Below are positions 1 to 64,000 of a DNA stretch of 64,000 bases, one piece after another. Origin of the DNA: a virus; the IMG/VR virus record IMGVR_UViG_3300020048_000024, positions 32,001 to 96,000 of that record; one strand, given 5' to 3'. The notes under the pieces are model-generated. The model saw only the letters and a list, made by a program, of their open reading frames with translations. It was not told the origin of the DNA and made no database searches. Both the position numbers and the translations under genes were made by a program. Position 1 is the first letter of the stretch; each line of letters starts with the position of its first letter.

Positions 1-1169
1 CAGCAGATGATTCGTCATCATATGATAATGCTGATAGACTACAAACTGAGGCAAATAACGCAACTGCTGAAGCAGCACGAAATAGTGTTACTGACAATAA
101 CGATGTCAGAAAGAACAATACAGTGGTTACATCAGCGGAAGATCCAGGGGCATATGATGCAGCTGACAGACAACAAACTGCGATTAATGATGGAGTTCCT
201 GAAAAGTCATTTGCTCAATCAGTTCAAGATACAGAAGATGCTTACCCACAGGCAACTGGATCTGATATTAACGGAATATCTTCTCCAATGGCAGATAATA
301 TTAAGTTGCCATCAAGCAATTCATCTCCCGGAGTGGCATTAGCTAGCGGAGCAAAAGATTGGAGATTTAGAATTCAATTGGCTCCTTCCGCTCAGTATTT
401 TTACAACAGCGGTGATGCTGGGATACTAGCTCCATTAAAAAATACTAACGGAGTTATATTTCCATATACTCCTCAAATTAGCTTAAATTATGCCGCTAAC
501 TATAACAATTCAGAACTAACTCACAGCAATTATAAGATATACACTTATAAAAATAGCTCAGTTGAGGCAATAACTATCGCTGCTGATTTTACCGCGCAAG
601 ATACTCAAGAAGCAAATTATTTACTAGCAGTAATACATTTTTTTAGATCAGTGACTAAGATGTTTTATGGTCAAGATCAAAATCCACAAAGAGGTCTGCC
701 TCCTCCGCTGTGTTATTTAACCGGATTTGGCCAGTATCAATTTGATATGCATCCAGTGGCAATAACTAGCTTTACATATTCTTTCCCCACTGATGTTGAT
801 TATGTAAATGCATATCCAACTAACAATACTACCACCAATGGTGGAAAAAATAATCAGCCATATCAACAAAAGGGAGCATCAACTGCAAACTCTTCTAATT
901 TTTCTAAGTCATCGTCTAGATTAAATGCTAGTGGCAAAAATGGCTCAGGTGGACTTACTAAAGGAGGACTACCACCTCCTCCGGTTTTTAGTAATACTAC
1001 TAATATTAGTCAAGTTACAAGAGTTCCTAGTAAGATAACAATTCAACTAAGTTGTTTACCTATAGTAACTAGAAATGCCATTAGTAATAAATTTAGTTTA
1101 GCAGCGTACTCTACCGGTAGATTACTACAGGGTGGAGTCAATCCCGGAACAGGCGGAGGAATTTGGTAA
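1..1169 (+). CDS. Baseplate/tail-tube initiator-like structural protein (5'-truncated by window edge)
   Basis: Frame is open from position 3 (ORF track starts it at internal GTG 123); conserved-looking core GVIFPYTPQI..Y...Y....H.NY / FFRSVTKMFYG / PP.CYL.GFG; first gene of baseplate operon, TAATG-coupled to next gene. Confidence 0.5.
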   Translation, partial: ADDSSSYDNADRLQTEANNATAEAARNSVTDNNDVRKNNTVVTSAEDPGAYDAADRQQTAINDGVPEKSFAQSVQDTEDAYPQATGSDINGISSPMADNIKLPSSNSSPGVALASGAKDWRFRIQLAPSAQYFYNSGDAGILAPLKNTNGVIFPYTPQISLNYAANYNNSELTHSNYKIYTYKNSSVEAITIAADFTAQDTQEANYLLAVIHFFRSVTKMFYGQDQNPQRGLPPPLCYLTGFGQYQFDMHPVAITSFTYSFPTDVDYVNAYPTNNTTTNGGKNNQPYQQKGASTANSSNFSKSSSRLNASGKNGSGGLTKGGLPPPPVFSNTTNISQVTRVPSKITIQLSCLPIVTRNAISNKFSLAAYSTGRLLQGGVNPGTGGGIW

Positions 1170-1468
1170 TGTCATATCCAGCTAGCAGTCCATATTATTT
1201 AACTTCAGTAGTAAATCAAGTATTTTTAGACGTTATGATAAATCGTCCAGTGTTTAGTGATCCTACTGATATCTACTGGCAAATTACTAATATATATAAT
1301 CTTAGACCAGATTTACTGGCAAGTGATTTATATAATGATGGTAATTTATGGTGGGTGTTTGCTCAGAGAAATCCAAACACGCTAAAAGATCCGTTGTTTG
1401 ATTTTGTAGAGGGTGTATCAATTTATATTCCTAAACAAACTGCACTACAGGCATCTCTAGGATCATAA
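1169..1468 (+). CDS. Baseplate wedge protein, T4 gp53-like (LysM-like)
   Basis: RPDLLASDLYNDGNLWWVFAQRN...DP motif typical of gp53/LysM-like baseplate proteins; ATG at 1169 overlaps upstream TAA. Confidence 0.7.
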   Translation: MSYPASSPYYLTSVVNQVFLDVMINRPVFSDPTDIYWQITNIYNLRPDLLASDLYNDGNLWWVFAQRNPNTLKDPLFDFVEGVSIYIPKQTALQASLGS

Positions 1469-4144
1469 ATGGCAATTTCTTATAATATCAGAGCAACTCA
1501 AGAAGCGGCCAGAGCGAAAGCAGAAGCGGCAGCTTTAGCTGCAGGAAAATCAGCTATTGAAGCAGATTCAATAGGAAACGCTGCTGGAAATAACGTAGGG
1601 GCGGCTGAGCTAGCAAGAATACAAGGAGAATTAGGTAATAATTCCACGAGAGACGATGGAAGTAATACTGGCACAACTAATACAGCGGCAGATCCATCTG
1701 GATCTACTACTGTTAGTGATAGATCACAGACTGGACAAAAAGCTGGAGTGCCGAATAGTAGTAACAAAGATCAAATTGATCAACAATTTCCCGGAGCTAG
1801 AAAAACAAATCCATTGAGTAACTACAGTAGTTATTCTTATATTCTTCAGTTATACATGGTAACTCCAGAGGTTCTTACTAAACTTGCTAATAATAAAGGT
1901 ATATTACCGACTGATTCAGAGAGTAAAAAGCAAACTGTTTTGGTTGCTCAGAGCGGCGGCATTAATAACCAAGCTGATAATAGAGCATTACCATTTTCTA
2001 AAAAAATAGGACCATCTAATCAGGCTGGATTGGATTTTTACGTAGAAGACTTGAACATGACTGCCGCTGTGGCTCCAGACTCTCCTCCTACAACATACTC
2101 ATTTAAAATAATTGAGCCGCTTGGGTATACGTTTTTAACTAGATTGATGGAAACTAGTAAAGCATTAAATAAATTAAGCTCAGTTGCTGGAATGATCGAC
2201 GGCCCTCCATTATCAGTTCAAAATTATATTATAGGTATTAAATTTGTTGGTTACGACGTTAACGGAAATATTACAAATTCAACGCCGGTGAATACATCGA
2301 GCGTAAATTCGAATTCTGAAACTTCAACTACCATCACTCCTAGATATTTCCCAATTAGAATAGAAAAAATAACTTTTAAGCTCAGTGGTCAATCAACTGT
2401 ATATGATGTAACTGCTATTCCATTCAATGAACAAGCAGGAAGTGGACAGAAAAATGGTCAAATTTATGCTCAGGGTGAAATTCCTTCTCCTAAGGGAAAA
2501 GTAGGAGAGGCATTGCAAGGACTAATGGACAAACTTAACAGTTATCAAAAAAGTCTAGTTAAGGTTAGTCAGAATAAATCAACGACTTACAGTATTAAAT
2601 ACTTGCCAGGAGCAGAAGAAATAAGAGATTCTAGTCTATTAGATGATACTCAAATTGAGACTAGTCTTAATTCAATGTCTCAGGGAGTCAATACTACTAG
2701 TCAATCTAATATTAAACAAGGAGTGGCTGCTGTATCTAAATTAACTACTAGCAGAACTACCTCTCTTACTGCTGGAACATCTATACTGACGGGTATAGAT
2801 ATTATAATATCTAAAAGTGATTATATAGGAAAAGCTCTAAGCAAAATAAATACCGCCGCCGTTGAAACCAGAACAGAGTCGGGTCAACAAGGAGTAGAAT
2901 TAAAATGGTATAGTTGCAATCTAGTCACTACTATTTCTGGATATGACAATGCAACTCAAACTTACGTTTATGATATAGTATATGAGATTGGTGTTTATCC
3001 AGTATCATATATAAAAGCTCCGATGAAAGTAACGAAGTCAAAGTATCCGGGCCCGTATAAATTATATAATTATTTATTAACTGGAGAAAATACAGAAGTC
3101 TTAGATTATGAGTTAACTTTTGACAATTTATATGCTATTATTAATACGGCAAAATCAAACTCTGACGACTCTATTATCCCTGCGGTAAATTTAGTTGGTA
3201 AAAATGCTACTATAATGCCTGCTCCTGCTAGCAATTCAAATCCAATTGGTGGTAAACCAAATGCTGGTAGTGCAACTCAAGACAGTATCAGAGCACAATT
3301 GAATTTGGACGGAAATAATGATGCAGTAAGCGTAAAAATAAAAATTATGGGCGATCCAGACTGGTTAATGACTCAAGTTGGGAACTTTCAGGGACCATTC
3401 AATGATGATAATTCTACCACACAATCTGATGCGGCAGCCGGCGCTGCTTCTCAGTCTACTTTAAACACGATTAAAAATGCATACGGAGATAATTATAGCG
3501 TAAATCCACTAAGTGGACAAATTTTTTGTCAGATTATTTTTTATATGGCAGAAGATTATAATGATCTTTCATATAATAATAAATCAACCGATGGATTACT
3601 AGATGTTAGCGACTCACTTAATTTTTTTGATACTACTGACAGAAAAGATAGTGGGATTAAAGGAATAGTTTATAAAGTATGGCAAGTAACATCTACGTTT
3701 AATGGTGGAACATTTACTCAAGTATTAGACGCCAATATTGCTGAAAAAGATTTGTTTGAATCAGAGACTACTAATGATTCATCTGGAAGAGAAACTACTT
3801 CAAGTGCCTCAGCAAATGATACTAGAACTGCATTAAATTCTAAAGATACATTGAAAAAAGTCAATGAATCTCTTCCAACTGATTATGGAGACTCTGTATA
3901 TTCATCTGCTGAGTCTAGTGCAAAAAATACTCCATCTTCGCCAGACGATGATAAAAATGCTAATACTGCATCAATTGACGCAGCAAAACGAGCCTCTGAT
4001 CACGGAGTTTTGAGCGAAGCGTCTGCTAGAGCTGCTGGTATTAATACAAATATCACAACAGGATCCGGTGGCGCTGGATTTGGTCTTACTGGTCCCTCAG
4101 CAAGAGCCGCTGCACGAGAGAGAACACAAGGGACTAATAAGTAA
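1469..4144 (+). CDS. Probable baseplate hub protein
   Basis: 891 aa; NPL..YSSYSY...L N-terminal motif and C-terminal 'I.GDP.W ... Y.V..V.S.F.GG.FTQ.L' typical of hub proteins; position between gp53-like and gp5-like genes. Confidence 0.55.
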   Translation: MAISYNIRATQEAARAKAEAAALAAGKSAIEADSIGNAAGNNVGAAELARIQGELGNNSTRDDGSNTGTTNTAADPSGSTTVSDRSQTGQKAGVPNSSNKDQIDQQFPGARKTNPLSNYSSYSYILQLYMVTPEVLTKLANNKGILPTDSESKKQTVLVAQSGGINNQADNRALPFSKKIGPSNQAGLDFYVEDLNMTAAVAPDSPPTTYSFKIIEPLGYTFLTRLMETSKALNKLSSVAGMIDGPPLSVQNYIIGIKFVGYDVNGNITNSTPVNTSSVNSNSETSTTITPRYFPIRIEKITFKLSGQSTVYDVTAIPFNEQAGSGQKNGQIYAQGEIPSPKGKVGEALQGLMDKLNSYQKSLVKVSQNKSTTYSIKYLPGAEEIRDSSLLDDTQIETSLNSMSQGVNTTSQSNIKQGVAAVSKLTTSRTTSLTAGTSILTGIDIIISKSDYIGKALSKINTAAVETRTESGQQGVELKWYSCNLVTTISGYDNATQTYVYDIVYEIGVYPVSYIKAPMKVTKSKYPGPYKLYNYLLTGENTEVLDYELTFDNLYAIINTAKSNSDDSIIPAVNLVGKNATIMPAPASNSNPIGGKPNAGSATQDSIRAQLNLDGNNDAVSVKIKIMGDPDWLMTQVGNFQGPFNDDNSTTQSDAAAGAASQSTLNTIKNAYGDNYSVNPLSGQIFCQIIFYMAEDYNDLSYNNKSTDGLLDVSDSLNFFDTTDRKDSGIKGIVYKVWQVTSTFNGGTFTQVLDANIAEKDLFESETTNDSSGRETTSSASANDTRTALNSKDTLKKVNESLPTDYGDSVYSSAESSAKNTPSSPDDDKNANTASIDAAKRASDHGVLSEASARAAGINTNITTGSGGAGFGLTGPSARAAARERTQGTNK

Positions 4145-4202
4145 CAGATTTAAATGATACTATCAATAATATATTTTAATTTAATACAACATAGGATTTA
4201 AT

Positions 4203-7200
4203 ATGGCACGCGATGAACCGATTAGACAAGGAACTCCAAATAGCATGCAAGATGATCGTGGCGGCGCCACGATCATCAATGCCCCGGTTATAGGCGTAGT
4301 TAAAGATAATATCGATCCCGCCCATGCAGGAAGAATACGAGTGTATATTTCTAAATTTGGAGGGCTAGATCCAAACAATAGCAGTAACTGGAAAACAGTA
4401 TCGTATATGAGTCCGTTTTCTGGAATGAGCGGAATGAGCGGTACTGCTGCAACTGGTAGTACCAGTGAGGGATACGGAGAGTTCGTAGACAATCCACAAA
4501 GCTACGGATTTTGGGCTGCTTCTCCTGATATCGGAACCAATGTAATATGTATTTTCGTAGACGGTGATCCTCAAAACGGATACTACATCGGATGTATTCC
4601 TATGCCAGGAATGAATAGCATGACTCCAGCAATGGGAGCAACCAATTCAGTTGTTCCTAACTCTGCAGAAGCATCTGCTCTTGCTGGTGCTGATAGAATG
4701 ATGACTACTGAAGTCAACGCAAATAATCCTAACTTAGCAAATAGCGGAACTATCACAACTGATCCTAAGCCAGTACATAGTTATCAAATGGCTATCATGG
4801 CTCAACAGGGTCTTAATCGTGATAATTCAAAAGGTATGATTACTAGCAGTGCTCAACGAGAAACTCCTAGCAAAGTGTTTGGTATAAGTAGTCCAGGTGG
4901 TCCAATATATTCAGGAGGCTTTAATAATAGCACTATTATTGGAGCAGTCACTGACCCAGCCACCGATACTCAGGTTCAAGTGAAGGGAAGAACGGGCGGT
5001 CATAGTCTGGTACTAGACGACGGTGATCTTCAGGGTCAAAATCAATTGATGAGGTTCAGAAGTGCAGCCGGTCATCAAATTATGATGAATGATACTGATC
5101 AAGGTATTAGCATTGTTCATGCTAATGGGCAAAGTTGGGCGGAATTAGGCAAAGAAGGCACCATTGATTTATTTTGTACTAATTCATTTAATGTTAGATC
5201 ACAGGGAGATATAAACTTTCATAGTGATCGTGATATAAACATGCACGCTGAAAAAACTTTTAGAATGTATGCTACTAACATACAAATAGAAAGTGATAAT
5301 AATACTAGTTTTAGAAGCGGAAATAACTTTTTCACTTACGTAAAAGGAAAATATACAATTAAGGTTGACAGTAGCTTTAGTATTTTAAGCACTGGAGACG
5401 CGAGTGTTGCTAGTAGTGGGAAAACATTCATCAACGGCGATAAAATTAATTTAAATACTGGTAGTTCTGGAACTACACCGATAGAAGTTCCAATTATGCC
5501 AAAAACTAGCATAGTTGAAGCCGCGTACAGTGCATCAAAAGGATGGATTAATCCATCTCCAAAGCCAACAATTAGCTTAACTAATAGAACCCCAACTCAT
5601 TTACCATTCGTTGGCAGTGGCAAGGGTGTAGATATAACAGTAGATCCAGTGGTAGATTCTAATAAACCAGTTACTACTCCAGCGGCCAACACTGCTAACT
5701 CATCTACTCCTGCGGTTCCAGCTAAACCAGTTCCAATTGCCACTGTTAATTCTGTTCCAGCTTCTGCTAGTGCTAGTAATAATGCTGTGTCAGAATTGAA
5801 TGGTAACGCAGTAACTGCGCTGACTGGACAACAAGCTCAAAACAATGCTACTCTTCCAAACGGAGTAACGCCACAAGCAGTACCAGCAGCGATAGCAAAT
5901 GCTGGCACAAGTAATATTCCGTTGAGTGGAATACCACAAATTGATCCAAATGGTAAAGCAGCATTGGGGATTCTTGCTGGATCAGTTGGATTGAATTTGA
6001 ATCAAGCAACTATATCAGGCTCAATTCTTAAGCCAGGATCAGGATCATTGATAGCTGTTAATCTTGCACTGGGAATGCCATTTCAAATGGCAGTGCGAGG
6101 TCTTACCACTGGTAATTTTGGAGCAATTAGTGCCAGTGCTATATTGAAAAGCACATCAATTCAGACTGCGGCAATGGGACTTAGTATAAATGCTTCTGCT
6201 ACTAGTTTGGTAAATTCTGGAATATTAACCGGACAAGAAAGCGCAGCACAAGCTGGAGGATTAGTAATGGCGGCTAGCAATTACGGAACTACTGCTGTGT
6301 CTGGCTTTATTTCTGCTAGAACTATGGGATCAGGGGTGTCTGCTAATGTAGGTGTAGGTGCCAATTTTGGAGGAGTAGGTAGTATTAGCGGCTCACTAAA
6401 CGTAGGAGGAGGTGGTAGTGGCGTTGGAATAAATGCCAACATTGGCGGGTTAATCGGTGGTGGTGGTGCACTAGGAAATATTAATATATCTGCCAACATT
6501 GGTGGTAAAGCCGGTGCTACAATCAAGACTGGACTAGCAGTAGCGGGAGCGGCAGTGGCGGCAGGAGTTACTGTTAATGCAATATCAAATGCAATTGCTA
6601 GTGGAAAGCTTGCTGGTAGTATAGCGGATACTATCAGTAGTGGATTATCAGGTCTAGCAACCAGTGTTGCTGACACATTAAAGAATCTAGGACAAAGTAT
6701 AGCTTCTGCAGCCGCGAGTCTAATCGGACCACTAAGAGCAGCGTTCGGTCAAGTTGAAGCATCTCTTAAGGATCTTCAAGCAAACTTGCCAAACTTTTTA
6801 GGTGGTAGTGATAAGAGTACATCATCAGTTGATGTCAATAGCAGTGGATCAAAGTATAATTCAACTCAGGCAGCAGTTAAGATTGCTCAGAGTAACTATG
6901 ATATGGCTCTTACAAATTATCGAAATGTATCAGATGGAATTAACAAGGCAGCACTAGATTCAGCAGAATCTGATTTAGCAGCAGCTAGAAAAGAAAGCGG
7001 TAAAGCAGCTCTTGGATTAATTACAGGAACTAATAATAGTTTAAATGCTGCTGGAAATGCATTGAATTCTCTTCGTGGAGCAGCAAATGGAGTATTATCG
7101 ATAGGTGGAATTTCAGTTAGAGCAGGAATTCCATTAAACGGAGTTGCTGGGGGAGTTATGGCAGGCATAAGTGGAGGGTTAGCAGCAGGAGGAATTGTAG

Positions 7201-8588
7201 CTGGTCTATCTGCTAATGCCGGTGGATTATCTGCTGGTCTACAAGCTGGAATAGCAGGCGGATTAGCCTCGGCTTCTATACAATTACCAGTAACTACGTT
7301 TAACAGTGGTATTAATGGACTGAGTGGAGGATTAAGCGCCATGGCCAGCTTTACTAATGCTACTAATCCATCAAACTTAATAAAAAATATATCAGGTGCG
7401 GTATCATTCTCGTCTAGCGGAGGAAGATCATCACTGTCTCTTGGTGTTCAAGGAGGTTTTGGAGGCGGAGCAGGATCAGTTGGTCTGTCAATACAGAATC
7501 CATTATCATTAACAGGAAACTTAGTCGGCAATACTACACGTTCAATAGGCAGTATATCAGCTGGATTAAGTGCCGGTATCAACGGTGGTATATCTGGTGG
7601 AATAGGAATCAATGCTAATTTGGGCGGAGTTCAGGTAGGACTTAATGCTAATCTAGGAGGTATTGCTGGGGGCATTCAAGCTGGAGTAGTAGGAGGTTTA
7701 GCTGCCGCTTCATTCGTAGCTAATGGTGGCATAACAGCCGGAATCAACGGAATCTCAGCTGGGATTCGTGGTAGTATCAGTGGAATTAGTGGTGGCATTA
7801 CAGCTGGATTACAAGCTGGAATTAGCGGAGGATTAGCAGCAGGAGGTATAATTGCTAGTTTACAAGCTAGCATTGCTAGTATTGGTAACGCCAGTGGTCA
7901 GATAAAGGTTGGTATACTAGCATCTGGAACATTCTTGAAAGCCAATTTTGCTGTTAACGCAGGAAAATTATTAAACAATAGTATTATTCCTATGCCACTA
8001 AGTGTTCTTCCTGGAACTGATGATGCTGGTGCAGCAGTCAATACGTCAACTAATCAATTGGCAGCTAAAACTCTTGGTTCACAAAGCGAAGCATTGAAGA
8101 GAGTAAAAGAACTTACGGATCAATTAGGCGCAATTAATCGTGAAGAAGATAGAGCTTTAGAATACGCTCGTGTTACAAGACTGTCATTATTAAGTGAAGC
8201 AGAATTGACCATGCCTATTCAACAGCGTAGAAGTAATCTTCTATCAGAACTGATAGAAGCTAAAGAGCGATATAATTCATTGGTCAGCGGACAAAATACT
8301 CCGCCACCTGATCCAAGACCAGCAACTGCTAGTACCGCAACTACTGCAGCTGTCAGTTCACAGCCTCAGTCTCAATCTATTAATCCTGTTTCTACCGGTG
8401 GCATGAGAGGACCAGATCCTGCTATGTGGTTGCCGCCCCCTCCTATTGCCTCGGGTCCCGGAGTTGAAACATCTACGGGAATTGATCAATTTGGACAAAA
8501 AATAACTACTACAACTGGCGGTGGCACATCTAGATTTATACCACCTGAAGAAGCCATGGCTCGTCGAGATGCAGCAAATAGAAGATAA
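4203..8588 (+). CDS. Baseplate central spike, gp5/VgrG-like, with long Gly/Ala-rich C-terminal extension
   Basis: N-terminal OB-fold motifs GVVKDNIDPAHAGRIRVYI and PDIGTNVICIFVDGDP; GH..VLDD / GHQI.MND beta-helix entry, ending KINLN; followed by gp25-like gene. Confidence 0.8.
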   Translation: MARDEPIRQGTPNSMQDDRGGATIINAPVIGVVKDNIDPAHAGRIRVYISKFGGLDPNNSSNWKTVSYMSPFSGMSGMSGTAATGSTSEGYGEFVDNPQSYGFWAASPDIGTNVICIFVDGDPQNGYYIGCIPMPGMNSMTPAMGATNSVVPNSAEASALAGADRMMTTEVNANNPNLANSGTITTDPKPVHSYQMAIMAQQGLNRDNSKGMITSSAQRETPSKVFGISSPGGPIYSGGFNNSTIIGAVTDPATDTQVQVKGRTGGHSLVLDDGDLQGQNQLMRFRSAAGHQIMMNDTDQGISIVHANGQSWAELGKEGTIDLFCTNSFNVRSQGDINFHSDRDINMHAEKTFRMYATNIQIESDNNTSFRSGNNFFTYVKGKYTIKVDSSFSILSTGDASVASSGKTFINGDKINLNTGSSGTTPIEVPIMPKTSIVEAAYSASKGWINPSPKPTISLTNRTPTHLPFVGSGKGVDITVDPVVDSNKPVTTPAANTANSSTPAVPAKPVPIATVNSVPASASASNNAVSELNGNAVTALTGQQAQNNATLPNGVTPQAVPAAIANAGTSNIPLSGIPQIDPNGKAALGILAGSVGLNLNQATISGSILKPGSGSLIAVNLALGMPFQMAVRGLTTGNFGAISASAILKSTSIQTAAMGLSINASATSLVNSGILTGQESAAQAGGLVMAASNYGTTAVSGFISARTMGSGVSANVGVGANFGGVGSISGSLNVGGGGSGVGINANIGGLIGGGGALGNINISANIGGKAGATIKTGLAVAGAAVAAGVTVNAISNAIASGKLAGSIADTISSGLSGLATSVADTLKNLGQSIASAAASLIGPLRAAFGQVEASLKDLQANLPNFLGGSDKSTSSVDVNSSGSKYNSTQAAVKIAQSNYDMALTNYRNVSDGINKAALDSAESDLAAARKESGKAALGLITGTNNSLNAAGNALNSLRGAANGVLSIGGISVRAGIPLNGVAGGVMAGISGGLAAGGIVAGLSANAGGLSAGLQAGIAGGLASASIQLPVTTFNSGINGLSGGLSAMASFTNATNPSNLIKNISGAVSFSSSGGRSSLSLGVQGGFGGGAGSVGLSIQNPLSLTGNLVGNTTRSIGSISAGLSAGINGGISGGIGINANLGGVQVGLNANLGGIAGGIQAGVVGGLAAASFVANGGITAGINGISAGIRGSISGISGGITAGLQAGISGGLAAGGIIASLQASIASIGNASGQIKVGILASGTFLKANFAVNAGKLLNNSIIPMPLSVLPGTDDAGAAVNTSTNQLAAKTLGSQSEALKRVKELTDQLGAINREEDRALEYARVTRLSLLSEAELTMPIQQRRSNLLSELIEAKERYNSLVSGQNTPPPDPRPATASTATTAAVSSQPQSQSINPVSTGGMRGPDPAMWLPPPPIASGPGVETSTGIDQFGQKITTTTGGGTSRFIPPEEAMARRDAANRR

Positions 8589-8603
8589 CTAAAGGAAAAT
8601 AAA

Positions 8604-9041
8604 ATGCCAACATATATAGGATTTTCAACAGTAGAAGCAAATCAACCAATACAAGTTACTGGTGGAGCAACATCAACGGCTGCCACCACTAGACAAAGTA
8701 AAAAGTTTGCATTGTATGACGAGAGATTGGTCATAAGAGATTTGATTAATGCTCTTAGTATTCAACAGGGTAGTAAGGTAGGCCAGCCAAACTACGGCAC
8801 TACATTGTGGACTTATTTGTTTGAGCCATCTAACGAAAATACTGAGCAGCTATTAACTACAGAAATTAATAGAGTTATTAAGTCAGATCCGAGAATAGTA
8901 TTAAACTCACTGACTTTATATGCTCAAGATACTGGAATTTTAGTACAAGTTGAAATGGCATTTAGTCCGTTTAACAATGCAGTTACTATAGATTTCTTTT
9001 TAAACAGATATGATGGATCAGTGCAGCAATTAGCACAGTAA
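8604..9041 (+). CDS. Baseplate wedge subunit, T4 gp25-like
   Basis: L..QQGSKVGQPNYGTTLWTYLFEP...I..DPRI motif characteristic of gp25/GPW family. Confidence 0.85.
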   Translation: MPTYIGFSTVEANQPIQVTGGATSTAATTRQSKKFALYDERLVIRDLINALSIQQGSKVGQPNYGTTLWTYLFEPSNENTEQLLTTEINRVIKSDPRIVLNSLTLYAQDTGILVQVEMAFSPFNNAVTIDFFLNRYDGSVQQLAQ

Positions 9042-9091
9042 GATTTGTCTAATATTGTCAATGATAAATATATTAATACAGGAAAGATAAA

Positions 9092-12000
9092 ATGCCAAAT
9101 ATACCATTATCCGGATCAACCAGCACTACTTCTGGATCACAAACAAGTTCATTGAGTAGTACTCGTCAAAGCTCGCTATTTGGACTTCAAGACTGGACTC
9201 GCATATATCAAACCTATCGAGCATCAAACTTAACTAGCTACGATTATACTACTCTTCGTAAAAGTTTTATTGATTATCTTACTACATACTATCCTGAATC
9301 ATTCAATGACTATACAGAATCATCTGAATTCATAGCACTACTCGATGTTATAGCGTTTATGGGTCAGGGATTGGCGTTTCGTGATGATTTAAACGCTCGT
9401 GAAAATTTTATGGATACAGCAGAGCGTAGAGACTCTGTTATAAAACTTGCTAATCTAGTTTCTTATAATCCAAAGCGTAATATTGAAGCAAACGGAGTTG
9501 TAAAAGTATCTTCTATTAGTACTAGCGAAAGTATCTTTGACATCAACGGAGTTAGTCTAGGCAATAGTACTGTATTCTGGAATGACCCTGCTAATCCAAA
9601 TTGGCAACAACAATTTAACACAATATTAAACGCATCACTGGTGAACAGTCAAGTAATTGGCAGACCAGGAAATAGTCAAGACATTCTTGGCATTCAAAAC
9701 AGTGAGTATACGATTAACATTGTTCCTGGACAAAATCCAGTAATACCGTTCATTGCTCAAATTAACGGTGTTTTGACTAATTTTGAATTAGTAAGCGTTA
9801 CTAGTATCAATCAATCATATCTATATGAACTACCACCAGCACCAACTGGGCAGTTTAATATTATATATTCAAATGACGGACTAGGATATGGTAGTCCTAA
9901 CACAGGATTTCTTTTTTACTTTAAACAGGGGACTTTAAGAAATTTTAATTTTAATTTCCCAGAAAGAATTCAAAACAATGTACAAGACATAAACATTCAA
10001 GGTATTAATAATACTGATACTTGGCTATACTCAGTAAACAGTAACGGAGCATTACAAGAACTGTGGTCTCAAGTTGAGAATCTCTTTATCAGCAATGGAA
10101 ATTCACAGGGTAACAGCGCCACTCCTATCTTTGAAGTAGCTAGTAGAACAAATGATCAAGTTACTTATATATTTGGCGATGGAGTGTTTGGAGAAATACC
10201 AGTAGGAAACTATCTTGCTTATGTTAGAAGCAGTAATGGTCTATCATACAGCATTGATCCTAGCGAAATGACTGGAATTGCTGTATCACTTCCATACATT
10301 GGTAGATCAGGCAATACAGAGTCATTGACATTTACATTTGATTTACAATCAGTTAATAATACTGCTCAGAGTCGTCAGTCTATAGTTGATATTAAAGAAC
10401 GAGCACCTGCTAGATATTATACCCAAAATCGTATGGTCAACGGAGAAGATTATACAAATTTTCCATTCACACTGTACAATTCAATTGTTAAAAGTAGTGC
10501 AGTAAACAGAACTAGTATTGGTGTTAGTCGTGGACTAGACTTGTTAGATCCTACTGGAATCTACAGTAGTACAAACGTATTTGCCAATGATGGTGCACTA
10601 TACTTAGATCCATTGCCTACTATAGCTACATTCTCGTCACAGAACATTAATGCCGCTATTCAATTTATATCACTTAGCTTGCCTATAATATTAGGAACAA
10701 CGCCAGCGACTCAATACTATCAAAAATATTATCCAAGATATTCAGGCTATTATACAGGAGCCGCATCTACAGATCATCGAGTTTACTGGCAGCAAACCAC
10801 GTTAACAGGATCAACCGTCACTGGATATTTTTATATATTAACCGCTGGTAATGTAAAAACTCCTATTCCTTTAGGAGTATACAGTACTTACTCAATGAGA
10901 TATATTAGTCAGGGTGCTCAACTTAATTTTGTTGCTCCAGTTGGCTATTATTTTGATAGCAACGATAGATTACAGCCGGGAATTGCTAATCCATATGTTG
11001 GAGATCGATCTAACATATGGATTGGAGTTTCATTAGTAATTGGCGATGGATATAACTTTGGCAACGGTAATTTAGAAACTGGTCTTGGCCCAGTTACATT
11101 GAATTCCTATGTTCCAACCGGAGCATTTCTAGATATAAATCAATCTACTCCTGCTGCTATTATACCATCGTTCAGCAGTGTGCTTAGTTCGGTATTAGTA
11201 AACCAAATGTTAGACTTAATAAGTTTGAAGCAGAACTTTGCTCTTAAATTTGACAACAGTATATTAGTAACACTAGAACAGTGGTCTATATTAAGTACAA
11301 TTCCTACTAATCCAAGCCCAACTGATTTATTCATAACATTCGTTAGTAGCGCGATTGACAATAATTATATCGTGACAATTTCTAGCACTAAGTATAATTT
11401 TGCCTCAGTTGATCAAATACGTTTTATTTTTAATGGATCACAGAAAGTATATGACCCACAAAGCGGTCAAGTATTTTCTGATTTTATCAATATTTTTGCT
11501 ACTAATGCCAATTCTACAAACAGTGGAACACTAGGCTTTGATCGAGTACTAAACGTAACTGGACAACCAGTGTTAAGCGATGGACACATTGATGATTACG
11601 AAGTAATAGTTAGTAGTATTAATTTAACCAGCGGTTTTACATATGATCCAGATTTTTTTACTGAAATAGTAGGAACAAGTACAGATGCGTATGTATTTCT
11701 TCAAGTATACTATGATATAAATAATTTGTATCGTACTCAAGTATTGCCGGTTGGATACATAATTTACACGTACTCTACACAAAATCAAGTACTAAATGTA
11801 ATATATGATTATCCTACTGGAACAGTATTCTACTGTAAATCTGGAACAACATCTAGCAGCGACCCTGTATTCTTTCAAAGTTCTCTTGTAGTAGGAACTA
11901 ATCCTCCTGTAATTATACTAAACGATGTTACTTCTGAGTATCTAGTTGCTACTGGCAGAGGTGGAATTAATTTTCAATACAGACATAATAGCAATAATAC

Positions 12001-12586
12001 AACCAGAGTAGATCCAAGTACTACTAATATCATTGATCTATACTTGGTAACTCAAAGCTATTATACTCAGTATCAAAATTGGATTCAAGATACAACCGGA
12101 ACGGTATTATACCCTTCTCAGCCAACTATCAATGAACTACAACAAGCGTATGGGGATTTAGATAGTTATAAAATGATAAGTGATTCTGTAGTATTAAACA
12201 GTGTAACATTTATTCCATTATTTGGTACAAAATCTAGTACGGCACTACAGGGTACTATAAAAGTTATTGCCAATCCAGTGACCGTAGCTAGTAATAGTCA
12301 AATTGTAAGTTCAGTACTGAGCGCCATGAATACTTATTTCACTATTGGAAATTGGGACTTTGGAGATACGTTTTATATGAGTGAATTAACTGCTTATCTA
12401 CATCTTCAGTTACAAGGTCTAATAAGCTCAGTTGTATTGGTTTCTAATAATCCAAATCAAAGCTTTGGAGACTTGTACGAAATTAAATGTGCTCCTAATG
12501 AGATTTTTGTTAATGGAGCAACTGCTAATGATATCATTGTAATTTCGTCTCTTACTCCAGCCGCTTTACAGCGCGGAACGATTTAA
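9092..12586 (+). CDS. Baseplate wedge protein, T4 gp6-like
   Basis: DY..LRKS.IDYL..YYPESFNDY.ESSE...LLD.IA; ARENF.DTAERRDSV..LA....YNP; FGDG.FG.IP; TQNRMVNGEDY motifs. Confidence 0.85.
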   Translation: MPNIPLSGSTSTTSGSQTSSLSSTRQSSLFGLQDWTRIYQTYRASNLTSYDYTTLRKSFIDYLTTYYPESFNDYTESSEFIALLDVIAFMGQGLAFRDDLNARENFMDTAERRDSVIKLANLVSYNPKRNIEANGVVKVSSISTSESIFDINGVSLGNSTVFWNDPANPNWQQQFNTILNASLVNSQVIGRPGNSQDILGIQNSEYTINIVPGQNPVIPFIAQINGVLTNFELVSVTSINQSYLYELPPAPTGQFNIIYSNDGLGYGSPNTGFLFYFKQGTLRNFNFNFPERIQNNVQDINIQGINNTDTWLYSVNSNGALQELWSQVENLFISNGNSQGNSATPIFEVASRTNDQVTYIFGDGVFGEIPVGNYLAYVRSSNGLSYSIDPSEMTGIAVSLPYIGRSGNTESLTFTFDLQSVNNTAQSRQSIVDIKERAPARYYTQNRMVNGEDYTNFPFTLYNSIVKSSAVNRTSIGVSRGLDLLDPTGIYSSTNVFANDGALYLDPLPTIATFSSQNINAAIQFISLSLPIILGTTPATQYYQKYYPRYSGYYTGAASTDHRVYWQQTTLTGSTVTGYFYILTAGNVKTPIPLGVYSTYSMRYISQGAQLNFVAPVGYYFDSNDRLQPGIANPYVGDRSNIWIGVSLVIGDGYNFGNGNLETGLGPVTLNSYVPTGAFLDINQSTPAAIIPSFSSVLSSVLVNQMLDLISLKQNFALKFDNSILVTLEQWSILSTIPTNPSPTDLFITFVSSAIDNNYIVTISSTKYNFASVDQIRFIFNGSQKVYDPQSGQVFSDFINIFATNANSTNSGTLGFDRVLNVTGQPVLSDGHIDDYEVIVSSINLTSGFTYDPDFFTEIVGTSTDAYVFLQVYYDINNLYRTQVLPVGYIIYTYSTQNQVLNVIYDYPTGTVFYCKSGTTSSSDPVFFQSSLVVGTNPPVIILNDVTSEYLVATGRGGINFQYRHNSNNTTRVDPSTTNIIDLYLVTQSYYTQYQNWIQDTTGTVLYPSQPTINELQQAYGDLDSYKMISDSVVLNSVTFIPLFGTKSSTALQGTIKVIANPVTVASNSQIVSSVLSAMNTYFTIGNWDFGDTFYMSELTAYLHLQLQGLISSVVLVSNNPNQSFGDLYEIKCAPNEIFVNGATANDIIVISSLTPAALQRGTI

Positions 12587-12644
12587 ACTTAATATGATAC
12601 TTTTAATAAAAGATAAGTACTAGTAACACAGGTAAAATAACAAC

Positions 12645-15600
12645 ATGGCCACACAAGTTCGAACCTTAGATTTTCTTCCTGAAGTTTTTAGAACCGACAC
12701 TAATTCTCAGTTCTTAGCCGCTACTCTAGATCAGTTAGTTCAACAACCTGACTTTACAAGAGTAGAGGGATTTATTGGACAAAAATTTGGTTATGCAGTT
12801 GAACCAACTGACAAATATGTAGACGAACCTACACAAAGTAGATACAATTATCAACTTGATCCAAGTGTTATATTTTTAAAAGATGGCTCTCAGACAGCCA
12901 AAGACTTTATTAATTATACTGGAATTGTAAGTGCTCTTGGTAATCAAGGAGCAATAACAAATAATAATAGTAGACTGTTTGAAAATAAATTTTATAGCTG
13001 GGACAGTTTTGCTGATCTAGATATGATAGTTAACTATAGTCAGTACTATTGGATTCCTAACGGTCCCGACGCAGTTACAGTATCTACTAATAATATATAT
13101 TCACTTGACAACTATGTAACAGTTGACAGTACTAACGGATATACTATTAATGGAATTAGTCAGAAAAATCCTACGTTGACATTACTTCGTGGCGGTACGT
13201 ATACATTTCAAGTTGATCAATCATCGTCGTTTTGGATTCAGGGTGCACCTGGATTATCAGGATACGGAACAAATAATAATATTAGTACAAGAGATGTACT
13301 TGGGGTTTCGAATAACGGAATCGATAAAGGAACAGTTACATTTACTGTTCCTCAGAAAGATGCACAGCAGCAATACACATTACCCGGAAATAACTTAGTT
13401 GATATAGTATCTACTTCACAGTTCAATCAGATCAACGGTCAAAGTACCACAGTTGTAACCAATATTGACGGAGTTACTCAGCTAGACGGAAAAACATTAA
13501 TGTTTTATAATAATGGAGACTTGAGCACTCAAGTGACATATTATAATATTACTGTAGTGGCTAATACCATAGTATTATTGCCTGCTTCTGGAATCATTAG
13601 CAATCAATTAATTATCAGTACTAGTGGCACTACTTACGTAGCTAGAAATTTTTATAGAGATGATACTGGAACAATTCAACTAATTCCGTATATTAGTGCG
13701 GTATTGGATACACTATATTATCAAGATGCTGCTAATCCACTCAATGTAGGCAGAATTAACTTAATTGATTCTAATTCTACCAACACTATTAATATCAGTG
13801 ACATACTAGGCGCTACTAACTATGTTAGCCCTAATGGAGTTACATTTATTAATGGACTTAAAGTTGCATTCGAGTCAGCTACTATTCCGGAATCTTATCA
13901 AAATAATCAATATTATGTATCTGGCGTAGGTAGTTCAATAAATTTATTGCCAGTTGATCAATACTATAGTTTTGAAAGCAAGGGAGAGGGAATATATATT
14001 CCTTGGGATTTTAATCCATGGGACTCAACGGTCTGGGATCAGTCTATATATGTTCCATTAGTATCAGATTATTTGACCATCAATCGAGATAGTAGAGATA
14101 GAAATGCATGGTCACGAGGTAATCGTTGGTTTAATGTACAAGTTATTAACGCAACTGCCCTATATAACGGAACCGCAACTAGTTCAACTGCTAATACACC
14201 AGTTAGAGCACAACGTCCTATCATTCAATTCTACGGCAACTTAGGATTGTATAATACTGGCACACAATTTTTAGGATTTGTAAATCTATTTGATAATACA
14301 ACTACTGATGCATTTTTGCAAGTAGCAGGACAAACCAGCTATACTATTGACGGAATTCAATTATACAGTGGTCAAACTGTTATTTTTAATGCTGACGTAA
14401 ATCAAGGCGTTAGACAAAGTATTTTTGAGGTTGGATTTGCTCCAATCGGTCCAGATAATATAGAAGTAATTACACTTACTCCAACTCCAAGAATCAGATG
14501 GTGGTCAGATGAATTTGATACTGTGTACGATAAGAGTTTGGAATTGATTGCCGTAAACAACAATCAAGTATACATCTCGTCTGGAACAAAATATGAAGGT
14601 ACCGGATGGAGATTTTCTCAGACATTCAGTGGAGTTGATACTGATGGATCGTGGATTGAGTCTCAGTTAAAGTCGTCAGTCAATCAAGCCCCGTTATTTG
14701 ATGTATACGACATAAATGGATACTCATTAAGTAATTTAGCTCATTATCCCGGAACAACTTTTACTGGTACTAAATTATTCAGTTACACTCCCGGAACAGG
14801 AGCTAACGACTCTGTATTAGGATTCCCTATTGCATATGCTAGCACTACTAGTATTGGAGAAATTCTTTTTACCGTTAATCTAAATTACGATACCTTTAAT
14901 TATCAGCAGGGCACTACGACGATAACTGATAATATTAATATTGGTTTTATTTATAATTACATATCTGCTATCGAGTCAGTAAATCAGACTGGCTACGTAG
15001 ATGCTTATCGTCCATCGTCTCAGTATCAAGTATTTCAATTTACAGTAGCTCAGACAATTCAGTCAACATTTATATGTGATGTACTGGTAAGTTCTAACGG
15101 AGTAGTTGATACTCACAACGTATATTATAATGATTCATTGTTAAGCGATAGTCAATATTCAATAACTCTAAATGAAGCTAACAACACCACTTTAATTACG
15201 TTAATAACGCCTGCTGTAGTAGGAAGCAAAGTCACCGTTCTATTATACAGTGATCAGGTTAGCGCGACTGCTTATTATGAAATTCCTAGTAATCTTCAAA
15301 ATAATCCATTTAATACAAATATCACTAGCGTAAATATTGGCGATCTTAAGAATCAATATACGTCTATCTTTAGTAATGCATTCGGAACAATTGGTCCTGT
15401 TTTTGGTCCTAATAATATATATAATCTCGGTAATTTATCTAGATATAGTACTGAAATTATTGAAAGCAGTGCTTCAATGGTACTTCCTGGAGTCTTTTTA
15501 CGCAAGCCTGAATTAAATGTATTTGAGGCACTTCAGTACAACAGCGAACAGTACATTGAATACAAGACATTGTTGGTTAACTTAACCAATCAAAATGACT

Positions 15601-18600
15601 TTAGCATCTATACTACTCCGTCTCAGATGTTAGACACGATAATTTATCAACTATCAACTATAAAGAATAGTTCTGATTCGTTCTTTTGGAGTGATATGTT
15701 TCCAAGCGGGTCTCCGTATGTTACCAATAAATATTCGTACTCTTTCCCTATATCAACGGTTACTCTTCCATTAAGCAAAGTTTATAGCTTTACAAGTAGT
15801 AATTATAACGGCGTATTAATTTATCTTACGACTACTGTTAATTCTCAGTCAATCACTACTCAGTTGATTAGTGGCGTTGATTATGTGATCAGTGATATTA
15901 GTCCACAAGCTGTAGTAACATACAACATTGTTGACGGAGATGTCATTACAGTCAATGAGTATAATCAAACTTATGGTCAATATTGCCCAAACACTCCGAC
16001 TAAACTTGGACTATATAAAAGTTATATTCCTGGAATTATATTAGATACAACATACACTACTCCAACTTATTTTATATTAGGACACGACGGTAGTTATAAC
16101 GCTTTATACGGTGAGTATATCGACAATCACTTAACTGATTTTCGTGATCAAGTATTACTAGAATTCGAAAGTAGAGTTTATAACAACTTAAAAATAAAGA
16201 GCGTTATTCCTTTACAAGCTGAAGATGTAATTCCAGGACAATTTAGAACTACTGACTATACTTGGTCAGAAATTATTGATATATATCAAACAAATTTCTT
16301 AAAGTGGGTAGGTGCTAATAGAGTTGATTATAAAACTCAAGCATATACTAAGTCAAATCAGTTTACTTACAACTATAGTCAAAGTACAAATAAGATAGAC
16401 GGAAAACTGCTTCAGCAGGGTTATTGGCGTGGACTTTATAATTGGTTCTACGATACTAGTAATCCAGCATCTGCTCCGTGGGAAATGTTAGGGTTTGCTA
16501 ATGAGCCAACTTGGTGGTCTACTAGATACGGTGTAACTCCGTATACTAGCGATAATACATTAATGTGGACTGAAATTAGCGAGGGTTTCATATGGAATAA
16601 CGGAAATTCTTACATCAATCCGCTTTATATTAGAAGTGGTCTATTGTCAGTATTGCCAGTAGACTCACAGGGTAAGCTATTACCTCCGCTTCCTACTGTA
16701 GTTAAGAATTATTCTTCGTTGTCATTTCAACGAAATTGGCTCGTAGGTGATCAGGGCCCAGCAGAAACTAGTTATTTACGTAGTAGTACTTGGCCGTTTG
16801 ATTTAATGCGATTACTAGCATTGACTAAGCCAGCAAAATTCTTTAACTTATTTGCTGATCGTGATCTATATGTGTTTGATGAAATTTCAGGACAGTATCT
16901 ATATAATCAGCGTTATCATTTAAATTCTCGTGATATCGAAGTATATGGTAATGGCACAAGCAAGGCTAGCTATATTAACTGGGTAGTTGATTACATCAAT
17001 CAACGTGGCGTTAATGGAGCAAACTCGGTAACATCAATATTACAAAATATTGATGTTAGACTGACTTACAATCTTGCTGGATTTAGCTCAAAAGATTATC
17101 TATCTTTCTTGATCGAAAAATCTACTCCGAATTCATTGAATTCTACTTTACTGATTCCTGATAACAGTTATGAAGTATTAGTATACAACAATGTTCCAGA
17201 GCAGCAGTTAGTATATTCTAGTATTATTATACAAAAAACTTCAAGTGGTTACACCGTATGGGGAAATAGTAAAACTAATCCTTACTTTACAGTAGCAGTT
17301 CCTTCTGGAGCAGGTAAAGAAACTGTTACTGTTGGTACCACGTCTGTTACTGTTAGCACTAGCTTTTCTAATATAACCGCTTTTGTACCATACGGAGCAT
17401 TATACTTTAGTGTTCAGGGCGTAAGCGAGTTCATACAAACATACGGTCAGTATTTGATTGATAGTGGAATGAAGTTTGAGTACACTGCTAATAGTATTAC
17501 CTACAATTGGCAAAATATGATTAGACAGTTTATCAATTGGACTCAGCAGTATTGGGAAATTGGTAGCACAGTCAGCTTGAATCCTGCGGCAAAATTACTG
17601 CAAGTTATAAGTCCTGGATTAGCAGTTCGCCCATTAAATGGCCAAACTAATTTTATTCTGAATCAAAATTTACTACCATTACAAAATCAAAATGTATCAG
17701 TTGTAAGAGAAAATGAATCATTTAGCGTTCAAGTATTATCTGATGGCGATACAATTGCTCTGAGCAATCTTAATTTAGCCAGCATTGAAAGTGCAGTTAT
17801 ATTTGATAACTACACCGTGTTCAATGATACCATCTATGACTTGATTACTGGACTAAGACAAGATAGATTACTATTACAGGGATTTAAATCATCTAACTGG
17901 ACTGGTTATATGAATGCTCCTGGCTTTATCATTAGTCAGAATAATATTCAAGACTGGGAACCGTATGTCAAGTATCCTCAGGGTTCAGTAATAACTTTCA
18001 AGGGTAACTATTGGACCGCAATTGAATTGGTTCAACCTAATTCTGAGTTCAGTCAAGAACAATGGAAATACGTAGAGCAGAATCAGATTCAATTTGGATT
18101 ATTAAATAATCCAAGTACAAATGCTTATGAAAGCTTATACTACTATGATACAAAAAATCCTAGCTTAAGCAACGACAAAGATTTATTGGCATATAGTTTA
18201 ATTGGATACAGACCTCGTCAATATTTAGAAGATGCGGATTTAAGTTTGATTACTCAGGTCAATGTTTATCAAAATTTGATACAGAAAAAGGGTACAAATT
18301 TAATAGCAAATTCATTTAAAAGTGCTAATCTGTTACAGGGTCAAATTGATTACGACGTAAAAGAAAATTGGATCATTAAGACTGGATCTTTTGGAACAAT
18401 ATCTAATAGTAACTTTGTAGAAGCCAGATTAAATCAGACACTATTGACTGGCAACCCAACTATACTTGCTTTTACTGAGAATTCAGTACCAGTTACTGGA
18501 GCAGCACAAAATGTTAATGTATCTGATTTAATAAATTGGAATACTGAGCCTACTAGTCAGTACTTTTTACCTGAGCTTTCTTATCAGTATAATAACGAGC

Positions 18601-21600
18601 GTGGATTACCAAGCGCCGGCTATGTAAATCTTAGAGATATTACATTCACTACGTTTAACTTAACTGATTTAAATAACAATTCAGAAAGTGTAAATACATT
18701 GTATCGTAGTAATATTATCTGGGTAGCGAATTATATGGGCAGTTGGGACGTGTTCACTCCTGTGCCTATTGGAAGTCAAATTACTCAGATTAGTAATAAT
18801 TTAAATGGTACTGTGACTGTCACATTTGGCAAATATCATGGATTGTCTAAATATGATCCATTTGTAATATTTCAGATGGATCCTGCAGTCAACGGTTACT
18901 ATCAAGTTGCTGAAGTGGTATCGGCTACTAGCGTAGTAATTGGACTAGTACTATCATCAAATAACTTATTAATTTTTGGACCAGGACTGGCATTTAAATT
19001 AATCAGTCGTCGCTTTGCTCAGGCAAGCGAACAAGTATTTGACACTATTCAATATTCTGAATTTTATTCTAAGAACAGTTGGATTGATGAAAACACAGAC
19101 GGACAATGGGCAGTTTGGACTGCAGCTCCAATTTATAGTTCAACTCAGCTAACATTGCCAAGTGAATCATCTGCTATTGACTTTGGAACCGCTGTAGCTT
19201 ATTCAAGTAATGTTGGATCAGCAATTGCTGATAGCTCGGCTGGAATAATCTATAGATTCTATCAAGACTCTAATGGAGCAGATAAAGTACAGACTATAGT
19301 AGTAGCAAATTCTGCCATTATAACCAACATGACAGCGGTAGGATCGTATTTATTTGCTAGTGATTCATTGAATGGCAAAGTTTATGTGTATGAGTTAAAT
19401 ATAGCAAACCAATTGACAAAAATTGATTCAATATCTATCGTTAATACTGGGGCAATTGCTGTCAGTACTGATGTTCAATGGTTATACATTGCCAATTCTA
19501 CTATTAAGACGATATACATATATTCGCTGAATGATTCTACTAGCACTTATCAATTGATCAATACAATTGTGGGACCAAGCAATGCCACTGGTTTTGGAAC
19601 TAGCATTGCTACTAGCATTGACGGAACTAAATTAATAGTAGGGGCACCATATCAAGATTTACCTACTACGAATTTTACATTGAATGATAGCGGTGCTGTA
19701 TATGTATATAGCAAATCATATGAGAATTTCTTCTCTACTGGATCTAATACTTATAGTACATATTATTCAATACCTGGTAATATCGCCGATGTTTACATCA
19801 ATGATGTATTAATTACCACAGGTGTCACTATATACGGGTCTAACGTTACGTTTGACACAACTCCAGAATATGGATCTATAGTTACTGTTAGTTATGGACA
19901 CATGACTGCAGTACAAACCATGTTGAGTGCTCGACCGATTATCGGAGGCAATTTTGGATTAAGTGTAGCCACTAACAAATACGGTGCACAAATATTAATA
20001 GGAACTCCGTTTGAATTATCAACTGCTAATAATACACCTAACGTACAGGGAGCAGTTTATCGTTGGACTAATAGTGGACAGCAATACGGCTCTATTATTG
20101 GAACAGTTTCGTCTTCAACATCTGGTGTGCTATTCTTAGACGGCTACATTGTTAACTTTAATGGTTTGGCAGCAGATATAGCTGAACAAATTAACGTTCA
20201 AACTCCAAGAAACATCAAGGCAGTCGCGGTTGACAATACTTTACAAATTGGAATTATTAACGGAACTCAACAGTATATTAATAATGTCATTGATATTGTT
20301 GCTACAGAGAGTGTATTAGCTCAGCTTGGTATTACAGTATATACTAATACTCAAGTTATCGTTAGTCCGACTCTGCTTAGTATTGGAGCGTTCGGAACTA
20401 CATTGTCAATGGGCAATGATAACAGTTTAATCGTCACTGATCCAATAGCCGCTCCGTTGAGCGAAACAACGTTTGACTATAGCGCAGAAAATCAATCAAT
20501 ATCTGATTTAAGCAACTATACCATTTTTGATAACGGTAGTACTACGTTTGTAGATTCGTTTGGTCAACTTGGCGTAGTATATGAGTTCAACTACTTACCG
20601 GCATACAACGAAAGTATTACTAATAGTGGTAACTATGTATTCGGACAATATATTCAAACAATAGACAAAGTTGGGATTTCAAAATCTCCTAACTTTGGAA
20701 CTAGCATTGTTAATAATGATGGAATTATTGTAGTGGCTTCTTCAACATGGTATGAAAATGGAGATGGACTCGTTTTAAAATTCTCTCCTGTAACAGAAGC
20801 AACAAGCTGGTATCTAGATAAGACTCCATTGACACTGGTAGATGTACACAAATTAAATTATATTAGTATATATGACACTATAACAAATGAATCTATAAAT
20901 TATCTAGACTACATTGATCCAGTTCAAGGAAAACAATTAGCAGCGGTTGAAATTAACTTAGATTATATTCAGTCAACTGATCCTGCTAGTTATGTTCAAG
21001 GCTTGATATGGACTATTAAGCAAGTGGGCAGCACATGGCTAGATACTACCAATCTGCGTATGTTAAATTACAATCAACCAGATATTGAATATAATTCTAA
21101 GATTTGGGGTCAAGCATTTCCTGGAAGTTTAGCTGACATATATACATGGGTTCAAAGTTCTGTGCCTCCGATTAATTGGATCAGCGGTGGTATTGTAGTA
21201 AATTATAATTCTTACAATACTATTATGGTGATGAACAATTCGAGCAATTCGATGGTTTCTAATTATTTTTTCTGGGTTAAAAACCTTAATGAAATATCAC
21301 CAACTAAGACTCTGAGTCCATTGACAGTTAGTCAGTATGTACTCAACCCATTGAATAGCGGAATTTCTTACTTGGCGGCACTAACCACTAACGTTGTGGC
21401 ACTGATGAATACTAGCGTTAGTGTAAGAAGCAATAGTAGCGCGCTTCATATAGGATACAGTACAGGAAATAATAGTGATGAAAAGCACACAAGTTGGACT
21501 TTAATTCAAGAAAATAATGCTAGTAGTTTCTTGCCTGGACTCCCTGTGTCTATTAATTTGGCTCCTACTGGCTTATATTCTAAGTACATTGATAGTTTTT

Positions 21601-24600
21601 GTGGACAAAATGAATTTGGATATTATATTCCAAATACTAAACAACCGCTACTGACTCAATTTGGAATTGACTACTATCAAAGCATGTACGTCAATAGACT
21701 CACTGCTCTTACTAATTATATACAGTATGCCAATAATATATTGATTCAATTACCAATAGCAGAAACTAGAAATTTTTATTTCTTGAACAAAACTGGCGCA
21801 TCATATGATACAACTAGATTTTGGGAATACACTGATTGGTGGGCATCTGGATATGATTCTAGTACGATAGCGGTAGTTGAAGTTGAATATTATGCTGACT
21901 TACAAACTATAGCAGTCAATCAGCTTATCAGCGACAATGCCACTCTTATACTTGGACTTCAAGATGGCTTAATTGCTAGAGTGACTCGAAGCAATAGCGG
22001 TAACTCTCAGACGTATGTATACAACGCGGCAACTGGATGGGTATTAATCGGAATTCAGAATGGTACAATTCAATTATTGTCAACTTTATATACAGATCCA
22101 TATGGATGGGACTCTACTTCTTATGACACAGCTCCATTTGACGCCACGTATTCACAAGAAACTTACAATATTATTCGTTGGTTAAACGAACAATGTTACA
22201 TAAATGAACTTCAAATTGAACGTAATAATAGTTTGATATTAATGTTCAATTATATGACAAGCGAGTCATTAGAACAGCAGAATTATCTAACATGGCTCAA
22301 TAAAACAAGTTTGATCGATGTAAGTCATAAAGTACGCGAATTGCTTCCATATAAAAAATATCAAGCAGATAATCAAGAATTTTTGGCAGGATATCTAAAC
22401 GAAGTCAAACCATATCATGTTAAGATAAATGACTTCTTGTTCACTTATCCTGGTATAGATGTATATGATGGCTTTGTCAGTGATTTTGACTTGCCCGCTC
22501 AGTATTATTCACGTAACGGACAATTTGAAAGTCCAATATTGGTATATACTAGTACTAACACTCTTAATGAGTATTTGCCGACCAGTGATATATGGCAACA
22601 ACAGGAATACACTAACTGGTTTAGTAACTATGGACTAAGTGTTAATAATGAAAATTTAATTAATAATATTACTCAGAGTAGCGCGGATATATCATCGTCA
22701 AGCTTAATCATTCCAGTTAAGAATTCATATGGGTTTCCTATAAGTGGAACTATTATAATTGGCGCAGAAAAGATATCTTATTCAAGCGTGAACCATATTA
22801 CTTCAGAGCTAATAGTAATTAATAGAGGATTGGATAACACAGTAGCAACTGCTCACTTAGCAAACTCTAGTATTAATGCTAGTTTGCCAGCAATTATAAT
22901 TATAGACGGCGGCAGAGGATATGTTGAACCTCCGATTGTCAATGTAGCAATTGATACTATTCAATATCCTAGTCCTAGAACACCTACGGTGCTGTCATCT
23001 GTTGTCAGTGACGGAAAAGTAAACTCTATTACTGTAGTAGACGCTGGTTCTGGATACGCAACTGCTCCGACAATAACAATTGCTGCTAGTAGCATTAATG
23101 CCGTGTTCGATGATACTGACATTGATCTGATTACTAATACCATCACTATTAGTAATCATCCTTTTATAACTGGCGATTCGATTACTTATCGATATGACAG
23201 TGTTACTACAGTGGCTCCCGTTGGATTGACCAATAATAGTTATTATTATATAAGATCAATTGACGTAGATACTATAGCATTGTATTATTCACTCAGAGGA
23301 GCTTATGATTTAGATAAAGTGTTAGAATACGATACTGATAGAGTAGAATTAATTACAGTTGGATCTGGACCAGACAATATATTGGCAGTTACTGCCAAGG
23401 CAATTGCTTTCAACGGCGGTCGTCCTGTTCGTGAAGTAAGCACCACTATCAAATTTGATAGAATAAGTTACGGTAGTAACGTTGCTCCATGGGGCGGCGG
23501 CATTACATATATTGCTCTTGTGAGTCTAGTAACGTATGCAGGAAAATTATGGCAATGTATTAATTCTAATACGTCTCCAAAATTTAACTATGACAATTGG
23601 GTTCAAATTTACAGCGATAATAGAATTCTAAACGCAGCAGACAGAGTGGCAGCATTCTATGATCCAACTGCTAATATGTCTGGTAATGATATCAGACAAT
23701 TAATGACTGGAGTTGAATATCCTAATTCAAATATATTGGGACCATCATTTAATTATGGTCTAAAAACATGGGATACTACTGGATGGGACGCTAATTTATG
23801 GGATCAAGATGTAACATTTTCCGTAGATTCTAATATTATTAGCCCTACGTTTAGTTACGACCCATTAACTAATCCAAACGTATATGATATTCAAGGCGGA
23901 CGATTTGAAGATGGTTACGGCCCAGAAGAACTAGTTCCGGGATTAGTAATAGACGATCTTGAATTCAATGTTACTACCGATCCGGATACTCTCCCGATTG
24001 GTCAGTATTTAGACTTTAGAATTTCAGTTAACAAGTACGGCGCTGGAACTGTATATAATACTAATCCATTTACTCAAACATCTTTATCACATGACTTTGT
24101 TAGTAAAAATGGACTCGGAGATGTACTCTATGTAGAGAATGCCAGTAGACTAGTTAGTGTCACTGATCAAATTGTTACTACTAATAGTAGTGGAGTAGTC
24201 ATGATCGAATGTAATTTATCAGAAATGACAGCTCCAATTGAAATTCATATTCCTAATACGTTCACTTATAGAACATTGTTCAATAACTACGTTGAGTTAA
24301 CGATTGATGGGATTACTTCTCCTACTGAAATTGTCGTGACTACAACTATTGGCAATATGCTATTGTTAAATTCTGAATACATTCAGTTTTCATTAATTGA
24401 CATTGTTGCCAATACTGTAACTGGATTATCTAGAGGTAGAAAAAATAGTATTACTAATTCATTTGTTGCAATCGGAACTATAGTTCAGAGTGTGTTAGAT
24501 AGAGATAAACTCGATCAGCAATATTATGATCAATGGTGGTATGATATCAACGGATGGGACGGATCAAATTGGGATATGGATTTGTGGGATCAGTATTTTA

Positions 24601-24665
24601 TGTCACAAACATTGCAAGAAAGTACTACTGTTCCGGCAGAATTCTTAAAACGACAGTCTGCATAA
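12645..24665 (+). CDS. Giant (4006 aa) baseplate wedge/adhesin protein (gp7-like position)
   Basis: Follows gp6-like gene; N-terminal LP.VFRTDTN..FL motif, late 'Y.NEVKPYH.KI' motif, FG-GAP-like repeats, aromatic CBM-like modules; preceded by GATAAGTA late-promoter-like box. Confidence 0.65.
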   Translation: MATQVRTLDFLPEVFRTDTNSQFLAATLDQLVQQPDFTRVEGFIGQKFGYAVEPTDKYVDEPTQSRYNYQLDPSVIFLKDGSQTAKDFINYTGIVSALGNQGAITNNNSRLFENKFYSWDSFADLDMIVNYSQYYWIPNGPDAVTVSTNNIYSLDNYVTVDSTNGYTINGISQKNPTLTLLRGGTYTFQVDQSSSFWIQGAPGLSGYGTNNNISTRDVLGVSNNGIDKGTVTFTVPQKDAQQQYTLPGNNLVDIVSTSQFNQINGQSTTVVTNIDGVTQLDGKTLMFYNNGDLSTQVTYYNITVVANTIVLLPASGIISNQLIISTSGTTYVARNFYRDDTGTIQLIPYISAVLDTLYYQDAANPLNVGRINLIDSNSTNTINISDILGATNYVSPNGVTFINGLKVAFESATIPESYQNNQYYVSGVGSSINLLPVDQYYSFESKGEGIYIPWDFNPWDSTVWDQSIYVPLVSDYLTINRDSRDRNAWSRGNRWFNVQVINATALYNGTATSSTANTPVRAQRPIIQFYGNLGLYNTGTQFLGFVNLFDNTTTDAFLQVAGQTSYTIDGIQLYSGQTVIFNADVNQGVRQSIFEVGFAPIGPDNIEVITLTPTPRIRWWSDEFDTVYDKSLELIAVNNNQVYISSGTKYEGTGWRFSQTFSGVDTDGSWIESQLKSSVNQAPLFDVYDINGYSLSNLAHYPGTTFTGTKLFSYTPGTGANDSVLGFPIAYASTTSIGEILFTVNLNYDTFNYQQGTTTITDNINIGFIYNYISAIESVNQTGYVDAYRPSSQYQVFQFTVAQTIQSTFICDVLVSSNGVVDTHNVYYNDSLLSDSQYSITLNEANNTTLITLITPAVVGSKVTVLLYSDQVSATAYYEIPSNLQNNPFNTNITSVNIGDLKNQYTSIFSNAFGTIGPVFGPNNIYNLGNLSRYSTEIIESSASMVLPGVFLRKPELNVFEALQYNSEQYIEYKTLLVNLTNQNDFSIYTTPSQMLDTIIYQLSTIKNSSDSFFWSDMFPSGSPYVTNKYSYSFPISTVTLPLSKVYSFTSSNYNGVLIYLTTTVNSQSITTQLISGVDYVISDISPQAVVTYNIVDGDVITVNEYNQTYGQYCPNTPTKLGLYKSYIPGIILDTTYTTPTYFILGHDGSYNALYGEYIDNHLTDFRDQVLLEFESRVYNNLKIKSVIPLQAEDVIPGQFRTTDYTWSEIIDIYQTNFLKWVGANRVDYKTQAYTKSNQFTYNYSQSTNKIDGKLLQQGYWRGLYNWFYDTSNPASAPWEMLGFANEPTWWSTRYGVTPYTSDNTLMWTEISEGFIWNNGNSYINPLYIRSGLLSVLPVDSQGKLLPPLPTVVKNYSSLSFQRNWLVGDQGPAETSYLRSSTWPFDLMRLLALTKPAKFFNLFADRDLYVFDEISGQYLYNQRYHLNSRDIEVYGNGTSKASYINWVVDYINQRGVNGANSVTSILQNIDVRLTYNLAGFSSKDYLSFLIEKSTPNSLNSTLLIPDNSYEVLVYNNVPEQQLVYSSIIIQKTSSGYTVWGNSKTNPYFTVAVPSGAGKETVTVGTTSVTVSTSFSNITAFVPYGALYFSVQGVSEFIQTYGQYLIDSGMKFEYTANSITYNWQNMIRQFINWTQQYWEIGSTVSLNPAAKLLQVISPGLAVRPLNGQTNFILNQNLLPLQNQNVSVVRENESFSVQVLSDGDTIALSNLNLASIESAVIFDNYTVFNDTIYDLITGLRQDRLLLQGFKSSNWTGYMNAPGFIISQNNIQDWEPYVKYPQGSVITFKGNYWTAIELVQPNSEFSQEQWKYVEQNQIQFGLLNNPSTNAYESLYYYDTKNPSLSNDKDLLAYSLIGYRPRQYLEDADLSLITQVNVYQNLIQKKGTNLIANSFKSANLLQGQIDYDVKENWIIKTGSFGTISNSNFVEARLNQTLLTGNPTILAFTENSVPVTGAAQNVNVSDLINWNTEPTSQYFLPELSYQYNNERGLPSAGYVNLRDITFTTFNLTDLNNNSESVNTLYRSNIIWVANYMGSWDVFTPVPIGSQITQISNNLNGTVTVTFGKYHGLSKYDPFVIFQMDPAVNGYYQVAEVVSATSVVIGLVLSSNNLLIFGPGLAFKLISRRFAQASEQVFDTIQYSEFYSKNSWIDENTDGQWAVWTAAPIYSSTQLTLPSESSAIDFGTAVAYSSNVGSAIADSSAGIIYRFYQDSNGADKVQTIVVANSAIITNMTAVGSYLFASDSLNGKVYVYELNIANQLTKIDSISIVNTGAIAVSTDVQWLYIANSTIKTIYIYSLNDSTSTYQLINTIVGPSNATGFGTSIATSIDGTKLIVGAPYQDLPTTNFTLNDSGAVYVYSKSYENFFSTGSNTYSTYYSIPGNIADVYINDVLITTGVTIYGSNVTFDTTPEYGSIVTVSYGHMTAVQTMLSARPIIGGNFGLSVATNKYGAQILIGTPFELSTANNTPNVQGAVYRWTNSGQQYGSIIGTVSSSTSGVLFLDGYIVNFNGLAADIAEQINVQTPRNIKAVAVDNTLQIGIINGTQQYINNVIDIVATESVLAQLGITVYTNTQVIVSPTLLSIGAFGTTLSMGNDNSLIVTDPIAAPLSETTFDYSAENQSISDLSNYTIFDNGSTTFVDSFGQLGVVYEFNYLPAYNESITNSGNYVFGQYIQTIDKVGISKSPNFGTSIVNNDGIIVVASSTWYENGDGLVLKFSPVTEATSWYLDKTPLTLVDVHKLNYISIYDTITNESINYLDYIDPVQGKQLAAVEINLDYIQSTDPASYVQGLIWTIKQVGSTWLDTTNLRMLNYNQPDIEYNSKIWGQAFPGSLADIYTWVQSSVPPINWISGGIVVNYNSYNTIMVMNNSSNSMVSNYFFWVKNLNEISPTKTLSPLTVSQYVLNPLNSGISYLAALTTNVVALMNTSVSVRSNSSALHIGYSTGNNSDEKHTSWTLIQENNASSFLPGLPVSINLAPTGLYSKYIDSFCGQNEFGYYIPNTKQPLLTQFGIDYYQSMYVNRLTALTNYIQYANNILIQLPIAETRNFYFLNKTGASYDTTRFWEYTDWWASGYDSSTIAVVEVEYYADLQTIAVNQLISDNATLILGLQDGLIARVTRSNSGNSQTYVYNAATGWVLIGIQNGTIQLLSTLYTDPYGWDSTSYDTAPFDATYSQETYNIIRWLNEQCYINELQIERNNSLILMFNYMTSESLEQQNYLTWLNKTSLIDVSHKVRELLPYKKYQADNQEFLAGYLNEVKPYHVKINDFLFTYPGIDVYDGFVSDFDLPAQYYSRNGQFESPILVYTSTNTLNEYLPTSDIWQQQEYTNWFSNYGLSVNNENLINNITQSSADISSSSLIIPVKNSYGFPISGTIIIGAEKISYSSVNHITSELIVINRGLDNTVATAHLANSSINASLPAIIIIDGGRGYVEPPIVNVAIDTIQYPSPRTPTVLSSVVSDGKVNSITVVDAGSGYATAPTITIAASSINAVFDDTDIDLITNTITISNHPFITGDSITYRYDSVTTVAPVGLTNNSYYYIRSIDVDTIALYYSLRGAYDLDKVLEYDTDRVELITVGSGPDNILAVTAKAIAFNGGRPVREVSTTIKFDRISYGSNVAPWGGGITYIALVSLVTYAGKLWQCINSNTSPKFNYDNWVQIYSDNRILNAADRVAAFYDPTANMSGNDIRQLMTGVEYPNSNILGPSFNYGLKTWDTTGWDANLWDQDVTFSVDSNIISPTFSYDPLTNPNVYDIQGGRFEDGYGPEELVPGLVIDDLEFNVTTDPDTLPIGQYLDFRISVNKYGAGTVYNTNPFTQTSLSHDFVSKNGLGDVLYVENASRLVSVTDQIVTTNSSGVVMIECNLSEMTAPIEIHIPNTFTYRTLFNNYVELTIDGITSPTEIVVTTTIGNMLLLNSEYIQFSLIDIVANTVTGLSRGRKNSITNSFVAIGTIVQSVLDRDKLDQQYYDQWWYDINGWDGSNWDMDLWDQYFMSQTLQESTTVPAEFLKRQSA

Positions 24666-24680
24666 TGACTAAATAATATA

Positions 24681-24821
24681 ATGAATGATACAGTTAAGCC
24701 CATTGTAACGTCGCCGCCTACTAAGAAACCTAATGAAAATGTTGGATTTCGTTTTAGTAGCGCGGTGACAATAAAAGACCCAGAAACCAACAAAGTGTTG
24801 GTTCAATTAAGATGTAGTTAA
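24681..24821 (+). CDS. Small hypothetical (46 aa) virion-associated protein, not in ORF track
   Basis: MNDTVKPIVTSPPTKKPNENVGFRFSSAVTIKDPETNKVLVQLRCS; fills the intergenic gap, 5 nt after CTAAATA box; its IKDPETNKV resembles IYDPNTGEV at start of next gene. Confidence 0.7.
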   Translation: MNDTVKPIVTSPPTKKPNENVGFRFSSAVTIKDPETNKVLVQLRCS

Positions 24822-24832
24822 CGGATAAAAAT

Positions 24833-25450
24833 ATGAAGACAAACATTACATTAGATGTACGAGGATTTCTTAAGATATATGATCCCAATACGGGAGAAGT
24901 ATTTGAAGAAAAGAATAATGCCATAAATTATGAAACAATGTCACAATCATTAGCTCTTTCGCTAAGTGATCGTGGATATGGGCAAATTTATCAAATGGCA
25001 TTTGGTAACGGTGCTGCTAGTATTGACAGCACTGGATTAATTACCTATCTACCTCCAAACGTAACTGGAACCAATGCTTCGCTTTACAATCAAACTTATG
25101 AAAAAATCGTCGATGATACACTGATTAGCAATTCTGACCCACTAAACAATAATATGACTATTAATCATGTAGTAGGTACAATGTATACTGACATTTTAGT
25201 AAAGTGTTTATTAAATTACGGAGAGCCAAGTGGTCAAATGGCATTCGATAATGGAACTCAGAGCGACAGTACATACACGTTTGATGAATTAGGATTATTA
25301 GCTAATTACGGACTAGATCAAGAGGGAAATATTCAAACAGTGTTATTAACACATGTAGTATTTGCCCCAATTCAAAAAGCACTCAATCGTCAAATTCAAA
25401 TTGATTATACAGTTAGAATTCAAGCACTAACCAACTTAATAACAATTTAA
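24833..25450 (+). CDS. Baseplate/tail structural protein
   Basis: 205 aa; MAFGNG, FDELGL, LLTHVVF.PIQK..NR.IQIDYTVRI motifs like phage baseplate/fibre-attachment proteins; operon context. Confidence 0.5.
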   Translation: MKTNITLDVRGFLKIYDPNTGEVFEEKNNAINYETMSQSLALSLSDRGYGQIYQMAFGNGAASIDSTGLITYLPPNVTGTNASLYNQTYEKIVDDTLISNSDPLNNNMTINHVVGTMYTDILVKCLLNYGEPSGQMAFDNGTQSDSTYTFDELGLLANYGLDQEGNIQTVLLTHVVFAPIQKALNRQIQIDYTVRIQALTNLITI

Positions 25451-25503
25451 TTATGATAAATAAACATATATATTTTAAACACACCAAAGGAAATATCTAG
25501 ATC

Positions 25504-26379
25504 ATGGCCTATACACTTACCTACTCTTTAGGAACTATAACGGTTGTAGACACAACCATTAATACATCCACCAGTTTAAATTTACCCGGAAGAAATTTTT
25601 CTGGATATGGGTCAGCCGTTGATCAGAATCAATTATCTCTACTAGAGAATTTTGCTAGTTATACAGCTGGTCCGGTAAATCCAATACCGGGACAAACATG
25701 GTATGATAATGCCAACACTACTTTAACTCTTAATACTAGTGCAAATTTAGTTCCAATTTGGACTCCATTACTAATTAGTGATGCGAATACTAATGCTACA
25801 TTTGGAAATATAACAGTGACTGATACTGGAATATTTGGAAATATAACTGTTCTAGATACAGGGACCGTAGCTAATTTATCTGTTACTGGAACATTAAACA
25901 CACGAGTAATTACCACAGGTGGTAATACTATCACTGGAACTATAACTGGTTTATGGACACTAACAGCAGGTAGCACATTGAATGCTACTTATGCCGACTT
26001 AGGCGAACGATTTGAAGCAGATTCAGAATATGAACCGGGCACAGTTATGGAACTAGGCGGTGACAAAGAAATTACCGCGGTTCGTGAAGATTTGAGTGAC
26101 ACAGTGTTTGGAGTTATTTCTGGAACTGCTGGCTATTTAATGAACTCATCGGCAGGAACAGACAAAACTCATCCAGCAATTGCAATGACAGGGCGAGTTG
26201 ATGTTAGAGTTCGAGGTGTAGTTCTTAAAGGCGATAGATTAGTTTCAGCTGGTAATGGTTACGCTAGAGCCGCTAAGAAAAATGAAGCTACGTCGTTTAA
26301 CACTGTCGGACGTAGTTTACAAGATAAATTAACTGAAATTGACGGAAAAGTATTAGCAGCAGTAAGTGCGAAACTTTAA
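25504..26379 (+). CDS. Tail fibre-like protein with C-terminal chaperone-like domain
   Basis: L.GRN..GYG...N...LLENFA...P..P..GQ.WYD N-terminal fibre module; C-terminal YADLGERFEAD..YEPGTV...GG..EIT / A..GRV.V.V.G...KGDRLVS domain common at ends of phage fibres. Confidence 0.65.
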   Translation: MAYTLTYSLGTITVVDTTINTSTSLNLPGRNFSGYGSAVDQNQLSLLENFASYTAGPVNPIPGQTWYDNANTTLTLNTSANLVPIWTPLLISDANTNATFGNITVTDTGIFGNITVLDTGTVANLSVTGTLNTRVITTGGNTITGTITGLWTLTAGSTLNATYADLGERFEADSEYEPGTVMELGGDKEITAVREDLSDTVFGVISGTAGYLMNSSAGTDKTHPAIAMTGRVDVRVRGVVLKGDRLVSAGNGYARAAKKNEATSFNTVGRSLQDKLTEIDGKVLAAVSAKL

Positions 26380-26403
26380 TATCAATCAACCTGGACAAGA
26401 ATA

Positions 26404-27321
26404 ATGACATATGCACAAGGGGGATTGATACAGGCTACAGACTATAATACGTTTGTTACTACTGGATCCCCAAATCTTAATAATATTTGGTCTACTGGCT
26501 CAGCTAATAGTGGATACGGCCAACCTGTAGTGTCTACGGTCTCGTCTGGAGATATTGTACGAGCCGCTGAATGGGGTAATTTGATTAATTTTACTTCAAA
26601 CTCAGCACTACATCAAGGATCAACTATCACCTCTGTTACCGCTCCTCCAGTTGGTAATATTATTGCATATATTGCAGCACTTAGTACAAATTTAGTCACC
26701 ATTAATACTAATAGATTAAACGCAGCAACAGTAGGTACTGACATTACGACAACAGGAACTAGATCGGCTAATTGGGGATCAAACATAGCTATTCCCACAG
26801 TTACTAGTACTGTAACCGTTACTTTCGCGTCAGTTAATCAAGCAAGATATTATTTTAATGCTGGCGGCGCAGTACTTGTAAACTGTAGTAGAAGTGGCGG
26901 GTCAGGAAATACAGATGATTTGGCATGGTCTAGCTTATGTACTAGCATTGGATCACTTGGATTGCCAGCGGCCAACACTGCTCAAAGTATAGCATCGACA
27001 TCGTACTTAGGATTAACCAAATTTTCTGGATCAGGCACTTCAACTATATATGTTCGTAGTGGATTTTATAATTTAACTAGCACTCCTGTAATATTATTTA
27101 AACAATATGCTAGTGGCGGGTCTTATACATCAGATTATATTCAATTAAGCTACAGTACTACCGGCAGTGTATTGACAATAACTGTACAATTCACTGATGC
27201 AGACAGTGTGTTTCCAATTACAGGTAATTTAGCGGTCACTGCAATTGCTAGACAACCAGAAAGCACTTATATAACTAATAGCTGGGGAACTCCAGTAGTC
27301 TCGGTAACAGTTCCAGCATAA
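26404..27321 (+). CDS. Virion structural protein (fibre-associated)
   Basis: Thr/Ser-rich beta-type 305 aa; MTY..GGLI.ATDYN, GYGQ, ARYYFNAGG motifs; end of tail operon. Confidence 0.5.
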   Translation: MTYAQGGLIQATDYNTFVTTGSPNLNNIWSTGSANSGYGQPVVSTVSSGDIVRAAEWGNLINFTSNSALHQGSTITSVTAPPVGNIIAYIAALSTNLVTINTNRLNAATVGTDITTTGTRSANWGSNIAIPTVTSTVTVTFASVNQARYYFNAGGAVLVNCSRSGGSGNTDDLAWSSLCTSIGSLGLPAANTAQSIASTSYLGLTKFSGSGTSTIYVRSGFYNLTSTPVILFKQYASGGSYTSDYIQLSYSTTGSVLTITVQFTDADSVFPITGNLAVTAIARQPESTYITNSWGTPVVSVTVPA

Positions 27322-27358
27322 AATTTAACATTCATCTATATTCTGAATAAGTATGTAG

Positions 27359-27667
27359 ATGAATGTTAACACAATCAAAAAAATCTCCAAAACTCGTTAT
27401 TTACATCAGTCGGCAAAATTATCGACTAAAGAAAATCATCTTGCTAAATTAATATTAACGACTCAGAATGGTAGTTGGCAAGTAACTCAAGAACTTATTG
27501 CATTTTTGTCAGTTGAACAATTTGGAGAAACTGTAATACTCTTAGATATGTATGATAATCCTGTTCGGGTCAATCGTCAACATATGTTCAAGTTGGCATC
27601 CGATCTTTATGAAACAGTCATGAACGATTGGTATCGTACAGTAAACACAATAAACAATCAACGATGA
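27359..27667 (+). CDS. Hypothetical protein
   Basis: 102-aa ORF 5 nt downstream of ATAAGTA box; ATGA-coupled to next gene. Confidence 0.6.
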   Translation: MNVNTIKKISKTRYLHQSAKLSTKENHLAKLILTTQNGSWQVTQELIAFLSVEQFGETVILLDMYDNPVRVNRQHMFKLASDLYETVMNDWYRTVNTINNQR

Positions 27668-28473
27668 CAAAGGGCGTATTACTATTCGCGGTAGATACAA
27701 ATACTCGTTCGTATACGGAAATGGCAAAATATTGCGCAAAGAAAATTAAAAAATATCTTAATCTTCCAATCACATTAGTAACCGACACTAATATAACCGA
27801 TTCAATATTTGACACTGTTATTAATATTGAGTCAATAGACGCACAACGTAGAGAAATAAGTAATACTGGCGTAATCGAACAATGGAAAAATTTTGGTCGA
27901 TATCGAGCGTATGAGCTTAGTCCATATGATATAACATTGTTATTAGATACTGATTACATATGTGGCAGCGATCAATTGCTCAAATTGTTTGACTTTGATC
28001 AAGATTTTATGTGTCATAAACATAGAGTGTATCTTGGCACACACGTAATGTCGAATCATATTGAATTATTTGGAAACAATATTGAAATGTATTGGGCTAC
28101 TGTAATTAAATTTACTAAGTCAGTAGAATCTAAGTGTGTATTTGATATGATGAAAATGATTCAAGAGAATTATATTCATTATTCCAGACTATATAAATTC
28201 AAATCATCTCCATATAGAAATGATTATGCATTGTCAATAGCATTAAACACTGTATACGGTCATTATATACCAAAAGAAATTGAAATACCGTGGAAATTAA
28301 TGAATGTGGAATTTACAACTGATATTAAATATCGAGATGAGACTAGTTGGCAATTGGAATTTGACAAAACAAACGAAGGTCAAACCAAGCGATTTAAAAT
28401 AACTACTCACGAGCAAGACTTACATATGTTGAACAAAGATTCTTTGTTTTCAATCATCAAGAATAGCAAATGA
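27664..28473 (+). CDS. Glycosyltransferase (GT-A fold, GT8-like)
   Basis: Start moved to ATG 27664 (ATGA overlap); ELSPYDITLLLDTDY with DxD; RND.ALSIA motif. Confidence 0.65.
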   Translation: MTKGVLLFAVDTNTRSYTEMAKYCAKKIKKYLNLPITLVTDTNITDSIFDTVINIESIDAQRREISNTGVIEQWKNFGRYRAYELSPYDITLLLDTDYICGSDQLLKLFDFDQDFMCHKHRVYLGTHVMSNHIELFGNNIEMYWATVIKFTKSVESKCVFDMMKMIQENYIHYSRLYKFKSSPYRNDYALSIALNTVYGHYIPKEIEIPWKLMNVEFTTDIKYRDETSWQLEFDKTNEGQTKRFKITTHEQDLHMLNKDSLFSIIKNSK

Positions 28474-29237
28474 CACAGGGTTATGTCATTCATGCAGCTA
28501 ATACAAACGGCGTAGATTACGAAGCGTGTGCTAGAGTACTGATTAAGTCATTGCGAGCGGTAGGTGACACCAGACCGGTTCAGGTGATATCAAAATATGT
28601 TACTGATAAAGTTAGTAGCAAGACTCACGGAGCATACGCCGATGATTGGCAAACGTATACATGTTCTCCATATGACGAAACGTTTAAATTAGAATCAGAC
28701 ATGATTGTTACTCGTTCATTAGACAGTTGGTGGGAACTATGTAAACATCGAGACTTATTCATTGCCACTGGTTGTAGAGATTATAAGCAACAATTATCCT
28801 ATAGTAGATATTATCGTCGATTTAACGACGAGAATTTATTACCAGACGTATATAATGGAATTACGTATTTCAAAAAGTCTGTAATTGCAAAGAAATTCTA
28901 TACTATAGTCAAAAGTATTTTTAAGAATTGGAAAGATATTAACGCTAGTCTGAAATTCCCGTCTGTGCTAGAATACGGTGATACTGATTCAGTATATGCA
29001 CTTGCGGCAGCAATCATAGGAGTAGAAAAATGTACTATGCCAAACAATATTGTACAATGGGTTCATATGAAACAGTATATTAATAATACTATATCTGATA
29101 ACTGGACTAAAGAATTGGTATGGGAATTAATCAATACCGATTTCAGAATTGATACATACAGTCAAATGTACCCAGTTCACTATCACGTAAAAGAATTAGC
29201 AAAATTACTTGAGCCTATATACGATGAGCAAGTATAG
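28470..29237 (+). CDS. Glycosyltransferase-like protein (paralog of upstream gene)
   Basis: SPYDETFKLESDM aligns with SPYDITLLLDTDY (ExD instead of DxD); YNGITYFKKS, TD..YALA. Confidence 0.55.
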   Translation: MTQGYVIHAANTNGVDYEACARVLIKSLRAVGDTRPVQVISKYVTDKVSSKTHGAYADDWQTYTCSPYDETFKLESDMIVTRSLDSWWELCKHRDLFIATGCRDYKQQLSYSRYYRRFNDENLLPDVYNGITYFKKSVIAKKFYTIVKSIFKNWKDINASLKFPSVLEYGDTDSVYALAAAIIGVEKCTMPNNIVQWVHMKQYINNTISDNWTKELVWELINTDFRIDTYSQMYPVHYHVKELAKLLEPIYDEQV

Positions 29238-29514
29238 ACTATACTATCATGATGATGGAAGTCCATTGCATTATAGTATGGAAGACTTACCGGGTAAATT
29301 TATATACGTAGATCAAAACGTGTATCAATCTAGCAGATATGATGTTAAAGTAATAGCTGGTATATTAAAATCATTGAACGAACTTAATATATTTAAATAT
29401 GTCAAAGTCAATTCAGAATCTGATACTACTGTCAGAACTGATCCAACTGATATTACATTAATCGTCGATTCATTAAGTGATCATATTTTAATGGACTACA
29501 TATCTGCTGACTAA
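29224..29514 (+). CDS. Hypothetical protein
   Basis: Likely start ATG 29224 (MSKYRLYYHDDG..); within GT operon. Confidence 0.55.
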   Translation: MSKYRLYYHDDGSPLHYSMEDLPGKFIYVDQNVYQSSRYDVKVIAGILKSLNELNIFKYVKVNSESDTTVRTDPTDITLIVDSLSDHILMDYISAD

Positions 29515-29522
29515 ATAATCTC

Positions 29523-30461
29523 ATGAATGAGATTATTGAATATATAGATGTCGCTGATCTAGATGTAATATTTCTTAGTTATGATGAGCCAAAAAAAGAA
29601 GAATTTTGGTTAAAAATCAAAAATATGGTACCGTGGGCAAAACGAGTAGACAATGTTTACGGAAGCGACGCTGCTCATAAAGCAGCAGCTAAATTATCAG
29701 AAACTGAAAGATTTATACTAGTAGATGGAGATAATTATCCAGAAGAAAGATTTTTTGATCTAACATTAGAACTCACTGAGCAGAATCGATACGATCAAAT
29801 GCGTTGGCGCGCCAAAAATCATGTCAATGGTCTGTACTATGGCAATGGTGGTATGAGTAGCTGGACTAAAACTTTTGTTAATAATATGAGAACTCATGAG
29901 AACACTGATGGGCGAGAAGAGACTAACATAGAATTTTGTTTTGATCCAAAATACATTGCAATGCATGATTGCTATAGTACAACATTTATTAATCATAGTC
30001 CAAAGCAAGCATGGAGAGCGGGCTTCAGAGAGGGTGTGAAAATGTGTACTAGAAATGGTGTTATACCCGCTAGTAGACAAGAATTTCTGAAATGGGTATG
30101 GCCTAGCAATATGAATAATCTTAGCATATGGCATACAATTGGTCGTGACGTTGAGAACGGATTTTGGGCAATGTTAGGTGCTAGACTAGGTACTCATTAT
30201 CTGATGTTACGTGAAGAATGGGATCATACTGATGTTCGTGACTTCAACAAACTAGACGAATTATGGGAATTACATAAAAACTACGATGATCAAATTTCCA
30301 TTGACATTGCTAAAGACTTGAACAAGTATCTCGGCACTAATATTGTCGAATTTGATTCAGAGCAAAGTAAGTTTTTTAAAGATTACATTAGTAAGAATTG
30401 GCACAATCGTGGACCAATGATTACCGAAATGTCAGTAATACGAGAGCAAGAAGGCTGGTAA
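29523..30461 (+). CDS. Glycosyltransferase-like protein (GT-A)
   Basis: DVIFLSYDEP, RVD.V.GSDAAHKAAA, FILVDGDN (DxD), N.VNGL.YGNGG, AWRAGFREGVK. Confidence 0.6.
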   Translation: MNEIIEYIDVADLDVIFLSYDEPKKEEFWLKIKNMVPWAKRVDNVYGSDAAHKAAAKLSETERFILVDGDNYPEERFFDLTLELTEQNRYDQMRWRAKNHVNGLYYGNGGMSSWTKTFVNNMRTHENTDGREETNIEFCFDPKYIAMHDCYSTTFINHSPKQAWRAGFREGVKMCTRNGVIPASRQEFLKWVWPSNMNNLSIWHTIGRDVENGFWAMLGARLGTHYLMLREEWDHTDVRDFNKLDELWELHKNYDDQISIDIAKDLNKYLGTNIVEFDSEQSKFFKDYISKNWHNRGPMITEMSVIREQEGW

Positions 30462-31864
30462 TGGATGAGTTTGGAACAGTAAATGATCGTAAGCTTCAGA
30501 CAATCGAGTTTAGAGATAAAATAAATTCTATAAGTCCTAGTTTTTGTGTGGCTAAATGGAAACAAGTGACCATACATTTACATAATGGACGAACACATAG
30601 TTGTCATCATCCATCGTCACATAGAATTCCACTTGAAGAAATCAAAATTGATAGTTCTGCGCTGCACAATACTAAATTTAAACAATCTCAGCAACAATTA
30701 ATGATCAATGGAAAACGTCCAAGTGAATGTGATTACTGCTGGAAAGTAGAAGATGGAGATCCAGAGGGTCATGTATTCAGTGATAGAATAATGAAAAGCA
30801 TGGATCATTGGGCTAAGCCATACATCAATGATATTATTGAAAACCCTTCTAAGTTACAAGATCCTAGTTATTTAGAAGTAAGCTTTTCTAGCGTGTGTAA
30901 TTTTAAATGCAGCTACTGTGGTCCAGAAGTCAGTAGTAAGTGGATGGAAGAGATTCAAGAACACGGTCCCTATCCTACTAGTACAAAATTCAATGACGTG
31001 TCATGGATGAAAAATCAAAATCGGTTACCGTACTTAGAACGAGAAGATAATCCATATGTTAATGCATTCTGGACTTGGTTGCCTGACTTATATCTAAATT
31101 TAAAAGTACTAAGAGTTACTGGAGGAGAACCTTTATTAACTAAGCATACTTTTAAGTTAATGGAATATATTCTAGCGAATCCTAGAACAGAACTAGAGTT
31201 AAACATTAATAGCAACTTATGCGTTCCTGATAAATTAATGGATAAATTTATAAATTTATTAACACAAATTCAAGATCAGAATGCAGTTGGTACACTTAAA
31301 ATTTATACAAGTTGTGAGGCGTATGGCGAAAAAGCAGAGTACATTAGACATGGATTAGATTATAATCAATGGTTGTCTAATTGTCATCGTATAATGAAAG
31401 AAGTTCCTAAATGTAAATTAACGGTTATGAGCACTTATAATGCTTTGAGTGTGACTAGCTTTAAGCAATTTCTTGAAGACATGTTGAAATTCAGATTAGA
31501 GTATACTAATGAACAAGAACGTCATCCAATTGGAATTGACATACCATATTTACGTTGGCCTCCACATCAATCAATTGACATTTTGCCTGACGAATATGGT
31601 GACATGATTTCAGATCAACTTAAATTCATGATTGACAATCAGCAACAAACTCACGTTCCTGAACTATGTGGTCGTGGGTTTTATGATTATGAAATAAATC
31701 GAATGGCTAGAATATTATCGGTATTCAATGACAGAAAGAGTATAAAACAAGATCAACAAGATTTTATAAAATTTGTTGATGAACACGACAACAGAAGAGG
31801 AACAGATTTCTTAAAAACTTTTCCTGAAATGCAAGATGTATATACCAACTTTAGGACTATATGA
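30461..31864 (+). CDS. Radical SAM enzyme with N-terminal Cys-rich (twitch/SPASM-like) domain
   Basis: CNFKCSYC (CxxxCxxC), TGGEPLL; N-terminal C.AKW...HSCHH...ECDYCW; start at ATG 30461 overlapping upstream TAA. Confidence 0.85.
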   Translation: MDEFGTVNDRKLQTIEFRDKINSISPSFCVAKWKQVTIHLHNGRTHSCHHPSSHRIPLEEIKIDSSALHNTKFKQSQQQLMINGKRPSECDYCWKVEDGDPEGHVFSDRIMKSMDHWAKPYINDIIENPSKLQDPSYLEVSFSSVCNFKCSYCGPEVSSKWMEEIQEHGPYPTSTKFNDVSWMKNQNRLPYLEREDNPYVNAFWTWLPDLYLNLKVLRVTGGEPLLTKHTFKLMEYILANPRTELELNINSNLCVPDKLMDKFINLLTQIQDQNAVGTLKIYTSCEAYGEKAEYIRHGLDYNQWLSNCHRIMKEVPKCKLTVMSTYNALSVTSFKQFLEDMLKFRLEYTNEQERHPIGIDIPYLRWPPHQSIDILPDEYGDMISDQLKFMIDNQQQTHVPELCGRGFYDYEINRMARILSVFNDRKSIKQDQQDFIKFVDEHDNRRGTDFLKTFPEMQDVYTNFRTI

Positions 31865-33246
31865 AAGATTATAATACAAAACTAAGAGACATAAAAGTAA
31901 CACTAGACAAAACTGGCCCCGGATTCTGTATGGCTAAATGGTATCATGTTAGTATGCATTTACACAAAGGTATGAATCACAGTTGTTATCATCCAGCTCC
32001 TAAAGTTGTAAGTTTAGAAGAAATTAAAGCAAACCCAAGCTCACTACATAACAGCGAATGGAAAAAGCAACAGCGTAAAGAAATGCTAGAGGGTAATCGC
32101 CCAAAAGAATGTAGTTACTGCTGGGACATTGAAGATTTGTCGGGAGATCATATTAGTGACAGACCGATTCGAAGCGCAGAAGATTGGGCAGTACCGCTAA
32201 TTGAAGAAACTACAAAATTGGATTGGAAAGCGGATGTAGATCCTCGTTATCTAGAAGTTAACTTTGGATACGAATGTCAATTGAAATGTAGCTATTGTAC
32301 TACTAGTATCAGTAGTGCTTGGCATCAAGAAATTAAAAAATACGGAATGTATGAACTAGAAAATCCACAAAGCAAACATCAATATAGCATTGATTATATA
32401 TCCAACGGGGGAAATTTTTATCCCAAAGAAGATGAGAATCCATATATTGAAGCATTTTGGAAGTGGTTGCCTAATGTGTATAATAATTTACATACATTCA
32501 GAATAACTGGCGGAGAACCGTTGTTGAGTAAGAACGTATTTAAAGTACTAGATCACATTGACAATAATCCAAATCCAAATTTGACATTTGCTATTAATAG
32601 TAATATGTGCGTTCCTGAGAGAAACATTAATAAGTTTGTAGACGCGGCCTACAAGTTAAAGACAGAAAATAAAATACACAGAATAGAACTATTTACAAGT
32701 GTAGATACATGGGGCCCTCAGTCTGAATATATACGTAATGGTTTTGATATGGATAAATGGTTGTCAAATATAGACTTATATCTTTCTAAAGTTCCTGGAA
32801 CTATGGTGTCATTAATGATAACGTTCTGCTTTATGAGTATTCCGAATTTTAAGCTGTTACTTGACAAGATTCTAGAATTAAGAGCAAAATATAATGATCG
32901 TTATCCTCGAATTGAATTTGATACTCCATACTTAATAGAACCTCCTCATTTGTCAGCTCAATTAGCAACTGATGAGCACATTGCTCATTTAAATGATACA
33001 CTGGATTATATGAAGCAATTTGTACGTCCTGGTTATGCCCCGTTATTTTTTAGTCAAACTGAATATGAAAAGTTTGAACGAGTTATTCGTTGGATTGAAA
33101 ATAACAGATATCAGGGTAATATGTTACGAGTCAATAGAAAAGATTTTGTCAAGTTTGTTGATGAACATGATAAACGTCGAGGAACAGATTTCTTGTCTAC
33201 GTTTCCAGAGCTTGAAAAAGACTATATAGAATGGAAAAATTCATGA
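31861..33246 (+). CDS. Radical SAM enzyme, paralog of upstream gene
   Basis: CQLKCSYC, TGGEPLL, CMAKW...HSCYH...ECSYCW, C-terminal EHDKRRGTDFL shared with 30461..31864. Confidence 0.85.
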   Translation: MKDYNTKLRDIKVTLDKTGPGFCMAKWYHVSMHLHKGMNHSCYHPAPKVVSLEEIKANPSSLHNSEWKKQQRKEMLEGNRPKECSYCWDIEDLSGDHISDRPIRSAEDWAVPLIEETTKLDWKADVDPRYLEVNFGYECQLKCSYCTTSISSAWHQEIKKYGMYELENPQSKHQYSIDYISNGGNFYPKEDENPYIEAFWKWLPNVYNNLHTFRITGGEPLLSKNVFKVLDHIDNNPNPNLTFAINSNMCVPERNINKFVDAAYKLKTENKIHRIELFTSVDTWGPQSEYIRNGFDMDKWLSNIDLYLSKVPGTMVSLMITFCFMSIPNFKLLLDKILELRAKYNDRYPRIEFDTPYLIEPPHLSAQLATDEHIAHLNDTLDYMKQFVRPGYAPLFFSQTEYEKFERVIRWIENNRYQGNMLRVNRKDFVKFVDEHDKRRGTDFLSTFPELEKDYIEWKNS

Positions 33247-33818
33247 ATTCATTGATCTTAGATTCTTTAATTACAGAATCTCCTATGTGTTGTTTTTCAT
33301 GGCCGATGTCTGACATTAATATTATTGATCAAGAATTTTTAAAAATACCCGATCATAATTTTCAGGGCGATGATAAAAGAAAATTTATTATTAATTATAA
33401 TTGGGGTGTTGCAACTAAATCAATGATTCAGATTCACTCAAGTTTTCAAAAAAATAAACACGTATTGATTGACAAATTATTAGAGACTGGATTGTGGTAC
33501 ATGCCACATCACAGAGATAAATTATATGAAAATTTGAAATTGTCAATTTGCGCTCAACATGATCAGCCGGGGTTTAAAATGGACTGGCATTTAGATCAAC
33601 GATTGATATTTGCTAATGGTATATTAAATATATCAGAGAATGAATCTAATACTGATTTTAGTACTACTAAATCACCGGATAATATATATTATACATTACC
33701 CGGCACTGCCGGCACTGGAATATTTTGGCTGTCAACTGAAAAGAATTACCATAGAGTTCGTCCATTTACTCGAAATAGACGATGTATAACATTTACATTG
33801 TCCTTTTATCCACTATAA
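33243..33818 (+). CDS. 2OG-Fe(II) oxygenase-like protein
   Basis: DQPGFKMDWHLD (HxD), distal H in NYHRV, R..R after; ATGA-coupled start at 33243. Confidence 0.6.
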   Translation: MNSLILDSLITESPMCCFSWPMSDINIIDQEFLKIPDHNFQGDDKRKFIINYNWGVATKSMIQIHSSFQKNKHVLIDKLLETGLWYMPHHRDKLYENLKLSICAQHDQPGFKMDWHLDQRLIFANGILNISENESNTDFSTTKSPDNIYYTLPGTAGTGIFWLSTEKNYHRVRPFTRNRRCITFTLSFYPL

Positions 33819-35015
33819 ATAAAGTTTGTCCATTGCATTATTAGTTCCACACACTTCTGCGCAGTATGCCATTTTACCGTGTTGAATATTATCCTTAGAC
33901 CAACTGTCCGTGAATATTTGATCTAAGATTCCAGATTCCAATATATCTTTAATATTTCTCTTATTAAGATCAAGTTCGTCCATTCTCTGATTAATCTTAG
34001 ATTTAAGTTGATGATCTATAAAATAATCAATGCTCGCGTCGAATCTTGTTCCAACAAAACAACATGGCAACAATAAACCGTTAGCACTGACATACACTTC
34101 CGAATGTTGATGAGTATCGAATATTTGATGACTACGACATTTAATTTTTTTGGCAGATAATTCGTTACTATAATCACCTAACTCAACGTGTCGGTCATCC
34201 GTGCATTCAGATGTTCTTTGTTTGATTCTAGGGAAAAATTTAATTTCTTTTGCTTGAGTGTATTCACTCAAATCTACCGGATCAAAATCCATATCTTTAA
34301 ATACAGATTGATCACTAGCATTTTGATATTCCTCTGCTACTGGAGGATATATTTTATACTCTAGTTCACCCTTTTTGTTATAAACTCCCATTGGAATAAT
34401 AGATTTGTCATTTGGATGATCAAACCCAAAGGCACGTTTAGGCAAAAAGTCTTGAAATCCTAAATCATTGGCCAACTGTTTTGCTTCTGCAAGCTGATGC
34501 TCGTTATGTCCAAAAATAAGCCATTCCCAGTATGCTCGACCACCAGCACCGATAAAGGCGTTAATATTGCGCATTAATATAGTCCAATCAACGTTACGTC
34601 TGTATAAGTGATTAGTATCTTCTAGCCCATCTACAGACCAAACCAATTGCATCTTAGGATGATCAAATAACTTCCCCATTTTAGTCCAAAACTCCACTGA
34701 GCGTGTTCCTCCATTAGTATGAACACGCTGTAAACATTTAGGATTTATCTGATGAACATATTCGAAAATTTCGTAACAGTCTTTAGCCATCATTGGGTCA
34801 CCCATTGTGCCGCAAAATGCTATTCTTTTGAGATTTCTAATAATATCTTCAGGAAAATATTTTTTAAAGTTATCAAATGTTATTGAATTTAATTTTAAAT
34901 CTGGTCTTACTAAATCTGTTCCTTTATAGTAACGCTGACATGTCGGACATGCAGCATTACAATGAGAAGACAGTTCTATATGTAATTGACCTAGTTGTAA
35001 TGTTTTCCAGTTCAT
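33813..35015 (-). CDS. Radical SAM enzyme with C-terminal SPASM/twitch domain
   Basis: CNAACPTC; CGTMGDP, HTNG, SVDGLEDTNHLYRR; C-terminal C...YVSANG.LLPCC...C...C. Confidence 0.85.
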   Translation of the reverse strand: MNWKTLQLGQLHIELSSHCNAACPTCQRYYKGTDLVRPDLKLNSITFDNFKKYFPEDIIRNLKRIAFCGTMGDPMMAKDCYEIFEYVHQINPKCLQRVHTNGGTRSVEFWTKMGKLFDHPKMQLVWSVDGLEDTNHLYRRNVDWTILMRNINAFIGAGGRAYWEWLIFGHNEHQLAEAKQLANDLGFQDFLPKRAFGFDHPNDKSIIPMGVYNKKGELEYKIYPPVAEEYQNASDQSVFKDMDFDPVDLSEYTQAKEIKFFPRIKQRTSECTDDRHVELGDYSNELSAKKIKCRSHQIFDTHQHSEVYVSANGLLLPCCFVGTRFDASIDYFIDHQLKSKINQRMDELDLNKRNIKDILESGILDQIFTDSWSKDNIQHGKMAYCAEVCGTNNAMDKLYL

Positions 35016-35025
35016 AATATCTTTA

Positions 35026-36231
35026 TTATTCAGTTATAGATCGGACAATATTATTTAATATTGTTAGTTTGTTTTTGTTAAATTGATTATCTTGTAGTGC
35101 TTCTTTATTGTGTACTAACGTTTCTCTGTCTTGAAGCAGCCAGTCAACTCGCTGTGAAATTGACATCATTGACAATTGATCATGCAAAACTTCTAACTGC
35201 TCAATTTGACTATCAATTCTATCAAAGTGACACTGTGTAGAGTCGAAACTTAAATCAAAATATTTGTCATACGTTTTAAATCCGATTTGTTTCAAAGAAA
35301 CATTGATTTCTGGTTGTCCAAATATTATTACTGGATGATAATGATTCATCGGTTTAAATGTTTTTTCACTGAAAAATAAACTAGACTCATTATATGTTTC
35401 AAATAGTGTTTCGGAAACTAAGCTAATCATTGATTCATCGAACAATTTAGTCGAACTTTCACCGGCCCAGTTTCTATCAAAGTCAGAAAAATCTAAGATT
35501 GAAGGAGAAGATTCAATTAATTTCTCAAACACATTTAAGTCCATCGAATCATTTCCTAATCTATCATAGTCACTTAAGTCCAATTTGTCATAACTTATTA
35601 GTGTATTGTTTTTAAATTTAGATTTAAATATTTTATATATAGTATATATACGATGAAATCTCTTTCTTCTATTTAAAGACAAAAACATTTTTTGATTTTC
35701 TTTAACATTGTTCACAGCATCATCTATAGTTTTTATCTGAATATTATGTCGTTCGGTATTATACCTATAAGAATTGAATGTATATGAGCTAAACAAATTG
35801 AAAGATATTACGTTTATTCGATCATTTGGATAATATTGTTTTTGCCAAAGATCGTAGCTTATTTCTTCTTTAAGATTACTACTGGTAAAAAATAATTTTT
35901 CTCTTGGTATGTCATAACGTAACGCTGACAATGTTAATAATTCCCAAAAATTATAATCATGATAACTGTGACCTTCCCATAAAAAATTAAACATAAACAA
36001 TGTAGTCGGGCATGTTCGAAGACGAATTATTTCTTCAGTAGATAATTGAGAAAAAATATCATATGTGTTTGAATAATATACAGGGTCATTTTTTGCAAAA
36101 TACGGAGAATTCATTTGTAAAATAATCCATTCTACATTTAGTATCGGATCATTATTATTACGATCAACTTGTAATGATCGGATCTTTTCTTGAATGTTGC
36201 TTCTTGCAAAAATTTGATAGGTATTTGTCAT
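35026..36231 (-). CDS. Hypothetical protein, possible glycosyltransferase-like
   Basis: FLSLNRRKR.HR, SLVSET, FFSEKTFKP, GFKTY...FD..FD motifs; sugar-modification cluster context. Confidence 0.45.
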   Translation of the reverse strand: MTNTYQIFARSNIQEKIRSLQVDRNNNDPILNVEWIILQMNSPYFAKNDPVYYSNTYDIFSQLSTEEIIRLRTCPTTLFMFNFLWEGHSYHDYNFWELLTLSALRYDIPREKLFFTSSNLKEEISYDLWQKQYYPNDRINVISFNLFSSYTFNSYRYNTERHNIQIKTIDDAVNNVKENQKMFLSLNRRKRFHRIYTIYKIFKSKFKNNTLISYDKLDLSDYDRLGNDSMDLNVFEKLIESSPSILDFSDFDRNWAGESSTKLFDESMISLVSETLFETYNESSLFFSEKTFKPMNHYHPVIIFGQPEINVSLKQIGFKTYDKYFDLSFDSTQCHFDRIDSQIEQLEVLHDQLSMMSISQRVDWLLQDRETLVHNKEALQDNQFNKNKLTILNNIVRSITE

Positions 36232-36246
36232 GATGAATAGTTAAAT

Positions 36247-36262
36247 GATAAATATATTTATC
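36247..36262. promoter_or_regulatory. Palindromic pair of late promoter boxes between divergent genes
   Basis: GATAAATATATTTATC = GATAAATA on both strands. Confidence 0.7.
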
Positions 36263-36286
36263 TAGAGTTGACCTTAGGAATTTTAA

Positions 36287-37513
36287 ATGAACATTGGATT
36301 TATAGGATTAGGAAAGTTAGGATTGCCATGCTCAGAAGTAATGGCAGAATACTACAATGTCAGTGGATATGACATTATGCCCGTAGATACAACTTCATCA
36401 TTGACAATTACAAATACTATTGCTGAAGCAGTTATTAACAAAGATTTAATTTTTGTAGCAGTACCTACGCCTCATGATCCAGTATACGGCGGCGGAACTC
36501 CAATAGCTAATTTACCCTCTAAAGATTTTGACTATAGTATAGTTCAGAATGTACTGACAGAAATCAATCAATATGTTACTAGTGATCAATTAGTAGTGCT
36601 GATCAGTACAGTGCTTCCGGGAACTGTAAGAAATCACTTAGTTAAATGTATTACTAACGCTCGTTTTATATATAATCCTTATCTAATTGCAATGGGCAGT
36701 GTAAAATGGGACATGATTAACCCAGAGTGTATTATAATTGGAACAGAAGATGGGTCATGTACTGGAGATGCTAAGATTCTGTCAGAATTCTATGAACCAA
36801 TTATGAAAAATAATCCACGAATTAATATCGGTACATGGGACGAGGCAGAAGCAATTAAAGTTTTCTATAATACGTTCATTAGCGTTAAGATAGGTTTAGT
36901 GAATATGATTCAAGATGTAGCTGAAAAAAATGGTAATATAAATGTAGATGTAGTAACTGATGCTCTTAAAGCAGCGACTCAGCGTATTACTGGACCCAAA
37001 TATTTAACTGCTGGTATGGGAGACGCAGGCGCTTGTCATCCACGAGATAATATAGCATTGAGTTCTTTAGCTGAACGATTAGATTTAGGTTATGATTTAT
37101 TTCACTCTATCATGAACAGTAGAGATCAGCAAGCAAAAAACATGGCATTAAAATTAGTAGCATTATCTAAAAAATATAACTTGCCTATTGTTATTCACGG
37201 TCGCGCATACAAGCCATATGTTGAATATACCATTGGTAGTTACAGTGAACTAGTAGGGCACTTTGTAGAAGAAGCAGGAGTGGAAGTGGCATATGCCGAC
37301 CCATTAACTGGAGATACATGGGGTGGTAAAGCCGTTATCTTAATGGCTCACAATCCCGCGGTTACATACTCAGGAACTGGAGTAGAGATTAAACCAAATC
37401 AGTTTTACTTTTACATTGAATCGGGTAGTATTATTCTAGATCCATGGCGCACAATTAAAGAAATTCCTGGATGTATCGTAATACATTATGGTAATACCAG
37501 AGCTAAAAAGTAA
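36287..37513 (+). CDS. ugd: UDP-glucose/GDP-mannose 6-dehydrogenase family protein
   Basis: GFIGLGKLG Rossmann motif, FVAVPTP, STV.PGT, AEAIKVFYNTFIS, GMGDAGACHPRD catalytic Cys motif. Confidence 0.85.
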   Translation: MNIGFIGLGKLGLPCSEVMAEYYNVSGYDIMPVDTTSSLTITNTIAEAVINKDLIFVAVPTPHDPVYGGGTPIANLPSKDFDYSIVQNVLTEINQYVTSDQLVVLISTVLPGTVRNHLVKCITNARFIYNPYLIAMGSVKWDMINPECIIIGTEDGSCTGDAKILSEFYEPIMKNNPRINIGTWDEAEAIKVFYNTFISVKIGLVNMIQDVAEKNGNINVDVVTDALKAATQRITGPKYLTAGMGDAGACHPRDNIALSSLAERLDLGYDLFHSIMNSRDQQAKNMALKLVALSKKYNLPIVIHGRAYKPYVEYTIGSYSELVGHFVEEAGVEVAYADPLTGDTWGGKAVILMAHNPAVTYSGTGVEIKPNQFYFYIESGSIILDPWRTIKEIPGCIVIHYGNTRAKK

Positions 37514-37515
37514 TA

Positions 37516-38142
37516 CTACTTGTGCCAAATGCTCATATAACGAGTATATTCAGTTGTATGAAACTGCCCAGAAAATATCGGTTCATGTACATGATTCATG
37601 TTTTCAAACTCTCTTAAATCATTGCTACATCTGATGTGTTCTTTACATGTAAAGAAGTTGTTACCTTGAACTACTACTAACGAGCCAGGCGTAATATTAT
37701 TGAACCATTGATCATACACTGTTTGAGTGACATGCTCACTACTAGTATTGATAACAATGTCACTTGAAATCGCCCAGTCATAATCATAAGAACTCATATC
37801 TGCTGATAGTGCTTTGAATCTCCATCCATCCATTTCGTATTGTTTGTTGACAGTGTCTGCTACTTTTTCACACCATGGGTCTATGTCAATGCTACGAATC
37901 TTTTTAATTGGAAGAGTACTGTTAAACATCATGCTAGCAAGAACGCCGATCCATCCTCCAAAAATATATACATTACTAGGCTTAGTTACATATCCAGTTA
38001 ACGTTTCTACTAACCACGCTTTGCTTTGTAATTGACCTGACCACATTGCATCTAATGCTCGTGTTCGTTCACTATCTGATAAATTTCTAATAGCATTGAA
38101 CCAGTATACTAAGTCTTTCGTGCAAATTGAAGTGGATGTCAT
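37516..38142 (-). CDS. Class I SAM-dependent methyltransferase-like protein
   Basis: IFGGWIG (motif I), SIDID (motif II), VINTSSEH. Confidence 0.6.
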   Translation of the reverse strand: MTSTSICTKDLVYWFNAIRNLSDSERTRALDAMWSGQLQSKAWLVETLTGYVTKPSNVYIFGGWIGVLASMMFNSTLPIKKIRSIDIDPWCEKVADTVNKQYEMDGWRFKALSADMSSYDYDWAISSDIVINTSSEHVTQTVYDQWFNNITPGSLVVVQGNNFFTCKEHIRCSNDLREFENMNHVHEPIFSGQFHTTEYTRYMSIWHK

Positions 38143-38199
38143 AGAAATATTTAGCTGAGTGAATCACTGATTAAATATAATGATGAAAAGAGAATTAAA

Positions 38200-41100
38200 A
38201 TGATAGACAAAGAAGAACTAATTCGTCGAAAGAAACTTTGGGAAGCTGGATATTGGGAAATTCCTGATAATCTAGATACTAGTAATTTTAATTTCGATTG
38301 GAGACCGTTTGAGTATGATCGCCCTTATATACATCAATTTGGCACTCAATGGCAAGAAATAGGCGGTCCGAGATTCATTGTTCCGGAAGACGAAGGCGTA
38401 AAATATCAATCAGATCAGCATGCAATAGTTATTGGAGTGATGCAAAACTGGAACGTATTAATTCCAATAGATGAATCGTTTGACTTTAAATGGAGTCCAC
38501 ATCCGCACGAGCCACCGCTAATATATGTATGGGGCAATCAGTGGAATGATGCCATTACTGAGCCTACTGTAGAGTATAGAATGCCGGGTGCTACTGATAG
38601 AAAGTACATGACTGATATGATTGCTACAGTTACTTCTACTACTGATAATTGGAAAGTATTAATTGATAAAGCAACAATTGATCAAAGTTGGAGACCTAAT
38701 CCATACGAGCCGCCGCTAATATATGTATGGGGTAATCAGTGGAATGACGCGGCTACTGAGCCTACTGTAGAATATCATGTAGCTGGTGCTACTGATAGAA
38801 AGTACATGACTGATATGATTGCTACTGTTACTTCTACTACTGATAATTGGAAAGTGCTGATAGACGGAGCTACTATTGATCAAAGTTGGAGACCTAATCC
38901 ATATGATCCCTCTTATATATATGTATTTGGAAATAAATGGAACGATGCAACTATTGAACCTACTGTAGAATATCATGTAGCTGGTGCTACTGATAGAAAG
39001 TACATGACTGATATTATTGCTGATCTGATCCCTGCTATTGACAAATGGAACGTGTTGATAGATGGCGCCAGCATTGATTTTAGTTGGAGACCTAATCCAT
39101 ATGATCCACCGTTAATATATGTATTTGGTAATAAATGGAATGATTCTGCTACTGAGCCTACTATAGAATATCATGCTGATAACGCAACTGATAGAAAGTA
39201 CATGACTGACATTGTTGCTGATCTTATTCCTACAATTGAGAAATGGACAGTGTCTGATACTGATCATCATGACATTTTTGATTTTAGTTGGAGACCAAAT
39301 CCTTTTAGTCCTCCTCAAATTTATCAATGGGAAAACAATGGACCGGTATATACCGAGTATAATGCTACTGAAATTGTACTAGTATCTAATGAAGATGCTC
39401 GATATAGCTATATTGACAAAGTTTCTAAATATTATATCACTACGACGTTAAATGACTTGATAGAGCAACATCCGAATGAGGTTTTTTGGGCATTGAACAG
39501 TGAATTGAATTATAATAAATTTGATTTTGATTGGTCTCCAAATTTAGAAAACTTCAGACATACTAACGTATTCGGAACATCACTGAGTAAAGATGTGTCT
39601 ACATATTACGTCAATGGACCGATGTGGGCAAAAGGATTTAGAGAATTTAATTACGTAGATTATGAACTTGACATTGTTACTGACATTGATATCTTTTATA
39701 TAGATAGAGGAAACAATACTGATCAGTACAAAGAATTACTGTTAAAATTTCCAAAATTACACAAAACTAGATTTGCTAACAGTTGGATTGATACTATTAA
39801 TCGTTGTATAAAAAAATCTACCACTAAGCTTATTTGGGTGTTAAGTAGCGACGTGGACTATAGTGACTTTAAATTTGACTTTTATCCGTCTGAATGGCAA
39901 CGAAAGATGATTCATATTTTTGGAACTCAGTGGTCTCACTGGGGTAATACTTATATGATCAACACGGAAACATTTGACATTGATACTAAGTATCTAGAAC
40001 AAATAGAACATGCTAAAAATATTAATTTTGTCAGACGCCGACGAGCAAAAATATCTCAGTGTTTAAACGACATTATATACATTGACTTTGGAAACAAATC
40101 TGATTCATTATCTCAATTGAAGACTAAGTGTATTGATAGAGAAATAACTATATTATCTTATGACTTAAGTTATGTAAACACGTTAACTCAATGGGCCAAT
40201 AGTAAAACAGATTATGAAATCAAACAAGAACATAATATGTGGGTTTGCTCTAGCTTGTGTGATTACGAAAATTTTGATTTTACATGGGATAGAGATCCAT
40301 ATCAGTTTAGTCAAATTCATGTATTTTCCAGCAAATTTGATAATTCTAAACAGAAATTTGGCGATACGTTTTTTATTAATTTACGTGAGTTTAGGAAAGA
40401 AAGTAATAGTTTAATTAAATTAGAAAATTATAGTGCTTCGGTTAATTATATTGGACATATATCCGTTCCTAGAATACAATGTCCTATATTATATCATGAG
40501 TATGATAGTCAAGCTACTGCTATTAATAATATTTCTGACAGAAATTGGCCATACTATGAATTGATTGTTAAAGATACAGTTACTAATAAACATAGTGTTG
40601 TGCCTAATATGTGGGACTCATCTGAATATGAGATTATCACTACTAGCACAGGATCATCTAGAATTTTTGTTCCAGATGTGGCAATTGATGTAATACATTC
40701 AGAAGTCTATGAGTATCCCAATCTGATAATATCAGAGCCGTTAGATACGTCTAATCCATTGGACATTGTATTCATAAGTAACGGTGAACCATCTGCCGAT
40801 AGTAACTATGAACGTTTATTAGAAATTGCAGCCGCTAATAAATTATCAAATCGTATTGTCAGAGTTAAAGACGTGAAAGGACGTGTCGCTAGTCAACACG
40901 CAGCCGCAAATGTAAGTCAGACTGCATGGTACTTTTTGATCAATGGTAAATTAGAAGTTAATACTGAATTTGATTTCAGTTGGCAGCCAGATAGATTGCA
41001 ACGAGCAAAGCATTATATCTTTAAGGCTATTAATCCAGTCAATGATTTGGAATATGGTCATCAAGCAATCGTAGCAAATAATCGAACACTTACCTTAGAT

Positions 41101-41433
41101 ACAATAGTTCAGGGATTAGATTTTACACTTGACAGTCCACATGAAACTGTAGACGCTAATTGCGGAGTAGCAAGATTTAATACTGATCCATGGACTACAT
41201 GGCGTACAGCGTTTCGAGAAGCGATTAAGTTGAGTTATAATACAGATGAGGCTTCAGTTGATAGATTGAATACATGGCTCACGATTGGCAACGGAGATAA
41301 TGGTGAATGGTCTATCAAAGGTGCACAAGACGCGGTAGCATACTATGATAAAGTCAAGGGCAATTTAACTGAGCTTATGAAGAGTTATGATTGGAAATGG
41401 TTAGAAAAATTATATAAAAAGACTTACTGTTGA
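38200..41433 (+). CDS. Large repeat-containing protein with C-terminal GT-A-like domain
   Basis: 66-aa Trp-rich tandem repeats then degenerate repeats; last ~220 aa align with 29523..30461. Confidence 0.65.
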   Translation: MIDKEELIRRKKLWEAGYWEIPDNLDTSNFNFDWRPFEYDRPYIHQFGTQWQEIGGPRFIVPEDEGVKYQSDQHAIVIGVMQNWNVLIPIDESFDFKWSPHPHEPPLIYVWGNQWNDAITEPTVEYRMPGATDRKYMTDMIATVTSTTDNWKVLIDKATIDQSWRPNPYEPPLIYVWGNQWNDAATEPTVEYHVAGATDRKYMTDMIATVTSTTDNWKVLIDGATIDQSWRPNPYDPSYIYVFGNKWNDATIEPTVEYHVAGATDRKYMTDIIADLIPAIDKWNVLIDGASIDFSWRPNPYDPPLIYVFGNKWNDSATEPTIEYHADNATDRKYMTDIVADLIPTIEKWTVSDTDHHDIFDFSWRPNPFSPPQIYQWENNGPVYTEYNATEIVLVSNEDARYSYIDKVSKYYITTTLNDLIEQHPNEVFWALNSELNYNKFDFDWSPNLENFRHTNVFGTSLSKDVSTYYVNGPMWAKGFREFNYVDYELDIVTDIDIFYIDRGNNTDQYKELLLKFPKLHKTRFANSWIDTINRCIKKSTTKLIWVLSSDVDYSDFKFDFYPSEWQRKMIHIFGTQWSHWGNTYMINTETFDIDTKYLEQIEHAKNINFVRRRRAKISQCLNDIIYIDFGNKSDSLSQLKTKCIDREITILSYDLSYVNTLTQWANSKTDYEIKQEHNMWVCSSLCDYENFDFTWDRDPYQFSQIHVFSSKFDNSKQKFGDTFFINLREFRKESNSLIKLENYSASVNYIGHISVPRIQCPILYHEYDSQATAINNISDRNWPYYELIVKDTVTNKHSVVPNMWDSSEYEIITTSTGSSRIFVPDVAIDVIHSEVYEYPNLIISEPLDTSNPLDIVFISNGEPSADSNYERLLEIAAANKLSNRIVRVKDVKGRVASQHAAANVSQTAWYFLINGKLEVNTEFDFSWQPDRLQRAKHYIFKAINPVNDLEYGHQAIVANNRTLTLDTIVQGLDFTLDSPHETVDANCGVARFNTDPWTTWRTAFREAIKLSYNTDEASVDRLNTWLTIGNGDNGEWSIKGAQDAVAYYDKVKGNLTELMKSYDWKWLEKLYKKTYC
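38440..39330 (+). repeat. 198-bp (66-aa) intragenic tandem repeat, about 4 well-conserved copies plus degenerate flanks
   Basis: ATATATGTATGGGG at 38521 and 38719 (198 bp apart); unit WRPNPY.PP.IYV.GN.WND...EPTVEY...ATDRKYMTD. Confidence 0.9.
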
Positions 41434-41456
41434 TTTTATTAAAATTTCTGTAATTT

Positions 41457-42704
41457 TCATTGGTCTCTATAAGCCATATTACGTTTTTGTGCTTGAAGAA
41501 CTTCACTACATGGATTAATTTTAGCTTTTGCAAGCAAATCTAAAGTTAGTCGTTCATCTAAACTAAATGCTGCCAGCTGAACCGCAGGAGTGGGCCAGAT
41601 ATTAGCATCAATGATCCATTTTAGTGCATGAACATATTTTTTTACTGCTAGTACTTGAACGGCTTGACTGGGTTTACGAACAGTTTGAAGAACAGACCAT
41701 AGACCATGAATGGATCGATTAACTACCCATAGCTGTAATTCTTCGCTAGGATTTCTTATTCCAGCAATAGCATCGGGATCACGTTTGCAAACTTCTAATT
41801 GAAAATCTTCTGGGGGATTTGGCATGAATCGTATATCTGTTGGATTAGCTAACACCCACTTCTTCTGATTATTCACACTCATATTTCTAAAACGTTCATG
41901 CTTAGAGGTCATGTAATCTTTTGTATGTGTGCCCTGTTCTGTGCTTTTAGCAATTTTGTGTGGCAAGTAATTTGGTCGATTGTGTACTTGTTTTACCACA
42001 TCAATGGCATCTGTACTAAAGAAAACACCTTGATATGGTTCACTTGTATGAATTATACCAAAGCCGTTATCCACAATCCCATCTATTCCAATAGCACGAA
42101 AGAGTTTATTCCATGATACTTCACTAGGCGGAAATTGATTTAACCCTGTAGGGAATTTTTTTTGTGCTTTAACTTTACCTAGTAGTTTTGAAACTTTCAT
42201 GGTTACGTACCAAAATCGACCACCTGCCATATGGTTAATTCTAGCTTTATCCTCTGCACTATTAATTATATTTTCAACTTCATCAACTGATGTTTTCCAA
42301 TCTTTTCCTGATTGTTGACTCCAGTATTCTGCTATCTTTTTATAATAGCCATTTGCTTCTTGATTATCCATTAGATCAATATCAATAATATTACCCTTAC
42401 ATTTGAATATATTGGCATATTCACTTTCTCCGGCAAATGGTAATACTCCCATTGACAAACTATTTGCAACTTTATCAACAACATACGCGGCCGGATATGC
42501 ATATATGCCGATTGGAGTTTTATATTTGCTTCGTGGATTGATACCTAGTTTATCTATTTCAGTAAATGAAATGAATAGATTGGCCACATTCTCTGAATTT
42601 TTAGACACATCACTTACTGCCCTAATCAATTCAGTGTTAGCCGTAAGCTTGGGATTTCGTTCCGGGTTTTTACGTAGTTCTGTTAGAATTTCTGTGATTT
42701 TCAT
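41457..42704 (-). CDS. Hypothetical late protein: possible ADP-ribosyltransferase-like domain plus C-terminal helical repeats
   Basis: MKITEILTE leader; TPIGIYAYP...GIDGIVD...IHTSEPYQGVFF; C-terminal ~22-aa repeats I..I.NP.EE.QL..V. Confidence 0.4.
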   Translation of the reverse strand: MKITEILTELRKNPERNPKLTANTELIRAVSDVSKNSENVANLFISFTEIDKLGINPRSKYKTPIGIYAYPAAYVVDKVANSLSMGVLPFAGESEYANIFKCKGNIIDIDLMDNQEANGYYKKIAEYWSQQSGKDWKTSVDEVENIINSAEDKARINHMAGGRFWYVTMKVSKLLGKVKAQKKFPTGLNQFPPSEVSWNKLFRAIGIDGIVDNGFGIIHTSEPYQGVFFSTDAIDVVKQVHNRPNYLPHKIAKSTEQGTHTKDYMTSKHERFRNMSVNNQKKWVLANPTDIRFMPNPPEDFQLEVCKRDPDAIAGIRNPSEELQLWVVNRSIHGLWSVLQTVRKPSQAVQVLAVKKYVHALKWIIDANIWPTPAVQLAAFSLDERLTLDLLAKAKINPCSEVLQAQKRNMAYRDQ

Positions 42705-43390
42705 GCTGATTTCAAAAGTGCGGAATCTATAAAAACTGGATCAGTTATTACCAATGTACCATCTGATCTAGCCATAACGTTGGCATCGTGAAGATCGGGT
42801 TCAAAATTTCCAGATTTTATCAATGTTTTTGCTATGTCTAGGGCGTCGATCCATTGAGGATGAGTTGATCCCCAATTTATATAAAAGCTACTATCTTTAT
42901 ATTTTGGACTTTTAGTCATATCGCTTGGCATACCTGTATTTCTTAGTACGCTATTTGACCAATTAATTATTCTTATATCATCACTGTTAGTAATAGGAGT
43001 GAGTTTCTCCATTCTAATAGCTGATACTTCGGGAGTAACAGGAACTATTCGTTTACTAATAAATTTGGGCATGTGTGGATTGTCTGTGTGTTTACGAGCG
43101 GTTGATATCCAAGCAGTATAGGCAGTATCGGTTGAGATAAACACTTTAAGAACATAAGATAATTTTGGATGACTCCATACTGTCCCAAAACCGCCTGAGC
43201 CCAATGGGTGAAATCCATTCTTTAGTAATATATCATGCCATTCAACGCCCATAGGATAAGGACTATCACTATCTCTGATTCTGTTAGGAACAGGCAAATC
43301 TTTGATTTTATTTTTAATACCAACTAGTTCTGTCAATTTTTCTTCATCGATTGAGCTATTGGTTTCGGGCAAGAATTCATGTGATTTCAT
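42701..43390 (-). CDS. Ser/Thr protein-kinase-like protein
   Basis: LGSGGFGTVW Gly loop, VLKVF, MEKL hinge, DLHDANVM catalytic loop, ITDP; start reassigned to ATG 43390 (MKSHEFLPE) 5 nt from GATAAATA. Confidence 0.75.
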   Translation of the reverse strand: MKSHEFLPETNSSIDEEKLTELVGIKNKIKDLPVPNRIRDSDSPYPMGVEWHDILLKNGFHPLGSGGFGTVWSHPKLSYVLKVFISTDTAYTAWISTARKHTDNPHMPKFISKRIVPVTPEVSAIRMEKLTPITNSDDIRIINWSNSVLRNTGMPSDMTKSPKYKDSSFYINWGSTHPQWIDALDIAKTLIKSGNFEPDLHDANVMARSDGTLVITDPVFIDSALLKSA

Positions 43391-43394
43391 ACTT

Positions 43395-43423
43395 GTATTT
43401 ATCCAAAGTAGTTGACATATGAT
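43395..43423. repeat. 29-bp direct repeat copy 1 (back-to-back late promoter / -35 box)
   Basis: GTATTTATCCAAAGTAGTTGACATATGAT identical at 43395 and 44207. Confidence 0.9.
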
Positions 43424-43543
43424 GATAAGTGGTGGTGATGAATACACAAGACCATCAAATGACTCACAAATTGAATCAATAATTGATAAAGCATTGAAAA
43501 ACTTCAATGATATCGGAGTAATTGAAGTGGCGATTAGTAGACT

Positions 43544-44200
43544 TTAAACTATCCAAGGGTCAATGATCACTGGAGTTCCGTCCGCTCGCGCCATGAAGTT
43601 ATACCCATGTAGGTCTAGTTCATATCCCATTTGATTTGCAATGTCATTAAGTCTGACAATGGTCTTGTAAAATACGTGAACTCCTCTAGGGCCCAGTATA
43701 TTCAAAAGTTTGTCCCATGAATTCTTATATCCCCACACTGGGTACGTTAAAGTTTGTGCCACATCCTCAAAGCTCTCGTTAGCCATTGCTCGATCTGCCA
43801 TTTCTTTGCATAGTTTGCCAATGGCACCAATACTATTCAGACGTTCTTGACGCATCTGTATATAAACATGCCCATTCCAATAGAAACTTTCAAAACCCGA
43901 AAACTTAGGTAGAAATGGATTACTCTTATGATTGTTGCAGTACTTGGCCCAACGAAAGAACATCATATGTTCCTTGGAGAATATAGGCTTAGTATTTTCA
44001 TCATTGGGTGCCAGTGATACATTGTTCTGTGTTCCAAATATCTTAAGTACCAATCCAGTTTCTGGTTCTAGAAATGCGGTTTGATCAACACCCTGACCAA
44101 TCTGCTTATAGCCCTTGTCTATAAGATGATCAACGATAGCTGGATCGGTATCGCTGTATTCGTCTAGTATGGATTCACGTAATATTTCAGATAATTTCAT
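43544..44200 (-). CDS. Ser/Thr protein-kinase-like protein (paralog)
   Basis: IGQGVDQTAF, VLKIF, QERL, DLHGYNFM, IIDPW; start reassigned to ATG 44200 (MKLSEILRE) 7 nt from GATAAATA. Confidence 0.75.
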   Translation of the reverse strand: MKLSEILRESILDEYSDTDPAIVDHLIDKGYKQIGQGVDQTAFLEPETGLVLKIFGTQNNVSLAPNDENTKPIFSKEHMMFFRWAKYCNNHKSNPFLPKFSGFESFYWNGHVYIQMRQERLNSIGAIGKLCKEMADRAMANESFEDVAQTLTYPVWGYKNSWDKLLNILGPRGVHVFYKTIVRLNDIANQMGYELDLHGYNFMARADGTPVIIDPWIV

Positions 44201-44206
44201 TATGTA

Positions 44207-44252
44207 GTATTTATCCAAAGTAGTTGACATATGATATTCATTACAGTATACT
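44207..44252. promoter_or_regulatory. 29-bp direct repeat copy 2: leftward late promoter (GATAAATA) and rightward sigma70 promoter
   Basis: TATTTATC 44208-44215; TTGACA 44224-44229, 17 bp, TATACT 44247-44252. Confidence 0.8.
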
Positions 44253-44258
44253 TATAAA

Positions 44259-44444
44259 ATGAGCACAGAAAATTTATTTGATTTTACAAACGTACCTCAG
44301 TCTAAAAAACGGAAAACCATCATCGACGATGTTCGTAATATATTGATTGTGGAATTCTTGGGAGATAAATCCGGAGAATTGCAAGCTAAAAAACTATTCG
44401 AAGAACTAGTGGGTCGTGGTTTAAAAGTGAAGATAATGTCATGA
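44259..44444 (+). CDS. Small hypothetical protein
   Basis: 61 aa, ATG 7 nt after -10 box, ATGA-coupled to ABC-GNAT gene. Confidence 0.6.
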   Translation: MSTENLFDFTNVPQSKKRKTIIDDVRNILIVEFLGDKSGELQAKKLFEELVGRGLKVKIMS

Positions 44445-45553
44445 GAACATATGAATTAACATTAAAATGTGATGCGCCAACTGACTTCTATTGTGTCAAA
44501 GCAGCCAACTCGGTTGACTTAGATATTGATAAGAAATTAACACATAATATTAAGATTAGAGCTGATCTTGACACTCCGTACAATGTCGGTCTTATCATTG
44601 GAGCAAGTGGATCAGGTAAGACTACTCTTGCTAAACATATTTGGGGCAACGATTGCTTTGATACACTACTAAAGCCAGACACAGCAGTTATCTCACAGTT
44701 TGATGAATCATATAGCTATGATGAACGAGTGGCATTCTTAAGCGGAGTTGGGCTAGCATCACCCACTTGTTGGATTGCCCCAGCTAAGACATTAAGTAAC
44801 GGTCAACAAGCAAGAGCAGAAGCTGCATTACAAATGGCTAGATTAGACGGTAAGTTTACAGTCATTGATGAATTTACTAGTGTAGTAGATAGAACTGTAG
44901 CCAAAGCAATGGCACATGCGGTACAAAAACATGCACGAAAAACAGGCAAGACCATAGCACTGCTCAGTTGTCACTATGATGTATTAGAATGGTTGAACCC
45001 AGATTGGATCATCGATTGTAATACCCAAGAGTACACTGACCGGAGGTCACTTTGTCGAGGGTTTACCAGAACCGAAGAGCTTGTTTTTGGGATTAGACAA
45101 CTCATTGACAACAAAAGTTGGAAAGTCTTTAGTAAGTATCACTATCTAAGCGACACTCTACCACCAGGGAAAAACTATAGTTTTGGATTGTTTAGTGGAG
45201 ATAATCAGATTGGATTCTGTGCCTTTTCAAATTATGTAATGTGGAAACAAGAACACAAAGATAAGGGTATTCCAATGGTATTACACGCTAATCGAATTGT
45301 AATTCATCCTGATTATTGTGGGTTCGGTTTGGGTGGCAAGTTTACTGATATATGTGCTGATCACTTACAGAATGAAATGGGCTTTGACGTTCAGATCAAA
45401 TTGAGCAGTGCTAGTATGGCTATTTCCCTTAAACGAAATCCACGTTGGGAACTAAGAGAAGTTAAACGAAACATTCATAATATCTGGAGCAATCACGAGA
45501 ATCGTAAGGGTAGAATGGATGTAAAAACGTGGTCATTTAAGTTTCTTGGCTAA
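44441..45553 (+). CDS. ABC-type ATPase fused to GNAT acetyltransferase
   Basis: Walker A GASGSGKTT, signature LSNGQQAR, Walker B VIDEF, H-loop SCHYD; C-terminal acetyl-CoA motif RIVIHPDYCGFGLG. Confidence 0.8.
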   Translation: MRTYELTLKCDAPTDFYCVKAANSVDLDIDKKLTHNIKIRADLDTPYNVGLIIGASGSGKTTLAKHIWGNDCFDTLLKPDTAVISQFDESYSYDERVAFLSGVGLASPTCWIAPAKTLSNGQQARAEAALQMARLDGKFTVIDEFTSVVDRTVAKAMAHAVQKHARKTGKTIALLSCHYDVLEWLNPDWIIDCNTQEYTDRRSLCRGFTRTEELVFGIRQLIDNKSWKVFSKYHYLSDTLPPGKNYSFGLFSGDNQIGFCAFSNYVMWKQEHKDKGIPMVLHANRIVIHPDYCGFGLGGKFTDICADHLQNEMGFDVQIKLSSASMAISLKRNPRWELREVKRNIHNIWSNHENRKGRMDVKTWSFKFLG

Positions 45554-45564
45554 TCCAAATTCTA

Positions 45565-45593
45565 TTGACAATAATGATAAATATGTGTATACT
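45565..45593 (+). promoter_or_regulatory. Sigma70-type promoter with embedded late box for tmRNA
   Basis: TTGACA 45565-70, 17 bp, TATACT 45588-93; GATAAATA at 45576-83. Confidence 0.75.
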
Positions 45594-45599
45594 ATGTTT

Positions 45600-45931
45600 T
45601 TAAAGAATTGTTGTAAACCCTGAGTAATCAGGACAGAAGTAAAGAGAAAAGTGTTCAAGACGAGGGTTCGATTCCCTCCTTCTCCACCAAAAGTATACTG
45701 GTTCTCATCCACGTCCAAGAGTATGAGATAATAGTTGTGACGTACTTCCAGTATATTTCTGATGGGGAAGACCAGGTTTCGATTGGGCAAAGAGTAACGG
45801 AATGGACAACTCGACACAGATAGTCGTAAAAAGTAAACAACCAATAAAAGCAAACGAAGATAGCTTTGTAGCAGAACGCTTAGCGGCGTGATCACTACCG
45901 AGGTAGGAAATACCTTGTAACCAAAATCACC
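45600..45931 (+). ncRNA. ssrA: Circularly permuted (two-piece) tmRNA, tag ANEDSFVAERLAA*
   Basis: T-arm GAGGG-TTCGATT-CCCTC 45662-78 and CTTCTCC-ACCA 45679-89 precede the 5' strand GGGGAAG 45764-70 (7-bp acceptor stem with G3.U70); tag reading frame 45850-45891; ends approximate. Confidence 0.9.
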
Positions 45932-45957
45932 AAATAGGAACTTCGGTTCCTATTTTT
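45932..45957. terminator. Intrinsic terminator, probably bidirectional
   Basis: AAATAGGAAC-TTCG-GTTCCTATTT followed by T-run; between convergent tmRNA and 45956..46504. Confidence 0.85.
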
Positions 45958-46504
45958 ATTTACGACGCGGTGGTGGCGGAGCAGATGGTCTTTGTACGTG
46001 AACCGGTCTTTGTGGAGGCGGAGCAGATGGTCTTTGTACGTGAATTGGTCTTTGTGGCGGCGGAGCAGATGGTCTTTGAGTGTGACGAACAGGTTCATTA
46101 TAACGCTGAACAGCTCCACGATAATTACCTTGACCGTAGCCGCCGCTAAACTGAGGATTTCCCACCCAGTAGTACGGAGTCCATTGTAAGAATTGTTGAC
46201 GAAGTGGAGGATACCACCAGCGATTGATCCACCAAAATGGAGCTGGCCATCCAACAATAATTGGAGGCATATATTGAATTGCTTCTTCTGGCGGAATGGA
46301 TCTAGGATCATCACCGGGAACAAAATTTTGTGGAATATCATTAACAATCATATTTTCTGGAGGAGAATCTGCCGACTGTGCTTTTGAATCATTAGTGGCA
46401 CCGAGACCAAGTCCAGTAGCAGCCGCTCCGACTGCTCCTTTTAGAAACCCACGACGACTAATTTCGTCTAGTTCTTGTTCTACTAATATTTCGCTTATTT
46501 TCAT
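45956..46504 (-). CDS. Late protein with MKISE leader, twin-arginine (Tat) signal and Pro-rich tail
   Basis: MKISEILVEQELDE-ISRRGFLKGAVGAAATGLGLGATNDSKA/Q; 3x QRPSAPPP repeats; CTAAATA box and AAGGA SD upstream. Confidence 0.75.
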   Translation of the reverse strand: MKISEILVEQELDEISRRGFLKGAVGAAATGLGLGATNDSKAQSADSPPENMIVNDIPQNFVPGDDPRSIPPEEAIQYMPPIIVGWPAPFWWINRWWYPPLRQQFLQWTPYYWVGNPQFSGGYGQGNYRGAVQRYNEPVRHTQRPSAPPPQRPIHVQRPSAPPPQRPVHVQRPSAPPPPRRK

Positions 46505-46567
46505 TTTATTCCTTCTATACTATATTTAGTCATTGACAATAAATATAGTATATGTTAGAGTATCATT

Positions 46568-46822
46568 ATGAAAATAGATAAAAGTTCTGATTGGCATTTG
46601 GTAGACTTAGAGTTTAACAGTCAGATTAGTGCGTTGAACTTTAATGCTGATCTAAATAAAATGAAACGTAATTTAGAAAAAATGGTTACAGAATTGAACA
46701 AGTCTGAAGTTGAGGCTCGTAGACTCAAGACAAATAAATATATACAGCCTAAGATAGACGAGATAAATATAGCAATAGATCAATTAGAAAAATGGATCAT
46801 TGTACTTATATTACGACAATAA
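46568..46822 (+). CDS. Hypothetical coiled-coil protein
   Basis: 84 aa; TTGACA 46533-N17-TAGAGT promoter, ATG 7 nt later. Confidence 0.65.
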   Translation: MKIDKSSDWHLVDLEFNSQISALNFNADLNKMKRNLEKMVTELNKSEVEARRLKTNKYIQPKIDEINIAIDQLEKWIIVLILRQ

Positions 46823-46834
46823 CGGAGAAATAAA

Positions 46835-46984
46835 ATGAATACATATTGGGCAAATGTTAAAACTGGAATCGGTGGTTTTATCAAGGTAACTGTACAAGCA
46901 GACAATGCTTATATTGCTGGGGAAATCCTTAAAAATACATACGGATCGAATTTAATGACTGGGCCCGCTCTAGTAACTCATTAA
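46835..46984 (+). CDS. Small hypothetical protein (49 aa), not in ORF track
   Basis: GGAG SD; MNTYWANVKTGIGGFIKVTVQADNAYIAGEILKNTYGSNLMTGPALVTH. Confidence 0.65.
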   Translation: MNTYWANVKTGIGGFIKVTVQADNAYIAGEILKNTYGSNLMTGPALVTH

Positions 46985-46985
46985 T

Positions 46986-47039
46986 TGTTGCAAAAATACA
47001 ACATAATATATTGACATTAAACCCATTATAGCTTATAAT
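46986..47039 (+). promoter_or_regulatory. Early sigma70 promoter with upstream TGTTG-N8-CAACA palindrome
   Basis: Palindrome 46986-47003; TTGACA 47011-16, 17 bp, TATAAT 47034-39. Confidence 0.8.
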
Positions 47040-47069
47040 GGTTTTACAGTAACAGAAACGGAGTAAAAA

Positions 47070-47267
47070 ATGTCAGATAATAAAATTGATCGTACTGAAT
47101 ACGATATGTTGTTTCCATCCGCTCAAGAATTCAAAACTTGGGTCGAAAATCAAGAGCTTATGGCCGTTCGTGCCGAACTCAAGCGCCGCTTAACTGCTGC
47201 CATAGCTGAAAACGCTCGTAAATACGCTAAAGAAGACTTTAGCCCATTTAACACGATTAATAGCTAA
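47070..47267 (+). CDS. Small early hypothetical protein
   Basis: GGAG SD, 65 aa, downstream of consensus promoter. Confidence 0.65.
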   Translation: MSDNKIDRTEYDMLFPSAQEFKTWVENQELMAVRAELKRRLTAAIAENARKYAKEDFSPFNTINS

Positions 47268-47321
47268 TGTTGTGTAAAAACAACACTTTTTATTGACAAT
47301 AAATCCATATTCCTGTATAAT
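47268..47321 (+). promoter_or_regulatory. Early sigma70 promoter with upstream TGTTG-N8-CAACA palindrome
   Basis: Palindrome 47268-85; TTGACA 47293-98, 17 bp, TATAAT 47316-21. Confidence 0.8.
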
Positions 47322-47352
47322 ATACACATACACTAGAGAAAAGGAAGTAAAA

Positions 47353-47505
47353 ATGTTCAAGCTAATTTATGTCGCTACTAAAGCCGATTTCACTAAACAA
47401 GGTGAAGTTCTCACGTTTCCCACTCAACGGGCAGCCGAACATTATGTTCATTTTTATCATATGAATCATTCAAACTATAATGTGCAAGTTGAGTCTGTCA
47501 AATAA
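47353..47505 (+). CDS. Small early hypothetical protein
   Basis: AAGGAAG SD then ATG 47353 (MFKLIYVATK..). Confidence 0.6.
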   Translation: MFKLIYVATKADFTKQGEVLTFPTQRAAEHYVHFYHMNHSNYNVQVESVK

Positions 47506-47510
47506 TTGGC

Positions 47511-47539
47511 TTGACAATAAATCCATTTTCCTGTAAAAT
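47511..47539 (+). promoter_or_regulatory. Early sigma70 promoter (near copy of 47293 promoter)
   Basis: TTGACAATAAATCCATTTTCCTGTAAAAT. Confidence 0.75.
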
Positions 47540-47572
47540 ACACACATACACTCAAAAAACAAGGAACTAAAC

Positions 47573-47800
47573 ATGAATCAAAAAGTCGCTCAAGCACTTT
47601 CCGCTCAGTTTCAGATCAAAATGACTGACGCTGCCGATGTTCAGTATCATGCCGGTCTTGCTAAACGCCGTCTGGAGACTGCCTTAGAAAATGCTCGTTT
47701 AGCATGGGAATCAATCATCGATGACGAGCGGGCATTACGCGCTCTTTACGTAGGTCGTCTTGAGGGCTGGAAGGGAAAATCTTGGTATACTGGCGTTTAA
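47573..47800 (+). CDS. Small early hypothetical protein
   Basis: AAGGA SD, 75 aa. Confidence 0.65.
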   Translation: MNQKVAQALSAQFQIKMTDAADVQYHAGLAKRRLETALENARLAWESIIDDERALRALYVGRLEGWKGKSWYTGV

Positions 47801-47843
47801 GCGGTATTCAATCAGCACACACACACACATAAAGGAATTTAAA

Positions 47844-48110
47844 ATGAAAGCAAAAATCACTCTTTTGTATTACACGGATCCTGGTCATGGCTGGCTTCGC
47901 GTGCCGCTTAAAACTCTCACTAAACTGGGCATCGCCGATAAAATCACTTCGTTTTCGTATCAACGAACCGAGTATGCTTATCTTGAAGAAGATCAAGATA
48001 TGACAACTTTTCTTTTGGCTATGAATGAAAAGGGCGTTGAAGTTACTCGTAAAAATCGCAACACTGATCGCGAATCTCGTATTCGTAAGTATGAGTCATA
48101 CGTAGTTTAA
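47844..48110 (+). CDS. Small early hypothetical protein (DPGHGW family)
   Basis: AAGGA SD then ATG 47844; TDPGHGWLRV...YLEED motif. Confidence 0.65.
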   Translation: MKAKITLLYYTDPGHGWLRVPLKTLTKLGIADKITSFSYQRTEYAYLEEDQDMTTFLLAMNEKGVEVTRKNRNTDRESRIRKYESYVV

Positions 48111-48135
48111 TCTGTCACACTCAAAGGATTCCACA

Positions 48136-48354
48136 ATGAATGCAGTTTATTTGCTAATGATGCGTTATACTCTTGACGGCGAAACGGCACTTGATGATGT
48201 TGATATTGATCAAGTGGGTAACATGGTCATTGGCGTATATCTTTCTCAAGAAAACGCAGTTGCCGAAATGGTAAAAACTAAAAAAGAATCTCAGAATCAA
48301 GATGACGTAGAATACTACGTTGACTATAAACAAATTCGTGATTCAGTAGCTTAA
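48136..48354 (+). CDS. Small early hypothetical protein
   Basis: AAGGA SD, 72 aa. Confidence 0.6.
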   Translation: MNAVYLLMMRYTLDGETALDDVDIDQVGNMVIGVYLSQENAVAEMVKTKKESQNQDDVEYYVDYKQIRDSVA

Positions 48355-48367
48355 TCGGATTTGAAGA

Positions 48368-48619
48368 ATGAACGAACGAATCGACAAACTGATCGAACAA
48401 TGCACCGTTCAGAACTTTTCTGATTGCATAGGTGGGTATGAAACTTTCGATAAAGAAAAGTTCGCTGAGTTGTTAATCAGAGAATGTCTTGATATCGTTG
48501 ATAGTAGAAATGGATGGATCAATGATGAAAATCAGGATAGTCAGTTTGTGTATGGTTACGAAACGGCTATTCGTCATTGTTCTGTGTTTATCAAAGCACA
48601 TTTTGGAGTTGAAGAATGA
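48368..48619 (+). CDS. Hypothetical protein, MNERI...FAELI..EC...HFGVE family
   Basis: Shares termini with adjacent paralog. Confidence 0.65.
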   Translation: MNERIDKLIEQCTVQNFSDCIGGYETFDKEKFAELLIRECLDIVDSRNGWINDENQDSQFVYGYETAIRHCSVFIKAHFGVEE

Positions 48620-48912
48620 ACGAACGAATTAGACAACTTGCCGATCGAGCGCATGTAACTGTTCTTACAACAAAAGGCATGGAGAACGTTTTAGACGGTT
48701 GTTACCTTGTTTCCCCAGATAAATTACAAGAGTTCGCCGAGTTGATTGTGAAAGAATGTGCTAGTATGGCGGCAAACTTTTCTATGGAGAACAAACGCTT
48801 TCATCCTGACAGCGACCCTGTTAATATGCCGATTGGTCAACGTATGGTGTATCATTCTACTTGCCAATCAGTCTCTTATGAGATTAAACAACATTTTGGA
48901 GTTGAACTATGA
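48616..48912 (+). CDS. Hypothetical protein, MNERI family paralog
   Basis: MNERI...FAELIVKEC...HFGVE; ATGA overlap. Confidence 0.65.
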   Translation: MNERIRQLADRAHVTVLTTKGMENVLDGCYLVSPDKLQEFAELIVKECASMAANFSMENKRFHPDSDPVNMPIGQRMVYHSTCQSVSYEIKQHFGVEL

Positions 48913-49076
48913 GTTTCATGCGAGAAGCGGTTCGAGAGTGGACTTGGAATGTCGGGCAAGATCGATCAGATCAACAGTGGATTCTTTCTGATTATGATAC
49001 GTGGGAACGTAATCCGCATTATCGTGGACCCGATCAAGGTCATCCGGAAGATGACTATTATGAAGATGAAGAATAA
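48909..49076 (+). CDS. Small hypothetical protein (55 aa), not in ORF track
   Basis: ATGA-coupled; MSFMREAVREWTWNVGQDRSDQQWILSDYDTWERNPHYRGPDQGHPEDDYYEDEE. Confidence 0.65.
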   Translation: MSFMREAVREWTWNVGQDRSDQQWILSDYDTWERNPHYRGPDQGHPEDDYYEDEE

Positions 49077-49093
49077 TTCGGTCAATGTAATCA

Positions 49094-49122
49094 TTGACAA
49101 TAAATCGTTTTAGCACTATAAT
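49094..49122 (+). promoter_or_regulatory. Early sigma70 promoter
   Basis: TTGACAATAAATC..., 17 bp, TATAAT. Confidence 0.75.
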
Positions 49123-49155
49123 TACTACTTACTTAATTAATTCAAAGGAATTTAA

Positions 49156-50265
49156 ATGGCCAAGTCAATCACTGACACCCCACTTACCGCTATTAACTCG
49201 GTTCAAGCTAAAAAAGCAATTTTAACGTGCTTTGACGCAGAACTATCTACATTTTTATGGGGACCCCCAGGAATTGGCAAATCAGAATTGGTTGCTGATA
49301 TTGCTAAAAAAGGCGGCGGGCATATCATTGATATGCGTATGGCTCAAATGGAACCTACTGATCTACGTGGAATTCCGTTCTTCAATCAAATTACTAAAAA
49401 AATGGATTGGGCTGACCCATCTGAATTGCCAAGCGAGGAACTCGCTAGTAAATATCCATTCGTCATCTTATTCTTAGATGAAATGAATAGTGCCCCTAGT
49501 ACCGTACAGGGCGCCGCGTATCAATTGATTCTAAATGGTCGAATTGGTACTTATGTAAAACCAAAAAATGTAAAAATTGTAGCGGCTGGTAATCGAGATA
49601 GTGATCGTGGCGTTACTTATCGTATGCCTATGCCATTGGCTAATCGTTTTATTCATCTTGAAATGAAAGCAGATTTTGATTCTTGGCAAGAATGGGCATT
49701 AGAAAATACTATTCATGAGGACGTAATTACATATCTGACATTCGCCAAGCAAGATATGTGGCAATTTGATGCTAAATCTAGCAGCAAAGCATTTGCTACA
49801 CCTCGTTCATGGGCGTTTGTTAGTAAACTTTTACGATCAACTGATGACCCAGATAATCTGATGACATTGATTACTGGTGCTGTAGGCGAAGGATTGGCAG
49901 GAAAATTCATGACTCATCGTCGATTTGCCTCTAAACTTCCTAATCCAGCAGAGATTTTATCTGGAAAAGTAACTACGTTGGAGACAAAAGAAATTTCTGC
50001 TCAATTTTCTTTGACTGTTTCATTGTGCTATGAAATGAAAGATATTTGTGATAATAAACGAGCCAATCGAGCCGAATTTAATCAAATTTTCGATAATTTC
50101 CTTCGTTATATGTTAGATAATTTTGACCCAGAATTGAACATTCTTGGCGGAAAACTTGCTCTTCAGACATATAAACTAGATATGGATGCTACTAAACTTA
50201 AAAACTTTACCGAGTATCATAAAAAGTATGGTCATTTCATCATTCATGCAGTAAAATCTAAGTAA
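49156..50265 (+). CDS. MoxR-like AAA+ ATPase
   Basis: GPPGIGKS Walker A, LFLDEMN Walker B, AAGNR sensor, PLANRF Arg finger, ATPRSW. Confidence 0.85.
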   Translation: MAKSITDTPLTAINSVQAKKAILTCFDAELSTFLWGPPGIGKSELVADIAKKGGGHIIDMRMAQMEPTDLRGIPFFNQITKKMDWADPSELPSEELASKYPFVILFLDEMNSAPSTVQGAAYQLILNGRIGTYVKPKNVKIVAAGNRDSDRGVTYRMPMPLANRFIHLEMKADFDSWQEWALENTIHEDVITYLTFAKQDMWQFDAKSSSKAFATPRSWAFVSKLLRSTDDPDNLMTLITGAVGEGLAGKFMTHRRFASKLPNPAEILSGKVTTLETKEISAQFSLTVSLCYEMKDICDNKRANRAEFNQIFDNFLRYMLDNFDPELNILGGKLALQTYKLDMDATKLKNFTEYHKKYGHFIIHAVKSK

Positions 50266-50283
50266 TAATTGACGGAGAACTAA

Positions 50284-51531
50284 ATGAGTGATATTATCTC
50301 AGATAAGAAAAAGAAAAAAAATAATAAGTTTGACAAACTTATTGGCCCAACTGATCCCAAAGTAGAAGAAAAAGCTCGTGAGATGTTAATCATGGCACGA
50401 GTGAATTTGTTAATCAATCACGCATTTTTTGGAAACTTAGCCACTCGTCTTAAAATGGTTAATGCTGATGAGTGGTGTAGTACTGCGGCTACAGATGGGC
50501 GGCACTTTTATTACAATAGTCGATTTATCACAATGTTACGTCAGAAAGAAGTTGAATTTCTGTTCGGTCATGAAGTGCTTCATGTAGTTTATGATCATAT
50601 TGGCCGAATTGAGTATCGCGATCCTCAACTTTTTAACATTGCCAATGATTACGCGGTTAATGCCGATTTGCGTAGACATAAAATTGGTGAATTTATTACC
50701 ACTGTTCCTTGTTTGTATGAGGCAAAATATGATGGTAAAGTTAGTGAGTGGATCTACGATGATCTAATGAAAAATGTTCAACTAATTGATATGAATCAAC
50801 TTATTGATCAACTTATCGACGAACATCTAGACGCTGATGACGAAGGAGAAGACGGCAAGGGTCCAGCTAAAATGACAAAAGCTGAACGAGCCGAGCTACA
50901 TCAAGAAATTAAACAGAACATTATTAATGCTTCTCAAAGTGCAGGAGCAGGTGAATTACCAAACGGAGTAAAACGTTTATTAGATCAATACACTGACCCG
51001 ACTATGCCATGGCAGGAATTGATTCAGACTAACTTAACCTCTGCTATCAAGAATGATTATTCTTTTGCAAGACCCAATCGTCGTGGCTGGCACTTAGATG
51101 CTATCTTGCCAAGTATGACTCCCGGCGAAGAAATCGATGTATGTATTGCTCTTGATATGTCTGGTAGTATTACTACTAAAGTAGGAAATCAATTTGTAAG
51201 TGAAGTAGCTGGAATGATGGATATGTTTAGTGGATACAAGATTCATATTTTCTGTTTCGATACAAACGTATATGCTCAAGCCGATTTTGATAGTCAAGAT
51301 TTAGATAGTATTGATGACTATGAACCAAAAGGCGGAGGCGGTACGGACTTCGATTGTATTTTTGATCACTTGAAAGATCGAGGTGAAATTGTAAATCGTC
51401 TAATCGTGTTTACTGACGGATACCCTAATGGAAGTTGGGGAGATTCAGAGTTATGTGATACTACTTGGATCATTCATGGAAATAAAAGTATTATTCCTCC
51501 ATGGGGAACATGGGCATACTTTGATGAATAA
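50284..51531 (+). CDS. Metallopeptidase-like (HEXXH) + VWA domain protein, partner of MoxR ATPase
   Basis: TAATDG, HEVLH, N.A.DY.VN; C-terminal DMSGS MIDAS, GGGGTDF, FTDG. Confidence 0.85.
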   Translation: MSDIISDKKKKKNNKFDKLIGPTDPKVEEKAREMLIMARVNLLINHAFFGNLATRLKMVNADEWCSTAATDGRHFYYNSRFITMLRQKEVEFLFGHEVLHVVYDHIGRIEYRDPQLFNIANDYAVNADLRRHKIGEFITTVPCLYEAKYDGKVSEWIYDDLMKNVQLIDMNQLIDQLIDEHLDADDEGEDGKGPAKMTKAERAELHQEIKQNIINASQSAGAGELPNGVKRLLDQYTDPTMPWQELIQTNLTSAIKNDYSFARPNRRGWHLDAILPSMTPGEEIDVCIALDMSGSITTKVGNQFVSEVAGMMDMFSGYKIHIFCFDTNVYAQADFDSQDLDSIDDYEPKGGGGTDFDCIFDHLKDRGEIVNRLIVFTDGYPNGSWGDSELCDTTWIIHGNKSIIPPWGTWAYFDE

Positions 51532-51615
51532 ATTTGCTTAAATAAAAATAATTCTCTCCTTTGAATTAGTCATAAATATTTTGTGATGTTACTAACTAAT
51601 TCATAGGAGAGTATA

Positions 51616-52380
51616 ATGAGCAAATTTATTAAACATGTGGGAAAAATCGCTGACCGTAAAGTGGCAGTAGTATTTCGTGAGATTCCCGGTGAAGAGCATA
51701 TGTGTCTAGTGGTTTATACCGAGACATTGAATCAAAATATTCACGATCCACTTATCATGTGTATCGAGAGTGAACCTGCACAGCGAATGGACAACTTAGC
51801 TGATGCGTTGAACAAAAACTATACAAGAGACGGCAAAATCTTATTGCAAGTTTTGCATCATGAAGGCATGATGAAGAAAGTTCAATGTAGTCAAGTGTTG
51901 ATGACTCCAGCACCAAATCAAGCTATTAAATTAAACGAACTTAATAGCATCATGAACGAAATGAGCAAGGGTGAAGATGCAGTTAAGCGTTTGGCTGAAT
52001 TAGATGCTAGTCGTGGTCTTCAAGATCCAAAAGATATTGCTCGTAGAATGCGTGAAAATCAAGAACGTGAAGTTGCTGCTAGAAACAAAGTGTCAACATC
52101 AGTAGACGGTGTAATTGGTGACAATGATTTGGCTCGTCAACGTTTAGCACAAGCAGACAAAATGGCAGCAGAGGCTCGTGGTTTATTGGCTGAAAGTGAA
52201 AGACTAACTCAAGAAGCCTACGGAATGGATAGTAGCTTGAATCCAGTCAAGGCAAAAACAAAAAAGACAGTAACTAAAACTTCGAAAAAAGCGGCAGATC
52301 CATTATCAGTATCTCAGATTTTGGCAGAACAAGCTCCTAAAAAAGCTGGTCGCCCACGCAAGGCAACCGTAACAGGATAA
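51616..52380 (+). CDS. Hypothetical protein with basic C-terminal tail
   Basis: 254 aa, GGAG SD, CATAAATA box upstream; ends KKAGRPRKA (AT-hook-like). Confidence 0.65.
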   Translation: MSKFIKHVGKIADRKVAVVFREIPGEEHMCLVVYTETLNQNIHDPLIMCIESEPAQRMDNLADALNKNYTRDGKILLQVLHHEGMMKKVQCSQVLMTPAPNQAIKLNELNSIMNEMSKGEDAVKRLAELDASRGLQDPKDIARRMRENQEREVAARNKVSTSVDGVIGDNDLARQRLAQADKMAAEARGLLAESERLTQEAYGMDSSLNPVKAKTKKTVTKTSKKAADPLSVSQILAEQAPKKAGRPRKATVTG

Positions 52381-52384
52381 TGCA

Positions 52385-52684
52385 ATGACTCCTGAGCTTT
52401 TAGCTAAGTGGGAACACATAATCGACGGGGTCGAAAAGACTAAAATACCCGTCGAATTCATCGAAAAGCTCATTCTTAAATTGGACGGTCGCAGACAGAA
52501 AACAATTAATATCAAGAAATTGTTTAGTCAGGGACTAGAAAGCGATGAGATTGAAATGGCAATCGTTCGTAAGTTAGATGAACATGACGAAGAAATGGTC
52601 GGCATCGAATTCGTATTAGACATTGAAGGAATTGCCGACATTGTACAGCCAGAAATTGATGATCTTTTAAAATCGGTCAAATAG
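52385..52684 (+). CDS. Hypothetical protein
   Basis: 99-aa acidic ORF co-oriented in operon. Confidence 0.65.
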   Translation: MTPELLAKWEHIIDGVEKTKIPVEFIEKLILKLDGRRQKTINIKKLFSQGLESDEIEMAIVRKLDEHDEEMVGIEFVLDIEGIADIVQPEIDDLLKSVK

Positions 52685-52687
52685 AAT

Positions 52688-52716
52688 TTGACAAGACATT
52701 GTAATAATGTCATAAT
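52688..52716 (+). promoter_or_regulatory. Sigma70-type promoter for thyX
   Basis: TTGACA 52688-93, 17 bp, CATAAT. Confidence 0.6.
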
Positions 52717-52736
52717 AGCGTTTTAGAGAACATTCA

Positions 52737-53411
52737 ATGAAAGTTAAATTAATTAGTTATTCGCAACCAAGTCAAGAAGTCTTAGAAGAAGGTTTAAAAG
52801 ACGCTCAGGACTTGGTTGCATTTTGTGCGCGAGTTTCAAATCCAAGTAATCAAATGAACACTGAGACTAGTGAGAAGTTGATTAAGTATCTGATCAAACA
52901 TAAACACTGGAGTCCAATGGAAATGGTGTCTGTATGTTTAGAAATAGAAACTACTAGAGATATTGGTCGTCAATTATTACGTCATAGATCATTTTCATTT
53001 CAAGAATTTTCACAACGATACGCAGATCCAACAAAGGATTTGAGTTTTGTCGTTCGTGAAGCTAGACTTCAAGATACAAAGAATCGTCAAAACAGTGTTG
53101 CTTTAGATATGGCAAACGACGATCAACGTCGAATTGCCTATCAATGGGAACAAGGTCAGCTAAATTTGATTAAGCAATCACAAGATTTATATGCTTGGGC
53201 AATTTCCAAGGGTATTGCAAAAGAACAGGCACGAGCAGTGTTACCCGAGGGTCTGACAATGAGTAGATTATACGTCAATGGGCCACTACGTAGCTGGATT
53301 CATTACATTGATGTTAGAGCAGATGAAAGTACTCAACTTGAGCATCGTGAGATTGCACTTGAATGTGCTAGAGTGATTGCTAAAGTATTTCCATTAATAT
53401 CGGATCTTTAA
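52737..53411 (+). CDS. thyX: Flavin-dependent thymidylate synthase
   Basis: RHRSFSFQEFSQRY ThyX motif, HWSPMEM, KEQARAVLP. Confidence 0.95.
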   Translation: MKVKLISYSQPSQEVLEEGLKDAQDLVAFCARVSNPSNQMNTETSEKLIKYLIKHKHWSPMEMVSVCLEIETTRDIGRQLLRHRSFSFQEFSQRYADPTKDLSFVVREARLQDTKNRQNSVALDMANDDQRRIAYQWEQGQLNLIKQSQDLYAWAISKGIAKEQARAVLPEGLTMSRLYVNGPLRSWIHYIDVRADESTQLEHREIALECARVIAKVFPLISDL

Positions 53412-53764
53412 TGTCTAATATGCCACTATCATTTATGCATCTAATGCTTAGAGAGTCAATGTCTCGGGAAAGACGAATCAAACCTACTTCATTTAGGCGA
53501 GTCGATGATCATGTAATCGAAGAGTCTGACATGCTAGTTCATGAGTTTACAGTAGATAATATGGAATCGAATCAGATGTTTATCGCACATTCGAACTTAG
53601 ATACTTGGCTAAAGACTGATGAAGGACAATGGATACTAGATAATTGTGTAGAGGCGCCCTATATTGTGTGGTACAAAAATGCAATATACGGTGATTGTAC
53701 ATATCGTATAATTGCTAGACTAGTAGCTCAACATCAAACTTATTTTTTATTGAAATATAAATGA
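53411..53764 (+). CDS. Hypothetical protein
   Basis: W..TDEG.W......P...Y.LK; paralog of next gene. Confidence 0.6.
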   Translation: MSNMPLSFMHLMLRESMSRERRIKPTSFRRVDDHVIEESDMLVHEFTVDNMESNQMFIAHSNLDTWLKTDEGQWILDNCVEAPYIVWYKNAIYGDCTYRIIARLVAQHQTYFLLKYK

Positions 53765-54111
53765 AAAATATTAATCAAATTCGTAATGACTATCAGCGTA
53801 CTAGTAACTATGATTTTCACGATTATTCAACTGAGTATAAAATAGTCGAAGATGAAGTAAAGAAAATTACTTCAATTTCGGTATTTAAATTTGAAATTAA
53901 TATATATGATGATCAGATAGGAATTGGGCATAATAATTCAAAATTTCAAGATTGGCTTGAGACAGACGAAGCCATCTGGCTTATGAGCCATAGAATAGAA
54001 GATCCAAAATTTATGAGATATGTGAATCACGAAACATACGCTGACATGATAGAAGTCATAGTTAAATTATACGAAGAACACTCAGTGTATTATGCACTGA
54101 AATGGAGATAA
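53761..54111 (+). CDS. Hypothetical protein (paralog of upstream)
   Basis: WLETDEAIW...P...YYALKW. Confidence 0.6.
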   Translation: MKNINQIRNDYQRTSNYDFHDYSTEYKIVEDEVKKITSISVFKFEINIYDDQIGIGHNNSKFQDWLETDEAIWLMSHRIEDPKFMRYVNHETYADMIEVIVKLYEEHSVYYALKWR

Positions 54112-54112
54112 A

Positions 54113-55093
54113 ATGAGAATATTAGTAACAGGCGGGTGTGGATTAATTGGTCATAATGTCGTTCAACGACTAGAAGAACAAGGGCATGATGTTAGAATCA
54201 TCGACAATCAAACTGACTACGGAATTATACCAGCAGATGAACTTAAGTATGTCATGGCTGAGCGTATCAAAAAGATCAGTCATAAAACTCAAATTCATAA
54301 AATTGACATTGAAAGTAAATTTACTGGAAATGTATTTGAGATGTTTCTTCCTGAAATCGTGATTCATCTTGCTTCTTTCCCTAGACAGAAAGTAGTCAAT
54401 GCAAATCCACGACGTGGTGCTCAAGTAATGTGCGAGGGCTTGATCAATTTATTAGAACTGTCAGCCAAATTTGAAGTGTCAAAATTCGTATATATTAGCA
54501 GCAGCATGGTATACGGAGACTTTGAAGATGATGTTCGTGAAGATGCTATTTGTACTCCTCAGGGTCAGTACGGCATTATGAAATTAGCAGGCGAGATGTT
54601 AGTTCGTGATTACAGTCGTAAACATGAATCGCTTACTCACACTATACTCAGACCCAGTGCTGTATATGGAGAACTAGATATTGAAGACAGAGTTATCAGT
54701 AAGTTTATTCTGACTGCTATGAGAAACAATACCATTATGGTTCATGGTGCAAATACCACGTTAGATTTTACTTATGTAGATGATGCAGCAGACGGTATTG
54801 TTTCGGCTACGTTCAGTGATGTAACTAAGAATAAAACCTACAATATTACAAAAAGTCATGGTGTAAAATTAGTTGATGCTGCCAAAATGACAATTGATAT
54901 GGTAACAACTGGACAAATACAAATCGGTCCAAGAGACTTAGATTTTCCGATTCGTGGAGCACTTAATGTAGATGCGGCTCGTCAAGATTTTGGATTTAAT
55001 CCAAAGATCGGAGTACAAGAAGGTTTTTATCGATACTATGAATGGCTTAGAAATAGTCCATTTTGGCAAAAAAAGATCAAACTTTCTAAATAA
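54113..55093 (+). CDS. NAD-dependent nucleotide-sugar epimerase/dehydratase
   Basis: ILVTGGCGLIG, HLA, ISSSMVYG, YGIMK (YxxxK), DFTYVDD. Confidence 0.9.
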   Translation: MRILVTGGCGLIGHNVVQRLEEQGHDVRIIDNQTDYGIIPADELKYVMAERIKKISHKTQIHKIDIESKFTGNVFEMFLPEIVIHLASFPRQKVVNANPRRGAQVMCEGLINLLELSAKFEVSKFVYISSSMVYGDFEDDVREDAICTPQGQYGIMKLAGEMLVRDYSRKHESLTHTILRPSAVYGELDIEDRVISKFILTAMRNNTIMVHGANTTLDFTYVDDAADGIVSATFSDVTKNKTYNITKSHGVKLVDAAKMTIDMVTTGQIQIGPRDLDFPIRGALNVDAARQDFGFNPKIGVQEGFYRYYEWLRNSPFWQKKIKLSK

Positions 55094-55097
55094 TATC

Positions 55098-55128
55098 AAA
55101 AATGACTTAATTTATTTAAGTCATTTTT
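55098..55128. terminator. AT-rich hairpin, probable terminator
   Basis: AAAAATGACTTAA-TTTAT-TTAAGTCATTTTT after epimerase. Confidence 0.55.
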
Positions 55129-55158
55129 ATTATCGTCTCTAAAAGATAAATACTAACT

Positions 55159-55551
55159 ATGAGACTATTTGAATTCGATGAATCATCCACTAAAATACCC
55201 AAACTTAATGAGTTTGTAAAATGGGTGTGCGAGAAGATAGATGCAAAAGATTGCCCGACTATTAAATACGGCACTAACTTAAATAAAGTAAAACAACTTA
55301 GAACTTTTGGCAGTACCACTAGTAATGGTGATATTTGGGTTCACATTGAAAATAGAAATTTAGCTGACATTATGAGAACATTGTGTCACGAAATTATACA
55401 TTTTAAGCAATTTGGAGCAGGCACTGCCAGCGATGATATGAATGATAAACAACGTCAACGAATAGAAGATGAAGCCAATGCTTATGCCGGTCGATTAATG
55501 AGAGATTACGGCAAAATTCATAAAGACATATACGAAAATATTGATAAGTAA
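55159..55551 (+). CDS. Zincin-like metallopeptidase with MRLFE leader
   Basis: RTLCHEIIH (HEXXH) and downstream EDEANAYAG; GATAAATA 6 nt upstream. Confidence 0.7.
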   Translation: MRLFEFDESSTKIPKLNEFVKWVCEKIDAKDCPTIKYGTNLNKVKQLRTFGSTTSNGDIWVHIENRNLADIMRTLCHEIIHFKQFGAGTASDDMNDKQRQRIEDEANAYAGRLMRDYGKIHKDIYENIDK

Positions 55552-55567
55552 TTAAGGAACACATATC

Positions 55568-57814
<2,247 letters not shown>

Positions 57815-57829
57815 CTTTATCAACTAAAG

Positions 57830-57865
57830 TATCTTAATCTATTTTAAAATAGATTAAGATAAATA
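57830..57865. promoter_or_regulatory. Perfect 32-bp palindrome overlapping late promoter box
   Basis: TATCTTAATCTATTTTAAAATAGATTAAGATA 57830-61; GATAAATA 57858-65. Confidence 0.7.
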
Positions 57866-57888
57866 CTCTATTGATTAGGATATATAAA

Positions 57889-60636
57889 ATGTCAGACATT
57901 AAAAAATTCATGGATATAGTAACTGAAACGTCGGCTGGTGCAACTTCCAGTGGTTCAGTAGCTACCGTATCTCAGCCTATGATGGCTACAGAACGTAGAG
58001 TAAATCCTAGTATCTATGCTAATCAAGATTCAAAGCCAACAAAAATGGATGATCATTGCCCAGAGTGCAAATGTAATCCATGTGAATGTCACGAAGAAAG
58101 TAGAAAAGCGCCAACAGCACCAAAAGCAAAAGAATTTGGTTTATGGCAAAATAGTGTATTAGCTGGAAAAGCACAAAAAGATAAAAAAAAATCTAAAGCA
58201 ACTAATGAATCAGTTAAAATTTTAAAAACTACTAAAACTCCTACCGGTAAGCAAGTACAAGGAAATTACGGTCTAGATTATCAACCAGAAGAAAAACTAG
58301 ATATGTACGGGCACTCAATGAGAGGAAGTCCAAAGTTACATTCTCTCAGAATCCCTGACAATAAATATCCCGGACAAGGACCTGGACGTCCTGAAAATAT
58401 TAGCTCAACTGATGCATTTGACGTTTTAAAAAGAGATCCATTTGGTCGTGACAGCAATATGACAGAAGATGATCTAGAAGAAGATTGGGAAGGCATTAAG
58501 AATGCTGGTAAAAAAGCAATCGGGGCTGGAGCAATAGGATTAGCAGCATTGGGTGGAGGAGCTCAAGCACAGACCGCGCCAGCTAATACAGGCACTAATG
58601 CTACTATAGTAAAAAGTTTAGTAAATCCAGTGGCGCAACAAAGATTTGCAAAATTACACTCAGATACTACGGCTCAATTGAAAGATCCAAAATATACTCA
58701 CAATCCAGATGCATTAGCACAACATGAGAATTATCCTAAAGAACGACATAGTCAATATATACAAAATGTTAAAAACATAGAGCAGTGGCAAAACCCCTAT
58801 CAAATTATTAGTATTGCTCTGAACAAAGCAGGATTGACTCCGCAGGAAGTTTTACAAAATTTACCTAAAGGATACAAACTCCCATCAACAGAACCTAAAT
58901 CTGAGCCAGTGAGAATTCCGGGTGATCCAGGATACAAAGCACCTGTAAACGAATTTAAAAAACCTTCAAAAAAAATTAATGAGCGTGATTTTGGTCATGG
59001 ACAACGTAAATTAAAATTAGCAGAAGTAGATAAAGACAATAAGAAAAGCATAGGCCCAGATAAGAATGATCCTTTCGAGAAAGGTTGGCGTGCTAGATAC
59101 AATGATGATAATCCATACACTAAAGGTACTAAAGAATACAAAGAGTGGCAACACGGTAAAGATGAGCGTGAAGCACAGCCTAATCACTATGACGAAAGCA
59201 TAAATGAAGCAACAGGCGATGAAAAATTTGATAATATGATGGGTGGAATAGTACAGGGAGTTAAAAAACCTAGTATTGGCTCACGCTTAATGGCTCCATT
59301 TAAAAGAATGAAAGATCGTGGACAAGTTGCTGCTCAGTCGAGATTTTATAAGCAAATGATTGACAAGTATCATAATTTGGCTAGTGATTCAATGAATTCA
59401 ACAACTGATTATGAGTTCGATGATGAGCGTAGATTCCCTCATGAAGACCAGTTTTCAAAGTATATGTCAATAGCTCGATACTTTGAAATGTTACGTGGAG
59501 ATATGAAATTACACGCTCCATTTATACAGAATATAAGAAAAAATAATCCAGAACTAGCTAAGTATCAACCTTTAAATGCAGGTAAGAATTCAGACTTATA
59601 TGCAGAACCTGCATTGCCTAAATGGGTGCCGGCACATAATTCAATTATAGATATTGAACATCGTCCAGTGAAAATTACTCATACCGGTAAATATGAACGT
59701 CATCTTGGAGTTGAATGGATTAGTGCATACGGACAAAAACACTACGAAGAATTTTTAATTGAAGACCTCGAAAATCTACAAGACTTTTTGATTCAAGTTG
59801 AAGATGAAATTAATTTCAATGATGAACGAGAAGGAAGAGAAGGTTATGGTAGAGACTTAGATGAAGCCGCTAACTCTGCCCAACAAGCTGCTATTGCTAT
59901 TGCTAAAAAAAAGAAAGGTGTAACTAAGCAAGTAGATGAAATAGATATGAGTATCGTTGGTGACGCACTTGCTGGTGCTTCCTTAGGACTTGGTGCTGTT
60001 GGTGTAGGTAGTTACATTGGTCACAAAATTGGAAATAAAATTGGACAAAAATTTGTAGATCGTGCTAACAGAAAAGAAGCTGAACGTCAAGCAAAATATG
60101 ATAAAGAACAATTTGGCGGACCTCGTGACATTGATATGGATGATTGGGATGATGACGAAGACATTGAAGAAGGTAAAACTGGTCCTGGATTATGGACAAA
60201 TATACATAAAAAACAAAATCGCATAAAGAATGGTAGCGGTGAACATATGCGTAAACCAGGAAGCAAGGGTGCTCCTACTTCGGCTAACTTTAAAGCAGCG
60301 TCCAATACTGAAAGCGTGGCGGAAGCAGTAGAAGATCATACTAAAATCAAAGTTTCTAAAATATCATCTAAATATCCAGGAACAAATATCTTAACTGGGA
60401 GTAGTACAGTTCGTGTTGGAAGAAAGGGAAAAACTCCAATTGGAACATTTCCAACTTTTGAAATAGATGGACACAGATATATAACTCTTGCTGACGCAAA
60501 TAAAATAGAAAGAGCGTTGAAACAAGATGTGGCAGAAGACTCAAATACAAAAGTTACAAAAACGCCTAACGATATTCGTGCAATAAATAAAGCTTTCGTA
60601 AAACAAATTTCAGCACAGAAAAAGAGTAAAAGATAA
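57889..60636 (+). CDS. Large low-complexity late protein, putative internal-head polyprotein
   Basis: AGGA SD then ATG 57889 (MSDIKKFMDIVTE); many [LIVM]-x-E motifs separating unrelated short modules. Confidence 0.6.
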   Translation: MSDIKKFMDIVTETSAGATSSGSVATVSQPMMATERRVNPSIYANQDSKPTKMDDHCPECKCNPCECHEESRKAPTAPKAKEFGLWQNSVLAGKAQKDKKKSKATNESVKILKTTKTPTGKQVQGNYGLDYQPEEKLDMYGHSMRGSPKLHSLRIPDNKYPGQGPGRPENISSTDAFDVLKRDPFGRDSNMTEDDLEEDWEGIKNAGKKAIGAGAIGLAALGGGAQAQTAPANTGTNATIVKSLVNPVAQQRFAKLHSDTTAQLKDPKYTHNPDALAQHENYPKERHSQYIQNVKNIEQWQNPYQIISIALNKAGLTPQEVLQNLPKGYKLPSTEPKSEPVRIPGDPGYKAPVNEFKKPSKKINERDFGHGQRKLKLAEVDKDNKKSIGPDKNDPFEKGWRARYNDDNPYTKGTKEYKEWQHGKDEREAQPNHYDESINEATGDEKFDNMMGGIVQGVKKPSIGSRLMAPFKRMKDRGQVAAQSRFYKQMIDKYHNLASDSMNSTTDYEFDDERRFPHEDQFSKYMSIARYFEMLRGDMKLHAPFIQNIRKNNPELAKYQPLNAGKNSDLYAEPALPKWVPAHNSIIDIEHRPVKITHTGKYERHLGVEWISAYGQKHYEEFLIEDLENLQDFLIQVEDEINFNDEREGREGYGRDLDEAANSAQQAAIAIAKKKKGVTKQVDEIDMSIVGDALAGASLGLGAVGVGSYIGHKIGNKIGQKFVDRANRKEAERQAKYDKEQFGGPRDIDMDDWDDDEDIEEGKTGPGLWTNIHKKQNRIKNGSGEHMRKPGSKGAPTSANFKAASNTESVAEAVEDHTKIKVSKISSKYPGTNILTGSSTVRVGRKGKTPIGTFPTFEIDGHRYITLADANKIERALKQDVAEDSNTKVTKTPNDIRAINKAFVKQISAQKKSKR

Positions 60637-60637
60637 T

Positions 60638-61990
60638 ATGAAAATGTCCGAAATCATCAATGATGATATTATTTCTAAAGATAAACGAAAATCAAGTGAA
60701 TGGGTAAAACCACGAACTGCACCTATAGCACGAGACTATTTCGGAAATAAATCTACACAACAAAAACCAATTGATCGTGAAGTTCAAAAGAAATCCAGAC
60801 AAAAAGAATGGTTTGAAGAAGGACAAGAAACATCCACTAATATTCATCAAATACTGTTCAATATTTTGAAAAGTGGTGATGCTGATGAATTGAGTAATTT
60901 CTTAAGAACTCACAGTGAGTTATCCAATGATCCTGCATTTAAAACAGCACAGAAGATACTAAAGACATGGAAAGAAATAAGTTCTGATGTTTCAAATTAT
61001 AAATCTGGCAGACAAAATTATCAAATTACAGACGAAGAGTCATTAGACAATACACTTAACATGACCGCATTCGAAGATACAGCTCCCTTAGATAGTAAGT
61101 ATACGGTATGTTCTAAGGGCAGCAATCAGCCTACACTACTGTATCATACTAAGCATGAAGCAGAAGAAGCTTCTAGCAAAATTCCTGGCTCTACAGTTAG
61201 ACTAGTAGTACCAAAAACAAAAACTGGACAAATGGGAGAGGGTAGCATGAAAGCTGCTACTCGTAAACCACAAGGATCAAAATTCGGTGGCTACTATAAG
61301 GGAACTCAAAAGGGTGCTCCAAAACCAAATCAAAGTTTTGGAAGCACTGATGAAAGCATAGAATTAGATGAGTTCGCTCCAAGCAAGGGTTATCCGGGTT
61401 ATGTTAACTCATCTGATACTGACGGCAGCCCTCCTACAGCACCACCTGCTCCACCCGCACCACCCACTACCTCTTCAAGACGAGGGCGTGACGATGACGA
61501 TGATGGTGAATTTTTTCTAGACTTAGACAGTGTCGGAGGAGTAGGCGGTCGCGACAAAAACGGTAAACACAAAGTCTATACTAAGTATCAGTTTAGCATC
61601 TATCAACAAGCAACACCAGTTGGCAAGCATCACAATGATGATTTAATTCCAGTTGGTGATTATCCTTCTGGTGACTATTTTTTTGTAAAAGAAGTGGGTC
61701 ATTGTGAATTGGACGAATCTAAAGGAAATAGTCTGAAAGGTTATGTATTTGTTCAAGGTCAAGGTAGAAAGTTTTTTAATTATGACATGAGCGACAATTC
61801 TAACCCAATGGTTAGACAAGCACAAGACAAAATTGAAGATAGTCAAAAAGACTTAAAGGAAGTTGCTCCTCCAGGAAAAGAGAAATTGGTTAGAAAACTG
61901 AAAAAAGAATATCCAGGACATCCAGAAAAAGCATTTGCCACTGCATGGGCAATAAAAAATAAAACAGTAAATAACAAAGGTAAAAAATAA
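60638..61990 (+). CDS. Late protein with MKMSE leader, putative internal-head polyprotein
   Basis: MKMSEII; MGE/G, IELDE/F, LKE/V motifs; C-terminal VAPPGKEKLVRKLKKEY..AFATAW module. Confidence 0.6.
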   Translation: MKMSEIINDDIISKDKRKSSEWVKPRTAPIARDYFGNKSTQQKPIDREVQKKSRQKEWFEEGQETSTNIHQILFNILKSGDADELSNFLRTHSELSNDPAFKTAQKILKTWKEISSDVSNYKSGRQNYQITDEESLDNTLNMTAFEDTAPLDSKYTVCSKGSNQPTLLYHTKHEAEEASSKIPGSTVRLVVPKTKTGQMGEGSMKAATRKPQGSKFGGYYKGTQKGAPKPNQSFGSTDESIELDEFAPSKGYPGYVNSSDTDGSPPTAPPAPPAPPTTSSRRGRDDDDDGEFFLDLDSVGGVGGRDKNGKHKVYTKYQFSIYQQATPVGKHHNDDLIPVGDYPSGDYFFVKEVGHCELDESKGNSLKGYVFVQGQGRKFFNYDMSDNSNPMVRQAQDKIEDSQKDLKEVAPPGKEKLVRKLKKEYPGHPEKAFATAWAIKNKTVNNKGKK

Positions 61991-62430
61991 TGTTAGCAGA
62001 TAATTTAAAAATACTATTAGGTAGTACATATGGTCTTTATTTTAAGACTACTGGGTTTCATTGGAACGTGGAAGGAACTGATTTCCCACAGTATCACGAT
62101 TTTTTAAACGAATACTACGGTGAGATTTATGGATCGGCTGATACAATTGCTGAGTATATTCGTAGTCTGGATTCTTATGCACCGGGAAGTATGTCACGAA
62201 TGACAGAGTTAAGCGTTATTCAAGATCAGCCTAAGATTCCACGAGCAGAATTGATGTTCGTTGAATTACTACAAGACACAGAAACGTTAATTCAATTGGT
62301 ACAAACAATATTTGATGAAGCTACAGCCGAAAGACAGCAAGGTATAGCCAATTTCATGGCCGATTTGCAAGATTTGTACAGTAAAAAGCGTTGGATGCTC
62401 AGATCAATACTTAAAAAAGAACGCGGATGA
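61990..62430 (+). CDS. dps: Dps/ferritin-like DNA-protection protein
   Basis: FHWNVEG.DF.QYH.FL.E.Y, D.IAEYIR.L, K..WML ferroxidase-centre motifs. Confidence 0.9.
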   Translation: MLADNLKILLGSTYGLYFKTTGFHWNVEGTDFPQYHDFLNEYYGEIYGSADTIAEYIRSLDSYAPGSMSRMTELSVIQDQPKIPRAELMFVELLQDTETLIQLVQTIFDEATAERQQGIANFMADLQDLYSKKRWMLRSILKKERG

Positions 62431-62696
62431 AAATTTCCGAATTACTAAACGAAAGAATTAATGAGAATATGGATCATAGTAAAGATGATCAAGCGGTCCC
62501 ACAATTAAAGGCTGCATTATTGGCTCAAAAGAAAAAGATTCAATCTGTTAAAGATGACGAAGATGCCGTTTATGACATTATTGATGGCATGATGACTAGT
62601 ATTGCCAAAGCTCACAGCATTAGTGGTCAAAAACTACACGATATGTGGACCAAAACGTACAAAGAAATACCTGATACTTGGATCATGCATCAGTAA
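62427..62696 (+). CDS. Small protein with MKISE leader
   Basis: MKISELLNERINE; ATGA-coupled to dps. Confidence 0.65.
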   Translation: MKISELLNERINENMDHSKDDQAVPQLKAALLAQKKKIQSVKDDEDAVYDIIDGMMTSIAKAHSISGQKLHDMWTKTYKEIPDTWIMHQ

Positions 62697-62711
62697 TCTT
62701 ACCAATATATA

Positions 62712-62739
62712 TTGACATTTAGCACAACTCCTGTATAAT
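62712..62739 (+). promoter_or_regulatory. Sigma70-type promoter for replication genes
   Basis: TTGACA 62712-17, 16 bp, TATAAT 62734-39. Confidence 0.65.
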
Positions 62740-62764
62740 AAGTATTATCTCAAAAGGAGTAACA

Positions 62765-63043
62765 ATGTCAGACACACAAGAACACGATCAAACAATGTTT
62801 ACGAATGATCAAAAACTTAAACTTAACCAATTAATCAATGAGGGCATGCAAATCATGAACGAAGTTGAAACTCTCAATGGTGGTTTAGCCGATACAATTA
62901 AGGCAATGGCAGAAGAAATGAACATCAAAGCCACTGTTCTGAAAAAAGCAATTAAAATTGCTCATAAAATGGAATTCGGTCAAACACAACGAGATCACGA
63001 ATTACTCGAAAATATTCTGACTACTGTAGGAAAGACTCTTTAA
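62765..63043 (+). CDS. Small helical dsDNA-binding protein, T4 DsbA/GapR-like
   Basis: 92 aa, L..LI.E......E...L.D.IK..AEE..I....L.KAI..AHK pattern; AAGGAG SD. Confidence 0.5.
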   Translation: MSDTQEHDQTMFTNDQKLKLNQLINEGMQIMNEVETLNGGLADTIKAMAEEMNIKATVLKKAIKIAHKMEFGQTQRDHELLENILTTVGKTL

Positions 63044-64000
63044 TGAGTTATGTCGATTGTCTGCATGATCGTGATAAAGACGTTATTCATGTAGTAGAAC
63101 GAGTTGACGGGAAACGTATTTATAAAGAGTATCCAACGAACTACGTATTGTATTACGAAGATTCAAAAGGAAAATATCGTTCTGTATACGACGATTCTCT
63201 AAGCAAATTTTCTTGTAGAAAGCGAACTGAGTTTCAAAAAGAACTTAGAATGCACTCTAACAAGAAAATATTTGAAAGCGATGTTAATCCAGTTTTTCGT
63301 ATGCTATCAGATAATTATCTTGGCAAAGAAAGCCCTAAACTTCATACATGCTTTTTCGACATTGAAACCGACTTTGATCCACAAAAAGGTTTTGCACCAA
63401 CCACTGATCCATTTAATCCAGTTACCGCTATATCATTATATCTAGATTGGGCTCAGCAATTAGTTACTCTTTGTATTCCTCCTAGACACATGGATCCAGA
63501 AACTGCAACAGAGATAGCTAACTCGTTTGAAAACATATTTGTCTTTAACAACGAGACTGATATGTTCAATTTATTCTTTGAATTGATCGAAGATGCAGAT
63601 GTACTAACTGGCTGGAACTCAGCAGGCTATGACATTCCGTACATGGTTAATAGAGTTACTAGAGTAATGTCTAAAGACGATACTCGTAGATTCTGTTTAT
63701 GGAATCAATTACCAAAAGCTAGAACCTATGTAATGTTCGATCAAGAACAGGAAACATATGATCTAAGCGGTAGAATTCACATGGACTATCTAGAACTGTA
63801 CAAGAAATATAACTACGAATCACGACATAGTTATAAGTTAGATAGTATTGGTGAAATGGAAGTGGGTGAAAACAAAACTCAATACGAAGGATCACTTGAT
63901 CAACTATACAATAAAGATTGGCGTAAGTTTTTAGAATACAATCGTCAAGATACAATGTTGTTGTTTAAGATTCATGACAAATTAGAGTTTTTATATCTAG
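63043..64000 (+). CDS. Family B DNA polymerase, N-terminal/3'-5' exonuclease part (3'-truncated; missing from ORF track)
   Basis: Open from ATG 63043 to window end; ExoI FFDIET, ExoII TGWNSAGYDIPY, SYKLD.IG, ExoIII YNRQD. Confidence 0.9.
   Translation, partial: MSYVDCLHDRDKDVIHVVERVDGKRIYKEYPTNYVLYYEDSKGKYRSVYDDSLSKFSCRKRTEFQKELRMHSNKKIFESDVNPVFRMLSDNYLGKESPKLHTCFFDIETDFDPQKGFAPTTDPFNPVTAISLYLDWAQQLVTLCIPPRHMDPETATEIANSFENIFVFNNETDMFNLFFELIEDADVLTGWNSAGYDIPYMVNRVTRVMSKDDTRRFCLWNQLPKARTYVMFDQEQETYDLSGRIHMDYLELYKKYNYESRHSYKLDSIGEMEVGENKTQYEGSLDQLYNKDWRKFLEYNRQDTMLLFKIHDKLEFLYL

What the first reader, a model, noticed from the sequence alone, without database searches (positions are those of the whole stretch)
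46382..46504. Twin-arginine signal peptide hidden behind a putative prohead-protease-cleaved leader
Seen: MKISEILVEQELDE is followed immediately by ISRRGFLKGAVGAAATGLGLGATNDSKA/QS, a textbook Tat motif (S-R-R-x-F-L-K), hydrophobic h-region and S-K-A peptidase site. Inference: cleavage at L-D-E in the capsid would expose a normal N-terminal Tat signal, so the protein could be packaged, injected into the next host and then exported by host Tat to the periplasm/envelope without new gene expression (e.g. superinfection exclusion, or Tat jamming). The mature part is a Trp/Tyr/Pro-rich, probably disordered peptide. I do not know of a described system with this two-step address.
Basis: partly seen in the sequence, partly recalled or inferred. 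Interest (0 to 1): 0.85.

Follow-up and report, generated by a model that had tools for sequence, protein, structure and literature searches.

The report
Export signal behind phage head-loading tag
An uncultured giant T4-like phage puts a bacterial export signal directly behind a "pack me into the head" tag, and relatives swap the Tat signal for a Sec signal, so this protein is probably injected with the DNA and then sent to the new host's cell envelope, though no experiment shows this yet.

Summary
Observation confirmed. The 182-aa late gene (46504..45956, minus strand) of a T4-like jumbo phage has a 14-residue leader ending in L-D-E, then a real Tat signal (TIGR01409 and PF10518 at or above cut-off). 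About 20 unrelated genes of this phage share the leader. The junction is not chance. In a search on the Tat motif alone, [LIVMF]-x-E lay 2-4 residues before RR in 45 of 53 viral hits. Only 9 of 109 cellular hits had such a site within 6 residues. Identifiable cargoes behind the cassette act in the envelope (LysM+SLT, TonB-C). Key correction: positional orthologues keep leader, L-D-E and cargo but carry a Sec-type signal without RR. A second cargo family shows the same swap. So export is conserved and Tat is not, which argues against Tat jamming. "Hidden" is unproven, because RR at residue 17 lies within the normal Tat n-region range. Best reading (about 0.5): packaged, cut by the gp21-type protease, ejected, then exported to the periplasm. 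Packaging, cleavage and export are all inferred. I found no paper on this. The scan noted the layout before in other genomes (e1-5320589, e1-5367516, e1-5401405, e1-5339030).

The parts
45956..46504 (-). Whole gene, 182 aa: leader + export signal + Trp/Pro-rich core + Pro/Arg-rich tail
   Evidence: orthologues P0001-P0007 are syntenic, divergent from the same 84/85-aa gene
46523..46529 (-). Late-promoter-like box CTAAATA; orthologues have CTAAATA or GATAAAT(A)
   Evidence: box upstream of 10 of 20 leader genes vs 26 of 182 other genes, p=0.0005
46510..46513 (-). Shine-Dalgarno AGGA before the ATG
46463..46504 (-). Residues 1-14: capsid-targeting-like leader with I/L-x-E sites, ending in L-D-E (inferred gp21-type cut site)
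   Evidence: 71-100% identical in all orthologues; shared by about 20 unrelated ORFs of the genome; T4 gp21 motif L/I-X-E (PMC9026906)
46439..46462 (-). Residues 15-22: Tat n-region with the S-R-R-x-F-L-K motif
   Evidence: no ATG/GTG/TTG between leader and RR (for the codons; for 45 cassettes)
46394..46438 (-). Residues 23-37: Gly/Ala-rich h-region of low hydrophobicity, typical of Tat
   Evidence: best 12-residue Kyte-Doolittle mean 1.39; cellular Tat 10th-90th percentile 1.13-1.96
46379..46393 (-). Residues 38-42: polar c-region with a Lys and an S-K-A signal peptidase I site (inferred cut before Gln43)
   Evidence: sequence; A-x-A c-region enriched in 31 of 45 viral cassettes vs 16.8 in shuffles; c-region basic residue as Sec-avoidance motif per PMC7317946
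46142..46378 (-). Residues 43-121: conserved Trp/Tyr/Pro-rich core, the inferred periplasmic cargo; no known family; no L/I/V-x-E site
45959..46141 (-). Residues 122-182: basic (+10), Pro-rich, probably disordered tail with three 14-residue-spaced repeats; variable between orthologues
45932..45955 (.). Bidirectional terminator hairpin shared with the convergent permuted tmRNA gene
58474..58569 (+). Parallel case in the same genome: Sec-type signal with an A-Q-A site directly after L-E-E inside a polyprotein

Best explanation
A two-address virion cargo protein. (1) It is made late and drawn into the prohead core by its N-terminal leader, as T4 internal proteins are by their capsid-targeting sequence (inferred by analogy; indirect support from PA5oct virion proteomics). 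(2) The phage's gp21-type protease cuts after L-D-E, removing an acidic leader and leaving a positively charged, conventional signal peptide at the N-terminus (protease gene shown; cut inferred). (3) The protein is ejected with the DNA into the next host's cytoplasm (inferred). (4) Host Tat exports it, or host Sec in the orthologues, and signal peptidase I releases the roughly 140-residue cargo into the periplasm (signal anatomy shown; export inferred). The address is a portable cassette, leader or linker + L-x-E + export signal, placed before at least 26 unrelated cargoes in this phage group, and the Tat and Sec versions are interchangeable. The cargo most likely acts on the envelope right after entry, for example excluding secondary infection or protecting the puncture site. 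This last step is the weakest (about 0.25).
For: Non-circular junction test: a pattern holding only RRxFLKGxGAA found [LIVMF]xE 2-4 residues before RR in 45/53 viral hits; only 9/109 cellular hits had such a site within 0-6 residues. The c-region, also outside the pattern, keeps A-x-A in 31/45 vs 16.8 shuffled, p=0.0005. RR positions run from 8 to 989 among complete proteins, and internal copies follow L-x-E linkers; internal signals make most sense if a cut frees them. No drift toward internal start codons: the -2 residue is mostly Ile, and Val there is never GTG (0/8). Orthologues keep leader, L-D-E and core but swap Tat for Sec-type signals. A second cargo family shows the same swap, L011 Sec vs L004/L006/L028/L059 Tat, 33-50% identical. 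Cargo domains: LysM+SLT, TonB-C/TolA-C twice, M48 peptidase, and GH19 behind a Sec-like segment in this genome. Gp23, Gp20 and S77 protease are encoded here; three larger cassette genomes carry a 61-69% identical protease. In PA5oct, 4 of 6 strict-leader ORFs are among the 93 virion-MS proteins vs 85 of 440 others, p=0.016. T4 delivers CTS-tagged foreign proteins into the next host (PMC9026906).
Against: No virion, cleavage or export data exist for this phage group. None of the eight cultured relatives checked has the Tat cassette. The uncut precursor already passes Tat profiles and its RR position is normal, so it could be exported in the producing cell before packaging. The PA5oct test rests on six genes, and its MS list includes non-virion enzymes. 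The viral hits are related, so the p-values overstate independence. Most cargoes (about 45 of 52), this one included, have no known family. [quoted passage not shown]
Confidence: 0.5

Rival explanations
1. Ordinary late export in the producing cell. The leader does not block the signal, the protein goes to the periplasm during late infection (like T4 RI or T5 Llp, acting in lysis timing or exclusion), and the leader is a leftover of the gene family from which it arose.
For: RR at residue 17 is within the normal n-region range. The full-length protein passes TIGR01409. The gene has a late-promoter-like box. Exported late phage proteins are well known (T4 RI and T5 Llp appear).
Against: The leader is 71-100% conserved while the signal diverges to 21-35%, which a vestige would not do. 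The same junction occurs hundreds of residues inside polyproteins, with tandem Sec and Tat cassettes in one chain (L068). An acidic leader sits before Sec-type signals, which need a basic n-region (PMC7317946).
Confidence: 0.2
2. The signal-like segment works as a membrane-binding helix without any host translocase, for example docking cargo on membrane-assembled proheads or anchoring ejected proteins in the inner membrane at the entry site.
For: Some cassettes lack a clear A-x-A site, such as the second copy in this genome at G000 129143-129217 and L012/L050. T4 proheads assemble on the membrane (PMC9026906). RRxFLK segments also occur inside other viral proteins with no preceding L-x-E (L052, L060, L062).
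Against: The exact RRxFLK consensus and the A-x-A site are kept far above chance, which points to TatC and signal peptidase recognition. Cargoes such as LysM+SLT and TonB-C have periplasmic targets.
Confidence: 0.15
3. Tat jamming or TatC decoy: a Tat signal fused to a poorly folded, aromatic cargo clogs the host Tat translocase.
For: Tat precursors with exposed hydrophobic regions stall late in translocation (PMC13673990). The cargo is Trp/Tyr-rich and only partly ordered.
Against: Five of the eight orthologue clusters aligned have no twin arginine. The cargo core is conserved as a specific sequence. Other cargoes are folded envelope domains.
Confidence: 0.07
4. Internal translation start: the signal is translated from its own start codon, so no protease is needed.
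For: A Met lies two residues before RR in 5 of 45 cassettes, and just after L-D-E in several Sec-type orthologues.
Against: The target has ATT there. 28 of 45 cassettes have Ile, 8 have Val and none of those uses GTG, and Shine-Dalgarno motifs are nearly absent. The Met is replaced by Thr (ACG) in L210 and Leu (CTA) in L213.
Confidence: 0.05

Closest known systems
Phage T4 internal head proteins IPI, IPII, IPIII and Alt, with the capsid-targeting sequence removed by prohead protease gp21 (PMC9026906)
   Same: Short N-terminal tag ending in L/I-x-E on unrelated cargoes; late expression; same head module (Gp20, Gp23, S77 protease) in the genome.
   Different: The T4 proteins act in the cytoplasm after ejection and carry no export signal. 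Here a Tat or Sec signal follows the cut site, and the cassette also occurs inside polyproteins. The tag sequence differs, and nothing is shown experimentally.
Bacterial Tat substrates (TIGR01409, PF10518; PMC7317946)
   Same: S-R-R-x-F-L-K motif, low-hydrophobicity h-region, basic residue in the c-region, A-x-A-type peptidase site.
   Different: Phage-encoded; preceded by an acidic leader; the cargo is no known cofactor protein; orthologues use Sec-type signals.
Exported phage envelope proteins made de novo: T4 antiholin RI (cleavable signal peptide), T5 Llp, P22 SieA
   Same: Phage proteins sent to the host envelope through host export pathways, acting in exclusion or lysis control (titles and abstracts).
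   Different: Those are synthesised in the infected cell with a plain N-terminal signal. None is known to be head-packaged and protease-unmasked. No sequence similarity was found.
phiKZ and SPN3US ejection proteins matured by the prohead protease
   Same: Many head proteins cut after Glu and delivered into the host (PMC9026906; abstracts).
   Different: Different phage family and motif (S/A-x-E); no export signal revealed by the cut is described in the passages read.

Membership tests
Tat substrate | Twin-arginine consensus S/T-R-R-x-F-L-K | tested here: met
   residues 16-22; TIGR01409 22.8 vs cut-off 16.7; PF10518 22.7 at cut-off. Not met in orthologues P0003-P0007
Tat substrate | Moderately hydrophobic h-region of at least 12 residues | tested here: met
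   16 uncharged residues; hydropathy 1.39, within the cellular range 1.13-1.96
Tat substrate | Polar c-region with a signal peptidase I site | tested here: met
   S-K-A/Q here; A-x-A enriched across cassettes; SignalP and TatP were not available
Tat substrate | n-region with net positive charge | tested here: inconclusive
   Residues 1-16 net -4 uncut (2 of 106 cellular cases are as acidic); residues 15-22 net +3 after a cut at L-D-E
Tat substrate | Folded or Tat-compatible passenger | tested here: inconclusive
   Core pLDDT 61-78 over residues 51-100, tail low; no fold match
Tat substrate | TatC-dependent export in vivo | not testable with these tools
   needs a reporter assay
T4-type internal head protein (CTS + gp21) | Short N-terminal propeptide ending in L/I-x-E on unrelated cargoes | tested here: met
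   20 ORFs in G000; sites ending at residues 5, 9 and 14 of this protein
T4-type internal head protein (CTS + gp21) | gp21-type protease and T4-type head genes in the genome | tested here: met
   PF03420, PF07068, PF07230; scaffold-like gene rich in L/I/V-x-E (6.3 per 100 aa)
T4-type internal head protein (CTS + gp21) | Late expression | tested here: inconclusive
T4-type internal head protein (CTS + gp21) | Present in virions | not testable with these tools
   indirect only: leader proteins of PA5oct, 4 of 6 in virion MS
T4-type internal head protein (CTS + gp21) | Propeptide removed by the protease and mature protein ejected into the host | not testable with these tools
   no peptide-level data available
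T4-type internal head protein (CTS + gp21) | Sequence homology of the tag to the T4 IPIII CTS | not tested
   T4 sequences were not fetched; the likeness is one of layout and cut motif only

The most novel reading that the evidence does not exclude
A widespread group of uncultured jumbo T4-like phages uses a modular two-step address code. Capsid maturation unmasks interchangeable Tat or Sec signal peptides, at N-termini and inside polyproteins, so that virion-borne proteins are ejected into the cytoplasm and then exported by the host into its own periplasm before any phage gene is expressed. This would deliver a variable set of envelope effectors.
Probability: 0.45. Interest if true: 0.85.

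Novelty: new variant of a known kind. Interest (0 to 1): 0.62.

Why it matters
Injected phage proteins are known to act in the cytoplasm or in the ejection channel. A route from capsid to cytoplasm to periplasm through host Sec or Tat, switched on by head maturation, would give phages immediate, transcription-independent control of the envelope, with bearing on superinfection exclusion and envelope-level counter-defence. The Tat-to-Sec swaps make the idea easy to test in laboratory E. coli with reporter fusions and the purified protease. The cassette also marks dozens of unknown phage proteins as candidate periplasmic effectors.

Tried and rejected
Chance motif: rejected. Internal start codon: largely rejected. 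Cargo family assignment: Pfam, NCBIfam, Atlas, Foldseek and VIA gave nothing usable; the weak WXXGXW Atlas lead (0.77) is at chance level. The 3-sequence AlphaFold model was uninformative. No longer fused form of the cargo was found, which is weak evidence. A generic DNA pattern for the Sec-type cassette returned mostly noise (1 of 45); Sec cassettes were then found by scanning loci already fetched, which is a biased sample. The cassette was not found in eight cultured relatives or by tblastn in INPHARED. About 40 leader proteins in a 48-kb stretch of RsoM2USA show no signal peptide. The core tree cannot say whether Tat or Sec is ancestral. Nine literature searches and term searches in seven papers found no description of this layout; closed-access papers are not covered. 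A host search by tmRNA failed on tool input. Complex prediction was not used, as no specific partner was claimed.

Full report
CONTEXT. The window is bases 32001-96000 of one 159,889-bp viral contig, 36.6% GC, estimated 45% complete. It encodes a T4-type major capsid protein, portal and S77 prohead protease. Its closest cultured relatives by capsid and protease are Rak2-like and other jumbo myoviruses (Phosso, PA5oct, CBB) at 55-63% identity. A permuted tmRNA of betaproteobacterial type lies next to the gene. This hints at a betaproteobacterial, Gram-negative host; the host was not identified.

OBSERVATION. The motif is expected 0.0025 times by chance in this proteome, but occurs twice, both times just after L-D-E; the second copy is at residue 312 of a 678-aa modular protein. 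The gene has a TAAATA box and a Shine-Dalgarno sequence. The mature part has a conserved core (residues 43-121) with moderate model confidence, and a basic, Pro-rich, variable tail. It matches no family or fold.

THE LEADER. Twenty unrelated ORFs of the genome begin with M-[K/R]-x-x-[E/D]-[I/L/F] followed by an L/I/V/T/F-x-E site. They are enriched for the TAAATA box, 10/20 vs 26/182, p=0.0005. T4 gp21 cuts after L/I-X-E, and a 10-residue propeptide suffices to load proteins into the head and deliver them to the next host (PMC9026906). As an experimental anchor I checked PA5oct, whose CsCl-purified virions were analysed by MS (PMC7318152). After removing one false start, 4 of 6 ORFs with a strict leader are on the MS list vs 85 of 440 others, p=0.016. 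One of them is the small gene between portal and scaffold. The test is small and the list contains contaminants, so this is support, not proof.

THE JUNCTION IS A REUSED CASSETTE. I searched with a pattern encoding only RRxFLKGxGAA. In viral contigs 45 of 53 distinct hits had [LIVMF]-x-E ending 2-4 residues before RR; in cellular genomes 9 of 109 had such a site within 0-6 residues. The c-region was not in the pattern, yet A-x-A is kept in 31 of 45 vs 16.8 in shuffles. The cassette precedes 26 cargo clusters, at positions from 8 to 989, and 26 of 34 complete proteins begin with a leader. Cassette loci have 1.4 leader ORFs per 10 kb against 0.02 in cellular loci, and three large cassette genomes encode a protease 61-69% identical to this one. 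These phages are related, so the counts are not independent events. Identifiable cargoes are envelope-type: LysM+SLT, TonB-C/TolA-C twice, an M48 peptidase. Internal translation starts do not explain the layout.

EXPORT IS CONSERVED, TAT IS NOT. Profile searches with the core found seven other clusters. P0001 and P0002 keep the Tat motif. P0003, P0005, P0006 and P0007 keep leader, L-D-E and core, but have a Lys/His n-region, an Ala-rich h-region and an A-H-S, A-H-G or A-D-A site, with no RR. P0004 has a different Lys/Arg signal ending in A-S-A. They are positional orthologues where context could be read: divergent from the same 84/85-aa gene, and in L204 followed by the same permuted tmRNA. 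Identity to the target is 71% in the leader, 39-59% in the core and 21-35% in the signal. A recurrent Sec-type cassette follows the same linkers in five other loci. One of them (L011) carries a cargo 33-50% identical to Tat-linked cargoes in four loci, and L068 has Sec and Tat cassettes in tandem. This genome has two further Sec-like cases, one in the polyprotein at window 58474-58569 and one before a GH19 domain. Functional overlap of Sec and Tat signals is established (PMC7317946). The Sec assignments are by eye and by pattern; SignalP was not available.

IS THE SIGNAL HIDDEN? Not shown. Tat signals average 37 residues with the extra length in the n-region (PMC1182353). In my cellular set RR often lies beyond residue 15, and some n-regions are acidic. 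The leader is unusually acidic, and a cut would change the n-region from net -1 to +3, matching the textbook positive n-region (PMC13673990). Masking is therefore plausible, more so for the Sec forms and for internal copies, but it needs an assay.

MECHANISM AND VERDICT. Best reading (0.5): late synthesis, leader-directed loading, cut at L-D-E, ejection, host export, and release in the periplasm. Shown: the sequence anatomy, the protease gene, the non-random junction, the signal swaps and envelope-type cargoes elsewhere. Inferred: every physical step, and the cargo's role. Rivals: export in the producing cell (0.2), translocase-independent membrane helix (0.15), Tat jamming (0.07), internal start (0.05). 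It works like a T4 internal protein with a second address added; membership is supported by pattern only. I found no paper describing this, and no cultured phage checked carries the Tat cassette. The scan's earlier notes report the same layout in other genomes. Class: new variant of a known kind. Interest 0.62.

Noticed in passing
window 45597-45982 (+): Permuted two-piece tmRNA of betaproteobacterial type (Rfam RF04321 and RF01850 above cut-off), convergent with the target gene; the same arrangement is kept in L204 and L205.
   Followed up: partly
L200:2211-4244 (+), G000 128210-130246: 678-aa leader protein with a sigma70 region-4-like module and an internal L-D-E followed by a Tat motif without a clear peptidase site.
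   Followed up: partly
L200:7159-7899 (+), G000 133158-133901: Leader + Sec-like segment + GH19 domain; L027 appears by eye to carry a similar domain behind a Sec cassette.
   Followed up: partly
G000 133898-143445 (L200): Five tandem paralogues, each with a leader ending in x-x-E right before a conserved [V/I]AMNPTA start; suggests Ile/Val is tolerated after the cut.
   Followed up: no
window 41457-44230 (-): Three further leader-bearing late genes, two of them kinase-like by eye, with no Pfam match.
   Followed up: no
L051:2473-3006, L053:468-1001: Phage proteins with a Tat cassette followed by a TonB C-terminal domain and no membrane anchor: candidate soluble decoys for TonB-dependent receptors.
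   Followed up: no
L306 (Ralstonia phage RsoM2USA 168000-216000): About 40 ORFs of about 200 aa, all starting with an M-K-L-x-E-I type leader, in a cultured phage: a tractable model for testing the leader.
   Followed up: partly
L052, L060, L062: Internal RRxFLK segments in other viral proteins with no preceding L-x-E; possibly a second, protease-independent use of the motif.
   Followed up: no
L210:2017-2235 (-): Small lipoprotein-like gene (lipobox by eye) with Pro/Val/Tyr repeats near the orthologue.
   Followed up: no
G000 11061-12137 (L198): The major capsid gene holds a run of N and is shorter than in relatives, which points to an assembly gap or masked stretch.
   Followed up: no
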